Positions 1 through 64,000 of a DNA stretch of 64,000 bases are shown here, piece by piece (the stretch's first letter is position 1; every line of letters begins with the position of its first letter). The notes beneath the pieces are model-generated. The model was not told the origin of the DNA, did not search any database, and saw only the letters and a program-made list of their open reading frames with translations. The position numbers and the translations under genes were made by a program. Origin of the DNA: Candidatus Moraniibacteriota bacterium (lineage in GTDB: Bacteria > Patescibacteriota > Minisyncoccia > Moranbacterales > UBA1568); NCBI GenBank assembly GCA_016699385.1, contig CP064974.1, forward strand, positions 195,242 to 259,241, written 5' to 3'.

Positions 1-877
1 CGGCAAGGAGAGCGAAAACGACGAACTGGAGTCCGATGATAAAGAAGAGTGCGGAAAAAAAGAGGTAGTTTCGATAGGGGGAAATTTTGAAGTCTTGAAT
101 ATAGAAAACAAAGAAGGTGCAAAACAGGAGAAACGCGATGCCGATGAGGGTGAAGCCGGGGATGCCGAAGAACTTCATCGGGCGAACGTCTCGCACGGCT
201 TTTACGATGATGCGTGAGCTTTGTCGGATATAGTTTACGATGCTCTTCGTCATTTTGGATTTCCGTCCAGCGAAATAGGTGACGGGAACAGGAATCCAGA
301 TAATCTTGAGTCCTTTGCCAATTGCGTCGATGATAACTTCTTGTGTGTAGGTGAAATTCTCGAGGAGATTGAGACGCAAGAGCGACTCACGACTGTAGGC
401 GCGGAAGCCGCAAGTGAGATCTTGTATTGGTGTTTTGAGAAATCTGGATATAAGGCTTGCAGCGAGACGGTTGAGGCGATCTTTGACGAGGGGAATATTT
501 TGTGCGGCGTGTTCGCCGAAACGGTCGGCACTTACGATGTCCGCCTCTCCTGAGAGTATGGGCGCAATGAGTGTACCAATATCGTTGGGATCGAACTGTC
601 CATCGGCGTCGATGTTTACCATGATGTCCGTATCTGATTCGAGCGCTGTCTCGACCGAGGTGCGAAAGGCTCTTCCGAGTCCCCGGTTGCGTGAGTGTAT
701 GATCACGCGGTCGGCGCCTGCTTCTCGAGCGATTGAGCCGGTATTGTCGTTTGATCCATCATCGACAACATGCACGACCACCTTGTCGATGCCCTCGAAT
801 GATCGGGGAATTCTCCGTATCGTTTCACCGATCTTTTCCGCCTCGTTGAACGCGGGAATATTGATAACAAGTTTCAT
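1..877 (-). CDS. Glycosyltransferase family 2 (DPM1/GtrB-like), partial: N-terminus at 877, runs off the window start
   Basis: Manual reverse translation from ATG (complement of 875-877) gives MKLVINIPAFNEAEKIGETIRRIP...VVHVVDDGSNDNTGSIAREAGADRVI...NIDADGQFDP, a typical GT2 DXD architecture, followed by C-terminal TM segments. Missing from the ORF track because there is no stop inside the window. Confidence 0.8.
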   Translation of the reverse strand, partial: MKLVINIPAFNEAEKIGETIRRIPRSFEGIDKVVVHVVDDGSNDNTGSIAREAGADRVIIHSRNRGLGRAFRTSVETALESDTDIMVNIDADGQFDPNDIGTLIAPILSGEADIVSADRFGEHAAQNIPLVKDRLNRLAASLISRFLKTPIQDLTCGFRAYSRESLLRLNLLENFTYTQEVIIDAIGKGLKIIWIPVPVTYFAGRKSKMTKSIVNYIRQSSRIIVKAVRDVRPMKFFGIPGFTLIGIAFLLFCTFFVFYIQDFKISPYRNYLFFSALFFIIGLQFVVFALLA

Positions 878-878
878 A

Positions 879-1109
879 TCATTTTTTCTTTATGAGTTTT
901 GAAAATTCAAAACAGGCGACTTTGCAGCGGGCGTTTTCGGTTCCGTTCTTTACGATATCTTGCTGGCATTCGAGTGCGACGCCGAAGCAGCGACTCTGGC
1001 TCTCTCGGATATACAACCAGTCTATTTGGTAGTGGAAGAAATTCAAAAGGAAACTCCCGACGACGATTGCGCCAACTATCCAAATAGCGAGACGAAGAAG
1101 ATGAAACAT
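879..1109 (-). CDS. Small hypothetical membrane protein (76 aa) immediately upstream of the GT2 gene
   Basis: ORF track; hydrophobic segment LLRLAIWIVGAIVVGSFLLNFF; its stop abuts the GT2 start. Weak support. Confidence 0.3.
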   Translation of the reverse strand: MFHLLRLAIWIVGAIVVGSFLLNFFHYQIDWLYIRESQSRCFGVALECQQDIVKNGTENARCKVACFEFSKLIKKK

Positions 1110-1135
1110 ACGTGTTATTAGCAGTGTGTTCTGTG

Positions 1136-2428
1136 CTATCGCCCGATACCTTTGTAGACGATTCCGGACTTTCGGAACAAATTTTTATCAAACGCGTTCT
1201 TGCCATCGATGAAAACTTTAATCTTGTGTTTCTTGAGAAGAGTGGGGGTAATTGCTTCTTTGAATTCCGCATGATCGGTTGCGAGGATGAGCGCGGTGGA
1301 TTTCTTGAGTATGGCGTCGAGAGACTTCAGGCTTGAGCGATCGAGAATATGCGGATCGAAAGTTTCTACTTTTGCTTGGTGTTTCTTGAGATGCTCGATG
1401 ATGCGCACGGATGGTGATTCGCGCACGTCGTCGATATTCGCTTTGTAGGCGATGCCGAGAACGCCAATAGTGGTGCCATTGAGAGGGAGCTTAACCGTGT
1501 TGAGCGCATCTTGGAGGAGCTCGACCGTATAATCTGGCATGTCATTGTTGATTTCTCGGGCAAGACGCAGGAATTTGTGATCGAATCCGGCTTTCTTGGC
1601 GCGCTCTATCAAATAGTAGGGATCGACTGGAATGCAGTGACCGCCGACGCCACAGGAAGGGAAGTGTGCAAGGAAAGAGAATGGCTTGGTTGCAGCACCG
1701 CGGATAACGTCAGTGACATCAATACCGAGTCGGTCGAAGGATCGGGCAAGCTCATTGACGAAGGCGATATTTATATCTCGAAAGGAATTTTCAACCACCT
1801 TGACCGCTTCGGCTTCGCGGATGGACTTCATAGGGCGGATTTCACCGTCAATTATAGACTGATAGAAATCAAGGGCGCGTTTGAGTCCGATGGCATCGAG
1901 TGAACCGACGACGCGAGGGATATTGGTGACATTCCATACCTCGTCTCCCGGATTGATGCGCTCGGGACAGTGAGCAATGAAGACATCTTTGTTGATGATG
2001 TGTCCCGCTTTTTCAAAAAGGGGAACAACAACTTCTTCGGAAACGCCGGGATTGACGGTTGACTCGAGTACGACGAGCGCGCCCTTCTTGAGATTCCCAG
2101 CGATAGTCTCCATGGCACCAATGACGGGTGTCAGATCGGGCGCGTACATTTCATCGACGGGTGTCGGGACGCAGACGAGGATGATATCCGCGCGTTTGAG
2201 TGTATGTGGATCGGAAGAAGTGGAGAAAGGATATTTTGGAAGGTTCTCTTCGAGGTACTGATCTTCGATAGGGCTTTTTCCTCGGCTGATGAGGGCGTTC
2301 TTTTTTTCGTCGAGATCAAATCCGACAACATCGTATCCTCGTTCTTTTGCACGTACAGCAAGTGGCAATCCCACATATCCCAATCCGACAATACCAACGG
2401 TTGTATTTTTTTTCTCACCTTCTTTCAT
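1136..2428 (-). CDS. Nucleotide-sugar dehydrogenase (UDP-glucose/GDP-mannose dehydrogenase family)
   Basis: N-terminal Rossmann motif GIVGLGYVGLPLA and catalytic region GGHCIPVDPYYL; 430 aa. Confidence 0.9.
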   Translation of the reverse strand: MKEGEKKNTTVGIVGLGYVGLPLAVRAKERGYDVVGFDLDEKKNALISRGKSPIEDQYLEENLPKYPFSTSSDPHTLKRADIILVCVPTPVDEMYAPDLTPVIGAMETIAGNLKKGALVVLESTVNPGVSEEVVVPLFEKAGHIINKDVFIAHCPERINPGDEVWNVTNIPRVVGSLDAIGLKRALDFYQSIIDGEIRPMKSIREAEAVKVVENSFRDINIAFVNELARSFDRLGIDVTDVIRGAATKPFSFLAHFPSCGVGGHCIPVDPYYLIERAKKAGFDHKFLRLAREINNDMPDYTVELLQDALNTVKLPLNGTTIGVLGIAYKANIDDVRESPSVRIIEHLKKHQAKVETFDPHILDRSSLKSLDAILKKSTALILATDHAEFKEAITPTLLKKHKIKVFIDGKNAFDKNLFRKSGIVYKGIGR

Positions 2429-2570
2429 AGCGCAGTATAATCAGATTATTCTTTCTGCCCCTTATTGTACGAAAAAAGAGTAAAGAAGTCGAGGTGCGCG
2501 GATGAAAGAGGTGTAATCGGGCGTAGCAGGGGTCTTCTAACCCTTCGTGAGAGGAGAACGCTTTGTGGTC

Positions 2571-2600
2571 TTGACAAAACATTGTATTATGCGTTAATAT
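2571..2600 (+). promoter_or_regulatory. Sigma70-type promoter: TTGACA, 17-18 nt spacer, TAATAT
   Basis: TTGACA at 2571-2576 and TAATAT at 2595-2600, seen directly, upstream of the ATG at 2636. Confidence 0.5.
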
Positions 2601-2635
2601 TATTTCACTCAATTTTATCCGAAGAACGCATCATT

Positions 2636-3790
2636 ATGACAGCCCCAGACACGAGAGCGGAGGGAAAACTCAAGCACAGAACGCGTCAGATTCAGAAGAC
2701 GGCGAAGATGGAGAAAACAGGGAAGATATCTCGAAAGGATGCCTCCTCCCGAGGGTTTTATGGTACGGCATTTCACCGTTTCTTGCACTCGATATCGCCA
2801 CGGGCAGTTGCTATTGTCTCGGCGCGCTACGGCGCAGGCGGGAAGGAACCGATGACGCTCGAAGAAATCGGGAAGACCTATGGCATTACGCGTGAGCGAA
2901 TTCGTCAGATTATCTCGGTACTCCTCGGGAATGTTCGCGCACGTCGTTACCCGGCATCACTCGAGGAAGTATCGAAGCGCATGGAGTCGACGCTCATGGG
3001 CAAAAGTGGTATCATGAAGAGGCAAGTATTTTTTGAAGCGATTGCTGGAACAGACACAAAAGAACAGGGCGCCGCTCGGTTTTTCTTGGCTGTTTTGTCG
3101 GAGCGTTTTCGAATGCTCGAAAGCAATTCGATGACACCTTCTATTGCTGTGGCTTCGTTTGCTGATGCCTCATGGGAGGCAGTAAACACGGCAGCAAAAA
3201 CACTACTTGTCGAAAACGGCGAATCACTCCTCGAAGCAGAATTTTTGAAACGAATCGCCAAACACCCTTCACTCAAAGCGGTTTCTCAGAAGACGATATT
3301 GGATTTTCTCGCGGTGTCGGAAGACTGTCGCAAGAATCCTTTTGGTCAGTGGGGACTTCCTGAATGGAGTGATATTTGTCCGCGAGGAACACGAGAGCGT
3401 GCCTATCTCGTTGTTCGCGCCGAAGGAAAGCCACTGCACTTCCGTGAGATAGCAGCGAAAATAGACCAGTCCGGATTGCAGAAGCCAGGGAAGGTGACGC
3501 ATCCCCAGACCGTGCACAATGAATTGATCAAAGATAAGCGATTTGTGTTGGTAGGGCGTGGTACCTATGCGCTCGTGGAGTGGGGATTCCGACGAGGAAC
3601 TGTCCGCGAAGTTGTTGAGGAAATACTGCGTGAGCGAGGCGTGCCCGTGAAGCGTGATGAGCTTGTGTCTGAGGTGCTCAAAGTTCGCGATGTGAAGGCA
3701 TCTACGGTGGTTATCAATCTCAATGCCTTTTTTGCTCGTACTCCAGAGGGTACCTATAGCTTGAAGGAGTCGAAGAAGCGAGCGAAATAG
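2636..3790 (+). CDS. Sigma-70 region 4-like HTH domain protein with a long C-terminal extension
   Basis: Segment MTLEEIGKTYGITRERIRQIISVLLGNVRA resembles RpoD region 4.2. Start placed at M 2636 (downstream of the promoter) rather than the upstream in-frame M at 2465. Confidence 0.55.
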   Translation: MTAPDTRAEGKLKHRTRQIQKTAKMEKTGKISRKDASSRGFYGTAFHRFLHSISPRAVAIVSARYGAGGKEPMTLEEIGKTYGITRERIRQIISVLLGNVRARRYPASLEEVSKRMESTLMGKSGIMKRQVFFEAIAGTDTKEQGAARFFLAVLSERFRMLESNSMTPSIAVASFADASWEAVNTAAKTLLVENGESLLEAEFLKRIAKHPSLKAVSQKTILDFLAVSEDCRKNPFGQWGLPEWSDICPRGTRERAYLVVRAEGKPLHFREIAAKIDQSGLQKPGKVTHPQTVHNELIKDKRFVLVGRGTYALVEWGFRRGTVREVVEEILRERGVPVKRDELVSEVLKVRDVKASTVVINLNAFFARTPEGTYSLKESKKRAK

Positions 3791-3829
3791 GAGGGAAGTA
3801 CGCTCTTTAGAGTCTGCTAAGAAGAACAA

Positions 3830-5227
3830 TTGTTCCTGAAAAGACAGTGCGGAAGTATACCTTTTGAGTGTTTCTTTGGCAGACTCTTAATCAACAGAAT
3901 GCGTGAGGGATTTTCAACGAACTATCCCATGGGCACTATTTTATTGCAGAATTTTAGAGGCATGTCGGAGGCGCTCTTGTCTATCTGGAGCGTTATGGGA
4001 GAAGTGTGGTTTTTGGTGCTCCCACCAGCACTCTACTTTGTTTTCAAATTTCTCTGGATGGATCACATCCAGAATCAGTACATCGGAAATACCAAGAACG
4101 TGCTTCTCGAGATTATTTCGCCACGCGATATCGAGAGGAGTCCCAAGGTGATGGAGACGATTTTCGATGGTATTGCAGGGGTTGATAAAGGTCCAACGAC
4201 AGTCGAGACTTATGTACAAGGGTATCTCCCGCCACTCATTAGTCTTGAGATGACGGGCGATGGTGTCGAGGGCACGCATCTCTATGTGCGGACGCCGGTG
4301 GTTTTTAGGAATCTTATTGAGGCATATTTTTACGCGCAATATCCCAATGTCGAAATCGTTGAGGTAGCTGACTATGTCGATGAAATTCCAAAAGGTGCGC
4401 CGAATCGAGACTGGGATCTGTTTGGAGTTGATATTGAATTTACCAAGCCTGATGCCTATCCGATCAAGACGTATCACTACTATGAGGAAGAAGTGACAGG
4501 GAAAATGATTGATCCGCTCGCAGGGCTTTTCGAGAGCTTTGGGAAATTGCCGCCGGGTCAGAAGCTCTGGTTTCAAATGATCATTACGCCACTCAAGCCG
4601 GATTATTACAATACCGGGAAGGCGCTCCTTGATGAAATTATTGGGCGTGCGGTCAAGGTGAAGCCGTCTTCGGCGCTTGGCAATCTGGCAGCGGGTATTG
4701 GAGAAATAGCGACGGCTGTTCCCAAAGCGTTCTTCGGGCCAGTCGAATTCGCTCCAGCAACACCAGAAAAGCCGGATAAAAAAGACTTTCTTGAATATCA
4801 ATTGACGCCGGTCGAAAAAGAAGTAGTGAAGGCGCTCGAGTCGAATATCGGGCGCAATGTGTTCGGGTCTCGTCTTCGTATGATCTATATCGGCAAGAGA
4901 AAGGGCTTCGACAAATCATTTGTGTCGACATTTTTTGGAGGACTCAAGCAGTTCAACGACTTCAATCTCAATGGCTTCAAGCCGAATGACGCGTCGAAAA
5001 CCTATGCGAACTATCTCCTGACCGATATGCGCCTTCGCTATCGACAGCGGAAAATTTTGCGTCGTTACAAATTTCGCGATCCCGACTCTCCGGTTCCGAT
5101 GCTCGCGCTCAGTACTGCGGAGCTTGCGACGCTCTTCCACATTCCTGACATGAACGTTGTTGCACCTTCCCTGCCACGCATCTCCGCGAAGCGAGGTTCT
5201 GCACCACAGAATTTGCCGATTCAATAG
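3830..5227 (+). CDS. Conserved hypothetical protein with N-terminal TM helix, partner of the downstream VirD4-like ATPase
   Basis: 465-aa ORF; TM segment VWFLVLPPALYFVFKFLW; possible later starts at 3929 or 3962; no recognisable catalytic motif. Confidence 0.55.
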   Translation: MFLKRQCGSIPFECFFGRLLINRMREGFSTNYPMGTILLQNFRGMSEALLSIWSVMGEVWFLVLPPALYFVFKFLWMDHIQNQYIGNTKNVLLEIISPRDIERSPKVMETIFDGIAGVDKGPTTVETYVQGYLPPLISLEMTGDGVEGTHLYVRTPVVFRNLIEAYFYAQYPNVEIVEVADYVDEIPKGAPNRDWDLFGVDIEFTKPDAYPIKTYHYYEEEVTGKMIDPLAGLFESFGKLPPGQKLWFQMIITPLKPDYYNTGKALLDEIIGRAVKVKPSSALGNLAAGIGEIATAVPKAFFGPVEFAPATPEKPDKKDFLEYQLTPVEKEVVKALESNIGRNVFGSRLRMIYIGKRKGFDKSFVSTFFGGLKQFNDFNLNGFKPNDASKTYANYLLTDMRLRYRQRKILRRYKFRDPDSPVPMLALSTAELATLFHIPDMNVVAPSLPRISAKRGSAPQNLPIQ

Positions 5228-5276
5228 TTTGAGTTGGTTTTGTGTTGGATTTCTGTTTCTTTTGAGTTTCTTGCCT

Positions 5277-7361
5277 ATGTCTGATATCACCTATTTTGCA
5301 AAAACGAATTTTCGGAACGAAGATCGCGTCTTCGGCATCAAGGCCGATGATCGCCGACGACACATGTATGTCATCGGAAAGACAGGCATGGGGAAGACGA
5401 ATATGCTCGAAAACCTTGTCATTCAAGATATTCAGCACGGACATGGCGTTGCCTTTATCGATCCACACGGCGATACGGCAGAGAAACTCATACGCGCCAT
5501 TCCGCCGTCACGCGTCAATGATGTGATTTATTTCAATCCGTCGGATCAAGATTTCCCGGTCGCCTTCAATGTGATGGAACATGTGTCGGCAGAATACCGA
5601 CATTTGGTTGCTTCTGGTTTGGTGGGTGTATTCAAGAAGATCTGGGCGGATTCTTGGGGACCGCGTCTCGAATATATTTTGCGAAATGCGATTCTCGCAC
5701 TCCTTGAATATCCGGGGAGTACGCTCCTTGGCGTGATGCGCATCTTGGTCGACAAAGAATATCGCAAGCGCGTGGTCGACAAAGTGACGGATCCGGTGGT
5801 GAAGTCGTTTTGGGTGGATGAATATACCAAGTGGAATGACCGAGTGTTGCAGGAAGTAATTGCGCCAATTCAGAACAAGGTTGGGCAATTTCTCTCGAGC
5901 TCGCTTATCCGCAATATTGTCGGGCAGACGGTTTCGTCATTCGATGTCCGCGATATTATGGACAATCGAAAGATTCTCATCATGAATCTTTCGAAGGGAC
6001 GTATCGGTGAGGATAATAGTGCGCTTATTGGCGCGATGATGATTACGAAGATTCAGCTCGCTGCTATGGGACGCGTAGATATTCCCGAGGACGAACGGCG
6101 GGATTTCTATCTCTATGTCGACGAATTCCAGAACTTTGCAACGGAATCATTTGGGAATATTCTTTCCGAAGCGCGAAAATACCGCCTTAACCTCGTCCTC
6201 GCCAATCAATACATCTTGCAGATTGAGGAACCCGTGCGGGATGCCATTTTTGGCAATGCAGGAACCATTATCAGTTTTCGTGTCGGGTCAACGGACGCTG
6301 AATTTCTCGAAAAGGAATTCTCACCGATTTTCTTGGCGACGGATATCGTGAATCTGGAGAAATATCACATCTATCTGAAGCTCATGATTGATGGCATCTC
6401 TGGCGATGCCTTCAGTGCGACAACGCTTCCGCCCATTGATCTTCCAGAAAGCGCTGACAACGCTGACAAAGTAATCCGCATTTCTCGCGAGCGATATGCG
6501 GCAAAGAAACAGGATGTTGAAGACAAGATTCGTCGTTGGACGGGCATTCTCACGGAAGAAGAGCGCCAGAGCTTCGAAGAACGCATGCGAATGCGTGTTG
6601 AGACGACGCTCACCAAACGAACTTCTCAGGAAATGAATGTTTCAGTTCCAGCGCCTTCTGCTTCACCTTCGAATCGAGAGGCTTCGCTTGGGCAGCATCG
6701 AGAAAGTCGGTACTCTTCTGAAAGAGCGGTTTCTCGGGAGTTTCCGTCGCATTTGCAGCAACCGTCTCCACGAAAAGAATTTTCCGCTCCCAATGAACTC
6801 ACAGTTTCTTCCACTCCACGGTATGAATCGAATGTGTCTTTTTCTTCATCACGTTCGGATGTTCGTCCGAGTCAGAGACAAGAAGCGTTATCGGGAAATG
6901 ACGCGCCGTCTTTCAACAATCGCCCCTTGTACAAGTCTGTGTGTGCCGTGTGCGGTGTTGAGATAGACGTTCCTTTCAAACCCGATGGGAAGCGCCCGAC
7001 ATTTTGTCGTGAGCATTTCAAGAATTTCCAGAAAACTGTTGCTCGGACTCGGGTGGATACTTCCACAGCTCTTCCGTCATTGGATTCGCGTTCAGATGCT
7101 GTTCAGAGCAGTGGTATGCCGAGAAATTTTGAGCCGAATCTTGCAAGGCGTGACGATCGTATGTCGCCGAGACTGCCACGTGAACAGAATTCCTTCATTC
7201 CCAAGGCATATACTCCAAAAGACGCGCCGATTTCTTTGGGGCAAATGCAACATATCGCCCCAAAACCTTTCAAGCGGGTGAAAGAAACGGTGGATCTGAG
7301 CGAAGTGCGAAAGATTCTTTCGTCCGAGCGAATGCCAGATGTCGATTCGAAGATTGACTAG
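5277..7361 (+). CDS. VirD4/TraG/TraD-like type IV coupling-protein-family ATPase with a Ser/Pro/Arg-rich C-terminal tail and C-terminal zinc ribbon
   Basis: Walker A YVIGKTGMGKTNMLENL...AFIDPHGD and Walker B-like ILIMNLSKGRIGE...LYVDEFQNFA, typical of TraG/VirD4/HerA-like ATPases. C-terminal 300 aa are low complexity and include CAVCGVEIDVPFKPDGKRPTFCREHF (C-x2-C...C-x2-H). Start chosen at MSDITYFAK (5277) rather than the upstream in-frame M at 5157. Confidence 0.7.
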   Translation: MSDITYFAKTNFRNEDRVFGIKADDRRRHMYVIGKTGMGKTNMLENLVIQDIQHGHGVAFIDPHGDTAEKLIRAIPPSRVNDVIYFNPSDQDFPVAFNVMEHVSAEYRHLVASGLVGVFKKIWADSWGPRLEYILRNAILALLEYPGSTLLGVMRILVDKEYRKRVVDKVTDPVVKSFWVDEYTKWNDRVLQEVIAPIQNKVGQFLSSSLIRNIVGQTVSSFDVRDIMDNRKILIMNLSKGRIGEDNSALIGAMMITKIQLAAMGRVDIPEDERRDFYLYVDEFQNFATESFGNILSEARKYRLNLVLANQYILQIEEPVRDAIFGNAGTIISFRVGSTDAEFLEKEFSPIFLATDIVNLEKYHIYLKLMIDGISGDAFSATTLPPIDLPESADNADKVIRISRERYAAKKQDVEDKIRRWTGILTEEERQSFEERMRMRVETTLTKRTSQEMNVSVPAPSASPSNREASLGQHRESRYSSERAVSREFPSHLQQPSPRKEFSAPNELTVSSTPRYESNVSFSSSRSDVRPSQRQEALSGNDAPSFNNRPLYKSVCAVCGVEIDVPFKPDGKRPTFCREHFKNFQKTVARTRVDTSTALPSLDSRSDAVQSSGMPRNFEPNLARRDDRMSPRLPREQNSFIPKAYTPKDAPISLGQMQHIAPKPFKRVKETVDLSEVRKILSSERMPDVDSKID

Positions 7362-7520
7362 AGCCTATCTCAAAAATAATCTTTGCTTTACTTTCTGTAA
7401 ATTTTGACGGGAAATCATTCAAAATTCGTTGAAATATCTCGATATACCTCCTCGTTTTTCATGATTTTCCATTCAAATTTCCTAAAAAGCGTCGAAAGCT
7501 ATTTTTGAGATAGGCTCTAG
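7357..7520. repeat. Perfect 21-bp inverted repeat (CTAGAGCCTATCTCAAAAATA / TATTTTTGAGATAGGCTCTAG) bracketing 121 bp
   Basis: Seen directly at 7357-7377 and 7500-7520; the left arm overlaps the stop codon of the VirD4-like gene. Confidence 0.8.
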
Positions 7521-7528
7521 GAATTGAC

Positions 7529-7744
7529 ATGTACGTTGAGGGCTTCTGGCAATTTTCTCTCTGTGAATTTTTTGCTATACTGTCTGATGCCGTTGATTTC
7601 TTGTATTTACTGTTTGATGAAACGCGTATGACATCATTCAAAAAACGCTATCGACGAATCTATGCCGCTTGGGTCGTTGTGTCGATTCTCGCGGTCATAT
7701 CGATGATATTCTTCCTGATTGCTCCTATCTTTACGTATCGATAA
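7529..7744 (+). CDS. Small hypothetical membrane protein (possibly only the 38-aa C-terminal part from M 7628)
   Basis: ORF track; C-terminal TM segment AAWVVVSILAVISMIFFLIAPIF; an extended -10 (TGcTATACT, 7573-7581) lies inside the longer ORF, which argues for the shorter form. Confidence 0.2.
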   Translation: MYVEGFWQFSLCEFFAILSDAVDFLYLLFDETRMTSFKKRYRRIYAAWVVVSILAVISMIFFLIAPIFTYR

Positions 7745-7769
7745 ATCGCCTGTGTGGAGACTCTGATGT

Positions 7770-8168
7770 ATGAAGAGAATCGCGCTTACTTTTGTGTCTG
7801 GTGCCGTGGTTTTGTTTGGCGTTGTCGGGAGTATAGTGATGGGATATCGTGCGTATCAGGAATCTGAGCGAAACAAGGCTATTGCGGAAGAAATTCAATC
7901 ACTCCAAGATGAAGCGAATCGAGTTGATCAAGAGAATCGGAAATTGAGTGATCGTATAGAATACCTCCAGTCGGACACGTTTCGTGAGCGGGAAGCAAAG
8001 CGGGTTCTTGAATATCAGAAATCGGGAGAAAAAGTAGTTTTCATTCGAGAACGTGCCGGCATGCCAAAGGATTCTTCGGAGGATTCATCTCAAGATGAGC
8101 CATTTGTGCTTGGAGTATCAACTGATACGGAACCAAATCCCCTCAAATGGTGGCGAGAGTTTTTCTGA
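7770..8168 (+). CDS. FtsB/DivIC-like septum formation initiator
   Basis: N-terminal TM plus coiled coil (EEIQSLQDEANRVDQENRKLSDRIEYLQSD), 132 aa. Confidence 0.65.
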   Translation: MKRIALTFVSGAVVLFGVVGSIVMGYRAYQESERNKAIAEEIQSLQDEANRVDQENRKLSDRIEYLQSDTFREREAKRVLEYQKSGEKVVFIRERAGMPKDSSEDSSQDEPFVLGVSTDTEPNPLKWWREFF

Positions 8169-8256
8169 GAAACAATAAGCATGTTTTCCTAGTGCCTTGA
8201 GCAGGATTTGAGTTGTCTGAGAATGGTTTTTAGTTTTCTTCTCTCTGATATTCGTT

Positions 8257-9342
8257 ATGTCTCAATACGATACACAATCTGAGATTGCTAAAGAAAATGC
8301 GAAGAAACACGGAGTTGTTCGTGTTCGGACGGTGCTTTTTGGACTGCTCCTTACGGGTATTTTGGCTATGCTGGGGCTATCCTTGCTTGTGGCATTTGCT
8401 CCGGATGCATCCGTTGGCGTGGTTATGCGTCGCGTCCTTCCGTTTCCGGTTGCCATTGCCGATGGTGCTTTCATCTCATATGGCGAACTCGATAAGAATC
8501 GAGAGTCTCTTCGCCGTTTTTACGAATCGCAGTCGGATGATTTGGAACAGCGGGGATTTCGTGTGGATTTCAACACGCCAGATGGAAAGAAACGATTGCT
8601 TCTTCGAGAGAAGGATATTTTAAACAAGCTTGTGGAAGATCGCATCATTCTTTTCTTGGCACAGGGAAAGGGCATTCGATTCTCCGATGGAGAAGCGATG
8701 GCAAAGGTTAAAGAGGCGATACAAGAGCAGGGTGGCAGTCAAGAAAATCTTGAGAATCAACTCGCGCGTTTCTATGGATGGAACCTTTCGGAGTTTAAAG
8801 AGAAGATTGTTGTTCCATCGCTTTATCGGGAAGCACTTGAGGCGTCTTTCATGAAAGAGCGTGACGTGACAGCGGCAAAGTCGGCAATTGAGAAAGCGGC
8901 TTCAGAGCTTAGTAATGGGACGGCGTTCGAAACTGTTGCAGAGACGTTTTCGGATGGTGACTCCAAGAAAGATGGCGGCGATCTCGGCTGGACAGATATT
9001 GAGGCATTGGTTCCGGAACTGCAGGATGCGGCGCGAACACAGTCTATTAATGCGGTTGGGTCGATACTTGAGAGTACGCTTGGATTCCATATTGTGGTCG
9101 TCTTGGATCGGAAAACAGAATCCGGAAAAGAGCTGGTTCGAATGCGGCAAATATTTACGCGAAAGCCATCATTTCCGGACTGGCTTGCTGAGAAGAAGCG
9201 TGAGGCAGTAATTTTTATTCTTCCTCGTCGCTATCTCTGGGATGCGGAAAGTGGGAGTGTCATATTTCGTGACGAAGCGTTGCGTGCTTTTGAGAAGACG
9301 GCGCTTCAACAATCTGAAGGAGATCCCTCGCTTGTCTTCTAA
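8257..9342 (+). CDS. PpiC/parvulin-type peptidyl-prolyl isomerase (PrsA/SurA-like), membrane anchored
   Basis: Parvulin signature DGGDLGWTD...GFHIVVVL and an N-terminal TM segment. Confidence 0.8.
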   Translation: MSQYDTQSEIAKENAKKHGVVRVRTVLFGLLLTGILAMLGLSLLVAFAPDASVGVVMRRVLPFPVAIADGAFISYGELDKNRESLRRFYESQSDDLEQRGFRVDFNTPDGKKRLLLREKDILNKLVEDRIILFLAQGKGIRFSDGEAMAKVKEAIQEQGGSQENLENQLARFYGWNLSEFKEKIVVPSLYREALEASFMKERDVTAAKSAIEKAASELSNGTAFETVAETFSDGDSKKDGGDLGWTDIEALVPELQDAARTQSINAVGSILESTLGFHIVVVLDRKTESGKELVRMRQIFTRKPSFPDWLAEKKREAVIFILPRRYLWDAESGSVIFRDEALRAFEKTALQQSEGDPSLVF

Positions 9343-9391
9343 TGTCCCTCGAAATCTTCTTTACAATTCATAATTCTTTTTACTTCTTCGT

Positions 9392-10696
9392 ATGGAAACA
9401 ACAGATAGTGTCGTTCCAACGACGGAACGATCGGATATTTCTCGTCGAAAGGTTTGTCGCCATGGCGGCGCCTCGCTCTTGTTAATGAGTTTTTTCCTCG
9501 GCGTATTCGGCGGTATTCTTGGGTGGTGGGTTGGGCCACGCGTGGCACATGATTTGAAACTCCCCATGTCGCCAGCTTTTCTGGAAATGACAAAGAATGC
9601 GGGGAATATCGGCAGTAAGGATATGTCAGCAACACTGCCGCCATCAGTGTCGTCGGAAGAGTCGCTTCTCGTTTCTCTGGTCGAGAAGAGTACTTCAGGT
9701 GTGGTAAGTGTTGTCATCTCAAAAGACGTTCCAAAATATCGCAGTTTTTTTGATGATCCAAGCTTCCCATCATTTTTCTTTGGGCGTCCATTTGGCGGTG
9801 ATGCAAATTCGAATCAAGGAGAAACCGAAAAGCAAACTATTGGTGAAGGGTCGGGATTCTTTGTGTCTTCCGACGGTACTATTGTGACCAATAAACATGT
9901 TGTCGAGGATTTGCAGGCGGATTACACAGTGATAACGAGCGACAAAAAAGAACACGTGGCTCGTGTGCTCGCTCGTGATCCGGTGCAAGATATCGCTATC
10001 CTGAAAATCGACGGAGATGGTTTCCCAGCACTTGATTTGGGTGATTCGGAGAATCTGCGCGTTGGACAAACAGCGGTGGCTATCGGAAATTCGCTCGGGG
10101 AATTTTCCAATACGGTGAGTCGTGGCATTATATCCGGACTGCAGCGGAGTCTTGTTGCGGGATCGGGAATGGGCGCTTCCGAGCGTCTCTCAGGCATTAT
10201 TCAGACGGATGCTGCTATCAATCCGGGGAATTCGGGCGGACCACTCTTGGACCTTTCGGGAAATGTGATTGGCATCAATGTTGCCATGGCACAGGGGGCG
10301 CAGAATATTGGCTTCGCAATACCGGTCAATAGCATCAAGCATGCGCTTGACGAGGTACGAAATACGGGGAAAATCTCGGCGCCCTTTCTTGGTGTCCGCT
10401 CGGTTGCGATTACGCCGGAAATTCAGAAGGCGAATAATCTTCCGTTTGCATATGGAGCGCTTATAGTTCGCGGGCAGAACATTACCGATCTCGCCGTCGT
10501 GCCTGGTTCTCCGGCGGACAAGGCGGATATCGTCGAAAATGATATTGTTCTCGAGATTGATGGAACAAAAATTGATACCGATGCTCAACTTGCTGACGTG
10601 ATTGCTTCGAAGCATGCGGGCGATACGGTGACGCTCAAAGTATGGCACAAGGGCGATACGAGAGATGTTGATGTGACGCTCGAGGAACGAAAGTGA
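9392..10696 (+). CDS. HtrA/DegP-family serine protease with PDZ domain
   Basis: GSGFFVSSDGTIVTNKHVV, DIAILKI, GNSGGPLLDLSGNVIGIN (His/Asp/Ser triad context) and a C-terminal PDZ-like region. Confidence 0.9.
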   Translation: METTDSVVPTTERSDISRRKVCRHGGASLLLMSFFLGVFGGILGWWVGPRVAHDLKLPMSPAFLEMTKNAGNIGSKDMSATLPPSVSSEESLLVSLVEKSTSGVVSVVISKDVPKYRSFFDDPSFPSFFFGRPFGGDANSNQGETEKQTIGEGSGFFVSSDGTIVTNKHVVEDLQADYTVITSDKKEHVARVLARDPVQDIAILKIDGDGFPALDLGDSENLRVGQTAVAIGNSLGEFSNTVSRGIISGLQRSLVAGSGMGASERLSGIIQTDAAINPGNSGGPLLDLSGNVIGINVAMAQGAQNIGFAIPVNSIKHALDEVRNTGKISAPFLGVRSVAITPEIQKANNLPFAYGALIVRGQNITDLAVVPGSPADKADIVENDIVLEIDGTKIDTDAQLADVIASKHAGDTVTLKVWHKGDTRDVDVTLEERK

Positions 10697-10721
10697 TGGT
10701 AGTCACTTCGTCATAAGAAAC

Positions 10722-10752
10722 AAAAAGAAGTCTTCTAGAGAGACTTCTTTTT
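10722..10752. terminator. Bidirectional intrinsic terminator (12-bp perfect stem AAAAAGAAGTCT/AGACTTCTTTTT, 7-nt loop)
   Basis: Seen between the convergent htrA-like and RND genes; A/T runs on both sides. Confidence 0.7.
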
Positions 10753-10756
10753 GAAT

Positions 10757-13700
10757 TTAGCGTGATGCTGATTTGATGGGATTCTTCTTGACCAACATCG
10801 ACGAGAGAACGGGGACGATGAGGAGGGTGAAGAAAGATGAAACGGCAAGCCCGAAGATGATGGCAGTACCGAGTGCTCGCCATAGGGCATCAGAGAGGGT
10901 GATAGGAATGAGTCCTAATATGGTGGCGAATGAAGTGATGAATATCGCTTCGATTCGAGACTTCCCGGCATCGATAATCGCTTCGGTATGTTCGAGACCG
11001 CTTGCCCAATTGAGATTCATCTTGTCTATGAGTATGATGGCGTTTTTTACGACGATGCCAAAGAGCGCGAGAATGCCGATGAGCCCCGGGAAGGAGAGGG
11101 GGACGTGGAATATCGCCATGCCAACAAAGACACCAATCATAGCAAGTGGGAGTGTTGTAAGGACGATAGCAGCTTGCTTTACAGAGTTGAATTGAATGAT
11201 AAGGGTGGCAACGATAAGTGCGATGGCAATGACGAGCGCGCGCAGGATAGAAGCGACCGACTCTTGATTCTGTTCGTTTTCACCGCCATAGGAGAGGGAA
11301 TAGCCATCAGGGAGATGATAGCTCTCCTTCACTTTTTTCTGAAAGGCAGTGAGGATTTCAGCGGGGCGGACATCGGTATTGACGCCGGCAGAGAGGAGAG
11401 CTGTCCGCTTCTGATCGATGCGAGTGATGGAATCGACGGAGGGTTTGAGTTCGATGGTAGCGAGATCACTGAGGCGAATCATATTGCCGGAGGCATTTCG
11501 AAATTCGATATTTCGCACATCATCGAGTGAAGGTATTGAGCGTTCGGCGAATCGGGCATTGACGCTGATTTCTTTGTTGTCGCGCAGGACAGTAGTGACT
11601 TCGATGCCGGAAATTGCCATGCGAAGCGTGCTCCCAACACTGGTTGCGTCGAGTCCGTAGTAGGCGAGACGGTCATGATTGAGTGTAAAGGTATAGTCGG
11701 CAGGAGCATTCTTGAGTGAGCTATTAATATTAGTCGTGCCTGGGATAGTCGCGAGAATGCCCTTGAGGTCGCGTGCGATTTCGTCGATGGTTTTCAAATC
11801 GTCACCCGATATTCGTGCTTCGAAGGCGGCTCCTGATGGAGGACCACCCTGCTGGCTTGCGATGCGGATATCGGCATCTTTGATGTCAGAGACGTCAGTG
11901 CGCAATGCGTCGGCAATCGCAGAAGATGTGCGACTCCGGTCATGCTTGTCGGAGAGTTTGATGACGATACCGGCGAGGTGTGAGGAATTTCCACTCGTGC
12001 TTCCGGTGCCATCTTGGGAAACGCCGGCATTTCCGACGACAGTAGAGAAATTCACAATTTCGGGATAGGCAAGAAGCTTGTGTTCAACCTGTTGCACGAT
12101 AGTGTTCGTCTCATCGAGTTTGAGTCCTGTGGGAGCTTCGACATTGACAAAGATGAGATCTTCATCAGATGCGGGGAAGAATTCGACGGGCACGATGCCA
12201 AGTACGGGCAATAAGACGGCGCTTATGAAGATGGCACCGGTTCCGATGAGGACAGTCCATTTGCGCCGAGTGCTCGAAAGGACGCTTCGAAGCAATCTCT
12301 CATAGGGCGGAATAATGCGATCGAAATGGATGATGCCATGGATGAATCGGTCCTTGAGGGTGCCGTTTTCGCGATTTCCTGCTTCTTTGAGACGAGTTTT
12401 TATGAGGTTTTCGTCAGCCCATTCCGCGTCGACGAGTGCGGAATTATTTGCAAGAAGAATCTTTCCTTTGCGGAGGAAATACCAGAGTAGGAGTCGTATC
12501 GCGATAATGAATGACACTCCTGCAATGGCAAATCCCCAGAAGTTTCTGAAGGAAAGACCGTATGTGCCGAGTCCAAGGAGAAAAATCGTTGCAATGATAA
12601 ACCAATTTTTGGTAAATCGAATGCGCTCAAGTGCGGCGGCAAGTGGGTGATTGATCATGAGAGCGATACCGAGAGATGCTGTCAGTGTGACAGAAACGGT
12701 GACCGGAATAGACTTGATGAATTGTCCAATAAGACCGGTTGCAAGGAGGAGCGGCAAGAATGCCCACATCGTTGTGAGCGTCGTGGTCGTGAGGACGACT
12801 TTGAAATCGCGAAGCACCAGGAGTACGGCTTCTTCTGGGGTGAATTTTCCGGTTCGGAGGTATTGTTTGGTTGCCGATACGACGACGATGGCGTCATCGA
12901 CCAGGAGTCCCATGGACAAGAGAAGGGAGAAGAGCGAGAGAAAGTTGAGGGATATACCAGAGAGAAGCATCGTGCCGAAAGTGATAAAGAAAACAAGTGG
13001 AATAGTGAGTCCGGCAATGAGCGCTTCTTTCAGTCCAACGATGAGAATAAGCGTGCCAACAACGAGCCCGACCGTGAGGAAAAAGTCGCGAGTCAGTTCG
13101 TCAAAGTTTTTGCGAATTTCTTTGGCGAGGTCGACGGTCGTCGTCCATTCTACGCCTCCGGGGAAACTCGCAGATAATTGACTCATGGTCTTCTCTGCTT
13201 CATCGACAGTTTCAATGATAGATCCGCCGGTTCGTTTTGTGATATCCAATGTGACCGCGCTTGCCGGGATTGATCCACTGATAGAGAGTCGCGAGAGAAC
13301 GGTTCGTTTTATGGCACGTTCTTCTACGGTAGCGATATCCTTGAGGAGTACTGCACCGCCATTTGCTGAAAATCGAATGGGAATATTTCCGAGGGTGTCT
13401 GCGTTGAAGAATCGCGCATCGGTTCGCACGGGGTAGGAGAATCGCGACCCGTCGAAAGTACCGGCGGGAACGGCGCGATTGGTAAGAGCGATAGCGCGAT
13501 TGGCTTCGTCGGGGGAGATGCCAAGTGCGGAGAGTTTTGCCGGATCGTAGGCGACGGAGAATTCGCGTTCATCACCGCCGGAGACTTTTACTTCTCGGAC
13601 GCCGGGGATTTTCTTGAGTTCATCACTTGCGGTGTCGGCGAGTGATCGAAGAGCGAGCCCGTCGATTGGACCGGAGAGGGCGATAGTGAGTATTGGCTGA

Positions 13701-14197
13701 TCATCAAAAGAGACTTCCTTAACGGAAGGGTCATTGGCGTCGTCAGGGAGATCACTCTTTACTTCAGAGACCGCATCGCGAAGATTGCGAATAGCATCGT
13801 CAATCGGTTCGTTTGCTTCATATTCAACCGTGACCAATGAGAGGGAATTTGCGGAATTCGAAGTAATCTTTTTGATACCGGAGAGCCCACTAATCTTTGT
13901 CTCTATCTTTTTGGTGACGAGTTCTTCGACATCCGACGGCGAAGCGCCTGGGAACGGCGTAATGACGATGCCGACCGGAATTTTTATTTCCGGATTGGAT
14001 TCGCGCGGAAGCTGGAAGAATGACCAAAGTCCCCAGATGGTGATGGCGGTAATGAGGAGGAGAATGACCCGAGGGCGCGTGACGAAGAAATTGAAAGCGC
14101 TTTTTCGGAGTGCCGGATCAAACTCGAGTTTTCTCAGGTATTCCGAATCGGAAGAGGTATCGTGTGAAGTATTTTTGGACATAGCGTGGACCGTCAT
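10757..14197 (-). CDS. RND efflux transporter permease (AcrB/HAE1 family)
   Basis: 1146 aa, 12-TM topology with large periplasmic loops, characteristic AcrB-like motifs. Confidence 0.9.
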   Translation of the reverse strand: MTVHAMSKNTSHDTSSDSEYLRKLEFDPALRKSAFNFFVTRPRVILLLITAITIWGLWSFFQLPRESNPEIKIPVGIVITPFPGASPSDVEELVTKKIETKISGLSGIKKITSNSANSLSLVTVEYEANEPIDDAIRNLRDAVSEVKSDLPDDANDPSVKEVSFDDQPILTIALSGPIDGLALRSLADTASDELKKIPGVREVKVSGGDEREFSVAYDPAKLSALGISPDEANRAIALTNRAVPAGTFDGSRFSYPVRTDARFFNADTLGNIPIRFSANGGAVLLKDIATVEERAIKRTVLSRLSISGSIPASAVTLDITKRTGGSIIETVDEAEKTMSQLSASFPGGVEWTTTVDLAKEIRKNFDELTRDFFLTVGLVVGTLILIVGLKEALIAGLTIPLVFFITFGTMLLSGISLNFLSLFSLLLSMGLLVDDAIVVVSATKQYLRTGKFTPEEAVLLVLRDFKVVLTTTTLTTMWAFLPLLLATGLIGQFIKSIPVTVSVTLTASLGIALMINHPLAAALERIRFTKNWFIIATIFLLGLGTYGLSFRNFWGFAIAGVSFIIAIRLLLWYFLRKGKILLANNSALVDAEWADENLIKTRLKEAGNRENGTLKDRFIHGIIHFDRIIPPYERLLRSVLSSTRRKWTVLIGTGAIFISAVLLPVLGIVPVEFFPASDEDLIFVNVEAPTGLKLDETNTIVQQVEHKLLAYPEIVNFSTVVGNAGVSQDGTGSTSGNSSHLAGIVIKLSDKHDRSRTSSAIADALRTDVSDIKDADIRIASQQGGPPSGAAFEARISGDDLKTIDEIARDLKGILATIPGTTNINSSLKNAPADYTFTLNHDRLAYYGLDATSVGSTLRMAISGIEVTTVLRDNKEISVNARFAERSIPSLDDVRNIEFRNASGNMIRLSDLATIELKPSVDSITRIDQKRTALLSAGVNTDVRPAEILTAFQKKVKESYHLPDGYSLSYGGENEQNQESVASILRALVIAIALIVATLIIQFNSVKQAAIVLTTLPLAMIGVFVGMAIFHVPLSFPGLIGILALFGIVVKNAIILIDKMNLNWASGLEHTEAIIDAGKSRIEAIFITSFATILGLIPITLSDALWRALGTAIIFGLAVSSFFTLLIVPVLSSMLVKKNPIKSASR

Positions 14198-14256
14198 GAA
14201 GATGAAGAATGAAATCTGTACGAAATATCTCGTGTCTGGGTTGTTTCAACACGCTC

Positions 14257-15366
14257 CTATTCCTCGGTACTTACGGAGACCCCTTCTTCGAGAATTCTTC
14301 CGCTTTCAATGATGATGTTTGTGTCGTCCGAGATGTCTGCCGAGACAATGCCTGTTTCACCAGAGACGGTCACAGAAGTGGCGATAACTTTTTTTGCTTT
14401 GCCCTCTTCTTCGATAAAGAAAAACGATCCATCTTGTCCGGTCGTGATGGCGGAAAGCGGAAGGGAAAATGTGGAAACGTTGGTCAAAGCACGCTCTGTT
14501 TTGAGGGTCACTGTTGCTATGGATCCTGCACGGAGACTTTTGTCTGAGAGTTTCGCTTCGATGGGGAATTTCCCAGTACTGGAATCAGCGATGGCGCCGA
14601 GAGAAATGATACGTGCTTCGGATGAAACATTTCCCGAGGTCACTGTAATCGTGTCGCTAAGCGCAAGTGCGTGTCGTGTGTCGGTAGACACCTGGAATCG
14701 TATCTTGGGCGCCGTGCCGGAAGCGATGGTTGCAAGTGTGGTGCCAGGTGAGACTGTGCTCCCAACAGCAACATTTTTCTCTGAAATGATGCCGGAGAGT
14801 GTTGCTCGGACAAGGGCACTGTTGCGAGCGTTGTCGAGTGCTATGGTTGCGCTTTCGAGACGAAGCTTTGCGAGGTTTCGTGCGAGTGTATTGGCAGTGC
14901 TCTTTGTGCTGTCCTTTTCAGTGAGGCGAGCGGCATCCTTGTAGGCTTTATTGGCAAGGGACACGGCAATTTCTGCCTGTCGGATAGTCTCTGATAGTAA
15001 GCCGTCTTTTGAAACGGCAGACCCAAAGGGCGTGTCGATGCGGAAGAGCATCGATCCGAGTGCGACAGTGCTACCAACCTCGAATGGGGCAGAGGAAATA
15101 GTACCGGAAGTAGTAGCAAGGAGAGTGGTTTCATTTTCGGGGACAATGACACCGGGAAGATGGTCTTCGGTAGTGGTGCTTTTGAGATCGCGCGCTTTTT
15201 TGGCGGTGACCTGAAGAGGAGTTATTTCATCGGTTTTCAAGGTTTCTTCTTGGCTTTTTGAAGTATTCTTTTGTGAGAGAAAGACCCAGACACTGCCGAT
15301 GATAATGAGGAGTATTGTAAAGATCCAGAGAGTTGATCGTCGCGATTGTGGCATTGGAAACGGCAT
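14257..15366 (-). CDS. RND efflux periplasmic adaptor (membrane fusion protein, HlyD family)
   Basis: N-terminal TM, coiled-coil and beta-barrel regions; directly upstream of the RND permease in the same orientation. Confidence 0.8.
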   Translation of the reverse strand: MPFPMPQSRRSTLWIFTILLIIIGSVWVFLSQKNTSKSQEETLKTDEITPLQVTAKKARDLKSTTTEDHLPGVIVPENETTLLATTSGTISSAPFEVGSTVALGSMLFRIDTPFGSAVSKDGLLSETIRQAEIAVSLANKAYKDAARLTEKDSTKSTANTLARNLAKLRLESATIALDNARNSALVRATLSGIISEKNVAVGSTVSPGTTLATIASGTAPKIRFQVSTDTRHALALSDTITVTSGNVSSEARIISLGAIADSSTGKFPIEAKLSDKSLRAGSIATVTLKTERALTNVSTFSLPLSAITTGQDGSFFFIEEEGKAKKVIATSVTVSGETGIVSADISDDTNIIIESGRILEEGVSVSTEE

Positions 15367-15512
15367 AGGAGTTTCGGCTTAAAAACAAATAAATATTCTT
15401 TGAACAATCTGCCCATTATCCTCGAAATAATCTACTTTGTCAAGATGGGGCGCCTTTTTATGAGGGCGGATATGTTTGACGAAAAGAGATTTTTTTGGTA
15501 TAGCAGTGGAAT

Positions 15513-15818
15513 ATGTCTTCGAAATTTTTTCAAAAACGCGTTGAGGATTTCTCGTGCGGGCATTGCGCTGCTGCTGTATCGGGGGATGGCTATACCAATC
15601 ACTGCCCGCATTGCCTGTGGAGTCGGCATGTCGACATCCATCCCGGTGATAGGCTGTCGAGATGTGGCGAGCTTATGGAACCCGTTTCAGCATTCCTCGA
15701 GCATGGCGAGTGGCAGGTACAGCACCACTGTCTCTCTTGTGGATACGAAAAAAAGAACCGCCTCGCAGCGGACGATGATATGAGTGTACTTGCCAAAATT
15801 GTTCACGGGGAGAAATAA
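15513..15818 (+). CDS. RNHCP domain-containing protein
   Basis: Motif YTNHCPHCLWSRH plus flanking CxxC pairs (CGHC...CLSCGYEKKNRL). Confidence 0.75.
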   Translation: MSSKFFQKRVEDFSCGHCAAAVSGDGYTNHCPHCLWSRHVDIHPGDRLSRCGELMEPVSAFLEHGEWQVQHHCLSCGYEKKNRLAADDDMSVLAKIVHGEK

Positions 15819-16182
15819 AAAGCTCCCGATGTGATTTGTGGGAGTGGCAGCGATTGGGAATGCCATGGGAATCACATCGGGAGAAGATCTTCACGCTTGG
15901 GAGAAGGCATTGGCTGCGTGAAAGATTGGTTTGAAATCCTGAACATTGTCAGGATTCCGGAATTGGTCGGGCGGACACGGACGCATTTCGCTCGTCGCTA
16001 CTTTGCATGTATTCCCGCGCCGCCCGGAGAACTGCAAGGATGGGTTGTTCCTTGCAGGGAACTTCACCCCAGATAGGGTTTGTCTGGGGTTCTTCTGTTG
16101 CCTTTGTAATCTCTGGACAGCACTTAAAGAGAACACAAAGACGTGTAGAAGCCTAGGTTGTTAAAGATTTAATACTACCTTT

Positions 16183-17853
16183 CTACTGTACATTTTCTGT
16201 GGCGTCAAGTGGTATGGGGAGGCGCCACTGCCAGGGGTGGTTGGGAATTTTGAAAAATTCGGCATTGTCGGGGGCGCTTTTGTCGAGTTTGTAGTGGATG
16301 TGTTGCAGGGTCTTTCCTTGCGGGTCGCGCAGTTCTATATATTGCCTCGTATTGCCAAGGGTGAAGGCAGATTCTTGATGGGTGAGTGTTTTCGACTCGC
16401 CGGGTTTGAGAAGAAAGTCTTCGTGTATAACGTGGTTTGTGAAATTCTTTGTGGTGCGTTTGGATTTGGTGGAAATGCTCCACTTCTTCAGGTTGACATT
16501 TTTCTTTGATTTGTTTTGGACGAGAATCGACTCTCGGTTGGTATCGGCGCCTTGGGGGTTTGGCATGAGAGAAACAATGCGGACTTTTGGCGCGACATAT
16601 TTCTCAATTTTGACGTGGAATGTTTTCGTTTTGTCGGCGATGCCGTCGGTGTAGGTGAGCTTCACGGTGTATCGTCCGGTCTTGGCAAAAGTATGCATTG
16701 TGTCTTTCTTGTAGCTCTTGTGTCCGTCACCGAAATCCCATACGACTTTGGTTTTGTCGCGGTCTTTATCGCGAATCTTTGCGGTGAATTCCAGAGAGAT
16801 TTTTGCGAAGCCTTCCTTCGGAACGGATGTTTTGGCGGAGGGGTCGTTGCCAAATCGGTTTGCTTCGCCGGGGGTGAGGAATTTGGTATTGCGCCAGGCA
16901 CTACCGTCTCGGGCGAGTGAGATGTTTTCGTGAGTTGTGTCCCAAGAAATGCTGTCGGATTTGGTGCCGGTTGCATCTTCGAGCGTGACGGTTTCATGGC
17001 TATTGTTGAGCGCAAAGATGAAGTCGGGGCGGAAGATGGTAAGGAAAGCGTTTGGCTCGATGGCACTTTTGGTGGGGAAAGTGTATTTCCCGGTTTTGGA
17101 GGCGTCGCGAAGCGTCCACTTGGAGAGATCGACGGTTTTACTGCTTCGGTTTTCGAGTTCGATGAATTCGTTTTTTGATTCGTCTCCTTTTGGATTGGCG
17201 AGAATCTCGGAGAGGACAATATGCGCATCACCCACATGGTCTTTGGATGCGCCACAAAAATCGACAGATGTGTGGGAGGAGGTTTGCCTGGTTGGCAGAA
17301 AAGCTTTTTCAATGCTTGGCGCATTTGTTTTAGATATTCGGACAATCATCTCGTGAGCTTCGGGATTTCGAACATTCGGTTCGTCGCTTCGGAATGGTTT
17401 GTTCACGATGCCCCATGAGAGGGAATCGACGATTGCGTCATCTGTATCGAGGAGGGCGAGAGAGTTGTTGTCTGTGAGCGTTGCCGTGCTTGATTCTGTT
17501 GCGTGCAGGGTACTCGCAAAACTGTTTGCGGAATTTGCCCAGAGGAGTGTCGCACCAGGTGGCAACGTGTTCGATGTGTCGCCGAATACTTTGACGGATG
17601 ACTCACTGCCACTCCCGATTCGTTTTCGGAGTTTCCAGCCGGAGAGGTCGAGCGCACAGTCTTCATCGTTTCGTATTTCTATGAAGTCTTCGGAAGTGGT
17701 GTCGCCTGAAGTCTGGACGGTTCGTATAAAGACATTCCAAGAGTTTTCTTGTGCTTCGGCGATTTCAGTGAGAACAAAAAAAGCGCTTCCGAGCGATATC
17801 GCGAGAAGGGCGCTCTGTTTTATATAGGCGGAGAATGCTGTGCGAGCAGTCAT
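16183..17853 (-). CDS. Secreted protein with three lamin-tail domain (LTD) repeats and a PKD domain
   Basis: Signal peptide; LTD-like repeats EDFIEIRNDEDCALDLSGWKL, NEFIELENRSSKTVDLSKWTL and ESILVQNKSKKNVNLKKWSI; PKD signature VVWDFGDGHKSYKKDTMHTFAKTGRYTVKLTYTDG. Confidence 0.8.
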   Translation of the reverse strand: MTARTAFSAYIKQSALLAISLGSAFFVLTEIAEAQENSWNVFIRTVQTSGDTTSEDFIEIRNDEDCALDLSGWKLRKRIGSGSESSVKVFGDTSNTLPPGATLLWANSANSFASTLHATESSTATLTDNNSLALLDTDDAIVDSLSWGIVNKPFRSDEPNVRNPEAHEMIVRISKTNAPSIEKAFLPTRQTSSHTSVDFCGASKDHVGDAHIVLSEILANPKGDESKNEFIELENRSSKTVDLSKWTLRDASKTGKYTFPTKSAIEPNAFLTIFRPDFIFALNNSHETVTLEDATGTKSDSISWDTTHENISLARDGSAWRNTKFLTPGEANRFGNDPSAKTSVPKEGFAKISLEFTAKIRDKDRDKTKVVWDFGDGHKSYKKDTMHTFAKTGRYTVKLTYTDGIADKTKTFHVKIEKYVAPKVRIVSLMPNPQGADTNRESILVQNKSKKNVNLKKWSISTKSKRTTKNFTNHVIHEDFLLKPGESKTLTHQESAFTLGNTRQYIELRDPQGKTLQHIHYKLDKSAPDNAEFFKIPNHPWQWRLPIPLDATENVQ

Positions 17854-17996
17854 AGGTTAGAAGAGTCGTTTCAGGAAAGCAGTGAGTGTATCTTCAGTAT
17901 TTCGAATTTTCTGGACATAGTAGCAACTGTTCTTGTTTTGTCAATATTCTGGTATACTTCCCCTAGGAGGTTGAAAGAGACTTTTTATATACGCGT

Positions 17997-18344
17997 ATGA
18001 CTGAGACAACACAAGAATCAGCTGGAGGAACTCAGAAAGATGCGAAGCCATCGTGGGTTTCGTTGTTGCTTGATATGGTCTCACGACACGCCAAGGAAGT
18101 TGTCGGCGGAGCACTTGCGATTGCCGGCACAGTCGAAGGGGATATTCGCGCATTCATTATGCGGTTTATCCGAGAGATTGTGCTGGGCATGGTGTTTCTC
18201 TTGATCGGATTTGGGTTTGTTGTGTTTGGTCTCGGAATGGCATTGGTCGAGGTGTTTCGTCTCGGACCATCGGCAGGACCGCTCGTTGTGGGGACGCTCT
18301 TCGTTGCAACGGGCGCACTTCTCTTGATGTTTTCCCGACGGTAA
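17997..18344 (+). CDS. YqjE-like (DUF1469 / holin-X family) small inner-membrane protein
   Basis: 115 aa, two predicted TM helices, immediately upstream of a DUF883 gene as in the E. coli yqjD-yqjE arrangement. Assignment by architecture and context. Confidence 0.45.
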   Translation: MTETTQESAGGTQKDAKPSWVSLLLDMVSRHAKEVVGGALAIAGTVEGDIRAFIMRFIREIVLGMVFLLIGFGFVVFGLGMALVEVFRLGPSAGPLVVGTLFVATGALLLMFSRR

Positions 18345-18416
18345 AGGTGGTAGCACAAGAATGCGCGTGGCAGGTTCTATTCTTCACAGAAGTATTAATG
18401 TTAATATCACTATCCT

Positions 18417-18653
18417 ATGAATGATTTTATGGATCGAGCAAAGAAAGAAGTTGGAAAAGCGTCGGAGAAAGCTGGTGAGATGCGAGACACCGTCGTCGAG
18501 AAGGCGGGACAAGCGCGGGAGAAAATCGCCGAAACAGCGGATGATGCGCGGGAGTATGTCAAGGAAAATCCTGTTAAATCAACCGGCATAGCCCTCGGTG
18601 TTGGCGCTGCCATAGGAGCCATTGTCGGCTTCTTCACCGGGAGGAAGAAATAG
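18417..18653 (+). CDS. DUF883 family protein (ElaB/YqjD/YgaM-like ribosome-associated membrane-anchored protein)
   Basis: Charged helical N-terminus and C-terminal anchor ENPVKSTGIALGVGAAIGAIVGFFTGRKK, typical of ElaB/YqjD. Confidence 0.75.
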   Translation: MNDFMDRAKKEVGKASEKAGEMRDTVVEKAGQAREKIAETADDAREYVKENPVKSTGIALGVGAAIGAIVGFFTGRKK

Positions 18654-18684
18654 TTCTCTCGTTATCATGGATTTGACACGAACC

Positions 18685-18708
18685 TTCTCTTCGGAGAGGG
18701 TTTTTGTT
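18685..18708 (+). terminator. Intrinsic terminator (CTCT-UUCG-AGAG stem-loop extended by G-U pairs, then TTTTT)
   Basis: Seen directly downstream of the DUF883 gene. Confidence 0.5.
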
Positions 18709-18719
18709 ATTATGAGGAC

Positions 18720-19580
18720 ATGAATGAATTTTTCAAAAATCCGTGGACGTGGCTTCTCGTTCTGTTTGTGTTGGTTTCGGGGGGTGTGGGCATCTTCTTG
18801 TTTCGGGGAGATTCAGCAAGAGTGGTTGAGAACGAAATGCGAGATACGTCGGCGAACGCGACAAGTGAGGTGCTTTCACAAGAGGACTCCGCGGGTATTG
18901 TCGAGAAGCTCGAAGCGGGAAATGCGATGCCGAGAGAAGCGGAGAGTGGTGATAATGCGGCTAGCGCATCTAATCAAGCAATGCCAAATGAACAAGAATC
19001 TGCTTCGTCGCCAGCTTCAGCAATGGAAGTACCAACATCATCGCCGGAAGTGGCAGCGCCTTCACAGGAGCAGGAGGTAGCTGTGTCGAAACAGGATTCG
19101 GGCGGAAAATTCTCGATAGAGAATCGACTCGTATCATGGGGATTTACCAAGGCGAGCGGGCGGACAATTGATACGGTGGTCGTTCACTCGACCTACAATG
19201 CGACGGGTGGCGACCCATTCTCGGTTTCGAAAATTATTGATATCTACAAGAGCTATGGTGTGTCGCCGCATTATCTGGTCGCGCGAGATGGCGCGGTGTA
19301 TCGCATGGTTGAAGAAAAGAATATTGCCTACCATGCAGGGGATTCCGAGATGCCCGACGGTCGGACGAATGTGAATGCGTTTTCGATTGGCATCGAAGTA
19401 ATTGGGAAGGATAACGGCAGCCCGAGTGATGCGCAGTATGTCTCGCTCAAAAAACTTCTTGCCGATATCAAGAGTCGAAATAGCATCAAACATATCGTGG
19501 GACACAGTGATATCGCGCCGGGAAGAAAGACTGATCCGTGGGGATTTGATTGGAAAAAGATAGGTGGAAAAATTTTGTAG
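18720..19580 (+). CDS. N-acetylmuramoyl-L-alanine amidase (Amidase_2/PGRP domain), membrane anchored with low-complexity linker
   Basis: TVVVHSTYNAT...HYLVARDGAVYRMVEEKNIAYHAG...HSDIAPGRKTDPWGFDW matches the amidase_2 zinc-binding pattern. Confidence 0.85.
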   Translation: MNEFFKNPWTWLLVLFVLVSGGVGIFLFRGDSARVVENEMRDTSANATSEVLSQEDSAGIVEKLEAGNAMPREAESGDNAASASNQAMPNEQESASSPASAMEVPTSSPEVAAPSQEQEVAVSKQDSGGKFSIENRLVSWGFTKASGRTIDTVVVHSTYNATGGDPFSVSKIIDIYKSYGVSPHYLVARDGAVYRMVEEKNIAYHAGDSEMPDGRTNVNAFSIGIEVIGKDNGSPSDAQYVSLKKLLADIKSRNSIKHIVGHSDIAPGRKTDPWGFDWKKIGGKIL

Positions 19581-19621
19581 AGACGCAAGATTTTGCGTCT
19601 TTCGGTATTTGGATTTTTATG

Positions 19622-19903
19622 CAGAAGCAACAAGAGTGCAGGTTTCTTTTTCATGTTGAGGAAGTGGCGACACATGTCGTTTTGTTTCGTGGCGCGGAGG
19701 AAATCGGGCGGGTACGCATCGAGCCCAATCGGGAGTTGTTGGAGAAAATTTTGCCAGTGATTGACGGGCTTCTTTTGGAACATAAACTTTTGCCGAGCGA
19801 CATCACTGATATAAAAGTTGAATCGGAGTTGCCGGATGGCTATTCCTCTCGCCGTATCGCAGAGACGGTCGCGGGTGTGTGGAAGCGATTTAAGCGTTCT
19901 TGA
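19622..19903 (+). CDS. Short TsaB/YeaZ-like protein (N-terminal domain only, degenerate)
   Basis: HVVLFRGAEEIGRVRIEPNRELLEKILPVIDGLLLEHKLLPSDITDIKV aligns by eye with the TsaB N-terminus, but the Gly-rich GPGSFTG motif is absent. Start chosen at M 19622. Confidence 0.35.
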   Translation, partial: QKQQECRFLFHVEEVATHVVLFRGAEEIGRVRIEPNRELLEKILPVIDGLLLEHKLLPSDITDIKVESELPDGYSSRRIAETVAGVWKRFKRS

Positions 19904-19998
19904 GGGGCAGTAACATTTGAGATTGTTTCAGTTGTAATAGAATTCAGGAACTTACTATTGACAAATATAAATTATTTGTTTAGTATAAGGAAGTTATT

Positions 19999-20463
19999 TT
20001 GACAACTACAAGAGAGGTATTTTCTCAATGTGTCTTGCAGATTTTCCGGAAAGAAAAAGTTTTTGGGTTGATGTGGTTGTACATAGAAAGGAAGGAAGTG
20101 ATCGGAGTTCATTTCTCGTTCCGAGTGTTGCTCGTGCATTGGAATGTGCACAAAGGTACTACTCGGATTTTTCAGGAACAGGAGAAATACTCCTCTTTGT
20201 TGAAAGAGGTGATAGTGGCTATGAAAAAGAATCCTTGTTATTCGTTCATTTCAACAGAGGAGAATACGATGGCGACGCAGTGTAAGTCTAGGAAAGGAAA
20301 GGGGAAACGCGAGCATGCACCGAGAGATGTTGCCGTGAAGAGTGGCTTGCAGCAAGGGTATTTCGCAAAAAAGTACGCCGGCAGTATATCGTCGAAAGTT
20401 TCATTCTCTTCAGCTCACGCCCACGCTGAATGGCAGCGTCGGCAGGACAATGATGGAATATGA
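19999..20463 (+). CDS. Hypothetical ORF of doubtful coding status in an otherwise unannotated 680-bp region
   Basis: ORF track only; composition is not convincingly protein-like. Confidence 0.15.
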   Translation: MTTTREVFSQCVLQIFRKEKVFGLMWLYIERKEVIGVHFSFRVLLVHWNVHKGTTRIFQEQEKYSSLLKEVIVAMKKNPCYSFISTEENTMATQCKSRKGKGKREHAPRDVAVKSGLQQGYFAKKYAGSISSKVSFSSAHAHAEWQRRQDNDGI

Positions 20464-20586
20464 CAGAGGTAGGTAGCTGAACTTAAATTTATTGGAACGC
20501 TCAGAGCTTTGCTCGGGCGTTTTCTTTTTTGACACTTTGGGGCTGAAACGATAGGATAGAGGCAGATAAATTCTTGGAAAATCCCT

Positions 20587-22071
20587 ATGAATACGGCGGA
20601 AATAACCATGGACAAGATTGTCTCGCTCGCAAAGCGACGCGGCTTTGTTTTTCCGGGGAGTGATATTTACGGGGGGCTTGCGAATTCGTGGGACTACGGT
20701 CCATACGGCGCGCAGCTCAAGAAGAACATCAAAGATCATTGGTGGAAGACCTTTGTCGAGAGTCGTGATGATATGGTTGGGCTCGATGCCGCTATTGTTA
20801 TGAATCCAAAGGTATGGGAAGCGAGCGGGCATATTTCTGGTTTCAATGACTTCCTAGTTGAGTGCAAGGAATGCCATGAGCGACTACGACCGGATCAGCA
20901 TCTCGATGCGGTGAATCAAAACGAATTCATGTTGTCATTCTCGGAAATGACATTCAAGAAAATGGAGATTGAGAAGCTCAAGAAAGAAGCGTCTCCAGAT
21001 CAGGCAACAGTAGAGAAATACGAACATGATATTGAGAAGCTTGCCGAGAAGCTCTTTGGTGCTTTGCGAACCATTGCGTGTCCGCATTGTGGGAAGCGCG
21101 ATTGGTCGCATCCGACACTCTTCAATCTCATGTTCAAGACTTTCATAGGTCCTGCCGAAGAGAGCGCCAACATTGCCTATCTTCGTCCGGAGACGGCGCA
21201 GGCGATGTTTGTGGATTTTCCACTGGTCGCCGGTGTGTCAAGAAAACGCTTGCCGTTTGGTATTGCTCAAATCGGAAAGGCATTTCGCAATGAAATAACG
21301 CCAGGGAATTTCATCTTTCGTACGCGGGAGTTTGAGCAAATGGAAATAGAATATTTTTTTGACTCCAAGAAACGAGAGTGGAATGACGTATTTGGTTATT
21401 GGCAGGGAGAGATGGAAGGATGGATGCAATCGGTTGGCATGGATATGGATCGAGTACACCCGACGGAGATAGCCGAGAATGAACGAGCACACTATTCGGC
21501 GCGTACGGTGGACTTCGAATTCGACTATCCCTTCGGACGAAAAGAGCTCTTCGGACTTGCCTGTCGGACGGACTATGACCTTTCGCGTCACGCGAAGTTC
21601 TCTGGTCGGGATATGACATGGCAGGATCCTGAGACGAAAGAAAAGATTACGCCATTTGTGATTGAGCCAACATTTGGACTTGATCGCGGGCTTCTCGCGA
21701 TTCTTCTTTCCGCCTATGATGAGGAGATGCTGGAAGGCGGTGAGACACGCATCGTGCTTCGCTTGGCAAAATCGATTGCTCCAGTGAAGGTTGCCATATT
21801 CCCGCTCATGAAAAATAAACCCGAGCTTGTTGCGAAGGCGCGTGAGGTATTTGATATTCTCAAGAAAGATGTCGTCTGCGAATTTGATGACAACGGCAAT
21901 GTTGGGAAGCGATATCGACGTCAGGACGAGATCGGGACGCCGTACTGCGTGACGATTGACTTTCAGACTCTTGATGATGGCACGGTGACGGTGCGCGACC
22001 GCGACACGATGAAACAAGAGCGACAGTCGCTCGCCGACCTCGGGAATTATTTGTGGGAACATCTTCGGTAA
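20587..22071 (+). CDS. glyQS: Glycine--tRNA ligase (alpha2-type GlyRS)
   Basis: N-terminus IVSLAKRRGFVFPGSDIYGGLANSWDYGPYGAQLKKNIKDHWWKTFV matches the Thermus/archaeal-type GlyRS signature; class II motifs present; 494 aa. Confidence 0.85.
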   Translation: MNTAEITMDKIVSLAKRRGFVFPGSDIYGGLANSWDYGPYGAQLKKNIKDHWWKTFVESRDDMVGLDAAIVMNPKVWEASGHISGFNDFLVECKECHERLRPDQHLDAVNQNEFMLSFSEMTFKKMEIEKLKKEASPDQATVEKYEHDIEKLAEKLFGALRTIACPHCGKRDWSHPTLFNLMFKTFIGPAEESANIAYLRPETAQAMFVDFPLVAGVSRKRLPFGIAQIGKAFRNEITPGNFIFRTREFEQMEIEYFFDSKKREWNDVFGYWQGEMEGWMQSVGMDMDRVHPTEIAENERAHYSARTVDFEFDYPFGRKELFGLACRTDYDLSRHAKFSGRDMTWQDPETKEKITPFVIEPTFGLDRGLLAILLSAYDEEMLEGGETRIVLRLAKSIAPVKVAIFPLMKNKPELVAKAREVFDILKKDVVCEFDDNGNVGKRYRRQDEIGTPYCVTIDFQTLDDGTVTVRDRDTMKQERQSLADLGNYLWEHLR

Positions 22072-22105
22072 AGAATTTTTTGGGAGGAGGCGATTTTATT
22101 CTTGA

Positions 22106-23386
22106 ATGTCTGTCGTTATGCACTACGAAAAAATTGTTTTGTCGAATGGATTGCGGGTAATTTTGGCGCCGATGAAAGAGGCGGAAACGGTGACGGTGCT
22201 TATCACGACGGCGACGGGGTCGCGATATGAAACGAAGAAAGAGGGTGGGCTTTCGCATTTCTTGGAGCACATGTTTTTCAAGGGGACGAAGAAACGCCCA
22301 ACGGCTCTTTCGATTAGTGAAGAACTCGATGCGGTTGGCGGGGAATACAATGCCTTCACATCGAAGGATCGAACTGCTTACTATGCCAAAGTTGACAAGA
22401 AGCATGCTGAGATGGCGCTTGATATCGTGAGCGATATTTTCCTCAACTCGACGCTTCCGGCAGAGGAGATTGATCGCGAGCGGGGACCGATTTTGCAGGA
22501 GCTCAATATGTATGAGGACACGCCAGTGCGACATGTAGGTGATGTATTTGAAATGCTCCTCTACGGAGAGCATCCGCTTGGACGAGACATCATTGGGACG
22601 CGAGAGAATATCAAGAGCTTCAAACGCTCGGAATTTATCCGCTATCTCAATCGCGCCTATGTTGCCTCAAATGTCGTTGTTGGCATTGCGGGAAACTTCG
22701 ATGCCGCTTGGGCAAAGAAGATAATCGAGCGGAGTTTTGCGGATATGCGAACAGGGAAGAATCCCGAGCGAAAGAAAATTACTGAGAAGCAGAAAGCTCC
22801 TGCTGTGCTCTTGCAGAGTAAGAAGACTGACCAGACGCACTTCATCCTCGGTGTGCGGACATTTGATTTCTTTCATGCGGATCGATATACGCTTGCGGTT
22901 CTTTCGACGATACTTGGTGGTGGCATGTCGAGTCGGCTCTTTATGGCGGTTCGCGAGCGGCGCGGTCTCGCCTATAGTGTGCACACGGGGACGGACGCAT
23001 ATCACGATGCGGGGTATCTCTCGACGCAATGCGGTGTCGAGCATGGCAATCTTGAGAAAACAATCGCGGTTATTCTTGAGGAATACAAGCGAATTGCAAC
23101 GGAAGCGGTTCCAGAAAAAGAACTTCTGAAAGCCAAGGAACATATCAAGGGAAGTATGGCAATGCATCTCGAATCTTCCGATGATATCGTGGGTTATCTC
23201 GTCGATCAGGAGGTGCTGAAGGGTGAAATCGTCCTTCCGGAGAATCGCTATGCAAAAATTGACGCCGTGACCAGTGCGGATGTGCGTCGAGTTGCGGAAA
23301 TGATTTTCCGTTCCGATCGACTCAATCTGGCTATTATCGGTCCGCAGAAATCAGCCAAGAAATTGGAGAAAATGCTTACTTTGTAA
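22106..23386 (+). CDS. M16 family zinc peptidase (insulinase/pitrilysin-like)
   Basis: Inverted zinc motif HFLEHMFFKGT (HxxEH) and downstream E; 426 aa. Confidence 0.85.
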   Translation: MSVVMHYEKIVLSNGLRVILAPMKEAETVTVLITTATGSRYETKKEGGLSHFLEHMFFKGTKKRPTALSISEELDAVGGEYNAFTSKDRTAYYAKVDKKHAEMALDIVSDIFLNSTLPAEEIDRERGPILQELNMYEDTPVRHVGDVFEMLLYGEHPLGRDIIGTRENIKSFKRSEFIRYLNRAYVASNVVVGIAGNFDAAWAKKIIERSFADMRTGKNPERKKITEKQKAPAVLLQSKKTDQTHFILGVRTFDFFHADRYTLAVLSTILGGGMSSRLFMAVRERRGLAYSVHTGTDAYHDAGYLSTQCGVEHGNLEKTIAVILEEYKRIATEAVPEKELLKAKEHIKGSMAMHLESSDDIVGYLVDQEVLKGEIVLPENRYAKIDAVTSADVRRVAEMIFRSDRLNLAIIGPQKSAKKLEKMLTL

Positions 23387-23442
23387 GAATACGTGCAAGA
23401 ACGTGGGGTGTTGATTGATGTATGCCTTGTGGAATTTCTTTT

Positions 23443-24477
23443 ATGACCAAAGAACAATACATTGAGGCGTGGACGAAGATCTTGTTGCATGGCGTTGTTG
23501 CAGCGATAACGCTTTTTTTCCTGTATTTCATTCGCGATATTATCATCGTGTTCTTTGTGGCGATTATTATTACAGCATCGGTTGCGCCGGCTATTGAGCG
23601 ACTGGAGATGTTTCGGATCCCGCGCATGCTGAGTGTGCTCGGCGTCTACGCGCTTATTGTTGGTGTTCTCGTCACCATTATTTCGCTTATCGTGCCAATA
23701 TTCTCAAGTCAGATGGTGGAATTCTCAGCAAATGTTCCGCGCTACCTTGAGAGAATCTCGCTTTTTGTAAATGGCATCGATTCATTTTTTCGTATCCACG
23801 ATGTGCCTCTTGATGGAGCGGCGATGTCGAGTAGCGGCGAATCATCGGGGACGGTTTCGGGAATTTTCTCGACAACGGTAAGTGTCTTTCATGCGATTTT
23901 TTCAGTGGTGGTGATTTTTTTCCTCTCGCTCTATATGTCGTTTGAACGGCGCGGTATCGACAAGGTTCTCCGAACGGTGACACCCGCTGAATATGAGGAG
24001 CGCGTACTCTATTTCTCTCGGAAAATTCAGGAGAAAATCGGGCAGTGGATGTTTGGGCAATTGCTTCTCATGGCGATTGTGTTTACGTTTTATTTCATCG
24101 GGCTTACCGCACTCGGCATTCCCTATGCGCTTCTCTTGGCGCTTCTTGGTGGTTTGCTGGAGATGGTACCCTATGCCGGTCCAACCGTGGCAGCTCTTCC
24201 GGCAATTGCTTTGGGACTTCTTGTTTCGCCCTGGTTGGGTGCGGCGGTTGTTCTTCTCTATTTCGTTATCCAACAAATACAGAATCACATTGTTGTACCG
24301 CAGGTCATGCGACGTACGGTAGGGCTCAATCCTGTGGCGGTTATTCTCGCGCTCTTGATTGGCGCAAAGCTTGCGGGGATTGCGGGAATATTGCTCGCGG
24401 TTCCTTCGGCAGCAGCACTCTCGGTGTTTACGGATGAGTTCTTGGGAACTCGGAAACCCGCGCAGATTGAAGAATAG
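23443..24477 (+). CDS. AI-2E family transporter (UPF0118/PerM-like permease)
   Basis: 8-TM architecture, conserved C-terminal region; start taken at MTKEQYIEAW. Confidence 0.8.
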   Translation: MTKEQYIEAWTKILLHGVVAAITLFFLYFIRDIIIVFFVAIIITASVAPAIERLEMFRIPRMLSVLGVYALIVGVLVTIISLIVPIFSSQMVEFSANVPRYLERISLFVNGIDSFFRIHDVPLDGAAMSSSGESSGTVSGIFSTTVSVFHAIFSVVVIFFLSLYMSFERRGIDKVLRTVTPAEYEERVLYFSRKIQEKIGQWMFGQLLLMAIVFTFYFIGLTALGIPYALLLALLGGLLEMVPYAGPTVAALPAIALGLLVSPWLGAAVVLLYFVIQQIQNHIVVPQVMRRTVGLNPVAVILALLIGAKLAGIAGILLAVPSAAALSVFTDEFLGTRKPAQIEE

Positions 24478-24492
24478 AGGAGAGAATGGAAT

Positions 24493-25218
24493 ATGAAGAA
24501 TATGGATAATTTTGAAGAAGAAATTCAAATCGACACGGAAGAAAAATCCGAAACTGGAATGCTCTTTGTCGTGGCGACGCCGATTGGGAATATGGAAGAT
24601 ATTACGCTCCGCGCGCTTCGCATTTTGAATGAATGCGATTTGATAATTTGTGAAGACACGCGAGTCGCCAAGAAGCTTTTCTTTAGACACAATGTGTCAA
24701 AGCCACTCCTTGCTATTCCGCAGCGAGCAGCAGATGAGAAAATTCGTCGTGTGCTTGATGTTCTTCGAACTGGAAAGAATGTGGCGCTGACGACTGATGC
24801 TGGCACACCGGGTGTTTCCGATCCGGGGAACGAGGTCGTGGAAAAGGTGATTGCGGCGGGCTTCTGCGTTTCACCTGTACCGGGTCCGTCGGCGCTTGCA
24901 GCGCTTCTCTCGGTCGCTGGAGTGAATACGCAGGAATTTCTCTTCAAAGGATTTCCACCACACAAGAAGGGAAGAGAAACATTTTTTCGTGCTATTGCTC
25001 AGTCAAAAGTTCCGGTCGTCTACTACGAATCGCCCTATCGCGTTGTCAAAAATTTGGAACTCCTTGCATCGCTTGCATCAGAAAGAAATGTGATTATCGG
25101 ACGCGAGCTTACCAAGATGTTTGAGGAAATTCAAAGAGGAAGTGTTGGAGAAGTGCTAGAATATTACCAAAAGAATCCAGGAAAAGTGAAGGGAGAGTTT
25201 GTGGTGATGGTGATGTAG
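24493..25218 (+). CDS. rsmI: 16S rRNA (cytidine1402-2'-O)-methyltransferase
   Basis: Tetrapyrrole-methylase fold motifs LFVVATPIGNMEDITLRALRIL...ICEDTR. Confidence 0.9.
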   Translation: MKNMDNFEEEIQIDTEEKSETGMLFVVATPIGNMEDITLRALRILNECDLIICEDTRVAKKLFFRHNVSKPLLAIPQRAADEKIRRVLDVLRTGKNVALTTDAGTPGVSDPGNEVVEKVIAAGFCVSPVPGPSALAALLSVAGVNTQEFLFKGFPPHKKGRETFFRAIAQSKVPVVYYESPYRVVKNLELLASLASERNVIIGRELTKMFEEIQRGSVGEVLEYYQKNPGKVKGEFVVMVM

Positions 25219-25338
25219 AGTGGAATGCGCATTTTTCCAGGATGTTGTGTATATAAAAATGAGGGACGGAAGAAATTATCTCGCGTCCCTATGGGGAATT
25301 TGCTTGGAAAGCGTGGCACCTTTGTGTTTCTTGTGCAT

Positions 25339-25680
25339 CTAGTGCGATGAGAAGAGGGAGATGGTGAGGTACAATGTTGTTCCATTTGTGCATCGCACTT
25401 CGTAATTTACTGCCCTTCCGTTACGGTCAACAAATCCATTGCTGACGCTTCGAGAAAACTGCACGGCACATCCCTGCTGAGTAGCAATTTCCCGAGCTTG
25501 TTCTTGTCGGTAGTCATCGCTTTTTCCGACGAAATAGATATACGATGCAACCAAAAGAAGGGGAATTGCTATGAATAAGAGTAGGTTTGAATGCTTCCTC
25601 GGGCGATTTTTTGGGGATAAGCAATGAGGAGGATGAGGATGCCCTCCTATTTGTTGAAAGTTGCTTCTTTGTATAATCAT
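25339..25680 (-). CDS. Hypothetical membrane-anchored small protein
   Basis: ORF track; one TM helix (LLLFIAIPLLLVASYIYFV). Confidence 0.3.
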   Translation of the reverse strand: MIIQRSNFQQIGGHPHPPHCLSPKNRPRKHSNLLLFIAIPLLLVASYIYFVGKSDDYRQEQAREIATQQGCAVQFSRSVSNGFVDRNGRAVNYEVRCTNGTTLYLTISLFSSH

Positions 25681-25754
25681 GGTGCTTTCTCCTCGGATGA
25701 ATTGGTAAAGAAAATTTTACGAAATCGATTACATACTGCAATAAATAAAATATT

Positions 25755-27182
25755 ATGTCAAGATTCTATATTACTACCGCTATCGATTACGTGAATGCGA
25801 AGCCACATGTGGGGCATGCGCTCGAGAAGGTGCTTACGGATACAATGGCGCGGTTTCATCGCGCGTGTGGGGAAGAGGTTTACTTTCTTACTGGATCTGA
25901 CGAGAATAGTTTGAAGAATGTGCAGGGAGCAGAGAAAGCGGGGAAGCCAGTTGGAGAATTTGTCGCAGAGAATGCGGAGTCGTTCCGCGATTTGGGAAAG
26001 CTCCTGAATCTCTCCTTTGATGATTTCATTCGAACAACCGAGAAGCGACACTTCGATGGAGCGCAGAAACTCTGGCGTTCATTCAAGGCTGAAGACGTGT
26101 ATACCAAAAAGTATTCCGGACTCTACTGTGTCGGGTGTGAAGAATTCAAATTGCCGAAAGATTTGATTGATGGGAAATGCCCGGATCACCAAAAAGAACC
26201 GGAACTTGTGGAGGAAGAAAACTACTTTTTTCGACTTTCAGCGTATGCTGATATTTTGAAGCAAAAAATAGAGAGCGGCGAGTTACACATTGTGCCGGAC
26301 TTTCGGAGGAATGAAGTGTTGTCGTTTATTTCGATGGGACTGGAGGACTTTTCCATCTCGCGATCGGTCTCGCGCGCGAAGGATTGGGGTGTGCCGGTGC
26401 CGGGAGATCCTTCGCAAATCATGTATGTGTGGGTTGATGCTTTGTCAAACTATATTACGGCTCTTGATTATGCAAGTGGCGGCGTACTCTATGAAAAGTT
26501 CTGGGCGAGCGATGGTGAGCGTGCTCATGTGATTGGGAAGGGGATACTGCGATTTCATGCGGTGTATTGGCCGGCAATGCTACTTTCAGCCAATCTTCCA
26601 ATTCCGACAACGATTTATGCGCATGAATATCTCACTGTGGATGGACAGAAGATGTCGAAGTCGCTCGGGAATATTATTGATCCGGTGGACTTGGTTGCGA
26701 AGTATGGCATTGATGGTGCAAGGTATCTTCTTCTCTCAACACTCCCATTCTCCAATGACGGCGATGTGTCATGGGAAAAACTCACTGAGAAATACAACGC
26801 CGATCTGGCGAACGGGTTGGGGAATTTAGTGTCGCGTGTTTTGAAATTAGGAGAAAAATTGGAAGATGGAAGCTGGAAGATGGAAGGAAGTAATGAAGGA
26901 TTTCCAGATGAGTTTGGGAAGTTGCTTGAGAGTTATCATCTAAGTGAGGGATTGGAATATATTTGGAGCATTGTGCGCGAGAGCAATAAATATATTGAGA
27001 AAGAGAAGCCATGGGAACTTGCCAAGACGAATCTAGAAAAGTTTGCATTGGTGATGCAGAAGCTCTTGAGAGATTTGGAGCGTATTGCGACTCTCCTTGC
27101 GCCATTCCTTCCGGAGACTTCAGAGAATATTCAATCAATGCTTGCTAATCGGAAAGGTGGAATTCTCTTTCAGCGAATCTGA
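25755..27182 (+). CDS. metG: Methionine--tRNA ligase
   Basis: Class I motifs: HIGH-region variant PHVGHAL and KMSKS (DGQKMSKSLGN). Confidence 0.9.
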   Translation: MSRFYITTAIDYVNAKPHVGHALEKVLTDTMARFHRACGEEVYFLTGSDENSLKNVQGAEKAGKPVGEFVAENAESFRDLGKLLNLSFDDFIRTTEKRHFDGAQKLWRSFKAEDVYTKKYSGLYCVGCEEFKLPKDLIDGKCPDHQKEPELVEEENYFFRLSAYADILKQKIESGELHIVPDFRRNEVLSFISMGLEDFSISRSVSRAKDWGVPVPGDPSQIMYVWVDALSNYITALDYASGGVLYEKFWASDGERAHVIGKGILRFHAVYWPAMLLSANLPIPTTIYAHEYLTVDGQKMSKSLGNIIDPVDLVAKYGIDGARYLLLSTLPFSNDGDVSWEKLTEKYNADLANGLGNLVSRVLKLGEKLEDGSWKMEGSNEGFPDEFGKLLESYHLSEGLEYIWSIVRESNKYIEKEKPWELAKTNLEKFALVMQKLLRDLERIATLLAPFLPETSENIQSMLANRKGGILFQRI

Positions 27183-27188
27183 AATGCT

Positions 27189-28022
27189 ATGATTGATACG
27201 CATGCGCATATTCATGATGAGATGTTTGATGTCGATCGAGAAGAGATGCTCCTTCGAGCGTTTGACAGCGGCGTGAAACGAATTATCACGATTGGTACCA
27301 GTATTTCGGAAAGCGAAGATGCTCTTGCTGCGGCGAAAAAGTACGACAATATTTTCGCAACGGTTGCGGTTCATCCAGAGGAATATTCTAAGCTTCCTGA
27401 TGAAGAAACGAGGAATTTGTGGATGAAGTGTCTTGGAAAATTGGCGATGGATTCGAAAGTGGTGGCAATCGGGGAATGCGGTCTCGATTATCATGCGTTT
27501 AACACTGTTGCGGTGACGGAGAAACAAAAGGAAAGTCAGAAAATCGGATTTCGTGATCATCTCGAGCTTGCAAAGCGCATTGGGAAGCCAGTCGTTATTC
27601 ATGCGCGCGAGTCGTATAGGGACGTACTTGAAATCGCGCGCGAGTATGTCGGCGATATTCCTTTTGTCGTGCTTCACTGTTATCAAGGCAATACTGAGGT
27701 GACAGAAGAGTTTCTCAATCTTGACGAACGCGTTTTGTTTTCCTTTGCGGGGAATATTACGTATCCGGTGAAAAAGTCACTTGTAGGGACGAAAGGCGAT
27801 ATTCTCGAGAGCATACGACTCATACCAATTGAGCGAATGCTCACTGAAACCGATTGCCCGTATCTCGCGCCACAAGCATATCGCGGAACTCGGAATGAAC
27901 CAGCGTATGTTATGGAAGTTGCTCGAAAGATTGCGGAAGTAAAAAAAGTTTCTTTTAAAGAAGTCGAGCGCGCGACGGAAGAGAATACGAATCGATGTTT
28001 TCCAAGAAAGTTTGCCAGTTAG
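27189..28022 (+). CDS. tatD: TatD family metal-dependent hydrolase/DNase
   Basis: MIDTHAHI N-terminus and conserved His/Glu/Asp pattern of TatD. Confidence 0.9.
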   Translation: MIDTHAHIHDEMFDVDREEMLLRAFDSGVKRIITIGTSISESEDALAAAKKYDNIFATVAVHPEEYSKLPDEETRNLWMKCLGKLAMDSKVVAIGECGLDYHAFNTVAVTEKQKESQKIGFRDHLELAKRIGKPVVIHARESYRDVLEIAREYVGDIPFVVLHCYQGNTEVTEEFLNLDERVLFSFAGNITYPVKKSLVGTKGDILESIRLIPIERMLTETDCPYLAPQAYRGTRNEPAYVMEVARKIAEVKKVSFKEVERATEENTNRCFPRKFAS

Positions 28023-28053
28023 TAGGTGGGCGGTCTATCTTATTCTTATTGTC

Positions 28054-28086
28054 AAAAACGCTCTAAATTGAAGCGTTTTTTCTGTT
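28054..28086 (+). terminator. Intrinsic terminator (9-bp stem AAAAACGCT/AGCGTTTTT then T-run)
   Basis: Seen directly downstream of tatD. Confidence 0.7.
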
Positions 28087-28099
28087 TTTAATCACGTAC

Positions 28100-28128
28100 T
28101 TGACACACGCAACTTAGTTGCGTTATCG
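28100..28128 (+). promoter_or_regulatory. Promoter (-35 TTGACA) whose 17-nt spacer is a perfect palindrome ACGCAACTTAGTTGCGT: candidate Zur/Fur operator
   Basis: Palindrome at 28107-28123 sits exactly between TTGACA (28100-28105) and a -10-like TTATCG, directly upstream of the Fur-family gene. Confidence 0.5.
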
Positions 28129-28135
28129 TGTAAGT

Positions 28136-28554
28136 ATGGAAAAAGCGAACACTATTTTGAATAATCTCCGGAAAAGGGATTTCGCCGATCTCTCGCGCGA
28201 GAGGAAATTCTTTCTGTGCTCGTAAGCGCTTCGAAACCGGTTTCGGTATTTGAAATTCTTGATATACTTTCCAGAAAAAAGAGGGTGTTCAATAAGACGA
28301 CGCTCTATCGCGAGATGGAAGTTCTGAAAAAAGAAGGGTATGTGAAAGAAGTTTTCTTTCGAAACGATACGGCGCTTTACGAGCTTGTTGGGGAACATCA
28401 CCATCATCTTGTTTGCACCTCATGTGGTGACGTTCGAGATGTACACCTTGAAGAATCTCTCGAGTGTGAAGAAAGAAAATTGGAACGTCGTGAACATTTT
28501 ATCATTCTCGATCATTCACTTGAATTTTTTGGCAAGTGTAAGGAGTGTCAGTAA
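28136..28554 (+). CDS. Fur-family metalloregulator (likely Zur, given downstream znuABC); apparent 1-nt frameshift near 28172-28185
   Basis: ATG 28136 opens MEKANTILNNLRKR in frame +2. The Fur-like continuation (G)FRRSLAREEILSVLVSASKPVSVFEILDIL...HHHHLVCTSCGDV...CKECQ is in frame +1, annotated from GTG 28216. A run of A and G at the junction suggests a homopolymer indel. Confidence 0.7.
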
Positions 28555-28580
28555 GTTTTTAGGATTATAAGAAAACACGT

Positions 28581-29513
28581 ATGAAAAAGCTGGTATATTT
28601 TTTTGTTCTCGCGATCTTTGTTTGTGGAGGCGCATATGCTGTATTTTGGAACTTGGGGAAGGAGTCGTCGTCTACTCTTCATCAGCCAGGGAAGCTTCAA
28701 GTCGTGGCGAGTTTCTACCCGTTGTATTTTTTCTCTCAGCAAATTGGTGGCGACAAGGCGAGTGTGACGAATATTGTGCCAGCGGGAGCGGAGCCACATG
28801 ATTATGAACCGACTGCGCAAGATATGGCACGGATGGAAAAGAGTGGACTCATCATTTTAAACGGAAGCGGACTTGAATCATGGGGCGATAGTATTGGAAA
28901 AAATATCAATACAGCCAAGACTATTATTGTTGTTACAGGAGAAGGCTTGACGACGCGAGAGATGACGCGAGAGGACCAGCTTACGACAGATCCGCATGTG
29001 TGGCTTGACCCGGTGTTCGCTGGGAAAATGGTAGAGAATATTACTCGCGGGTTCGAGGCTGCTGATCAGGAAAATGCGATCTATTTTCGTGAAAACGCCA
29101 ACCAACTCCTCGAGAAATTGAAAGATGTGGATATCGCGTATCGAAGTGGTCTTCAAAAGTGTGCGGAGAAAAATATTATCACATCTCATGATGCATTTGG
29201 CTATCTTGCAGCGGAGTATGGATTCAATCAGGTGTCGATCGCAGGTTTGTCGCCCGATGCCGAACCATCGCCCTCGCAGCTTGCCGACACTGTACAATTC
29301 GCCAAAGTGAACAATGTCAGGTATATTTTCTTTGAGAGCCTCGCGAGTCCAAAGCTTTCGCAAACAATCGCGACTGAAGTCGGCGCGCAGACGCTCGTGC
29401 TCAATCCGATTGAGGGGTTGAGCGATGATGAGATATCAAAAGGCAAAGATTATTTCTCGGTTATGTATGATAACCTCAAAAATTTGCAAACAGCACTGCA
29501 ATGTACTCAATAG
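28581..29513 (+). CDS. znuA: Zinc/manganese ABC transporter substrate-binding protein (ZnuA/TroA family)
   Basis: TroA-like cluster 9 solute-binding-protein motifs; signal/TM N-terminus. Confidence 0.85.
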   Translation: MKKLVYFFVLAIFVCGGAYAVFWNLGKESSSTLHQPGKLQVVASFYPLYFFSQQIGGDKASVTNIVPAGAEPHDYEPTAQDMARMEKSGLIILNGSGLESWGDSIGKNINTAKTIIVVTGEGLTTREMTREDQLTTDPHVWLDPVFAGKMVENITRGFEAADQENAIYFRENANQLLEKLKDVDIAYRSGLQKCAEKNIITSHDAFGYLAAEYGFNQVSIAGLSPDAEPSPSQLADTVQFAKVNNVRYIFFESLASPKLSQTIATEVGAQTLVLNPIEGLSDDEISKGKDYFSVMYDNLKNLQTALQCTQ

Positions 29514-30277
29514 ATCACGCGGACAACATTTTTGAAGTTGAGAACATTTCTTTCTCGTATGACGGGAAAGAAAATGTTCTTCAGGGTATCACGCTCGCGA
29601 TTCATCGTGGGGATTATGTCGGGCTCGTGGGTCCCAATGGTGCCGGGAAGACGACACTTCTCAAAATCATGCTTCATCTCCTCTCTGCGGAGAGTGGCAC
29701 GGTGCGACTTTTTGGGAAAGATATTCATGAATTCTCAGAGTGGAACAAAGTTGGGTATGTGCCACAGACGGCGGTGCGTTTCGATGTGCATTTTCCTGCG
29801 AGTGTGTACGAAGTGGTATTGATGGGTCGATACAAGAATCGGCGGCTTTTTCAGCAAATGAATGCATCCGATCGCGAGGCAGTGCAGGAGGCGCTTTCCA
29901 AAGTGGGTATGCTGGAATATCAAGATCGGCTTATTGGGGATCTCTCTGGCGGGCAACAGCAGAGAGTCTTCATTGCTCGCGCGCTCGTGAATCAGCCGGA
30001 AATACTCTTCCTTGATGAGCCAACGACCGGCGTCGACAAGAAGACGCAAGAGAGTTTCTATACATTGCTCAAGAGGCTCAATAGCGAATTTGGCATCACG
30101 CTCGTGCTTGTGTCTCACGATATCGATCGCATCACGCAGGAGGTGATGCATATTGCCTGCATCGACCGATCACTTATTCGGTATCTCTCACCCGAAGAGT
30201 ATCGTGCAGAAAGTGCATCGGCAGACATCTTTGAACGTGATATCAAGGTAGAGCCACATCGCCATCACTACGCCTGA
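29501..30277 (+). CDS. znuC: Metal ABC transporter ATP-binding protein
   Basis: Walker A GPNGAGKTT, signature LSGGQQQRVFIARAL, Walker B LFLDEPT. Confidence 0.9.
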   Translation: MYSIDHADNIFEVENISFSYDGKENVLQGITLAIHRGDYVGLVGPNGAGKTTLLKIMLHLLSAESGTVRLFGKDIHEFSEWNKVGYVPQTAVRFDVHFPASVYEVVLMGRYKNRRLFQQMNASDREAVQEALSKVGMLEYQDRLIGDLSGGQQQRVFIARALVNQPEILFLDEPTTGVDKKTQESFYTLLKRLNSEFGITLVLVSHDIDRITQEVMHIACIDRSLIRYLSPEEYRAESASADIFERDIKVEPHRHHYA

Positions 30278-30279
30278 TT

Positions 30280-31080
30280 ATGATAGAAAATATCTTCCAA
30301 TATAGCTTTATCCTCCGCGGTCTCGAAGCGGGCATTATCGTCGCTTGTGTTGCGCCGCTTATTGGTACATTTCTCGTATTGCGACGATATTCTCTGATTG
30401 CCGATACGCTGTCTCATGTGTCCCTTGCGGGTATTGCTCTCGGACTGCTTCTGAAGGTGAATCCGCTTTTGATGGCGCTTGGTGCGACGACAGTGGCGTC
30501 ACTTGGTATTGAGCGTTTGCGAAATTCGAAACGAGTCTATGGTGAGTCGGCGCTTGCTCTCTTTCTCTCGGGAAGTCTTGCCTTAGCAGTCGTGCTTCTG
30601 AGTCTTGCAAATGGCTTCAACTCGAGTCTTTTTAACTATCTCTTTGGGAGCATTGTGACCGTGACAGAGAATGATGTGCTTGTCATCGGTGTCGTCTCAG
30701 CATTTGTTATTATTGTATTGTTCGCGCTCTTCAAACCATTGCTCTATGTCACCTTCGATGAAGAAGCGGCACAAGTGAGTGGTATGCCGACGCGATTCCT
30801 CAATCTCACACTCATATTGCTCACGGCACTCACCGTTTCTGTGGCTATTCCTATTGTGGGCGTGCTCCTCATTGCGGCGCTCATGGTGATTCCGGTCATT
30901 GCGGCACTGCAGTGGAAGCGGGGATTTACGGGGACAATCATTATTGCAGAAATTATATCGATACTCTCAGTACTTACGGGTATCATTGCCTCGTTTTATC
31001 TCAATCTCGCAACGGGAGGGACTATCGTGCTCATTATGCTCTTTGCGTTTATCATTTCTTTGTTTGTCAATAGGCAGTAG
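30280..31080 (+). CDS. znuB: Metal ABC transporter permease
   Basis: 8-TM ABC-3 family permease. Confidence 0.9.
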   Translation: MIENIFQYSFILRGLEAGIIVACVAPLIGTFLVLRRYSLIADTLSHVSLAGIALGLLLKVNPLLMALGATTVASLGIERLRNSKRVYGESALALFLSGSLALAVVLLSLANGFNSSLFNYLFGSIVTVTENDVLVIGVVSAFVIIVLFALFKPLLYVTFDEEAAQVSGMPTRFLNLTLILLTALTVSVAIPIVGVLLIAALMVIPVIAALQWKRGFTGTIIIAEIISILSVLTGIIASFYLNLATGGTIVLIMLFAFIISLFVNRQ

Positions 31081-31103
31081 AAGTGATATTTTTTGGTTCT
31101 TGA

Positions 31104-31135
31104 AAAACATCAATGCTCGGGAGCATTGATGTTTT
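31104..31135. terminator. Bidirectional terminator hairpin (14-15-bp perfect stem AAAACATCAATGCTC/GAGCATTGATGTTTT)
   Basis: Seen between convergent znuB and nrdG. Confidence 0.75.
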
Positions 31136-31165
31136 GGTGTCCTGAATTTCAAAGGGTTCTTTGCG

Positions 31166-31966
31166 TCATCGACGAATATCGACGTGTTCAATGAAGGGGA
31201 GGAGTCTGGCTCGGGCACTATTGAGGTCTACAGATTTGTTTCGTGCGCTTTTTGCAAGTGTCGGATCGTAGAGTTTTATATCTCGGAATTCCTGGAGCGC
31301 GAAGTGTCGTGCACCGCGAATCCATTTGCCGATTTCTTGGAAGTCATCTTCGGTGTGTATGCCCGGAACGACCGTGGTGCGGAATTCATAGTCGGCGCCA
31401 CTCTCCATGATAATGCGAACGCTCTCTTGGAAGCGACTGATATCGATATCGGTATTGCCGGAGGCGAGTGGATATTTCTCCGGCGTGTGTTTGATATCCA
31501 TCGCCCAAAAGTCTACGAGCTTGGTCTCGGCGATTTTCCGGACAATATTCGGGAAAACACCATTGGTGTCGAGCTTCACCAAAAAGCCCATATTTTTTAT
31601 CTTTCGAATGAAATCGAGAAGATCAGCGTGGAGTGTCGGTTCGCCACCCGTGATACAGATACCGTCGAGTTTGCCTCCTCGTTTCTTGAGAAAATTCAGA
31701 AATTCATCGGTCTTGTCGCCACCCGTTTTCGCAAGGTACTCTTTGCTCGGCTCTATGAGCTCGGGGTTGTGGCAGAAAGGGCATCGCAAGACACAGCCGA
31801 GCGTAAACACCGTCGCGGCGAGTTTGCCGGGGTAGTCGAGGAGTGTGAGTGGTTGGTAGCCGGCGATATACATAATGCGATGGGCTTGCAATTTTGACGT
31901 ATTTCTTCGTCGCAAATTCCGATACTCGACACGGTATGACTCCATACAGCTTATTCTGCTTCTCAT
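31166..31966 (-). CDS. nrdG: Anaerobic ribonucleoside-triphosphate reductase activating protein (radical SAM)
   Basis: LTLLDYPGKLAATVFTLGCVLRCPFCHNPEL: CxxxCxxC radical-SAM cluster in NrdG-like context; downstream of nrdD. Confidence 0.85.
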   Translation of the reverse strand: MRSRISCMESYRVEYRNLRRRNTSKLQAHRIMYIAGYQPLTLLDYPGKLAATVFTLGCVLRCPFCHNPELIEPSKEYLAKTGGDKTDEFLNFLKKRGGKLDGICITGGEPTLHADLLDFIRKIKNMGFLVKLDTNGVFPNIVRKIAETKLVDFWAMDIKHTPEKYPLASGNTDIDISRFQESVRIIMESGADYEFRTTVVPGIHTEDDFQEIGKWIRGARHFALQEFRDIKLYDPTLAKSARNKSVDLNSARARLLPFIEHVDIRR

Positions 31967-32029
31967 TTGCGCCTCGAAATAAACTCAAAATTGCAAGCCT
32001 TGGTAGTATTGAGAAATATGCAGATATCC

Positions 32030-32281
32030 CTAGGCGACGGATGGGGTGTACTCCAAGCGGTCGGCGTATTCTTGTTGCTTGCCCTTGTTCCATTGCTCGA
32101 CGGGGCGGATATAGCCGACGACGCGCGTGTAGGTTTCGGTTTTCTGGAAGTCGGAGAGTTCCGGTTTTGCCTCATGGCACGCGCGACACTTCGCCATTGT
32201 TTTCCCGTTCACTTCGTAGGGCATATACTCTGCCCCTCTCTCGAGCGCCTTCCCACAATCATGACAGGTTATCTTTTGCAT
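32030..32281 (-). CDS. Stand-alone NrdD C-terminal module: zinc ribbon plus glycyl-radical motif (83 aa)
   Basis: CHDCGKALERGAEYMPYEVNGKTMAKCRACH (CxxC...CxxC) then TRVVGYIRPVEQWNKGKQQEYADRLEY, which matches the class III RNR glycyl-radical segment (RV/ICGY...WN.GK..E..DR). Own AGGAAA RBS 7 nt upstream of the ATG. Confidence 0.7.
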   Translation of the reverse strand: MQKITCHDCGKALERGAEYMPYEVNGKTMAKCRACHEAKPELSDFQKTETYTRVVGYIRPVEQWNKGKQQEYADRLEYTPSVA

Positions 32282-32293
32282 AACTTTTTTCCT

Positions 32294-32308
32294 AACAAAT
32301 TATTTGTT
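32294..32308. promoter_or_regulatory. 15-bp perfect palindrome AACAAAT-T-ATTTGTT immediately upstream of the RBS of the glycyl-radical ORF
   Basis: Seen directly; AT-rich palindrome reminiscent of repressor boxes. No assignment possible. Confidence 0.3.
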
Positions 32309-32327
32309 TAGAGTCTGTTGAGAAGGG

Positions 32328-32409
32328 CTGTTTTTCAGAAAAAATTGTTTTTTTACTTGTCTACGCTTGCTCCGAAAGCCGCAAAAAAACAATTTTTTCT
32401 GAAAAACAG
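32328..32409 (-). ncRNA. Hairpin element copy A: 27-bp perfect stem (CTGTTTTTCAGAAAAAATTGTTTTTTT) with conserved 28-nt loop ACTTGTCTACGCTTGCTCCGAAAGCCGC, between nrdD and the glycyl-radical ORF
   Basis: Seen directly; a second copy with an essentially identical loop and a different but complementary stem is at 34720-34774. Confidence 0.6.
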
Positions 32410-32449
32410 TGCGAGAAGTACGCCTTTTTGATACTTTTTTAGCAGGCTC

Positions 32450-34528
32450 TCAGACTTTTTGATATTCCTTTGTGGTTGAAATAGTGATGCATTGTGGGCA
32501 CGTCTTGTGTTCGCCGGGGAGGTAACCGTGGGTGGGACAGACGCTGAAAGTGGGAGAGAGTGTGAAATAGGGGAGATGGTATTTCTCGGCGATACGGCGG
32601 ACGAGAGTGCGTGCCATATCGGGGTCATTGATGCGTTCGCCCAAGAATCCGTGGAGGACGGTGCCGCCCGTGTACTGCGTCTGCAGGTTATCCTGGAGGT
32701 CGAGGGCTTCGAAGATATCGTCGGTAAAGCCAACAGGAAGATGCGAAGAATTGGTGTAGTAGGGTTCGGCGTGTCGAGTCTGCACTTCTTTCTGATTGGC
32801 AACGATGATATCAGGATAGTGTTTCTTGTCGAGGAGCGCGAGGCGATAGGCGGTGCCTTCGGCGGGAGTCGCTTCGAGATTGTAGAGATTATTGGTCTTT
32901 TCTTGGTAGTTTCCGATATGCTCGCGCATGTGTGTCAGAATTCTCTTGGCAAATGCCTGACCTTTTTCGGTGGTGATATCGGTATGGATGAGATTTTGAA
33001 TGGCTTCATTGGTGCCGACGAGTCCAATGGTGGAGAAATGATTCTTCCAGTATTGATGGAATCGCTTCTTGATATTTCCGAGGTAGAATTTTGTATAGGG
33101 GTAGAGGCCCTTTTCGGTGAGTTGCTCGACGATTTTCCGTTTGACTTCGAGGCTTTCTTGAGCGATGTCCATGAGGCGATCAAGACGCTTGAAGAAATCC
33201 TTTTCATTCTTGGAAAGGTAGCCGATTCGAGGGAGATTGATAGTGACGACGCCGATTGAGCCGGTTAGGGGATTGGCGCCGAAGAGTCCGCCGCCGCGCT
33301 TCCGAAGTTCGCGATTGTCGAGGCGTAGGCGACAGCACATACTGCGCGCGTCGTCCGGACTCATGTCGGAATTGACGAAGTTGGCGAAGTAGGGGATGCC
33401 ATATTTGGCGGTCATTTCCCAGAGCGGAGCATAGGCGGGATTTTCCCAGTCGAAATTCTTGGTGATGTTGTAGGTCGGGATAGGGAAAGTGAAGATACGT
33501 CCCGAAGCATCTCCTTCGCACATTACTTCGGCAAAGGCGCGGTTGATCATTGCCATCTCCGTGGCGAAGTCGCCATAGGTTTCTTTCTGTGGCTCGCCGC
33601 CGATGATGACGTGGTTCTTTGCGAGAATCTTGGGCGGGATGATGTCCATCGTGATGTTCGAAAACGGCGTTTGGAATCCGACGCGCGTCGAGACATTCAT
33701 GTTGAAGACGAAAGATTGGATTTCCTGTTTTACCTGTGCATAAGAAAGTTTGTCTTTTCGAACGAAGGGAGCAAGGAGTGTGTCAAAGTTGGAGAATGCC
33801 TGCGCGCCGGCGACTTCGCCCTGGAGGGTGTAGATAAAATTAACCATTTGTCCCAAGATTGATCCCAGGTGCTTGGCAGGTTTGCAAGAAACTTTGCCAG
33901 GGACGCCGGTGAAGCCTTGTCGCAAGAGGTCTTCGAGATCCCAGCCACAACAGTAGGCAGAGATGAGTTGGAGATCGTGAATATGGAGATCGCCGGATTC
34001 GTGGGCATCACGCACTTCTTTGGAATAGATTTTGTTCATCCAGTACTTGGTGCTGATAGCACTCGAGACATAGTTGTTGAGCCCTTGGAGAGAATACGCC
34101 ATGTTTGCATTTTCCTTCACAAGCCAGTCGAGATTGCCGATGTATTTGTCGACGAGGTGCACGGCTTTGACGAGAGATTCTTCCGTTTCGCGGACTTCCG
34201 CGTGTTGCTGTCGGTAGAGGATATAGGCTTTGGCGGTGTCATGAAAGCCTTCGGACATGAGGACGGTTTCGACGAGGTCCTGAATCTCTTCTATTTTTGG
34301 AATGAAGGGACCGAGGTTTTGCTTTGCGTAGTGTCGAGCTTTCTTTTCGAGGAGGGAGAGGACTTTCTTGCCGACGCGTGCGGCGTCTTTTTCACTTCCT
34401 TCCGTGGTTGCAAAGAGCGCTTTCTCGATGGCATTAATAATCTTGTACGGATTGAACGATGTGGTTCGTCCACTTCTTCTTCGTACGGATTCGATGGATA
34501 CTTTCTCTGTTTTCTTTCTTTGTTTCAT
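32450..34528 (-). CDS. nrdD: Anaerobic ribonucleoside-triphosphate reductase (class III) with N-terminal ATP-cone; ends at the zinc ribbon and lacks the glycyl-radical motif
   Basis: 692 aa; ATP-cone N-terminus (VRRRSGRTTSFNPYKIINAIEKA), conserved NrdD core, C-terminal CPTHGYLPGEHKTCPQC, then a TGA stop; no RxCGY-type motif in the ORF. Confidence 0.9.
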   Translation of the reverse strand: MKQRKKTEKVSIESVRRRSGRTTSFNPYKIINAIEKALFATTEGSEKDAARVGKKVLSLLEKKARHYAKQNLGPFIPKIEEIQDLVETVLMSEGFHDTAKAYILYRQQHAEVRETEESLVKAVHLVDKYIGNLDWLVKENANMAYSLQGLNNYVSSAISTKYWMNKIYSKEVRDAHESGDLHIHDLQLISAYCCGWDLEDLLRQGFTGVPGKVSCKPAKHLGSILGQMVNFIYTLQGEVAGAQAFSNFDTLLAPFVRKDKLSYAQVKQEIQSFVFNMNVSTRVGFQTPFSNITMDIIPPKILAKNHVIIGGEPQKETYGDFATEMAMINRAFAEVMCEGDASGRIFTFPIPTYNITKNFDWENPAYAPLWEMTAKYGIPYFANFVNSDMSPDDARSMCCRLRLDNRELRKRGGGLFGANPLTGSIGVVTINLPRIGYLSKNEKDFFKRLDRLMDIAQESLEVKRKIVEQLTEKGLYPYTKFYLGNIKKRFHQYWKNHFSTIGLVGTNEAIQNLIHTDITTEKGQAFAKRILTHMREHIGNYQEKTNNLYNLEATPAEGTAYRLALLDKKHYPDIIVANQKEVQTRHAEPYYTNSSHLPVGFTDDIFEALDLQDNLQTQYTGGTVLHGFLGERINDPDMARTLVRRIAEKYHLPYFTLSPTFSVCPTHGYLPGEHKTCPQCITISTTKEYQKV

Positions 34529-34550
34529 ACGGTTTTTGTCTAGAATATTC

Positions 34551-34781
34551 GATTTTGGAGAAAAGAAAAACCGTGGACATCAAGACCTCCCCCACGGAGT
34601 GCGCGTTTCCGTTGTGCGCCTCCTCATTATCTTCCAAAGTTTCTAACTCGTAAAGTTTCCTTTGGTGGAAAGAAAAATGGTATACTTTGAAGAGCACTGT
34701 CTCGCGGAAGTATTCGGCAGAAATTCTTTTTTACTTGTCTATGCATGCTCTGAAAGCCACAAAAGAAGAATTTCCACCAAA
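34551..34781 (-). promoter_or_regulatory. Structured nrdD 5' leader: hairpin element copy B (34720-34774, loop ACTTGTCTATGCATGCTCTGAAAGCCAC), an enclosing 11-bp helix (34661-34671 with 34771-34781), and a terminator-like hairpin (CCGTGG...CCACGG plus U-run, 34551-34597) about 25 nt before the start codon
   Basis: All pairings seen directly in sequence and read on the minus (mRNA) strand. This is the architecture expected for a cis-regulatory RNA with an expression platform. Confidence 0.5.
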
Positions 34782-34827
34782 TGCAGCGCATCATTTGAAG
34801 AAGAAATAATCCATCATTTTCTGCCGT

Positions 34828-36951
34828 ATGAACATTCAGTCTTTGTTTGAGCCGAAATCAATCGCTATTGTGGGAGCATCGACGAAGGTTGGGAGTGTCG
34901 GAAACGACATCGTGAAGAATTTGGTCGAGCAAAAATATCAGGGCGAAATATACCCAGTCAATCCAAAGACTGATTCACTCTATGATCGACGCTGTTACCC
35001 ACATCTTGCGGCGATTGAGGGAGAGGTTGATTGCGCTATTATCGCGGTCCCAGCGCCAATTGTGTCAACTGTTTTGCGAGAGGCAGTGGCAAAGCAAGTG
35101 AAAAGCGCGGTGGTTATTTCCGCCGGGTTTCACGAAGCAGGGAATGCCGAACTCGAGCGGGAAATCTCCGATATTGCACGTTCGGGTGATATGGCGCTTC
35201 TTGGTCCGAATTGTCTCGGTGTAGTCAATCCGCATCTCTCCATGAATGCCTCTTTTGCGCGGACGCTTCCGAAGAAGGGCAATATCGCATTTTTATCACA
35301 AAGCGGCGCACTCGGAACAGCCGTGCTCGATATGGCAGCAAATATCGGTGTGGGTTTCTCGAAATTTGTGAGTCTTGGGAATAAAGCGCTTCTTGATGAG
35401 TCGGCACTGCTTGAATATTTTGCAAATGATAGGAAGACGAAGGTGATTGCTATATACGCCGAGGATCTTCGAAATCCTACGGCAATTAAGAATGTGGCGC
35501 GCGCGATGGCACTGGCAAAGAAGTCGAAACCAATCATCATACTCAAATCAGGGAAAACATCGGCAGGTGCACAGGCGCTTTCATCGCACACCGGGTCTCT
35601 TGCGGGAAATGATGCGAGTTATGAGGCGCTCTTTGAGGAGGCGGGGATTCTTCGTGCCGAGACAGCGGAAGAGCTCTTTTTGCTGGCGCGAGGTTTCTCG
35701 CTTCTCCCGCTTCCTCTGGGGAAAAATATTGCCGTACTCACCAATGCCGGCGGTCCGGGTGTGCTCTCTGCGGATGCGGCGCTTGAGTCAGGACTTTCGC
35801 TTGCGCCGCTTTCTGAGGCGACGATGACCGAATTGCGTTCGTTTTTGCCACTAGCTTCGGGTGTGAAAAATCCAGTTGATATCTTGGGCGATGCAAAAAG
35901 TGACCGCTATGCTCGTGCGCTCGACACGATTCTTCTCGATACGTCCGTTCATATGGTGATGGTGGTGCTCACGCCACAGTCTATGACGGATGTTGAAGCA
36001 ATAGCAGAAGTAATCGCGGAGCGTGCCAAAGTGGCTACTGTGCCAATGGTTGCTGCCTTCATGGGAGGGAAGCTGGTTGCTGGTGGCATCAAAGTGCTTC
36101 TGCGAAAAAAGGTCCCTGTAGTCGGGTTTCCGGAAGATGGCATACATATGCTCGCCGCACTCGCGCACTTTCGCGAAATGCGAGAAGAGATGCGGGTTGA
36201 TGCGGGAGATTTCTCAGGATTCGAAGCATCGGGAACGATTGACCGGTCGCGAGTCGAAGCGATTTTCCATGAAATAGAAGTATCTGGACGGAAGGCGTTG
36301 TCGGCAGTGGAGACGCTCGAGGTGTTTTCGGCGTATGGACTCTCTCTGCCTCGATATGCTGTTGCAACGACTGCCGAAGAGGCGAGTCGAGTGGCACGTG
36401 AGATTGGCACACCTTGTGCGCTGAAAATTCTGTCGGAAGACATCACACACAAGAGCGACGCAGGCGGTGTCCTTCTCAATATCTCGCCGGAAAATGCCGG
36501 AGCGTCGTTTCAGGCGATTATAGACCGTGTGAGAGCTTCTTCTCCCGAGGCGAAGATAGAGGGCGTATTATTTATGGAAATGGCAGCAAGGGGTGGTATT
36601 GAACTCATTGCGGGCAGCTTCCGCGATCCAAACTTGGGACAGACTATTATGCTCGGGAGTGGCGGTATCTATGTCGAAATTTTGAAAGACGCGGCGTTTG
36701 GTCTCGCTCCGGTTTCTCGGAATCGTGCCGAAGAAATGCTTCGGAAACTCCGAATCTTCCCGCTGCTCGATGGTGCGCGCGGTGGCACGAAATACGATGT
36801 TGCTTCCGTCGTTGAATGCGTCGGTCGCCTCTCGCAACTTCTCGCTGATTTCCCCGCTATCCACGAACTCGACATCAACCCAATTATCGTCTATCCGCAG
36901 TCTTCAGAGAGCACACATGCTCTCATTGTCGATGGTCGACTGTCATTGTGA
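34828..36951 (+). CDS. ADP-forming acetyl-CoA synthetase / acyl-CoA synthetase (NDP-forming), fused alpha-beta
   Basis: N-terminal CoA-binding domain (SIAIVGASTKVGSVGNDIVKNL), succinyl-CoA-synthetase-like flavodoxin domain and C-terminal ATP-grasp; 707 aa. Confidence 0.85.
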   Translation: MNIQSLFEPKSIAIVGASTKVGSVGNDIVKNLVEQKYQGEIYPVNPKTDSLYDRRCYPHLAAIEGEVDCAIIAVPAPIVSTVLREAVAKQVKSAVVISAGFHEAGNAELEREISDIARSGDMALLGPNCLGVVNPHLSMNASFARTLPKKGNIAFLSQSGALGTAVLDMAANIGVGFSKFVSLGNKALLDESALLEYFANDRKTKVIAIYAEDLRNPTAIKNVARAMALAKKSKPIIILKSGKTSAGAQALSSHTGSLAGNDASYEALFEEAGILRAETAEELFLLARGFSLLPLPLGKNIAVLTNAGGPGVLSADAALESGLSLAPLSEATMTELRSFLPLASGVKNPVDILGDAKSDRYARALDTILLDTSVHMVMVVLTPQSMTDVEAIAEVIAERAKVATVPMVAAFMGGKLVAGGIKVLLRKKVPVVGFPEDGIHMLAALAHFREMREEMRVDAGDFSGFEASGTIDRSRVEAIFHEIEVSGRKALSAVETLEVFSAYGLSLPRYAVATTAEEASRVAREIGTPCALKILSEDITHKSDAGGVLLNISPENAGASFQAIIDRVRASSPEAKIEGVLFMEMAARGGIELIAGSFRDPNLGQTIMLGSGGIYVEILKDAAFGLAPVSRNRAEEMLRKLRIFPLLDGARGGTKYDVASVVECVGRLSQLLADFPAIHELDINPIIVYPQSSESTHALIVDGRLSL

Positions 36952-36975
36952 GTCAAGGTAAGCGTGAGAGCTTGT

Positions 36976-37830
36976 CTATTTCTTCATGAACTCTATGCTG
37001 TCGATGGTGATGTTTTCTTTGGGGTGGTCGTTTTTGTTGGTGTCGACTTTTTCTATTTTGTTGACGACGTCCATGCCATCCGTCACTTCGCCGAAGTTGG
37101 TGTATTTGCCGTCCAAGAGCGGTGTCGATTTGGCGGTGACGATGAAGAATTGTGAACCATTTGTGTTTGGTCCGGAGTTTGCCATGGCGACGGAGCCTTC
37201 GATGAGTTTGTGTGAGTTTATCTCGTCGTCGAAAGCGTAGCCGGGTCCGCCTTGTCCGTCGTCCGACCAATTCTCATCTTTAGAATTGGGGTCGCCTGCT
37301 TGGATGATGAAACCCTTGATGACGCGATGGAATCGGATGCCGTCATAGAAATTCTCGCTGGCGAGTTTGAGAAAGTTATTCACGGTTTTTGGCGCGTCGT
37401 CATTGTAGAAGTGCACCGTAATATTTCCTTTGCTTGTTTTGATAATAGCGCCATCGTATTTCTTGAGGAATTTCAAATCGGCGTCTTTTTGAGAGGTATC
37501 TTCTTTGACAGCAGGGCTTTCTGTTGTTGGTTTCACATTGGTTGACGCTGGATTGCTTTGAGTTGAATCTGGCGAATCTGCCGATGTCTGATCGTCGGCG
37601 ACTTGCGGCGAGGGTGCTGTTTGTGGCATTGCCTGAGCGGGTCGCTTCTGCGTTGACTGTGGAGTTGCTCCTGTAGCAGCAGCTCCGGAACTTTCGCCGA
37701 AAGCTCGCGAGAGATACGTGTAATCGCCCGCTTTTTTGCTCTGCAGCGTTTCTGCTGCTGGCTCTTGCGAGCATCCGGAGAGCGTGAGTGTAGCAATGAA
37801 GAGAATTGCGGAGAGGACTATTTTTTTCAT
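36976..37830 (-). CDS. Cyclophilin-type peptidyl-prolyl isomerase, lipoprotein with low-complexity linker
   Basis: Lipobox MKKIVLSAILFIATLTLSGC; cyclophilin motifs FHRVIKGFIIQAGDP...MANSGPNTNGSQFFI. Confidence 0.9.
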   Translation of the reverse strand: MKKIVLSAILFIATLTLSGCSQEPAAETLQSKKAGDYTYLSRAFGESSGAAATGATPQSTQKRPAQAMPQTAPSPQVADDQTSADSPDSTQSNPASTNVKPTTESPAVKEDTSQKDADLKFLKKYDGAIIKTSKGNITVHFYNDDAPKTVNNFLKLASENFYDGIRFHRVIKGFIIQAGDPNSKDENWSDDGQGGPGYAFDDEINSHKLIEGSVAMANSGPNTNGSQFFIVTAKSTPLLDGKYTNFGEVTDGMDVVNKIEKVDTNKNDHPKENITIDSIEFMKK

Positions 37831-37958
37831 AGGATTCTTCGGGGATTTTGCTTCCATTGTAGGGGAAAATGAGATTTCTCTCAAGATTCGCCGATATCGA
37901 CGAGATGGGTTTTCTGTGGTATATTTCTCGGTACTTTATTGTTCAGGATTCTTTGAGT

Positions 37959-38660
37959 ATGTCTCGAAAAAACTGCTTTTTGGCGGTGCTCAATCTTCTG
38001 CTTGCGGGGTCGTTTTCAATGCTCGCAGCACGGATGTTTGTGGCGATGACGGATGGTTACTTTTTTCTTCTCTGGAATTTGTTCTTGGCGGTGATACCAT
38101 ATGCGTTCGCTGTAGCATTTGAACGAATTGCTCGGAAGAGTGTTTCCATGACGTGGAGTGCGTGGGTCGTGTTTTTTCTCTGGCTCTTTTTCTTTCCAAA
38201 CGCGCCATATATCGTGACGGATTTCGTGCATTTGCCATGGGAATATATGTGGTCACGGAATTTTATCTACGATTTTTCACTCATTGCTGTGTTTGCGGTG
38301 ACGGGATTGCTCTTGGGAATGGGGGCACTCTTTCGGGTGCATCGTGTGCTTCGGCGGATGATTGGTGATATGTGGGCAGGTTTCATGATAGTCTCGGTGA
38401 TTTTTCTTTCGGGCGTAGGGATGTATCTTGGGCGGTTTCTTCGGTGGAACAGTTGGGATGCATTTCTCAATCCTCTCGAGATGCTTCGTGATACCGTTTC
38501 GCACTATGGCGATCCGGTATGGTTTGGTCGTGCCGTCACGCTTTCGTGTTTTTTTGCGATATTTATCGGGCTGTCGTATCTCCTCTTTGTAGCTGCATAC
38601 TGGCTTCTCGGGTTGCGAGAGAATCGTGCTCGCGAGTGTGTTGGCAGAAACGATGAATAA
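37959..38660 (+). CDS. DUF1361-like polytopic membrane protein
   Basis: Multiple TM helices and motif NAPYIVTDFVHL; start chosen at MSRKNCF to avoid overlap with the convergent PPIase gene. Confidence 0.55.
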   Translation: MSRKNCFLAVLNLLLAGSFSMLAARMFVAMTDGYFFLLWNLFLAVIPYAFAVAFERIARKSVSMTWSAWVVFFLWLFFFPNAPYIVTDFVHLPWEYMWSRNFIYDFSLIAVFAVTGLLLGMGALFRVHRVLRRMIGDMWAGFMIVSVIFLSGVGMYLGRFLRWNSWDAFLNPLEMLRDTVSHYGDPVWFGRAVTLSCFFAIFIGLSYLLFVAAYWLLGLRENRARECVGRNDE

Positions 38661-38663
38661 ACA

Positions 38664-39815
38664 CTATTCATCCGTATCCTCGGCAAGGGTTTTCTTGACA
38701 CGGAGTGTGGTGGTTTCTTTTCCGATTGTTTTCGCTTCAGACTCTATTGCCGTGCGTGTTTCGAGTGGAAGTGAGGCGAGTGTTTTCTTGACGAGTGTCT
38801 GATTGACAGCAAGGACGCTTTCCCACTTGCCAAGCGGCTCGAGGTAATCGCGAAGTTTGTTGGCATCGTAGTCATATTTCTGCGTTCGTGCTCGCTCGAT
38901 GATTCCGGCATCACCGAAAAGCCGTTCAACATCTTCGGCGTCCATATATTCCAGTATGGTCGCCTGGAGTTTCATGAGCTTTTGTTTGTCGAGCTCAATC
39001 GCACGTTTGGTGGCGAGGTAGTCATTGACGGCTTGTTCTTTTTCCTCGGTGGTTGCGGTGCGGAGCTCACGGAATTTGTGTTTCCACATGGGGCAGATCT
39101 TCTGAAAGCCGCACCAATCGCAAAGGGGATTTACACGCGGCTCAAAGTGCCCGGCTTCTATTTCTTGGATTGTCTCCAAGAAAATATCGTCAACTTTTTG
39201 GAGGTCTCCTGCGGTTCTTGTTGAGGAAAGTTTTACGCCGTGCTTGAGAAAATAGAGGCTTACCGTGAGACTTTCCAGATGCTCAGCCTCTTTTGGATAG
39301 CGGGCGAGGAATGCTTTGGCATAGACGGAGAGTTGGAGATTGTGATCGACGTCCGCTTGGGAGGGCATCTTGCGTCCGGTTTTGTAGTCGATGATTTCGT
39401 AACCGGTCGGTGTCTTGTCGATGCGATCGATGATGCCCTTTATGGTATGTGTCGTGCCAGTTGAGTCGGCAATCTCTATTTGAAACGGACTTTCGAGCGC
39501 GATGATGGCGAAGTCTTTTGGGTCATTGTGTTCGGCGTAGCGTCGGATTATATCGACGCCAGCGGAGAAAGCGGCGCGCTCCTCATCTGGGTTATCATAG
39601 ACCGCGTCATTCCAGTTTTTGGAGAAATGATTGAGCGCGTCTTCGAGCGAAGGCGGGAGAAGTGCTGGCTCATGGAAAAATTTCAGCGTTGAATGAACGA
39701 GTGTTCCAAAGACTGCTTCTTTCGACTTCGGCTCTCTCAGCCGGTTGATTTCCTTGAATTTGTACTTCAGCGGGCACGTCTGATACGTGCCGAGAGATGA
39801 GTAGGAGAGGCGCAT
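38664..39815 (-). CDS. PD-(D/E)XK nuclease superfamily protein (RecB/Cas4-like nuclease domain with C-terminal Cys cluster)
   Basis: IIDYKTG (D...E/DxK context) and C-terminal CDWCGFQKICP cysteines, typical of RecB-family nucleases with an Fe-S/zinc finger. Confidence 0.7.
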   Translation of the reverse strand: MRLSYSSLGTYQTCPLKYKFKEINRLREPKSKEAVFGTLVHSTLKFFHEPALLPPSLEDALNHFSKNWNDAVYDNPDEERAAFSAGVDIIRRYAEHNDPKDFAIIALESPFQIEIADSTGTTHTIKGIIDRIDKTPTGYEIIDYKTGRKMPSQADVDHNLQLSVYAKAFLARYPKEAEHLESLTVSLYFLKHGVKLSSTRTAGDLQKVDDIFLETIQEIEAGHFEPRVNPLCDWCGFQKICPMWKHKFRELRTATTEEKEQAVNDYLATKRAIELDKQKLMKLQATILEYMDAEDVERLFGDAGIIERARTQKYDYDANKLRDYLEPLGKWESVLAVNQTLVKKTLASLPLETRTAIESEAKTIGKETTTLRVKKTLAEDTDE

Positions 39816-39867
39816 AAAGGGTTTTGTTAACTGTCAGCTGTTAGCCCGAGAACTATTGCTGTCCACA

Positions 39868-39923
39868 CTGTAGCAAGAAAAAAAGAAAAGAAAAACCGGT
39901 CTGCATATGCGAATGAGACCGGT
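39868..39923 (-). terminator. Intrinsic terminator for the minus strand (8-bp stem ACCGGTCT/AGACCGGT, then long U-run)
   Basis: Seen directly downstream of the 39995-40360 gene. Confidence 0.6.
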
Positions 39924-39994
39924 GGTTGGAGTGGTTTGTCCGAAAACCATAGTTTTCGAATTTTTGTTCAGGTTCTTGAGCGGTGGTCGCGACA

Positions 39995-40360
39995 CTAGCT
40001 TGGAACGACCGTATCTTGATTGGCCAACCTGATAATGCTGTTGGCTATACAGCGGACAATGTGAGTGTTTCTTTCTGCGGCTCGAGGAGGCCAGTAGTCC
40101 TCTGTATTTAGCGCTTCCGCCTCTTTTGCTTTAAGGAGAGAAAGGATTGCTGGATCACGATTTTTTATTTTTTCCTCGATATCTCCCAATGCGCCGAGAT
40201 ATCCTATGCCGATATTACTTTTGGTAAGAACATGCTCCGAGATGTGTTGTTGGAGCAGGGTGAGCGCCATCGGAAGAATTCTATGATCGCCTGCTGAGAG
40301 CTCTATCGTCTTTGTGACCGAAGAACTTATGTGGTATATGAGGGGTATTCTCTTGGACAC
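39995..40360 (-). CDS. Hypothetical protein, possible HEPN-like fold (R-x6-H: RAAERNTH), GTG start
   Basis: 121-aa ORF with its own terminator, in an AT-rich spacer; the motif assignment is weak. Confidence 0.3.
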   Translation of the reverse strand: MSKRIPLIYHISSSVTKTIELSAGDHRILPMALTLLQQHISEHVLTKSNIGIGYLGALGDIEEKIKNRDPAILSLLKAKEAEALNTEDYWPPRAAERNTHIVRCIANSIIRLANQDTVVPS

Positions 40361-40440
40361 TTCAGCTCTCCTATTTGCATGGTTTTGGACTGGGTTGTGA
40401 AAGAATTGATTTCCTGCTACAGTAGCGAGAAACTTACTTT

Positions 40441-42468
40441 ATGTCAAGAGAAAACAATACCTTTCGTCTCGTGGCGCCGTATGTTCCGGCAGGGGATCAG
40501 CCGAAGGCGATAGCGTCGCTTGTTTCGGGGTTGCGAGCGGGAATGAATCGGCAGACCCTCTTGGGGGTGACGGGATCAGGGAAGACCTTCACGATGGCAA
40601 ATGTGATTCAGCAGATAGGGAAGCCGGCTCTGGTCATCGCACACAACAAGACGCTTGCTGCACAGCTTGCTCAGGAATATCAGGGGTTTTTCCCCGATGC
40701 GGCGGTGCACTATTTCGTCTCGTACTACGACTTCTATCAGCCGGAGGCATATATTCCCGCAAGCGATACGTATATTGAGAAAGACGCCGCAATCAATGTG
40801 GAGATCGAGCGGTTGCGGCATGCGTCGACGCAGGCGCTCCTCACGCGTCGCGACACGATTATCGTCGCGTCGGTGTCGTGCATCTATGGCTTGGGGTCGC
40901 CGGAAGAATACGAACGCGAGAATATGCGGGTCGAACTCGGCATGCCGTGTTCGCGTGCGGAATTTCTTCGGGCGCTTATCGGTCGGCATTTCGAGCGGAC
41001 GAATGTCGATCTCTCGCCAGGCACATTTCGTGCGATGGGAAATCGAATCGAGGTGATGCCGGTGCAAGAGAAAGCCATCTTCGAAATCGAGCTCTCGGGA
41101 AATGCAATCGGGCGAATTCGGAAAATAGACCCCGTGTCGCAAACCATTCTCGAAGAGCCAAGCAATTTTTTTCTTTTCCCGGCAAAGCATTTCGTGACGA
41201 CAGAAGAAGAGCAGAAAAAATCACTCGTTTCCATTCGGACTGAGCTGGAGGAACAGCTCAAAAAAATGACGGACGCCGGGAAACTTCTTGAAGCAGATCG
41301 ACTCAAACGCCGGACAAACTATGACCTCTCGATGATTGAGGAAATCGGCTATACCAATGGTATTGAGAATTATTCGCGGCACCTTTCGGGGAAGGCGCCC
41401 GGCGAGCCGCCTGAGACGCTGCTCTCGTATTTCCCGAAGACTCCTGATGGGCAGTCGGACTTCCTCACTATTATTGATGAATCGCACGTCACACTTCCAC
41501 AAATTCGTGGCATGTATGCGGGTGACCAGTCACGCAAGAAGACGCTTGTCGAGCACGGCTTTCGACTTCCGTCCGCGCTCGACAATCGTCCGCTTCGTGG
41601 CGAAGAATTTGAGGCGCGTGTCGGGCAGACTCTTTTTACGTCCGCGACGCCGGGCGATGAAGAACGGCGAACGAGCAAGAATATCGTCGAGCAAGTGATA
41701 CGCCCGACGGGACTCGTCGATCCTCTGCTGATAATTCAGCCCGTTCGCGCTGATGGAGAATATGCCGGACAGATCCAAAATTTCATCGCCGAAGCGGAGA
41801 AAGAAATCGCCAAAGATGGCAGAGTTATTGCAACGACACTGACCAAGAAGATGGCGGAAGACCTCTCGACATTTCTCAAGGAGAAGAACATCAAGGCAGA
41901 ATATTTGCACAGCGATGTGAAGACAATCGATCGGATTCGCATTCTCACTAATTTTCGCAAGGGAAATTTCGACTGTCTTGTTGGTGTGAACTTGCTGCGC
42001 GAAGGGCTTGATCTTCCCGAGGTGACATTTATCGGCATTTTGGACGCGGACAAAGAAGGATTCTTGCGATCGGAAACCGCGCTTATTCAGACAATCGGAC
42101 GCGCGGCGCGAAATGTTTCGGGGCGCGTCGCACTCTATGCGGATAGAGTGACTGGTTCACTCAAGCGCGCAATCGACGAGACGAATCGCCGTCGTGATAT
42201 TCAGCTCGCGTACAATGTCAAGCACAACATTACGCCGATCACTATCCGCAAGGAAATTCACGACATTACCGATAAGATGGAAAGTGATCACGATCGCGCC
42301 GTCCGCGCCGATCTCGCGCTCGATGAAAAAGTATTTGGTAATGACAAAAAGAAACTCATTCGCCGAAAGAAGAGCGAGATGAATGAAGCCGTGAAAGTTC
42401 TCGACTTCGAAACCGCCGCTCTCTTGCGCGACGAGATACAGGAATTAGAAGGACTTGAAAAGAAGTAA
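40441..42468 (+). CDS. uvrB: Excinuclease ABC subunit B
   Basis: LLGVTGSGKTFTMANVI Walker A, helicase motifs, C-terminal UvrB/UvrC interaction region; 675 aa. Confidence 0.95.
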   Translation: MSRENNTFRLVAPYVPAGDQPKAIASLVSGLRAGMNRQTLLGVTGSGKTFTMANVIQQIGKPALVIAHNKTLAAQLAQEYQGFFPDAAVHYFVSYYDFYQPEAYIPASDTYIEKDAAINVEIERLRHASTQALLTRRDTIIVASVSCIYGLGSPEEYERENMRVELGMPCSRAEFLRALIGRHFERTNVDLSPGTFRAMGNRIEVMPVQEKAIFEIELSGNAIGRIRKIDPVSQTILEEPSNFFLFPAKHFVTTEEEQKKSLVSIRTELEEQLKKMTDAGKLLEADRLKRRTNYDLSMIEEIGYTNGIENYSRHLSGKAPGEPPETLLSYFPKTPDGQSDFLTIIDESHVTLPQIRGMYAGDQSRKKTLVEHGFRLPSALDNRPLRGEEFEARVGQTLFTSATPGDEERRTSKNIVEQVIRPTGLVDPLLIIQPVRADGEYAGQIQNFIAEAEKEIAKDGRVIATTLTKKMAEDLSTFLKEKNIKAEYLHSDVKTIDRIRILTNFRKGNFDCLVGVNLLREGLDLPEVTFIGILDADKEGFLRSETALIQTIGRAARNVSGRVALYADRVTGSLKRAIDETNRRRDIQLAYNVKHNITPITIRKEIHDITDKMESDHDRAVRADLALDEKVFGNDKKKLIRRKKSEMNEAVKVLDFETAALLRDEIQELEGLEKK

Positions 42469-42526
42469 AGGCGCGCGTATGCTCCAGAGTCGGACTTCGA
42501 CGGTAGTGTAACAAGAGGGGAATGAG

Positions 42527-42892
42527 ATGAATGCGGAAAAAATCGTGATGAACGTACAGAGATATGTCGGTAGATTGGAAGAAGCAATACTCGTGATGTT
42601 GTTGAGTAGGGGAGTTGGTGAATGGGTGAATGTAGGACGAATATCGAAGCATCTTCAAGACACGATGGGTATACGCGCCACGATTGGCTCGGTGCATTCG
42701 ACACTTGCGCGGTTGGAAATGAAAAGTTTAGTGAAGACGCGGCTTGAATCCATGCAAGAATACTCTGGGAGGCGGTTGAAAAAGCCGACAGGACGCCGAC
42801 GCAAGATGATTCAAATCACCCCAGCTGGCAGGAACATGACGATACTTGTACGCGAATGTACAGATCGTATCTGGGGTTCTCAAGAAGATTGA
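42527..42892 (+). CDS. PadR-like winged-helix transcriptional regulator
   Basis: EEAILVMLLSRGVGEWVNVGRISKHL...GSVHSTLARLEMKSLVKTR pattern resembles PadR. Confidence 0.5.
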   Translation: MNAEKIVMNVQRYVGRLEEAILVMLLSRGVGEWVNVGRISKHLQDTMGIRATIGSVHSTLARLEMKSLVKTRLESMQEYSGRRLKKPTGRRRKMIQITPAGRNMTILVRECTDRIWGSQED

Positions 42893-42912
42893 AACGTGGG
42901 GAATAAAAACAT

Positions 42913-42950
42913 GACGGCTGTTCTATCTTTGAACAGCCGTCTTTTTTCTC
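42913..42950 (+). terminator. Intrinsic terminator (11-bp perfect stem GACGGCTGTTC/GAACAGCCGTC plus TTTTTT)
   Basis: Seen directly downstream of the PadR-like gene. Confidence 0.8.
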
Positions 42951-43009
42951 GAGAGTTTCAAAAGTTATGCCGATAGTGTTGTGCTGCCGGCGATCTGAAT
43001 ATTTCGAAA

Positions 43010-43450
43010 TTATATCCCCCAAACGGCGAAGAAGAGGAGGGTGAGCAGGATTCCGACTAGGGCGCCGACAGCGACTTCTTCGGGTTTGTGTCCGACACGC
43101 TCTTTGAGGCGAGGGAAATTTGATTCGTCGAGTTTGAGCTCTTTGGTGAGATTGTTGAGATAGCGTGCATGCTCGCCCATGTAGACGCGCAGACGAAGTG
43201 CGTCGAAGACAACGATGATGGCGAGCGTGAGCGCGATGGCAAATGATGTCTTGGTGAAGCCATCGATGAGGGCGACGGTTGTCACGAGGGAAGAGACGAA
43301 CGCCGTGTGCGCGCTCGGCATGTGTCCATAGGCTATCGAGTAGCGCAGATCCCAGCCGTGTTTGCGACAGTAATTGGCAAACTTGATACCCTCAGTGATG
43401 ATGCCGACGAGAATCGGAATTAGGAAGAGCATAATTTCGTTTCGAATCAT
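43010..43450 (-). CDS. Divergent PAP2 family membrane protein (DUF212-like)
   Basis: Motif AYGHMPSAHTAFVSSL resembles the GGMPSSHSA signature; 4 TM segments. Confidence 0.7.
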   Translation of the reverse strand: MIRNEIMLFLIPILVGIITEGIKFANYCRKHGWDLRYSIAYGHMPSAHTAFVSSLVTTVALIDGFTKTSFAIALTLAIIVVFDALRLRVYMGEHARYLNNLTKELKLDESNFPRLKERVGHKPEEVAVGALVGILLTLLFFAVWGI

Positions 43451-43486
43451 AAGAAGAAAAATAAAGAATGAAAAATAATTAAGTAA

Positions 43487-44197
43487 TCAGTCTTTCTTAT
43501 ACCACTTCGGTTCCAAAGGAGTATCTCGTCCTTTGCTTTGCGATTTGTACCAAATTCCTACTGATCCGCCAATCATATTGAACATTGTATCGAGATATTC
43601 TTCTACATTCCCACCTTCTTTTCGCTTTCCATTGAGGAATTGCAAGTTAAATCCGGCTATGTATGCTTCGTATTCCATTAGCTCTATAGGCATTCCTGAA
43701 CTCTGATTTTCTTGAAAGGCATGGATGAGTTCATGTTCAAATGTACCTAAGTTCTTTGAATAGGTCTCGAGGTCGTTTCTGTTGATATCTATACCAATTT
43801 TGTTTGACTCTGGAAGAAAGACTCCACCTGCCGCATGGTTTTCAGCGAAAAATTTTCCACATTCGCTTTTGGATCGTATGGCAACGTTGGAATTTTTTGC
43901 CATTTCTCGGAGCATTTTTTCATATTCACTTGGCTGATCAAACCGCATATCCCTTTGCGGTAAACGGTATTTGGATCGAATAATATTTTGATCTTGAATA
44001 AGGCGATCTAAAAAAGTCGGATCATTCAGTTTTAGCCCGGTTATATGCTCGGCAAGCTGATGACTGAATTTTTCTGGACTTTTTTCTTTAGATACTTCTT
44101 GTGGTAGCGTGTTTTCTTCTCTGCTCTCCTTTGGTGGTGTCGGGTTTTCGAATCGATTCATAGAATTACCTCTTTTTAAGTACCAATCAATAAACAT
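43487..44197 (-). CDS. Hypothetical protein with HExxH motif (possible zinc metallopeptidase-like)
   Basis: FEHELIHAFQ (HExxH) in a 236-aa ORF; no other recognisable domain. Confidence 0.45.
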   Translation of the reverse strand: MFIDWYLKRGNSMNRFENPTPPKESREENTLPQEVSKEKSPEKFSHQLAEHITGLKLNDPTFLDRLIQDQNIIRSKYRLPQRDMRFDQPSEYEKMLREMAKNSNVAIRSKSECGKFFAENHAAGGVFLPESNKIGIDINRNDLETYSKNLGTFEHELIHAFQENQSSGMPIELMEYEAYIAGFNLQFLNGKRKEGGNVEEYLDTMFNMIGGSVGIWYKSQSKGRDTPLEPKWYKKD

Positions 44198-44370
44198 ATT
44201 CTTCTTGTTTGTTGATTATACTAATTATACAACGCTTGTTCTTTTTTTGATATTATACTGCTTTTCATTGGGGGATTTTTGTGTTAGTGTTGAGGTGTTG
44301 GGAATAAGTATTTTGCTTTAACGAAGACGATTTTCTTCGGAATTTCCGGAGGTGGTCGGCTCGCACGTCT

Positions 44371-44922
44371 ATGGCGATTTATATTTTGCTTGGAATAGTG
44401 GTCGTTCTTGTGGTGTGGGGAGTAGCGGCATACAATGGCTTGGTTATGTTCAAGAATCGCGCTGGAGAAGCGTGGAGCGATATCGATGTTCAGCTCAAAC
44501 GTCGCTATGATCTCATCCCAAATCTGGTAAGTACAGTGAAAGGCTATGCTGCACATGAGTCCGGTGTTTTCCAGAAGGTGACCGAGGCGCGGAGTCAGGC
44601 AATGCAAGCAGGTGGCACAGTGGAGAAAGCGCAGGCGGAGAATATGCTCTCGGGTGCCCTGAAGAGTCTCTTTGCGGTTGCAGAAGCGTACCCCGATCTC
44701 AAAGCGAATCAGAATTTCCTCGAGCTTCAGCGCGAGCTCTCCGATACGGAAAACAAGATTCAGGCATCACGTCGCTTCTACAATGGTGTCGTGATGGAGT
44801 ACAACACGAAGATAGAAACCGTTCCGACAAATATCATTGCTAACATGTTCACCTTTACCAAGCGCGAATTCTTCGAACTCGAAGAAGAAGCAGCAAAGCA
44901 ACCGGTGAAAGTGGAATTTTAG
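44371..44922 (+). CDS. lemA: LemA family protein
   Basis: N-terminal TM and conserved LemA core ([20 protein letters not shown]...[10 protein letters not shown]). Confidence 0.85.
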
Positions 44923-44931
44923 TATTTCTGT

Positions 44932-45822
44932 ATGGCAACTCTGTATACGAGTTATGACAAGAACACTCGATTGACCTGGGCTTATATCACGGGGTTTTTG
45001 GTGTTTGTGATTGGGGTGGGGTATGTGTTTGCGGGCGCGATGCAGTCGAGTGCGATTCTCTACGGGGCGGTGATTTTCTCAATCATTATGAGCTTTGGCT
45101 CCTATTGGTGGAGTGACAAGATCGTGCTCGCGATGAGCGGCGCCAAGGAAGTGACGCATGAGAATGGTCGCGAGATTTATCGTCTCGTTGAAAACCTCTG
45201 CATCACAGCGGGGTTGCCGACGCCCAAGATTTATATTATCGAAGATTCTGCGATGAACGCTTTTGCGACAGGACGCGATGCGAAGCACGGCGTGATTTGT
45301 CTCACAACAGGTATTATCAACCGGCTTGAGAAAATAGAGCTTGAGGGAGTGATTGCACATGAATTGTCGCATATCGGGAATCGTGATATTTTGCTCTCGA
45401 CGGTGGTTGTGGTGATGGTGGGATTTGTGACACTTCTCGCGGATTGGTTTCGTAACTGGGCGTTTTTCGGTCGGCGAAGCGATGATCGTGAGAGCGGGCA
45501 ATTGCAATTTGTTTTTATGATTCTCGCCATCGTACTCTCTATTCTCGCGCCGATTGCTGCCGTGCTTATGCAGCTCGCCATTTCGCGAAAGAGGGAATTC
45601 TTGGCAGATGCGTCAGGTGCGCTTCTGACTCGTTATCCAGAAGGACTTGCGAGTGCCCTTTTGAAGATTTCGGGCGACACGGAGCCACTCGAAGCCGCGA
45701 ATCGCGCGACAGCTCATCTCTATATTGCCAACCCTTTTAAGGGTAAGAAGATGATGAATCTTTTCATGACACATCCGCCGATGGAAGAGCGGATTGCGGC
45801 ACTTCGTGGGATGAAACTCTAG
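44932..45822 (+). CDS. htpX: M48 family zinc metalloprotease HtpX-like
   Basis: HELSHIGNRD (HExxH) with flanking TM helices; classic LemA-HtpX gene pair. Confidence 0.85.
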   Translation: MATLYTSYDKNTRLTWAYITGFLVFVIGVGYVFAGAMQSSAILYGAVIFSIIMSFGSYWWSDKIVLAMSGAKEVTHENGREIYRLVENLCITAGLPTPKIYIIEDSAMNAFATGRDAKHGVICLTTGIINRLEKIELEGVIAHELSHIGNRDILLSTVVVVMVGFVTLLADWFRNWAFFGRRSDDRESGQLQFVFMILAIVLSILAPIAAVLMQLAISRKREFLADASGALLTRYPEGLASALLKISGDTEPLEAANRATAHLYIANPFKGKKMMNLFMTHPPMEERIAALRGMKL

Positions 45823-45886
45823 CGCGTATTGCGAGGTGGTGTATACTTCTAAGGTGAGACCTTCATAAATTTTTTAGACACACGAT

Positions 45887-46267
45887 ATGTCAGAAGAAAC
45901 ATCTGAGAAAAAGGAAGAGAATGCAAAAGCATGGGAAACCGTACATGAGGGTGCTGAGGCACCGAAGGTGGATAAGGATGTTGAGGAGAACAAGGTTGTC
46001 GCGGCGCTGAGTTATCTCGGACCCCTCTTTTTCATTCCGCTTTTTCTCAAACGTGAGAGCCCGTTTTGTCAGTTTCATGCAAAACAAGGGTTGGCGCTTT
46101 TCATTGTCTGGATAGTCGGGAAGTTTGTCTTTTGGTTCCCGATATTTGGGTGGGCGATCGCAATCGCAGTTGCGGTGCTCAATATTATGGCTTTAATAAA
46201 GACTCTTGCCGGGGAGAAGTGGGATATACCGCTTATTGGAGACCTTGCAAAGAAAATCAACATCTAG
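45887..46267 (+). CDS. DUF4870 domain small membrane protein
   Basis: AALSYLGPLFFIPLFLKRESPFCQFHAKQG matches the DUF4870 signature. Confidence 0.65.
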   Translation: MSEETSEKKEENAKAWETVHEGAEAPKVDKDVEENKVVAALSYLGPLFFIPLFLKRESPFCQFHAKQGLALFIVWIVGKFVFWFPIFGWAIAIAVAVLNIMALIKTLAGEKWDIPLIGDLAKKINI

Positions 46268-46443
46268 GATCCGTCTTCGCGCGTTGTGAGACATGGGTTT
46301 CTGCGAGAATTTTTGCTTGCTCGGGGAAGGAAAAAGGTGTGAAGCCTTTTTTCTTTTGCCTCTTGCCGATTTTCCTGATAGGATACTCCGGGTGGCATTT
46401 CGAATGAAATTTTTAGTGCGTTCTATCTCTCAATAAAACCTGT

Positions 46444-47874
46444 ATGAAAAAGAATACCAAGATCGTGGCGACGATTGGTCCGGCATCGGAGTCGAAGGAG
46501 AAATTGCGCGAGATGGCAGAGGCGGGCATGAATGTGGTGCGACTTAATTTTTCTCATGGCGAGTATGCTTGGCATGAGATGGTAATCAATCGCGTGCGTG
46601 AGGTGTCTGAAGAATTGAAGCGTCCGATTGCTATTCTTGCGGATATTCAGGGTCCGCGTATTCGGACTCAGATAGACGAACCGTTTCACGTTGCAAAGGG
46701 GGATGCAGTCTTTGTGGGAGATATTTCAAATGAGGCGGAATTTCCAAAGACGCGCGGGCATTGGTTCTTTCTTGACCAGCCGAATATTGTTCACGATATC
46801 AATGTCGACGATCTCATTTTGGTGGAAGACGGTCTCTTGCAGTTTCGCGTCATGAAGAAGGAGGGGAATGTTCTCGAACTTGAGGCGGTGAATGATGGTG
46901 AAGTGAAAAATCACAAAGGTGTAAATCTTCCCGACTCAAAACTTCAGCTCCCGGTTATTACTGAGAAGGATACGCGAGATCTTCATTTCGTTGTGGAGCA
47001 TGGTGTTGACTATGTCGGGCTCTCGTTTGTCGGGAATGCCGATGATATCCGCTTGGCACGCACAGTGATGGCGGAGGGCGGTCTTGCGGAATCGGCACTG
47101 CCCAAGATTGTGGCAAAGATTGAGCGAAAAGAAGCGGTCAAGAATCTCAGTGAAATCGTGCATGAAGCGGATGCGGTGATGGTGGCGCGCGGCGACCTCG
47201 GCATCGAGCTTCCCGAGACGCGCGTCGCTATTTTGCAGAAAGAAATCATTGCGGCGAGTCTCTCTGCTGTGCGACCGGTTATCGTGGCAACACAGATGAT
47301 GAAGTCTATGACTGAGAATCCTCGTCCGACGCGTGCCGAAGTGAGTGATGTCACCAATGCCGTCATCGATCATGCGGACGCCGTGATGCTCTCGGAAGAG
47401 TCGGCAATGGGGAAGTATCCCGTCGAGACGATTCGCACGATGAGTGAAATCATTGCCAGTACCGAAGAGTCGCCCTTCGACAATGTATATCAAACTATCG
47501 GCATGAATCTTCGTTCCGAATATGCGACCATGGTGCGGAGTGTCTACGAGCTTGCAAAGAGCTATGATGCCGAAATTATCCTCCTTATGAGCGAGAGCGG
47601 TTTTACGGCGCGACTCATGTCGCATTTCCGACCGGATTCGCGACTCTTCGTGGCGACGAATAATCAAAATGCATGGAATCGGATGGCACTCTTCTGGGGA
47701 GTTGACGCGACGCTTTTTGCGGATAATACTCAACTTGACGGCATCATCGATCGACTCATTGAGAAGCTTCTCGCCGAAGGCAAGGTCAAAAAAGGCGAGC
47801 GCGCCGTCCTCTGCCTCGGCCGCCACCGCAAGAGCGACCAGCTCCAGCTCGTCGGCGTACGAGAGATTGGGTAA
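46444..47874 (+). CDS. pyk: Pyruvate kinase
   Basis: KIVATIGPAS...NVVRLNFSHG and the canonical PK barrel/C-domain motifs. Confidence 0.9.
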   Translation: MKKNTKIVATIGPASESKEKLREMAEAGMNVVRLNFSHGEYAWHEMVINRVREVSEELKRPIAILADIQGPRIRTQIDEPFHVAKGDAVFVGDISNEAEFPKTRGHWFFLDQPNIVHDINVDDLILVEDGLLQFRVMKKEGNVLELEAVNDGEVKNHKGVNLPDSKLQLPVITEKDTRDLHFVVEHGVDYVGLSFVGNADDIRLARTVMAEGGLAESALPKIVAKIERKEAVKNLSEIVHEADAVMVARGDLGIELPETRVAILQKEIIAASLSAVRPVIVATQMMKSMTENPRPTRAEVSDVTNAVIDHADAVMLSEESAMGKYPVETIRTMSEIIASTEESPFDNVYQTIGMNLRSEYATMVRSVYELAKSYDAEIILLMSESGFTARLMSHFRPDSRLFVATNNQNAWNRMALFWGVDATLFADNTQLDGIIDRLIEKLLAEGKVKKGERAVLCLGRHRKSDQLQLVGVREIG

Positions 47875-47894
47875 CCATTCTTTTATAAGTTGCC

Positions 47895-48227
47895 ATGGAA
47901 ATGCGTGAATTGCTTGAGTTTACGGAACGGGTGGCAAGTGAGCTTTCCAAAAGGACGCCAAACTCGACATCGACAGAGCGAGCGTTTGCTCGTATGGTAA
48001 AGCTGACCGAAGAAGTTGGGGAGCTTGCTGATGAAGTGCTCGCTTCACAAGGTGATCAGCGGAAGGAGAAGCTTGAAGAAAAACGCGCTGAAGGTCTTGG
48101 GGATGAGATTGCCGATGTGCTTATCACAACACTCATACTCGCCGCTTCGCTCGAGGTGAATGTTCCAGAGGCGCTTGCAAGGAAAATCACAAAGATAGAG
48201 GCGCGATTTTACGGGAACATTCGATAG
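47895..48227 (+). CDS. MazG-like nucleotide pyrophosphohydrolase domain protein
   Basis: EEVGELADEV...LGDEIADVLI EExxE/D motifs. Confidence 0.75.
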   Translation: MEMRELLEFTERVASELSKRTPNSTSTERAFARMVKLTEEVGELADEVLASQGDQRKEKLEEKRAEGLGDEIADVLITTLILAASLEVNVPEALARKITKIEARFYGNIR

Positions 48228-48267
48228 AAGGATATGGTAGGTAAATTTCTCAATAATCTTCCATAAA

Positions 48268-48564
48268 TTGGTATCTATGCAAGAGAGAATACTGACACAG
48301 TGGAATACTCCCGATGGAGTTGTGGAAAGAGAATGTCAGGAAGACTTGAGAAAGCTTAAACAGCTGGAGGATAAACTGAATGAGCTGACTTTGGCGCTTT
48401 CTGGTATTCGGAGGCTCCTTCATCCTCGTGAGGCATTCAATGTGGAGCAGGCAATCAGAGCTCTTTACCCGAGATTAAAGGCGGCAAGGATTCGAATTGA
48501 ACAAGGAGGGAGTTCGCACGAAAGAAAACAAGACGATGAAGAAATTGAGGGAGGAGAAGTGTAA
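48268..48564 (+). CDS. Hypothetical protein
   Basis: ORF track only; helical, charged. Confidence 0.25.
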   Translation: MVSMQERILTQWNTPDGVVERECQEDLRKLKQLEDKLNELTLALSGIRRLLHPREAFNVEQAIRALYPRLKAARIRIEQGGSSHERKQDDEEIEGGEV

Positions 48565-48786
48565 GTGACTTGGAAGATGCAAGGGCATGGTGCGATCTTG
48601 GGAATAGAAGAGCATTCTCAAGGAAATGTCGAATCGACAAGGAATCGGCGACCACTTGAATTGCTTTGTTATGAAGCCTACTCTTTCAAAGAGGAAGCCC
48701 TGGGGAGAGAAAAATATTTGAAAACAAGTGATGGAAAAAAAGACCTGAAGAAGAGATTGACAAAAAGTTTTACGGAAGGGTGCTAG
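48565..48786 (+). pseudogene. GIY-YIG nuclease family protein, N-terminally truncated remnant (GIY strand missing), overlapping the tRNA-Ser 5' end
   Basis: EEHSQGNVESTRNRRPLELLCYEAYSFKEEALGREKYLKTSDGKKDLKKRL matches the C-terminal two-thirds of small GIY-YIG proteins (R..xP..L.Y.E.F....A...E..LK...G). GTG start directly after the upstream stop in the same frame. Confidence 0.55.
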
Positions 48787-48860
48787 AGTGGTCGAATAGG
48801 ACAGTCTCGAAAACTGTTGTACCGGAAACGGTACCGTGGGTTCGAATCCCACCCCTTCCG
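48774..48860 (+). tRNA. tRNA-Ser (anticodon CGA), type II tRNA with long variable arm; no encoded CCA
   Basis: Cloverleaf folded by hand: acceptor GGAAGGG/CCCTTCC, D-stem CUA/UAG, anticodon stem ACAGU/ACUGU with loop CUCGAAA, variable stem-loop UACCG-GAAA-CGGUA, T-arm GUGGG-UUCGAAU-CCCAC, discriminator G. Confidence 0.9.
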
Positions 48861-50330
48861 CATTTGTTCAATATCCGCCGTACCCCCTGCTTTTTCAAGT
48901 ATGCGGTACGGCTGTTTTAGTGTATACGAAGCCATCTCGCCATTTACAATCGTCGCGTTCAAAAGTACCGTTTCCAGTACCTTCCTCTTTTTCACATCAT
49001 CGCCCTCGATAAAATCCTTTTCCGCACCAGAAGCGGACAAAAAGACTTTTTTCACCTGTTCTAAAGTGCGAGTCATGGTTTCGGGATTGTGCCTCTCCAA
49101 TTCCTTGAGTCGCTGTTGTATCTCGGCGGTTTCTTTGTTGAAGGCTTCCAGCTTCGCGTCTACGGTCTCTCCCGCATACTTTCCCGCCAGTTGGATATCA
49201 AGAAGCCTCATCTCTTGTTGTGCGAGTGTCTCGCGCCGTTTTTCGAGGTTTGACTTCATGGTTTCAAAGAAACTCCCGTCTTTTTTGTTTTTCTCTCGGT
49301 CGGCTTCGTAGCACAACTCGATGAATTCTTCGTCAAAGTGAATTTTCTTGAAGATTGAGGCAAGTATTTTCTCGGCTTCTTCACTTCGCATATACTGCTT
49401 GTGCGCTTCACAGTTTCCTTTCCCATTGGTGCAGTAGTAATACGTGAAGCCTTTCTTCTCCATGGCGGTCATGAGACACCCGCACGAATGACAGGTCATA
49501 AAGCCTCGCAAAGGGAAAAAATGTTTCTTGTATCGGCTTCTGTTTTTTCCCGTGAAAACATCCTGTGTCTTCTCAAACAATTCTTTGGATATGATGGTTT
49601 CGTGATTGCCCGAATAATATATGCCGTGGACATACATGATGCCGTGATAGAAAGGGTCTTTGAGAATTTTCTGAATTCTTCCTTTGCGATATTTGTACCC
49701 GCTTCGAGAACGGAAGCCTTCTTGAAAAAGCAGGTCGGATATTTTTTTGAGGCTATAACTTCCCGAAGCGTACAATTCAAAAGCCCTCTTGATAAAGGGG
49801 GCGCGTTCGGTATCAACGAGTATCGTTTTGTTGAGTCGGTCGTTGAGGTATCCAATTTTGGCATAATTGGGGTAGCCGCCATTTTCCAGTTTCGACGCCA
49901 TGCCTCGCTTTACTCGTGTACTCAAGGTGCGGATTTCCTGATTTGCTTCTCCGGTTTTAACACTGAAAAGTACGGCGTCATCGCTTGGCAGATAGCATTT
50001 CTCCATCGTCTGAATTTCCTTGATGATTCCTTCCTGCAAAAGCCACAGGATTTTTCCGCTGTCTATCGGGTTTCTCGAAAGGCGGTCTAATGCCCAGCAG
50101 ACAATGCCGTCTGCTTCGCCGTCTTCAATCATTCGTATCATTTCCGTAAACATCGGGCGATTGTAGGGTTTCTTGGCGGACTTGGATTCGGCGAAGACTT
50201 TGATGATATTCAAGCCCAATTCACTTGCCCGTCTTTGCATGTTGCTGATTTGCGATTCAAGGGAGAGGGCTTGCCGATTCTTGTCTTCGGAAGATTTTCG
50301 GACGTAGAGGAGGTATTTCATAGTGTCCAT
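48783..50330 (-). CDS. Large serine recombinase (resolvase/invertase catalytic domain, recombinase domain, zinc ribbon); annotated C-terminus reads through the tRNA
   Basis: N-terminal YVRKSSEDKNRQALSLESQ (catalytic Ser context), C-terminal CHSCGC...YYYC zinc ribbon; 515 aa. The last ~25 aa are the translated tRNA complement, so the true end is probably earlier. Confidence 0.9.
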   Translation of the reverse strand: MDTMKYLLYVRKSSEDKNRQALSLESQISNMQRRASELGLNIIKVFAESKSAKKPYNRPMFTEMIRMIEDGEADGIVCWALDRLSRNPIDSGKILWLLQEGIIKEIQTMEKCYLPSDDAVLFSVKTGEANQEIRTLSTRVKRGMASKLENGGYPNYAKIGYLNDRLNKTILVDTERAPFIKRAFELYASGSYSLKKISDLLFQEGFRSRSGYKYRKGRIQKILKDPFYHGIMYVHGIYYSGNHETIISKELFEKTQDVFTGKNRSRYKKHFFPLRGFMTCHSCGCLMTAMEKKGFTYYYCTNGKGNCEAHKQYMRSEEAEKILASIFKKIHFDEEFIELCYEADREKNKKDGSFFETMKSNLEKRRETLAQQEMRLLDIQLAGKYAGETVDAKLEAFNKETAEIQQRLKELERHNPETMTRTLEQVKKVFLSASGAEKDFIEGDDVKKRKVLETVLLNATIVNGEMASYTLKQPYRILEKAGGTADIEQMRKGWDSNPRYRFRYNSFRDCPIRPL

Positions 50331-50355
50331 AAGCTACCGAAAACAAAGGATAAAA

Positions 50356-51123
50356 TCAAGCAGACGAAGCATTGAGACGAAAAATCGCGTAGAAAATTTC
50401 TCCGAGGTAATTGCTGGTAAATGTCGTTTCCCACCCATTTTCCATATTTCCAGCATTCTCTTGCATGAAAACTCGGGCGTCGTCGTTGACGATTTCAACT
50501 GGTCTTTCCAAATCCTGTGAACAAAAAAACTTCTTCTTCTTGCCAAGCATTCTTTTGTCGAACATATCTTTCTGCAGGTACTTTGACAGGTATCGTCCCA
50601 AGTTGGAAACATGCCGTACTCGCTTGATTTTGATAAACCCATTGCCCCAAATTTTCTCGATTTCCTTGCTTCTTACATACCGCAAGTTGCAAAGCAGGTG
50701 GTAATGCGCCGCGCCGCCCTCGGGTTTCACGTTTCCGAAAAAATCCACGTCTTTCTGAAATTCCAAGACGGCAAAGTACTGAAACTCGGGAAAGCGGTCT
50801 TTCATGCGCTGGGTGAAGAGATTAAAACAGTGATTCGATTTTTTTCCGTCGGTTATCTTCGAGGTGAGTGTCAAAAACTTTGTGAGTTGTGGGTTTGAGT
50901 TTACAGTCCGTCGAATTTCTCGGCGAGTACGTCGAACGGAGGATTCCGCTTTTTCCGTCTGACCTTTTTCTTCTTTCTTGTCGTTCTCATTTTTTTCTCG
51001 TTTCCTGCGTTTGTAGTTGCGAAGGACGGGTCGGTCTTTGTACTGGTATTGTTCGCATTCAAAACCAGAAACCACCACTTTTTCATAAATTCTCTCGGTA
51101 TACCTTCCCGTAGATGTGTTCAT
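50356..51123 (-). CDS. Rolling-circle replication initiator (HUH endonuclease superfamily Rep)
   Basis: Motif 1 FLTLT, motif 2 AHYHLLCN (HUH), motif 3 GRYLSKYLQK (catalytic Tyr-x-x-Lys). Confidence 0.65.
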   Translation of the reverse strand: MNTSTGRYTERIYEKVVVSGFECEQYQYKDRPVLRNYKRRKREKNENDKKEEKGQTEKAESSVRRTRREIRRTVNSNPQLTKFLTLTSKITDGKKSNHCFNLFTQRMKDRFPEFQYFAVLEFQKDVDFFGNVKPEGGAAHYHLLCNLRYVRSKEIEKIWGNGFIKIKRVRHVSNLGRYLSKYLQKDMFDKRMLGKKKKFFCSQDLERPVEIVNDDARVFMQENAGNMENGWETTFTSNYLGEIFYAIFRLNASSA

Positions 51124-51127
51124 AGAA

Positions 51128-51430
51128 TCAAGTTAAGAGAGGAACACTGGGTGCTTGCATTTCCCTCGCTGGCGCGTCAAGGTCGTGCGCCTTCGGCGCC
51201 TCCACCTTGACCCGCACTCGGGAAATGCGGGTACCCTCATAGGTTTCCTTCGGAAACCTTGTTTCACCGGAAGCCACAGGGGAACGGGTGCCATAAGAAA
51301 ACGCTGAATACAAAGTCGCCATCGAAGCAAGGTACAAGTCGGCTTCTTCATGGTTTATCGTTTCTCCGTGGACGCGGAGGAAGTACTCGATAAGCTTGTC
51401 TCGGAGGTTTTGGGTGAAGGAGTAGGACAC
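51128..51430 (-). CDS. Hypothetical small protein
   Basis: ORF track only; overlaps the candidate origin hairpin, so coding status is doubtful. Confidence 0.2.
   Translation of the reverse strand: MSYSFTQNLRDKLIEYFLRVHGETINHEEADLYLASMATLYSAFSYGTRSPVASGETRFPKETYEGTRISRVRVKVEAPKAHDLDAPAREMQAPSVPLLT
51163..51223. promoter_or_regulatory. GC-rich nested hairpin immediately upstream of rep (GTCAAGGT...ACCTTGAC enclosing GCGCC-TTC-GGCGC): candidate replication origin (dso/sso)
   Basis: Inverted repeats seen directly; position relative to rep fits RC-plasmid origins (inference). Confidence 0.3.
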
Positions 51431-51496
51431 AAAAAAAGACCGTATTGATTTACGGTCTTTAGGGTAGAGAGTTTTGAGGGGACGGTATAAGGCGCG

Positions 51497-52207
51497 CTAG
51501 GTTTTCTTGGGTGATATGCAGTTTGCGCCTTTTTTAAGCCTTGTGATGATGTTTAGAATATCCTCATAGTTGAGTCGTGGTATTTTGTACTTTTCGTTTA
51601 TCTTCGACGCAATGTCTTGTGTTTTCATTCCTGCTTTGTAAAGGCTGAATATTTCCATGTCTCTTTCCAAGTTTTTCCGTCTGTTTTTTCTCCCGAGTTT
51701 TCTTTGCGCCAAGATTTCTTGTTGAGCCCTTTTGATTCTTGGCCAATTGGCTTTCATGTCGCCCCACGACGTTTCGGGGTATATTTTTAATGGGATAACT
51801 CCTCGTGTTTCCGTGGTTGTAAAATATGGGTTGAGGTGCCACATTTCTGAACGTAACTTGCAATTATTCATGTTTCCTTCTTGAACAAGATACAGGATTG
51901 CCAATTGGTATGACTCCGAGAGTATGTATTTTTCTCTCAACGCTTTCACGTCTTTTTTCAAAGGTTCGAGTACGTCCAAGAGGTGTTTCGGCGTACCATC
52001 TTTTTCTCTTTGTTCGGGAGGGGCGGGAAAATGGTATTTTTCCTGCAATACGCGTATGTCTGCCATGAAGTCGTCGTCCGTCATCAAAAGGGAGACTCCT
52101 TGGAGAATTTTTTCTTCGAAGGTGAATTTGGGAGGCATAGGGAAGGTATTTTCTAGGTCAGTGAAGTTATAGGGTATTTTGAGGTTGGTGTCAAAGTGAA
52201 GATGCAA
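51497..52207 (-). CDS. Hypothetical protein with C-terminal HTH-like segment (element 1)
   Basis: 236 aa; C-terminal MKTQDIASKINEKYKIPRLNYEDILNIITRL resembles a DNA-binding HTH. Confidence 0.4.
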   Translation of the reverse strand: MHLHFDTNLKIPYNFTDLENTFPMPPKFTFEEKILQGVSLLMTDDDFMADIRVLQEKYHFPAPPEQREKDGTPKHLLDVLEPLKKDVKALREKYILSESYQLAILYLVQEGNMNNCKLRSEMWHLNPYFTTTETRGVIPLKIYPETSWGDMKANWPRIKRAQQEILAQRKLGRKNRRKNLERDMEIFSLYKAGMKTQDIASKINEKYKIPRLNYEDILNIITRLKKGANCISPKKT

Positions 52208-52356
52208 AGAATGAGGCTTTATGAAGCATTTTTACTGTATTTTCGTGAGTGGGTATTGACTAATAAAAGAGAATATTATATACTCCACAGTTATCGGAAA
52301 CGAAAACCCGTATCACGTCGGCCACGTGAAGAGTACTTTAATTTCGAGGTATCGTC

Positions 52357-52653
52357 ATGGCACAAGTCATTACAGAAGGTAGCGTTCCTTCACCGGAAGA
52401 GTGGTCTACGCAGATTAAATGTATTGGTAGCGGTAGCGATGAAAGTAAAGGATGTGGTGCCATACTTAAAGTTACTAAGGACGATGTAGTCTTGATGAAG
52501 TGGTATGGCACTCACTTCAAGCATCACTATCCGGCGACTCAATGTCCGCGCTGTTTGAAATACACTTACATCAAAGAACTGCCTGATACCATCTGGAAAC
52601 CACTCCTGAAAAAGGGAAAGGCTATTTTTGATGGGGTTGATGACCGTATTTGA
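52357..52653 (+). CDS. Hypothetical zinc-ribbon protein (element 1)
   Basis: CIGSGSDESKGCG ... CPRC cysteine pairs; 98 aa. Confidence 0.35.
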   Translation: MAQVITEGSVPSPEEWSTQIKCIGSGSDESKGCGAILKVTKDDVVLMKWYGTHFKHHYPATQCPRCLKYTYIKELPDTIWKPLLKKGKAIFDGVDDRI

Positions 52654-52807
52654 CGGACAACAACTTTTCCTATCTCGAACACAACTGTCCACACAGAATG
52701 GCGCAATAACCTCGAGAACACGAAGACATCTTGACCGATATGCCCTGTGCGTATCGGTCTTTTTTATGCTACAGTTAGCTGATTTGAGAAATGGCTTTGA
52801 TACACTA

Positions 52808-52843
52808 AATACGTTCTCACTTCGTCCCACCCCTTCCGCCAAT
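52808..52843 (+). repeat. attR-like repeat 1: TACGTTCTCACTTCGTCCCACCCCTTCCGCCAAT (partial tRNA-Ser 3' end)
   Basis: 34-bp sequence identical to 56453-56486; 15-bp core TCCCACCCCTTCCGC identical to the tRNA 3' end. Confidence 0.8.
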
Positions 52844-53281
52844 TTTCATTTTTGTTCGAAACGGTAGAACGTGGAGTGTTGCTTCGTGGTGCGCTCGCTC
52901 TTGTTATTTCGGACAAAAGTAAAAAAGTAAGCAATGCGCGCCTCGCGTTTCCGCTGCTTTGTAAACAGAGGCGTCACAATGGGATCTTTATGTTTTTTAG
53001 CTTGGGATTTGTTACCTGTGTATAGATTTGTGTCGTCCGTATATTGCTATGCCCCAAAAGCTCTTGCACATATCGAACATCGGTACCGTTCTCTAAATTT
53101 CGCTTCACCCCATTCTTTCACGATGCTCGGCGCTGACGCCCGCTCTTAGAAAGAATCCGATTTTGTTTTTCTTTTATTGTAGAGGGGAAATATGGAGTTT
53201 TCTCCGCTTCGCTACGAAAACATTTATCTTATAAGGGAAAAACGGACATAATGCAATTGCTTAGTTTGAAAAATAATAAAT

Positions 53282-53965
53282 ATGAACCCACTTAAAACAA
53301 ATGGTCTAATAATACAGAGCTTTCCGCAAGAGAAATATGAATCTATTCACCTTATTTTAAGTAGCAGATATGCAGAAAAGAATGAATACGAACATTTTTC
53401 AGGAGCGTGGAATGCTATAGCATATCGATACAGAGGAGCAATTGACTATGGAAGTGATTTCGTCAAATTAATAAAATTATACGGAACAGCACCACAGCCA
53501 GAAAAAAGATATTTACAAGAACAAGCTCTTTTTAATCATTTCAGTTCTTGCTTTTCAGTTTTTGAATCAGTGTGTTATGGATTTTTTGCGATAGGATCTA
53601 TTATTAATCCAGAATATTTTTCCATAAGCGACAAAGCTGATCAACGAAAAATATCTCCAGAAACAACAAAAAAAACTTTTCAAAAGGCATTTCCTGATGA
53701 ACAAATCACTAAAACATTAATTGAGTTAACTGCCGATTCAGAATTCGAAAATATTAGAAATACTAGGAATATTCTTATTCATAGAACAGCGCCGGGAAGA
53801 AAGATTTATCTACACATAGGAGAGGATGAATCACTCCCGACAGAATGGAAATTGAACAATAAACCCTTAAATGAATTGATAGTCAAATCAAACGAGGATA
53901 GCATGGAAATGCTTTTAAATAATTTACTAACTGCAGGAGAAGTTTTTTGCAGGTCACATTTATAA
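53282..53965 (+). CDS. Hypothetical protein with C-terminal HEPN-like R-N-x3-H motif (NIRNTRNILIHRT): candidate RNase toxin / abortive-infection effector
   Basis: 227 aa, AT-rich codon usage; the motif was seen directly but the HEPN assignment is by motif only. Confidence 0.45.
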   Translation: MNPLKTNGLIIQSFPQEKYESIHLILSSRYAEKNEYEHFSGAWNAIAYRYRGAIDYGSDFVKLIKLYGTAPQPEKRYLQEQALFNHFSSCFSVFESVCYGFFAIGSIINPEYFSISDKADQRKISPETTKKTFQKAFPDEQITKTLIELTADSEFENIRNTRNILIHRTAPGRKIYLHIGEDESLPTEWKLNNKPLNELIVKSNEDSMEMLLNNLLTAGEVFCRSHL

Positions 53966-53969
53966 TTAT

Positions 53970-54953
53970 ATGGCACGTAAAAATATTTTAAAAATACCAG
54001 CTAAAATAAGAAATCAGATAAAAACATTTAGTCAGGATGATGTTGTTGTAGCTTGTGTAAAATATATTCCAAAAGAAGAAATTCATAGATGCAAACATCT
54101 GAGGATACGCTATATTGACGGCGAACTTATTCTCCCACCTTCGGAAACCCCAAATCCTAATACCGGGAAATTTTCTCGGGCAAACCTGGAAGGTTTGGAG
54201 AAAAAAAGAACTGATTTGCCAAAAATATCAAAAGAATTCAGCTCTGAAGCTCCAAATTGGAATGGAAATGGTGCGCATGTTGTTTCTTATTCGCGAGATG
54301 TATATCGAAAAGATTTTTATCCACCCAAAGAAGTTGAGTTGAAAATTGAGCAAATAGAAAAAAGAGAGCATGGTTTCAAAATAAAATTTTTAATTGATCA
54401 AGTAATTAATCGAAATACTCCGAATTTTGAAAAAGAATTATTGTACAACTTAAATTTATTACAAGAAAACGTTGGAATGATAGATGTCTTTCCGAGTATT
54501 GCAACTTTGGCAGATTACGCAAAAACCGTTTATATTGATTGGGAAATATTACCGCCAGGAACCGTTGATGAAATTATAGAAGCTTTGCTAAAGAACCAAA
54601 AAACAGAAAGTATTACCCCAGATCAAATAAAAATAATGAGAGAAAGAATAGGTGTTATGTCAAAATTAAAGCCCGTTGTTTATATAAAAGGTACAAATGG
54701 TTTTTTAAGATATTTTGGGGCAAAGTTCGGAGATGATTTTGTTGTTTTTGAAAATATAAAATATGGAAACGCCTTATATATAATGTATAATTCATGGGCG
54801 GAGCTAAGTAAAAAAAGCAGGACAGAATTACTCAATGGACCAAGAGAAGACTTTGATCGCATAGAACATAGAGATGGATGGGGTGATGTTTTACAAAAAT
54901 TTGTTAGAGAATATAGGCGTAAAAACAAAACTATAAATGAAGGGCTATTTTAA
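53970..54953 (+). CDS. Hypothetical protein (327 aa), operon partner 4 nt downstream of the HEPN-like gene
   Basis: No recognisable motifs; tight coupling (stop at 53965, start at 53970). Confidence 0.45.
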   Translation: MARKNILKIPAKIRNQIKTFSQDDVVVACVKYIPKEEIHRCKHLRIRYIDGELILPPSETPNPNTGKFSRANLEGLEKKRTDLPKISKEFSSEAPNWNGNGAHVVSYSRDVYRKDFYPPKEVELKIEQIEKREHGFKIKFLIDQVINRNTPNFEKELLYNLNLLQENVGMIDVFPSIATLADYAKTVYIDWEILPPGTVDEIIEALLKNQKTESITPDQIKIMRERIGVMSKLKPVVYIKGTNGFLRYFGAKFGDDFVVFENIKYGNALYIMYNSWAELSKKSRTELLNGPREDFDRIEHRDGWGDVLQKFVREYRRKNKTINEGLF

Positions 54954-55304
54954 AGAAATTTAATTAGAAACCAATTTCCTGTACATGACAAATAAAAGGA
55001 GTTTTTGATTTTTGGCATGCACCCCTACCTCTCTGGCCAAAATCCAAAACAGAAAAAGAAATTTTAAAATTTTTTAAAACAATTCCGACATTAGTCGGAA
55101 AAAAGAAAAGGAATACATCAGCTAACAACGAGTATCCGGTTACGGCTTTTACACAAAAGCCTCCATCCAAATTTTTCCTCCGCTACGCTACAGAAAAACT
55201 TCGGATACTCGTAACGTTAAGTGACATATTTCCAAGTCTCTTTTTTAGAATAAGGAACGAGTGAAAAATTTTCTTTATTTTAATGAGGGGAAATAAGGAA
55301 TTTT

Positions 55305-55580
55305 CTCAGCTTCTTCACTCCGCAAATATCGCTTGCGCGCTTCACAGTTTCCTTTGCCATTGGTGCAGTAGTAATACGTGAAGCCTTTTTTCTCCATGGC
55401 GGTCATGAGACATCCGCACGCGTGGTAATTCATAAAGTCTCGAAGCGGAAAGAAATGCTTTTTGTATCGGCTTCGATTTTTTCCTGTGAAAACATCTTGC
55501 GCCTTCTCAAACAACTCTTTGGAAATGAGAGTGTCGTGATTGCCCGCGTAATATATCCCGTGGACATAGCCTGCCTGCTT
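55305..55580 (-). pseudogene. Serine recombinase gene remnant (internal zinc-ribbon region only)
   Basis: 79-aa ORF MFEKAQDVFTGKNRSRYKKHFFPLRDFMNYHACGCLMTAMEKKGFTYYYCTNGKGNCEARKRYLRSEEAEKI is ~90% identical to residues of the full recombinase at 49380-49650; nucleotide similarity extends about 270 bp. Confidence 0.8.
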
Positions 55581-55620
55581 GTGGTAATGTCAAAATGTAA
55601 AAATTAGGTAAAATAAAAAT

Positions 55621-56337
55621 ATGAATAAAAATATAAGAACAGAGATTGCTGTGGGAATAATACTTGTCATTTTTATTGTTATTGTGGGTTTTATTTGGCT
55701 GGGTAGCAAACAGCAAACATTGGATTCAGTAGTTAAACCCGTGGTCAAATCCGTAGAAAATCAAAGTATAACTGAAAAGAAAAGTCTTCCAGCAACTCTT
55801 TCTTCTTCTGCTGCTGGTAGAGATACGTCTGGACGTGAGCTTAAAGTCGAAGACATATCAATTTCAAATGTTAAATTCACTTTGCCAAACTCAACCATTG
55901 ATTCCCCTGTAAAAAATAATTTTTCATTTCAAAATGTAAAAAAATATACGTTGACGACGCCTACAGGAGTCGCACCAATTTTTTATGTTGACGACCAACC
56001 ACAGAGAGACGGGACTGTTAAGAGTGTAGAAGTGGATGTCCCAAGTGGAAAATCTATAATAGGCGTCAGAGTAATAGTTAGCAACGAGAAAAACACTGCT
56101 AGTTTGTCAATAAACCCGAATTTTCTTTTATCAGTCAATGATATAAAAGTAGCCCCAGTTAACTATAATGTTGCTAGCTTTAGTATTCCGGGTGGGGCTT
56201 CGGTTGAATTTGAGTATTTATTTGCAGTGGGTGAAAAGACAAATACTTTCGTATTGAGTTTTGGCGAAAATACGGAAAATCCAGAGGGTCGACTTCTTGT
56301 TGACTTTGGGCAGAAAAATTTTACCTCATTAAAGTAG
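55621..56337 (+). CDS. Hypothetical membrane-anchored/secreted beta-rich protein (element 2)
   Basis: N-terminal TM IAVGIILVIFIVIVGFIWLG then a Ser/Thr/Asn/Val-rich domain. Confidence 0.45.
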   Translation: MNKNIRTEIAVGIILVIFIVIVGFIWLGSKQQTLDSVVKPVVKSVENQSITEKKSLPATLSSSAAGRDTSGRELKVEDISISNVKFTLPNSTIDSPVKNNFSFQNVKKYTLTTPTGVAPIFYVDDQPQRDGTVKSVEVDVPSGKSIIGVRVIVSNEKNTASLSINPNFLLSVNDIKVAPVNYNVASFSIPGGASVEFEYLFAVGEKTNTFVLSFGENTENPEGRLLVDFGQKNFTSLK

Positions 56338-56451
56338 TTTTTTTGCTTCTCACACAGTGCTTATCTTGAAGCCTCCACATAGGAGGCTTTTTGTTTCCAA
56401 AAATTTATCGTACAATCATGGGTACTTGGTGGAATGATGGAAATTGAAGCA

Positions 56452-56487
56452 CATACGTTCTCACTTCGTCCCACCCCTTCCGCCAAT
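56452..56487 (+). repeat. attR-like repeat 2 (second partial tRNA-Ser 3' end copy)
   Basis: Identical 34-bp sequence to 52809-52842. Confidence 0.8.
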
Positions 56488-56890
56488 CTCAAGTTGATGA
56501 AGAAACACTAATTCAGATAAAAGAAAAAATTAAGGATAATTTAAAGTAGTGCCCCTTTGTCTGACTTTCTCGCTATCGCTCGAACCACGCTTCGCTCTTA
56601 CTTCGCTACGCTACATTCGTGTCTTCAGCAAGAGATAAAAGAAAAATTGCTCGGCTTGAGATCCCTCCTAAATTTCTTTCGCTACATTCCGCAAACTTCT
56701 CATAATCCTGACGTTATTCGCAATTTCACTTTGCTCCATTGCGAATAAAGCCTGCGGATGATAATCTTGCTATTCTCCTCCATTTCGCTTCGCGAAACTC
56801 CGTATAACAGCGAGATATTCGAAATTTTCCTTTCAAGAATTTCATTTCTTTTCAGAAAAACGTCGCATCATCCGTAGGCGTTATATTCAA

Positions 56891-57380
56891 TTCGGGCTGG
56901 CTCGCAAAACATTTAAATCCTTGCAATTTTTACTATAATTATGACTATGAAAATATATTTTGCTGGTTCAATTCGTGGCGGAAGAGGTGATAAAGATTTA
57001 TATCTTCAGCTAATCCAACACCTCGCTAAACATGGTAAAGTTTTAACTGAACATGTCGGCGATGGAAACCTAACAGAGATCGGTGAAGACGGCCCCAATG
57101 ACGAATATATCTACGAGCGTGATATGGATTGGGTTCGCCAATCAGATGTTGTTATTGCCGAAGTTTCCACACCATCGCTCGGTGTTGGATACGAAATCGG
57201 AAAAGCTGAGGATATGAACATAAAAATGTTGTGTCTTTATAGGAATCAGCAAAATAAAAGATTATCTGCAATGATTAGTGGAAATCCAAACGTAAAAATT
57301 GCAAGATATGAAACTTTTGAAGATGCAGTTTCTCATATTGATAGTTTCTTTGAATCATTGAAGTAGCGAGCCAGCCCGAA
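56891..57380. repeat. Perfect 15-bp inverted repeat TTCGGGCTGGCTCGC / GCGAGCCAGCCCGAA flanking a single gene, plus roughly 25-bp direct repeats GCA(A/G)ACTTCTCATAATCCTGAC(G/A)TTA at 56692-56717 and 57464-57489
   Basis: Seen directly at 56891-56905 and 57366-57380; the right arm begins inside the stop codon. Confidence 0.8.
56941..57366 (+). CDS. Nucleoside 2-deoxyribosyltransferase family protein (DNPH1/Rcl-like)
   Basis: KIYFAGSIRGGRGD ... E catalytic pattern typical of 2'-deoxynucleoside 5'-phosphate N-hydrolase / NDT family. Confidence 0.7.
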   Translation: MTMKIYFAGSIRGGRGDKDLYLQLIQHLAKHGKVLTEHVGDGNLTEIGEDGPNDEYIYERDMDWVRQSDVVIAEVSTPSLGVGYEIGKAEDMNIKMLCLYRNQQNKRLSAMISGNPNVKIARYETFEDAVSHIDSFFESLK

Positions 57381-57652
57381 CTCTGAAATTTTCCTTCGGA
57401 ACGTTGCACTAAATTTCAGCCCTTCGGGGAATATAACAAGTATTATGAGGTTACGAAGTCTTGCAGACTTCTCATAATCCTGACATTAGCTGAAATATTC
57501 CTTTAGTCAGGAATTTTGATAAGCTTTTCAGTAGGGGATAAATTTAATTTTTCGTATACTATAGGGAGCGGTGGAAGGTAATAGAGTGCTTTCTTTCACT
57601 CTGGTACAGAAAACGAATTGTTTTTAAATCTTTCATCGGTAATGATGATATT

Positions 57653-58069
57653 ATGAAAATTACAGTTCAAACAACGATATCAGCAGACAAAAAGAAGGTT
57701 TGGGATCTTTATACAAATCCTAAGCATATTGTAAATTGGAATTTTGCATCAGAAGACTGGTGTTGTCCGAGTGCGGAAAATGATCTACAGGTTGGCGGGA
57801 AATACAAGGCACGAATGGAAGCAAAGGACAAAAGTTTTGGTTTTGATTTTGAAGCAACCTACAGTGAAGTTGTCGAGGGTGAAAGATTTTCATCCACTCT
57901 GGAAGATGGAAGAGAAGTAAATGTTTCTTTTGAAAACCTCGATGGTCAAACCAAGGTAGTAGTCGTTTTTGATGCAGAAAAAGAAAATTCTGAAGAAAAA
58001 CAAAGAAGTGGTTGGCAATCAATACTGGATAATTTTCGGTCTTATGCTGAAAGAGAAAAAAATGGGTAA
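57653..58069 (+). CDS. SRPBCC superfamily protein (AHSA1/START-like, YndB-type)
   Basis: 138 aa; KVWDLYTNPKHIVNW...GGKYKARMEAKDKSFGFDFEATY pattern. Confidence 0.65.
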   Translation: MKITVQTTISADKKKVWDLYTNPKHIVNWNFASEDWCCPSAENDLQVGGKYKARMEAKDKSFGFDFEATYSEVVEGERFSSTLEDGREVNVSFENLDGQTKVVVVFDAEKENSEEKQRSGWQSILDNFRSYAEREKNG

Positions 58070-58340
58070 AAACGATATTGAAACTAGCGTTGTTCACAAG
58101 ATACCTTCTGACCTAAACGAAGTCTTGACTTCTCGTTCAGACGTGCTTGAAAAATGGAACAAACTCACCCCATTGGCACGCAATGAGTGGATATGCTGGG
58201 TGACCATTGTCAAAAAACAAGAAACACGTAAAGAACATCTGGTTCGTTTGCAAGAGGATATTCTGAAAGGGAAAAAGCGACCCTGTTGTTGGCCGGGGTG
58301 TCCGCATCGCAGAGAAAGTGCGAAAAAGTGGTTTAAGTAA
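58062..58340 (+). CDS. YdeI/OmpD-associated family protein
   Basis: [33 protein letters not shown] matches the conserved core of that family; start chosen at MGKNDIE. Confidence 0.6.
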
Positions 58341-58575
58341 AACGAAATACATCGCATTACTGAGAGGAATAAATGTCGGAGGAAATCGAAAAGTTGAGAT
58401 GAAAAAACTCAAAAAACTTTTCGAATCTTTGGGCTACGCAGATGTTGTAACGTATTTGAATTCCGGAAATGTTCTATTTGAATCAGATACGGAACAGGAT
58501 ACTTTGCAGAAAGAGATTCCAAAAAATTGGACAAATCTTTGCATAAAAGAATTCTTGGAGGCACTGTGGATATGA
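58318..58575 (+). pseudogene. DUF1697 family protein, N-terminal fragment only (85 aa versus about 180 aa typical)
   Basis: [31 protein letters not shown] matches the DUF1697 N-terminus; the ORF terminates early. Confidence 0.55.
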
Positions 58576-58726
58576 CTTCTGAGAGATGAAATGAGGAGAA
58601 AAGAACCGCGAATATTTCTGAAAAAACAAAGAAATTTGACAATTCATTGCGGAGCGTCGAGAATGATTGTACGCTTCTCTTTGTCTTTGCAGTCTCGCTT
58701 TTGAACGGGACTCGTGTTCTACTTGT

Positions 58727-59728
58727 ATGCTTGGGAATGGATTTACTCGCAAGAAAGTCGGGTCGCTCACGCTCGGCGAGAAACTTCAAAAAATACGCGC
58801 GGAGTATCGAGTGAATCTTGCGGATGTGGTTCGCGAGACGGGTATTCGTCGAGAATATCTCGAGTATCTTGAGCGTGGAGAATATACCAAATTGCCCGCG
58901 GATGTGTACATTCGCGGATTTTTGCGTAGTTACGCGCGGTTTCTCGGGGTTGATCCCAAGGCGCTCGTTCGTCTCTATGAACGGGAGCGGAGCATTGCTA
59001 AGAATCTTGGCAAAGAGCCTGAGAAGGCGCTTTCCGCGACTGCTAAGCCATCTCGGAAATTTTCGTTCTTTGTTGTCACGCCAAAGGTGATGATTGGGAG
59101 TGTTGTTGCTGTATGTGTGTTTGGCATTGCGCTCTATCTCTATCAGGAATACCGCACATTTGTCTCGGAACCCTATCTGGTACTTTTGGAACCATCGAAT
59201 GGGCAGACGGTTTCGAGTGATGAGAGCACCGTGGTCGGGAAGACAGACAAAGACGCAAAGCTCTTTTTGAATAATCAGCCGGTATTTGTGGATGAGTCAG
59301 GGGGATTTCGAGAACGAGTGCGCCTCCAGCCGGGAGTGAATACTGTCACCGTGAAAGTGGTGAATCGCTTTGAAAAAGAGCGTGTGGAGACGGTTTCGGT
59401 AATTGCCAACTATGATGTGCCAGAAAGCCCAGATCAGCCATCGTCAGAGGGGTCTGAGGCACCTCGAGTGCCAAAGCTGGTTCTCTCGACGAATGAGAAG
59501 AAGCCCGTGTCGATACTGGTTCGCTCCGATGGGCGCGAACTCTACAAGGGCGACCTCTTGACGGGGGAGACGAAAGAATTTGAATGCGAACGGGGCTGTA
59601 CGGTAGACTCGACATCTGGCTCGGGGACGCTTGCGAGTTGGGATGGTGGTGAGGCAAAGCCGATAGCAGAGAAGTCGGGGACAATTGTCGGCGTCGACTT
59701 CTCGCTTGCGCCGGAAAAGCAGGAATGA
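58727..59728 (+). CDS. rodZ: RodZ-like cytoskeleton protein (XRE-type HTH, TM, C-terminal DUF4115-like domain)
   Basis: LTLGEKLQKIRAEYRVNLADVVRETGIRREYLEYLERGEY HTH, one TM, beta-rich C-terminus. Confidence 0.65.
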   Translation: MLGNGFTRKKVGSLTLGEKLQKIRAEYRVNLADVVRETGIRREYLEYLERGEYTKLPADVYIRGFLRSYARFLGVDPKALVRLYERERSIAKNLGKEPEKALSATAKPSRKFSFFVVTPKVMIGSVVAVCVFGIALYLYQEYRTFVSEPYLVLLEPSNGQTVSSDESTVVGKTDKDAKLFLNNQPVFVDESGGFRERVRLQPGVNTVTVKVVNRFEKERVETVSVIANYDVPESPDQPSSEGSEAPRVPKLVLSTNEKKPVSILVRSDGRELYKGDLLTGETKEFECERGCTVDSTSGSGTLASWDGGEAKPIAEKSGTIVGVDFSLAPEKQE

Positions 59729-59788
59729 TATCGTTGAAGACTTTCTTGTTGTGAGAGGCTCGCAGTTTTTATATTAATCAGCACGAAT

Positions 59789-60829
59789 ATGTTTAAAGGA
59801 AAAGAAAAAGTGGAGAAGGCAGCGAAAACCGTCGAAAAAGCGGGTAAGAAGGATTTGAATGCGGTCATGGAGGAGATTCGTGAGAAGTTCGGTGATGGGA
59901 TGATTATGAAGCTAGGCGATGTGAAGAAGGTGGATGTTCAGGCGATTCCGACTGGCTCTGTGTCGCTCGATTTGGCACTTGGTATTGGCGGTGTGCCACG
60001 GGGGCGCATTGTCGAAATCTACGGACCAGAGTCGTCCGGAAAGACAACGCTCACGCTTCATATTGTCGCAAATGCCCAGAAGGCGGGCGGTTCAGCAGCC
60101 TTTGTGGATGCTGAGCATGCGCTTGACCCGGAATATGCCAAGCGGATCGGGGTGAATGTCGATGAACTGCTTATTTCTCAGCCGGATACAGGTGAGCAGG
60201 CGCTTGATATTGTTGAGACGCTTGTACGGTCGAATGCGGTTGATATTATTGTCGTCGACTCAGTGGCAGCGTTGGTGCCTAAAGCGGAAATCGAGGGCGA
60301 GATGGGAGATCAACATGTTGGTCGCCAAGCGCGACTTATGTCTCAGGCGCTTCGGAAATTGACGGCGATTATCTCTCGTTCCAATACGATTGTCGTGTTT
60401 ATCAATCAGATTCGCATGAAAATCGGCGTCATGTTTGGGAATCCGGAGACGACGACTGGCGGGCAAGCGCTCAAATTTTATTCATCTGTTCGTATCGAGG
60501 TGCGCCGCGCGGCACAGATCAAGAAGGGTGAAGAAATCGTTGGCAATCGCGTGAATGTGAAAATCGTCAAGAACAAAGTAGCACCGCCGTTTCGCAAGGC
60601 GGAATTCGATATCATGTACAATGAAGGCATCTCTCGAGAGGGCGATCTTCTCGATACGGGACTGCTTTACGAGGTTGTCAAGAAGAGTGGGAATTCCTTT
60701 CTTTTTGGTGAAGAAAAGCTCGGCGTCGGTCGTGAGGCCGCTCGGAATTTCCTCAAAGAGCATGCCGATATTGCTGAGAAAATAGAAATGGCAATAACTG
60801 AAAAAGCTAAGGATGACAGCAAGGTATAG
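59789..60829 (+). CDS. recA: Recombinase A
   Basis: [39 protein letters not shown] and the full RecA core. Confidence 0.95.
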
Positions 60830-60880
60830 TGCGACCTTGGTGTGTGGGTGAGTGTTTCGCAGAAACGATTCTTGCGATGC

Positions 60881-60910
60881 TTGACAAAAGAAAATGCAAT
60901 TGCTAGACTC
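60881..60910 (+). promoter_or_regulatory. Sigma70-type promoter TTGACA, 17 nt, TAGACT upstream of tuf
   Basis: Seen directly. Confidence 0.45.
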
Positions 60911-61103
60911 TGAAAAGCGCTCGGGGTTCCGAGTATTTCTCTTTCTTTTTGAAGGGGATGTGGTACACTCAAAAAAGTAATGTTTGCGTAAACTGTTAAT
61001 TCTCCTGTAAAGGAAGTTTCCGCGTCATGTTATTTTCTGTTTCCTTCTCCTGGAGAAGTGATGACAGAAATACAAAGGACGTAAACTTTCCGGGACAAAT
61101 CGT

Positions 61104-62294
61104 ATGGCGGAGCAATTCAAGCGGGATAAGCCGCACGTGAATGTTGGAACTATCGGTCATGTCGACCACGGAAAGACAACTCTTACCGCGGCACTTTTGC
61201 ATGTTCTGAGTCTGAAGGGTTTTGCAAAAGAGAAAAATGTCAATGAAATTGACAATGCTCCAGAAGAGAAAGCTCGCGGTATTACGATTGCTACCTCACA
61301 CTGCGAGTATGAATCCGAGGCGCGTCACTATGCACACGTGGACTGTCCGGGACATGCTGACTATATCAAGAACATGATTACGGGAGCCGCTCAGATGGAT
61401 GGAGCGATTCTCGTGGTGTCTGCGACCGATGGTCCGATGCCACAGACTCGTGAGCACATCCTTTTGGCTCGCTATGTTAATGTTCCTGCCATTGTGGTCT
61501 TCCTCAATAAGGTAGACATGGTGGATGATCCAGAACTTGTTGATCTCGTTGAAGCAGAAGTCCGGGAATTGCTTTCGAAGTATGAATTTGATGGAGACAA
61601 TGCTATTGTGGTTCGCGGAAGCGCGCTCAAAGCACTCGAGTCGAAGTCTGTTGATGATGCCGATGCAAAGCCGATTCTTGATCTTGTTGCAGCACTTGAT
61701 TCGAAAATTCCAGCGCCAACACGCGATATGGACAAGGCGCTTCTCATGCCAATCGAAGATATCTTTTCCATTGAAGGTCGCGGCACGGTAGTCACTGGTC
61801 GTATCGAACGTGGTTCCGTCAAGATAAACGAGGAAGTTGAAATCGTTGGAATTCGCCCAACAGTGAAGACTGTCGTGACGGGTATCGAAATGTTCAATAA
61901 ATCACTCGATAGCGGAAACGCTGGCGACAATGCCGGAATTCTTCTTCGAGGTATCAAGAAAGAAGATGTCGAACGTGGTCAGGTTTTGGCAAAGCCAGGC
62001 TCCATAACCCCGCATACAGAGTTTGAGAGCGAAGTGTATGTCCTGACCAAAGAAGAAGGCGGGCGACACACACCTTTCTTTAAGGGCTACAAACCTCAGT
62101 TCTATATCCGAACAACCGACGTGACTGGCGATGTCACGCTTCCAGAAGGTTCTGAAATGGTGATGCCTGGTGATACAGTGAAGCTCAAAGTGAAGCTTCT
62201 TGCTCCAGTCGCCATGGAAGAAGGAATGCGCTTCGCTATTCGTGAGGGTGGACGAACGGTTGGTGCTGGTGTGGCAACTTCTATTATCAAGTAG
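61104..62294 (+). CDS. tuf: Elongation factor Tu
   Basis: [35 protein letters not shown]; 396 aa. Confidence 0.95.
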
Positions 62295-62426
62295 ATTTTC
62301 GAGAAAGAGCGCAAGCTGAAGAATTCTCTCCAGCTTGCCACTGTTTCCCGAAACAAACGTTTCCAAGACATTGGAAAATGGTCAGGATATTCTTCGGGAA
62401 AGATTTAATTTCGGTATTCCTCTCAC

Positions 62427-62756
62427 ATGAAGAAGTCGGAACCGGTTGGAGCACTCAATCGAGTGAGAATCAAGATTAAGGCATACGATCACAAAGTGAT
62501 TGATCAGACGGCTCGGAAAATCGTCGAGACGGCGGAGCGGACAGGGGCTCGGGTAGCTGGTCCAGTGCCTTTGCCGACTGAGACACATCGGGTGACAGTG
62601 AACCGATCTTCGTTTGTGCATAAAGATGCGCGAGATCAGTATGAAATGCGCGTTCATAAAAGGGTAGTAGACATCCTCGAGCCAACGGCAAAAACCATAG
62701 ATCATCTGACGAATCTTGATCTTCCGGCGGGGGTGGATATTGAAATAAAAATGTAA
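62427..62756 (+). CDS. rpsJ: 30S ribosomal protein S10
   Basis: [38 protein letters not shown] is a canonical S10. Confidence 0.95.
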
Positions 62757-62768
62757 GAGTAAGGGCAT

Positions 62769-62812
62769 TCGAAAAATCGGCGCATTCCCGTGTACCTATT
62801 TTTCGAATGTTC
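62769..62812 (+). other. Hairpin with 12-bp perfect stem (CATTCGAAAAAT/ATTTTTCGAATG, 20-nt loop) in an unusually long (248 bp) rpsJ-rplC spacer
   Basis: Seen directly. Confidence 0.6.
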
Positions 62813-63004
62813 TGCTCCTTTCTCGAAAAATAGAAAACTCGTTCAAGTCCGACTCTCGGGGAAGAAACGGATGGAGAGAATGGATACTCAGCGGGACCGA
62901 AACAGACTCTATGTCTGTAGTATGGGACTGGCTTTTGACCGGTTTTTTTGTTGCTTGAGATTCGAGAGGCTTCATCCGAAAATTCACTGTCTTTGCTGTA
63001 TTCT

Positions 63005-63601
63005 ATGAAATTTCTTCTGGGGAAAAAACTCGGCATGACGACTATCCATGATCCGGAAAAGGGTGCGCGGAATGTCACGCTTATTGAATGTGACACTAAT
63101 ACCGTAACTTTGGCGCGCAGTATTAAACGTGATGGATATGTGGCGCTTCAGGTGGAGATGCTGAAGACACGACGTAAGAATGCCCAGCGAGAGTTTCGTC
63201 TTGATAAGAAGCTTTCTGAGACGGAATCATCTGCTTTGGTGGAGTCATTTCCGATTGGTGCCGTGTTGCCGATGGATATCTTTACAGTCGGAGAACGTGT
63301 TTCTGTTTCTGGTATCACAAAAGCAAAAGGCTTTCAGGGTGTTGTGAAGCGGCATGGATTCAAAGGTGCACCAAAAACACACGGACATAAACACGATCTT
63401 CGTGCACATGGATCGATTGGAGCAACATTCCCACAGCATGTTATCAAGGGAATGCGTATGGCAGGGCGTATGGGAGGAGTTCGATCGACAACGAAGAATC
63501 TCTCAGTCTCCTATGTAGACCCAGAGAAACGGCTGATAGGACTCCGTGGAGCAGTTCCTGGCAGTCGGGGGAGTGTCATTGAAATACGGTCGGCTAAGTA
63601 A
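63005..63601 (+). CDS. rplC: 50S ribosomal protein L3
   Basis: MKFLLGKKLGMTTIHD... canonical L3 N-terminus; start chosen at 63005 rather than the upstream in-frame M at 62948. Confidence 0.9.
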   Translation: MKFLLGKKLGMTTIHDPEKGARNVTLIECDTNTVTLARSIKRDGYVALQVEMLKTRRKNAQREFRLDKKLSETESSALVESFPIGAVLPMDIFTVGERVSVSGITKAKGFQGVVKRHGFKGAPKTHGHKHDLRAHGSIGATFPQHVIKGMRMAGRMGGVRSTTKNLSVSYVDPEKRLIGLRGAVPGSRGSVIEIRSAK

Positions 63602-63636
63602 CTAACATGAATCGGATTTGAACGGAAAATGAACTG

Positions 63637-64000
63637 ATGCAGCATGTGAATCTTATGACAACACTTCCAGTCTACAATCTTGAAGGGAAAGAGGTGAGCT
63701 CGATTGAGCTCGATGAACGCGTGTTTGCGCTTCCTAAAAATGATGCACTTCTTCACGAAGTCTATGTCTCTTTGTCGGCGAATGAGCGAGGGGTGTATGC
63801 GCATACCAAGGGGCGTGGCGAGCGGAAGGGTTCAGGGAAGAAGCCGTGGAAGCAGAAACATACGGGTCGCGCACGCGCAGGAAGCGTTCGAAGTCCTCTG
63901 TGGAGGAAGGGTGGCGTTGTTTTTGGACCGAAGAAAGATCGAAATTTTTCAAAGAAGATAAATCGTAAGGTTCGTCAGAAAGCAATAAAGATTGCATTGA
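63637..64000 (+). CDS. rplD: 50S ribosomal protein L4, partial (runs off the window end)
   Basis: Manual translation: MQHVNLMTTLPVYNLEGKEV...KPWKQKHTGRARAGSVRSPLWRKGGVVFGPK, a canonical L4. Confidence 0.85.
   Translation, partial: MQHVNLMTTLPVYNLEGKEVSSIELDERVFALPKNDALLHEVYVSLSANERGVYAHTKGRGERKGSGKKPWKQKHTGRARAGSVRSPLWRKGGVVFGPKKDRNFSKKINRKVRQKAIKIAL

Follow-up and report, generated by a model that had tools for sequence, protein, structure and literature searches.

A HEPN-like protein gene and a partner gene of an unannotated family form a transferable cassette that joins restriction-modification operons in some of its relatives

The window analyzed here, a stretch of 64,000 nucleotides from a Candidatus Moraniibacteriota genome, carries two adjacent forward-strand genes that we call P1 and P2. 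P1 (positions 53282-53965, + strand, ATG start) encodes 227 amino acids and is predicted to specify an all-helical, HEPN-like RNase effector, and P2 (53970-54953, + strand, ATG start) encodes a predicted alpha/beta protein of 327 amino acids from an unannotated family. Inspection of the sequence placed both open reading frames where an earlier note, made from the letters alone, had put them, with P2 starting after a gap of 4 nt past the P1 stop codon. The sharply lower GC content that the same note ascribed to the pair was also evident, at 0.30 to 0.33 over 53250-55000 versus 0.42 to 0.52 in the flanks. Judged by the limits of DNA identity to four relatives, the horizontally transferred two-gene cassette extends from 53261 to 54957 (+ strand) and has a GC content of 0.319, compared with 0.484 for the genome upstream, 0.455 for the genome downstream, and ~0.48 for the genome as a whole. 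P1 and P2 are genuine conserved genes under purifying selection. Single-sequence searches recovered 65 clusters at 90% identity for the P1 family and more than 600 for the P2 family, and dN/dS was 0.10 to 0.20 for each gene; both lie far above what chance would produce. No promoter or terminator signals above background were detected near the cassette, and the interval 52800-56600 held no tandem repeat array scoring >46 and no Rfam match besides tRNA. We therefore rejected a type III toxin-antitoxin system, in which the antitoxin is an RNA, because neither a repeat array nor a structured RNA lies beside the cassette in this interval.

The cassette sits on DNA whose likely point of entry is a tRNA-Ser(CGA) gene (48774-48861, + strand), which was identified by ARAGORN, scored 56.6 bits against the Rfam tRNA model, and appears to be the integration site of tandem elements. 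The 15-nt core at the 3' end of this tRNA gene, TCCCACCCCTTCCGC (48847-48861), occurs again at 52825-52839 and 56469-56483, in both cases enclosed by a copy of a perfect 35-nt direct repeat (52809-52843 and 56453-56487). We read this region as two integrative elements in tandem. The first, E1 (48862-52843), carries a large serine recombinase gene (48783-50330, - strand) that is intact and encodes Resolvase, Recombinase, and Zn-ribbon domains, together with a rolling-circle-type Rep of the ORF2/G2P family (50356-51123, - strand). The second, E2 (52844-56487, without strand), delimited by the 35-nt repeats, would be a recombinase-less integrative mini-element; besides P1 and P2 it contains a recombinase remnant of 269 nt and the gene of a membrane-anchored protein. 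The remnant (55300-55568, - strand) is 86% identical in DNA sequence to positions 49366-49634, an internal part of the intact recombinase gene, and gives a weak Zn_ribbon_recom match; the "decayed integrase" of the earlier note is thus genuine. Its placing of the pair within a mobile element, next to this remnant, is likewise supported, and the pair is foreign to the genome that carries it. The E1 recombinase may be able to mobilize E2, which has none of its own.

A membrane-anchored protein had also been described downstream of P2, and its gene is indeed present in E2 (55621-56337), but it is not kept beside the pair in other genomes. Since it is not conserved there and DNA similarity stops at P2, we rejected this protein as a member of the module. 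A conserved third gene was rejected more generally because the genes 3' of P2 do not cluster; a PD-(D/E)xK gene follows the pair in some Parcubacteria loci only.

HEPN domains are defined as four-helix bundles, many of them interrupted by an insertion after helix 2 and before helix 3, in which an Rx4H motif at the end of core helix 3 marks the defining position, and conserved R, N, and H residues are the hallmark of catalytically active families (Anantharaman et al., PMC3710099). The motif string of P1, NIRNTRNILIHRT, occupies residues 157-169 of 227 instead of the C terminus, where the earlier note had located it. Conservation and helix position identify the Rx4H motif as R162-N163-I-L-I-H167, encoded at 53765-53782 on the + strand. 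Among 54 aligned P1 sequences of the clade paired with P2, every sequence has R162, H167, and R168, and at least 90% have N163; W43, N44, A45, Y48, R49, R76, Q79, E80, and E95 are likewise shared by all 54. The same pattern extends to 18 P1 sequences of a clade that lacks P2 (the solo clade), in which R162 and H167 again never vary and at least 90% of the sequences keep N163, with one solo member carrying histidine in its place.

The AlphaFold2 model of P1 was confident and all-helical (pLDDT 90.5), with helices at residues 34-67 and 73-108, a helical insert at 109-152, a helix at 153-166, a loop, and a helix at 198-226. R162 lies inside helix 153-166 and H167 is the first residue of the loop that follows. 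The model therefore agrees with the HEPN-like helical fold around the R and H residues that structure prediction had been suggested to check, with the motif ending the third core helix. The invariant E80 and E95 both fall in helix 73-108 and do not form an Ex3[KR] pattern. In its sequence and predicted topology, P1 appears to fit each element of the HEPN definition, leaving aside how near the acidic residues of helix 2 lie to the motif.

Only one Pfam family matched P1, namely HEPN_Cthe2314 (PF18730), at an E value of 2.6e-4 and a score of 21.5 bits, which is below the gathering score of 27.1; the alignment pairs P1 residues 103-172 with profile positions 63-128. This family was matched at E ≤ 0.01 by 7 of the 54 P1 members, and a P1 profile searched against PDB sequences gave no match. 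A profile of the divergent, solo-clade members retrieved 195 further relatives of P1, and a precomputed Pfam domain was absent from the 120 of these that were listed, so a bridge from P1 to a curated HEPN family through the solo-clade profile was rejected. The position of the motif, its invariance, the predicted fold, and the subthreshold match to a Pfam HEPN family bear out the description of P1 as HEPN-like in the earlier note. We consider it probable, with good confidence, that P1 represents a new, uncurated HEPN-like family whose fold and motif are correctly assigned. By its conserved residues, P1 is predicted to be a metal-independent endoribonuclease with R162, N163, and H167 as its active site.

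P2 belongs to a much larger family. An exhaustive profile search collected 1,585 representatives (at 50% identity) at E ≤ 1e-3, a number that is a lower bound on family size, and 286 of them were retained at E ≤ 1e-30. The best 150 of the 1,585 matches were single-stretch alignments to proteins of at most 351 amino acids, mostly ~320, with no added domains. In a scan of one genome per species, P2 was found in Patescibacteria, Alpha- and Gammaproteobacteria, Acidobacteriota, Streptomyces, Clostridium, Bacteroidales, Planctomycetota, Chloroflexota, a Nanoarchaeota MAG, and others. Y248, Y270, and H300 are invariant in 131 diverse representatives, and at least 90% of the same set share N72, K85, E166, W191, R226, E261, N262, N267, W276, S280, R284, R297, and W304.

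As the earlier note had stated, P2 has no recognizable domain in any library tried. Searches of the P2 protein of the window against Pfam, NCBIfam, PADLOC, and PHROGs returned nothing, and searches of Pfam with 10 distant homologues and the 131 diverse representatives returned nothing useful. The sole recurring Pfam match in the family, to DUF3106, is weak, occurs in 13 of the 131 members, and is taken to reflect the basic C-terminal helix of P2, making it uninformative. P2 profiles searched against PDB sequences gave only noise, and no fold match to the BFVD viral structures was obtained at E ≤ 0.001. Given that P2 has no assignable fold or chemistry, the role that we propose for it below is conjectural. 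The earlier note had named a conserved phage structural module as the competing identity for the pair; we rejected it, since P2 had no match in phage genomes (0 of 50,697 records), no PHROG, and no BFVD fold. Its matches in IMG/VR numbered 2 among 2.9 million contigs, P1 had none in IMG/VR or PHROGs, and ten plasmids carried P2.

The two genes travel together. The genome scan (one genome per species) contained 22 loci in which P1 immediately precedes P2, with gaps of -4 to +17 nt, and P2 lies directly downstream of P1 in 45 of 70 metagenomic P1 loci. Across 19 loci, the pairwise identities of P1 and P2 correlate with r = 0.95, and P2 is the more conserved protein in 97% of the comparisons. In a neighbor-joining tree, all 20 P1-linked P2 sequences, including one that sits beside a decayed P1, group in one clade from which all other P2 sequences are excluded. 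One metagenomic locus (L126) encodes both proteins as a single in-frame fusion in which P1 positions 3-220 are joined to P2 positions 126-321. The cassette of the window is 82 to 91% identical at the nucleotide level to four Parcubacteria/Paceibacterota loci whose flanks are unrelated to those of the window, and in these four loci the similarity sets in 11 to 21 nt ahead of the P1 start codon (ATG) and extends no further than the P2 stop codon. Since the GC content of the four genomes (0.28 to 0.37) matches that of the cassette (0.32), the copy in the window looks like a recent import from low-GC Patescibacteria. The two genes are therefore inherited and transferred as one unit, and the sequences indicate that the P1-P2 partnership had a single origin and was retained through transfers between phyla.

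In its close relatives, this unit is attached to restriction-modification (RM) operons. Seven metagenomic loci have a P1 that shares at least 80% identity with that of the window; in every one of them, a type I hsdR-hsdM-hsdS operon ends 5 to 9 nt before P1, and the same operon precedes the pair in loci L006, L007, and L091. In Sphingomonas mesophila (L001), the pair instead follows a type I system with the gene order hsdM-hsdS-hsdR within an island that contains integrases, and in a Saccharibacteria MAG (L008), it follows an EcoP15I-like, type III mod-res operon after a gap of 2 nt. The pair is thus appended to an RM operon in L006, L007, L091, L096-L102, L001, and L008, and this operon linkage holds in the window's own subclade as well as in L001 and L008. 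Given that three RM architectures are involved and that their hosts are very distant from one another, functional recruitment is a better explanation than chance adjacency. Because the pair is combined with more than one type of RM system, a specific physical contact like that of PrrC-EcoprrI is less likely. Hsd genes were absent from the flanks examined of all 14 more distant paired metagenomic loci, and the 64-kb window contains no Hsd homologue. The position of the pair at the end of RM operons is invisible from the window alone and is the most informative context that we encountered. A large neighbor in another locus (L011) was considered as an RM subunit and rejected, its one PDB match being to a SecA peptide at its C terminus.

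Both families also occur alone. No P2 was detected at 24 of the 70 metagenomic P1 loci, which are the most divergent ones (31 to 39% identity to the P1 of the window); this solo arrangement is robust in at least 13 loci, comprising ten in which the sequence continues for >1.2 kb downstream and three that were checked on long contigs. Solo P1 genes have no conserved neighbor, and the motif RN[IV]L[AT]HR is present in 23 of these 24. Most P2 loci are solo as well, and outside the P1-linked clade most lack a conserved neighbor. Genes for LexA-like repressors (wHTH plus S24) nevertheless lie directly upstream of solo P2 in 6 loci, and HTH plus ImmA/IrrE gene pairs resembling CapH/CapP recur in this position. 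CapH/CapP are DNA-damage-responsive regulators found upstream of diverse immune operons (10.1101/2022.04.27.489752; PMC13228613). One solo P2 adjoins a type II RM system (a C5 methylase plus R.HinP1I) downstream of recA|lexA; other solo P2 genes have GajB-like helicases, a type III methylase, or DRT and SMODS proteins as neighbors, and a Sinorhizobium plasmid places one near a Gabija-like ATPase plus helicase, Lit, and DUF4145. These defense-island neighbors and the RM operons show that the wider genomic setting is that of defense genes, as the earlier note had surmised. Novosphingobium profundi (L012) has an intact P2 preceded by no more of P1 than its final ~46 codons, so loss of P1 is tolerated and P2 persists without it. 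Because both families have free-standing members, neither protein strictly needs the other.

We compared the pair with known systems. P1 resembles the Cthe_2314-like HEPN proteins (PF18730; PMC3710099) in being all-helical, in its Rx4H motif, which closes core helix 3 and whose R is followed by a polar residue, and in the insertion that separates helices 2 and 3. It differs from them in scoring 21.5 bits against the curated threshold of 27.1, with 7 of 54 members matching, and in having a conserved partner and RM linkage, whereas no conserved operon is given for Cthe_2314 (PMC3710099). As in PrrC-EcoprrI and RloC, the close relatives of P1 place a predicted HEPN-type RNase gene in or at the end of a type I RM operon. 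According to the PrrC-EcoprrI model, the latent RNase is a back-up for when restriction is defeated, and the same back-up logic has been proposed for at least 16 RM-linked HEPN clades (PMC3710099). P1 nevertheless has only a helical domain in its 227 amino acids and no N-terminal ABC-ATPase regulatory domain, so the pair cannot be counted as a member of the PrrC/RloC group; it also differs in having a separate 327-amino-acid P2 and in occurring after a type III RM operon and without RM genes. By analogy, the module would work most like PrrC and RloC, the RM-linked HEPN nucleases.

The gene layout is also that of HEPN-MNT systems, but P2 is not a nucleotidyltransferase and no MNT gene lies beside P1. 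The solo P1 clade is similar to the single-gene HEPN defenses (ApeA and those of the AbiD/F/V type); in contrast to these, no PADLOC model matches P1, and the P1 of the window belongs to a clade in which P2 is an obligatory neighbor. Solo P2 genes directly downstream of CapH/CapP-type or LexA-like regulators recall the immune operons that such regulators control, whereas the clade of the window has a HEPN gene upstream of P2 and its cassette is accompanied by no regulator. Searches of P1 and P2 against PADLOC-DB v2.0.0 (2023) gave 0 matches at E ≤ 1, the databases consulted dating from 2023 for PADLOC and 2025 for Pfam. Literature searches on RM-linked HEPN nucleases and on HEPN proteins and defense in Patescibacteria yielded no account of the pair, allowing for a very recent description. 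RM-linked HEPN modules as such are known; what appears to be new here is the P1-P2 pair with its unannotated partner family.

These observations suggest that P1-P2 may be a restriction-coupled, abortive-infection-type module with P1 as the HEPN RNase effector and P2 as the component that couples it to a signal, an interpretation to which we give an even chance. That the pair is a new anti-phage module is plausible. Once switched on, P1 would cut cellular or phage RNA and halt growth, producing an outcome of the abortive-infection type. P2 might hold P1 inactive until triggered, or it might sense failed restriction or DNA damage, and it may have an enzymatic activity of its own. We infer the role of P1 as effector, the part of P2, and the anti-phage phenotype from the features described above. 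The P2 family would consist of defense-island and mobile-element cargo proteins, with P2 in this case co-inherited with P1, and the native setting of the module would be at the end of RM operons. The pair in the window would have left a type I RM operon in a Patescibacteria donor of low GC content, and the degenerate mini-element integrated at tRNA-Ser would now carry it in its Moraniibacteriota host. A bolder version, which we put forward only tentatively, is that P2 is a new immune component with a fold unlike solved structures, either sensing DNA damage or the failure of restriction or acting as a new enzymatic effector, and that the pair is a new restriction-coupled abortive-infection system that became attached to type I and to type III RM operons in independent events across bacterial phyla, CPR included.

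Both families occur alone, and solo P2 lies right behind LexA-like genes (6 loci) or HTH plus ImmA/IrrE genes, as toxic immune effectors do; P2 moreover has an enzyme-like set of conserved polar residues (Y248, Y270, H300, E166, E261, N262, R226, R284, and R297). These features would suit two independent single-gene defense factors that share an operon and are co-transcribed without acting on each other, with P2 as a self-sufficient harmful effector, hence its placement under DNA-damage-responsive repressors in other lineages, and P1 as a self-regulated HEPN RNase comparable to the single-gene HEPN defenses. We regard this as unlikely, however, since the tight coupling (gaps of -4 to +17 nt), the co-divergence (r = 0.95), the single origin of P1-linked P2, the joint transfer, and the one fusion suggest a functional partnership over mere co-location. 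The solo genes bear differently on a classical toxin-antitoxin addiction module that stabilizes mobile elements, in which P1 would be a HEPN toxin and P2 its antitoxin, either an inhibitor or an MNT-like modifier. Integrative elements do carry the pair, genes of plasmids or mobile elements occur in its vicinity, its two genes are tightly coupled, P1 was lost while P2 was kept in L012, and HEPN toxins are well known (PMC3710099). Since solo P1 exists, though, P1 is not an obligatorily neutralized toxin, and since P2 usually occurs alone, is better conserved than P1, and has a far wider distribution, it is not a dedicated antitoxin. With both families occurring alone, P2 being the more conserved and widespread, and MNT features being absent, a simple toxin-antitoxin system fits poorly and strikes us as quite unlikely. 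The earlier note had called the surroundings typical of abortive-infection or toxin-antitoxin modules; the HEPN assignment and the defense-type context uphold this in general, but not its toxin-antitoxin half in simple form.

The roles could also be reversed, with P1 a noncatalytic helical scaffold or regulator that uses its RNxxxH-R motif for binding and controls P2 as the true effector. We consider this highly improbable, because R, N, and H are kept across the paired and solo clades, which is the hallmark of active HEPN families (PMC3710099), and because P2 outlives the loss of P1 in L012 and is mostly P1-free, showing that it can do without regulation by P1. Housekeeping genes surround some of the solo loci and CPR genomes are poorly understood, which would leave room for a passively transferred module outside biological conflict, concerned with RNA processing or mobile-element maintenance. 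The patchy distribution over many phyla, the GC content foreign to the host, the repeated independent recruitment to type I and type III RM operons, and the defense-island neighbors all speak against this explanation and make it the most improbable of those considered.

A restriction-coupled module of two genes would be informative beyond this locus. In 2013, HEPN RNases linked to restriction systems were reportedly predicted to provide a second line of defense and, to our knowledge, few RM-linked HEPN modules other than PrrC and RloC have been characterized. The pair is compact and testable, in that the predicted catalytic motif of P1 can be mutated. Nature supplies variants on type I RM operons, on type III RM operons, and without RM genes, as well as solo genes under DNA-damage-responsive regulators. 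Solving the role of P2, whose family has more than 1,500 diverse representatives and is annotated by no database, would annotate a sizeable share of defense-island dark matter and could show how an RNA-targeting back-up is wired to DNA restriction. We know of few defense-like cargo modules documented on the mobile elements of ultra-small CPR bacteria, and this locus would be one. A sequence identical to P1 is recorded in a Candidatus Moraniibacteriota MAG under the label hypothetical protein, which is also every database name that we found for homologues of P1 or P2.

In a Saccharibacteria MAG (L008, 4303-10972; positions in loci from other genomes and metagenomes are given in each locus's own coordinates), the genes for P1, the HEPN-like predicted RNase, and P2, its unannotated partner, begin 2 nt downstream of EcoP15I-like mod and res genes. 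This locus is a type III restriction-modification operon with P1-P2 appended. Separately, in a Gammaproteobacteria MAG (L030, 7973-12817), recA is divergent from a lexA-like gene, and the latter is followed co-directionally by a P2 gene without P1, then a C5 cytosine methylase gene, and then an R.HinP1I endonuclease gene.

A co-directional gene encoding a PD-(D/E)xK nuclease of ~250 aa lies a few nucleotides past P2 in L091 (7660-8430) and L092 (2102-2872), and L007 carries a gene of comparable size at the same place (10971-11720). Since the genes downstream of P2 in L091, L092, and L007 showed no sequence clustering across loci, we rejected the PD-(D/E)xK gene as a conserved third component.

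The pair was also encountered in a possibly fused form and in a decayed one. A single open reading frame in L126 (1337-2533) covers positions 3-220 of the P1 profile and 126-321 of the P2 profile; it is either P1 and P2 fused in frame or the outcome of a deletion. In L012 (Novosphingobium profundi, 2477-3593), P1 is reduced to its C-terminal ~46 codons, which are 65% identical to Sphingomonas P1 and lie immediately 5' of an intact P2. P1 homologues that lack P2 form a clade (L146, L150, L152, L155, L157, L162, L164, L166-L168, and L175-L177) whose members are 31-39% identical to the P1 of the window and retain RN[IV]L[AT]HR. The genes around these solo P1 loci include patatin, PIN/PhdYeFM, and ParB, and no conserved neighbor gene was found among the listed loci of the clade.

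In the window, the AT-rich P1-P2 cassette is flanked by a 45-nt imperfect direct repeat of 78% identity (53166-53210 and 55269-55313), the right copy of which adjoins the recombinase remnant. The repeat may be the mark of an insertion event, or it may be a chance product of AT-rich DNA. Just beyond the right end of the tandem integrative elements E1 and E2, where GC is still low (0.34-0.40), lies a gene of the nucleoside 2-deoxyribosyltransferase family (56941-57366; Pfam E = 3e-15).

E1 is an integrative mini-element of ~4 kb at tRNA-Ser(CGA) (48774-52843) that encodes a large serine recombinase (48783-50330, minus strand), an ORF2/G2P-family rolling-circle Rep (50356-51123, minus strand), and three small unannotated open reading frames. 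For a CPR genome, it is unusual that a serine recombinase and an inovirus-type Rep occur together. The final ~25 codons of the recombinase gene overlap the tRNA-Ser(CGA) gene on the opposite strand. Also opposite tRNA-Ser is an Rfam match to Plastid-psbI-rps4 (48809-48860, minus strand) that, at 44 bits, falls short of the gathering score (68 bits); the tRNA sequence almost certainly accounts for this spurious match.
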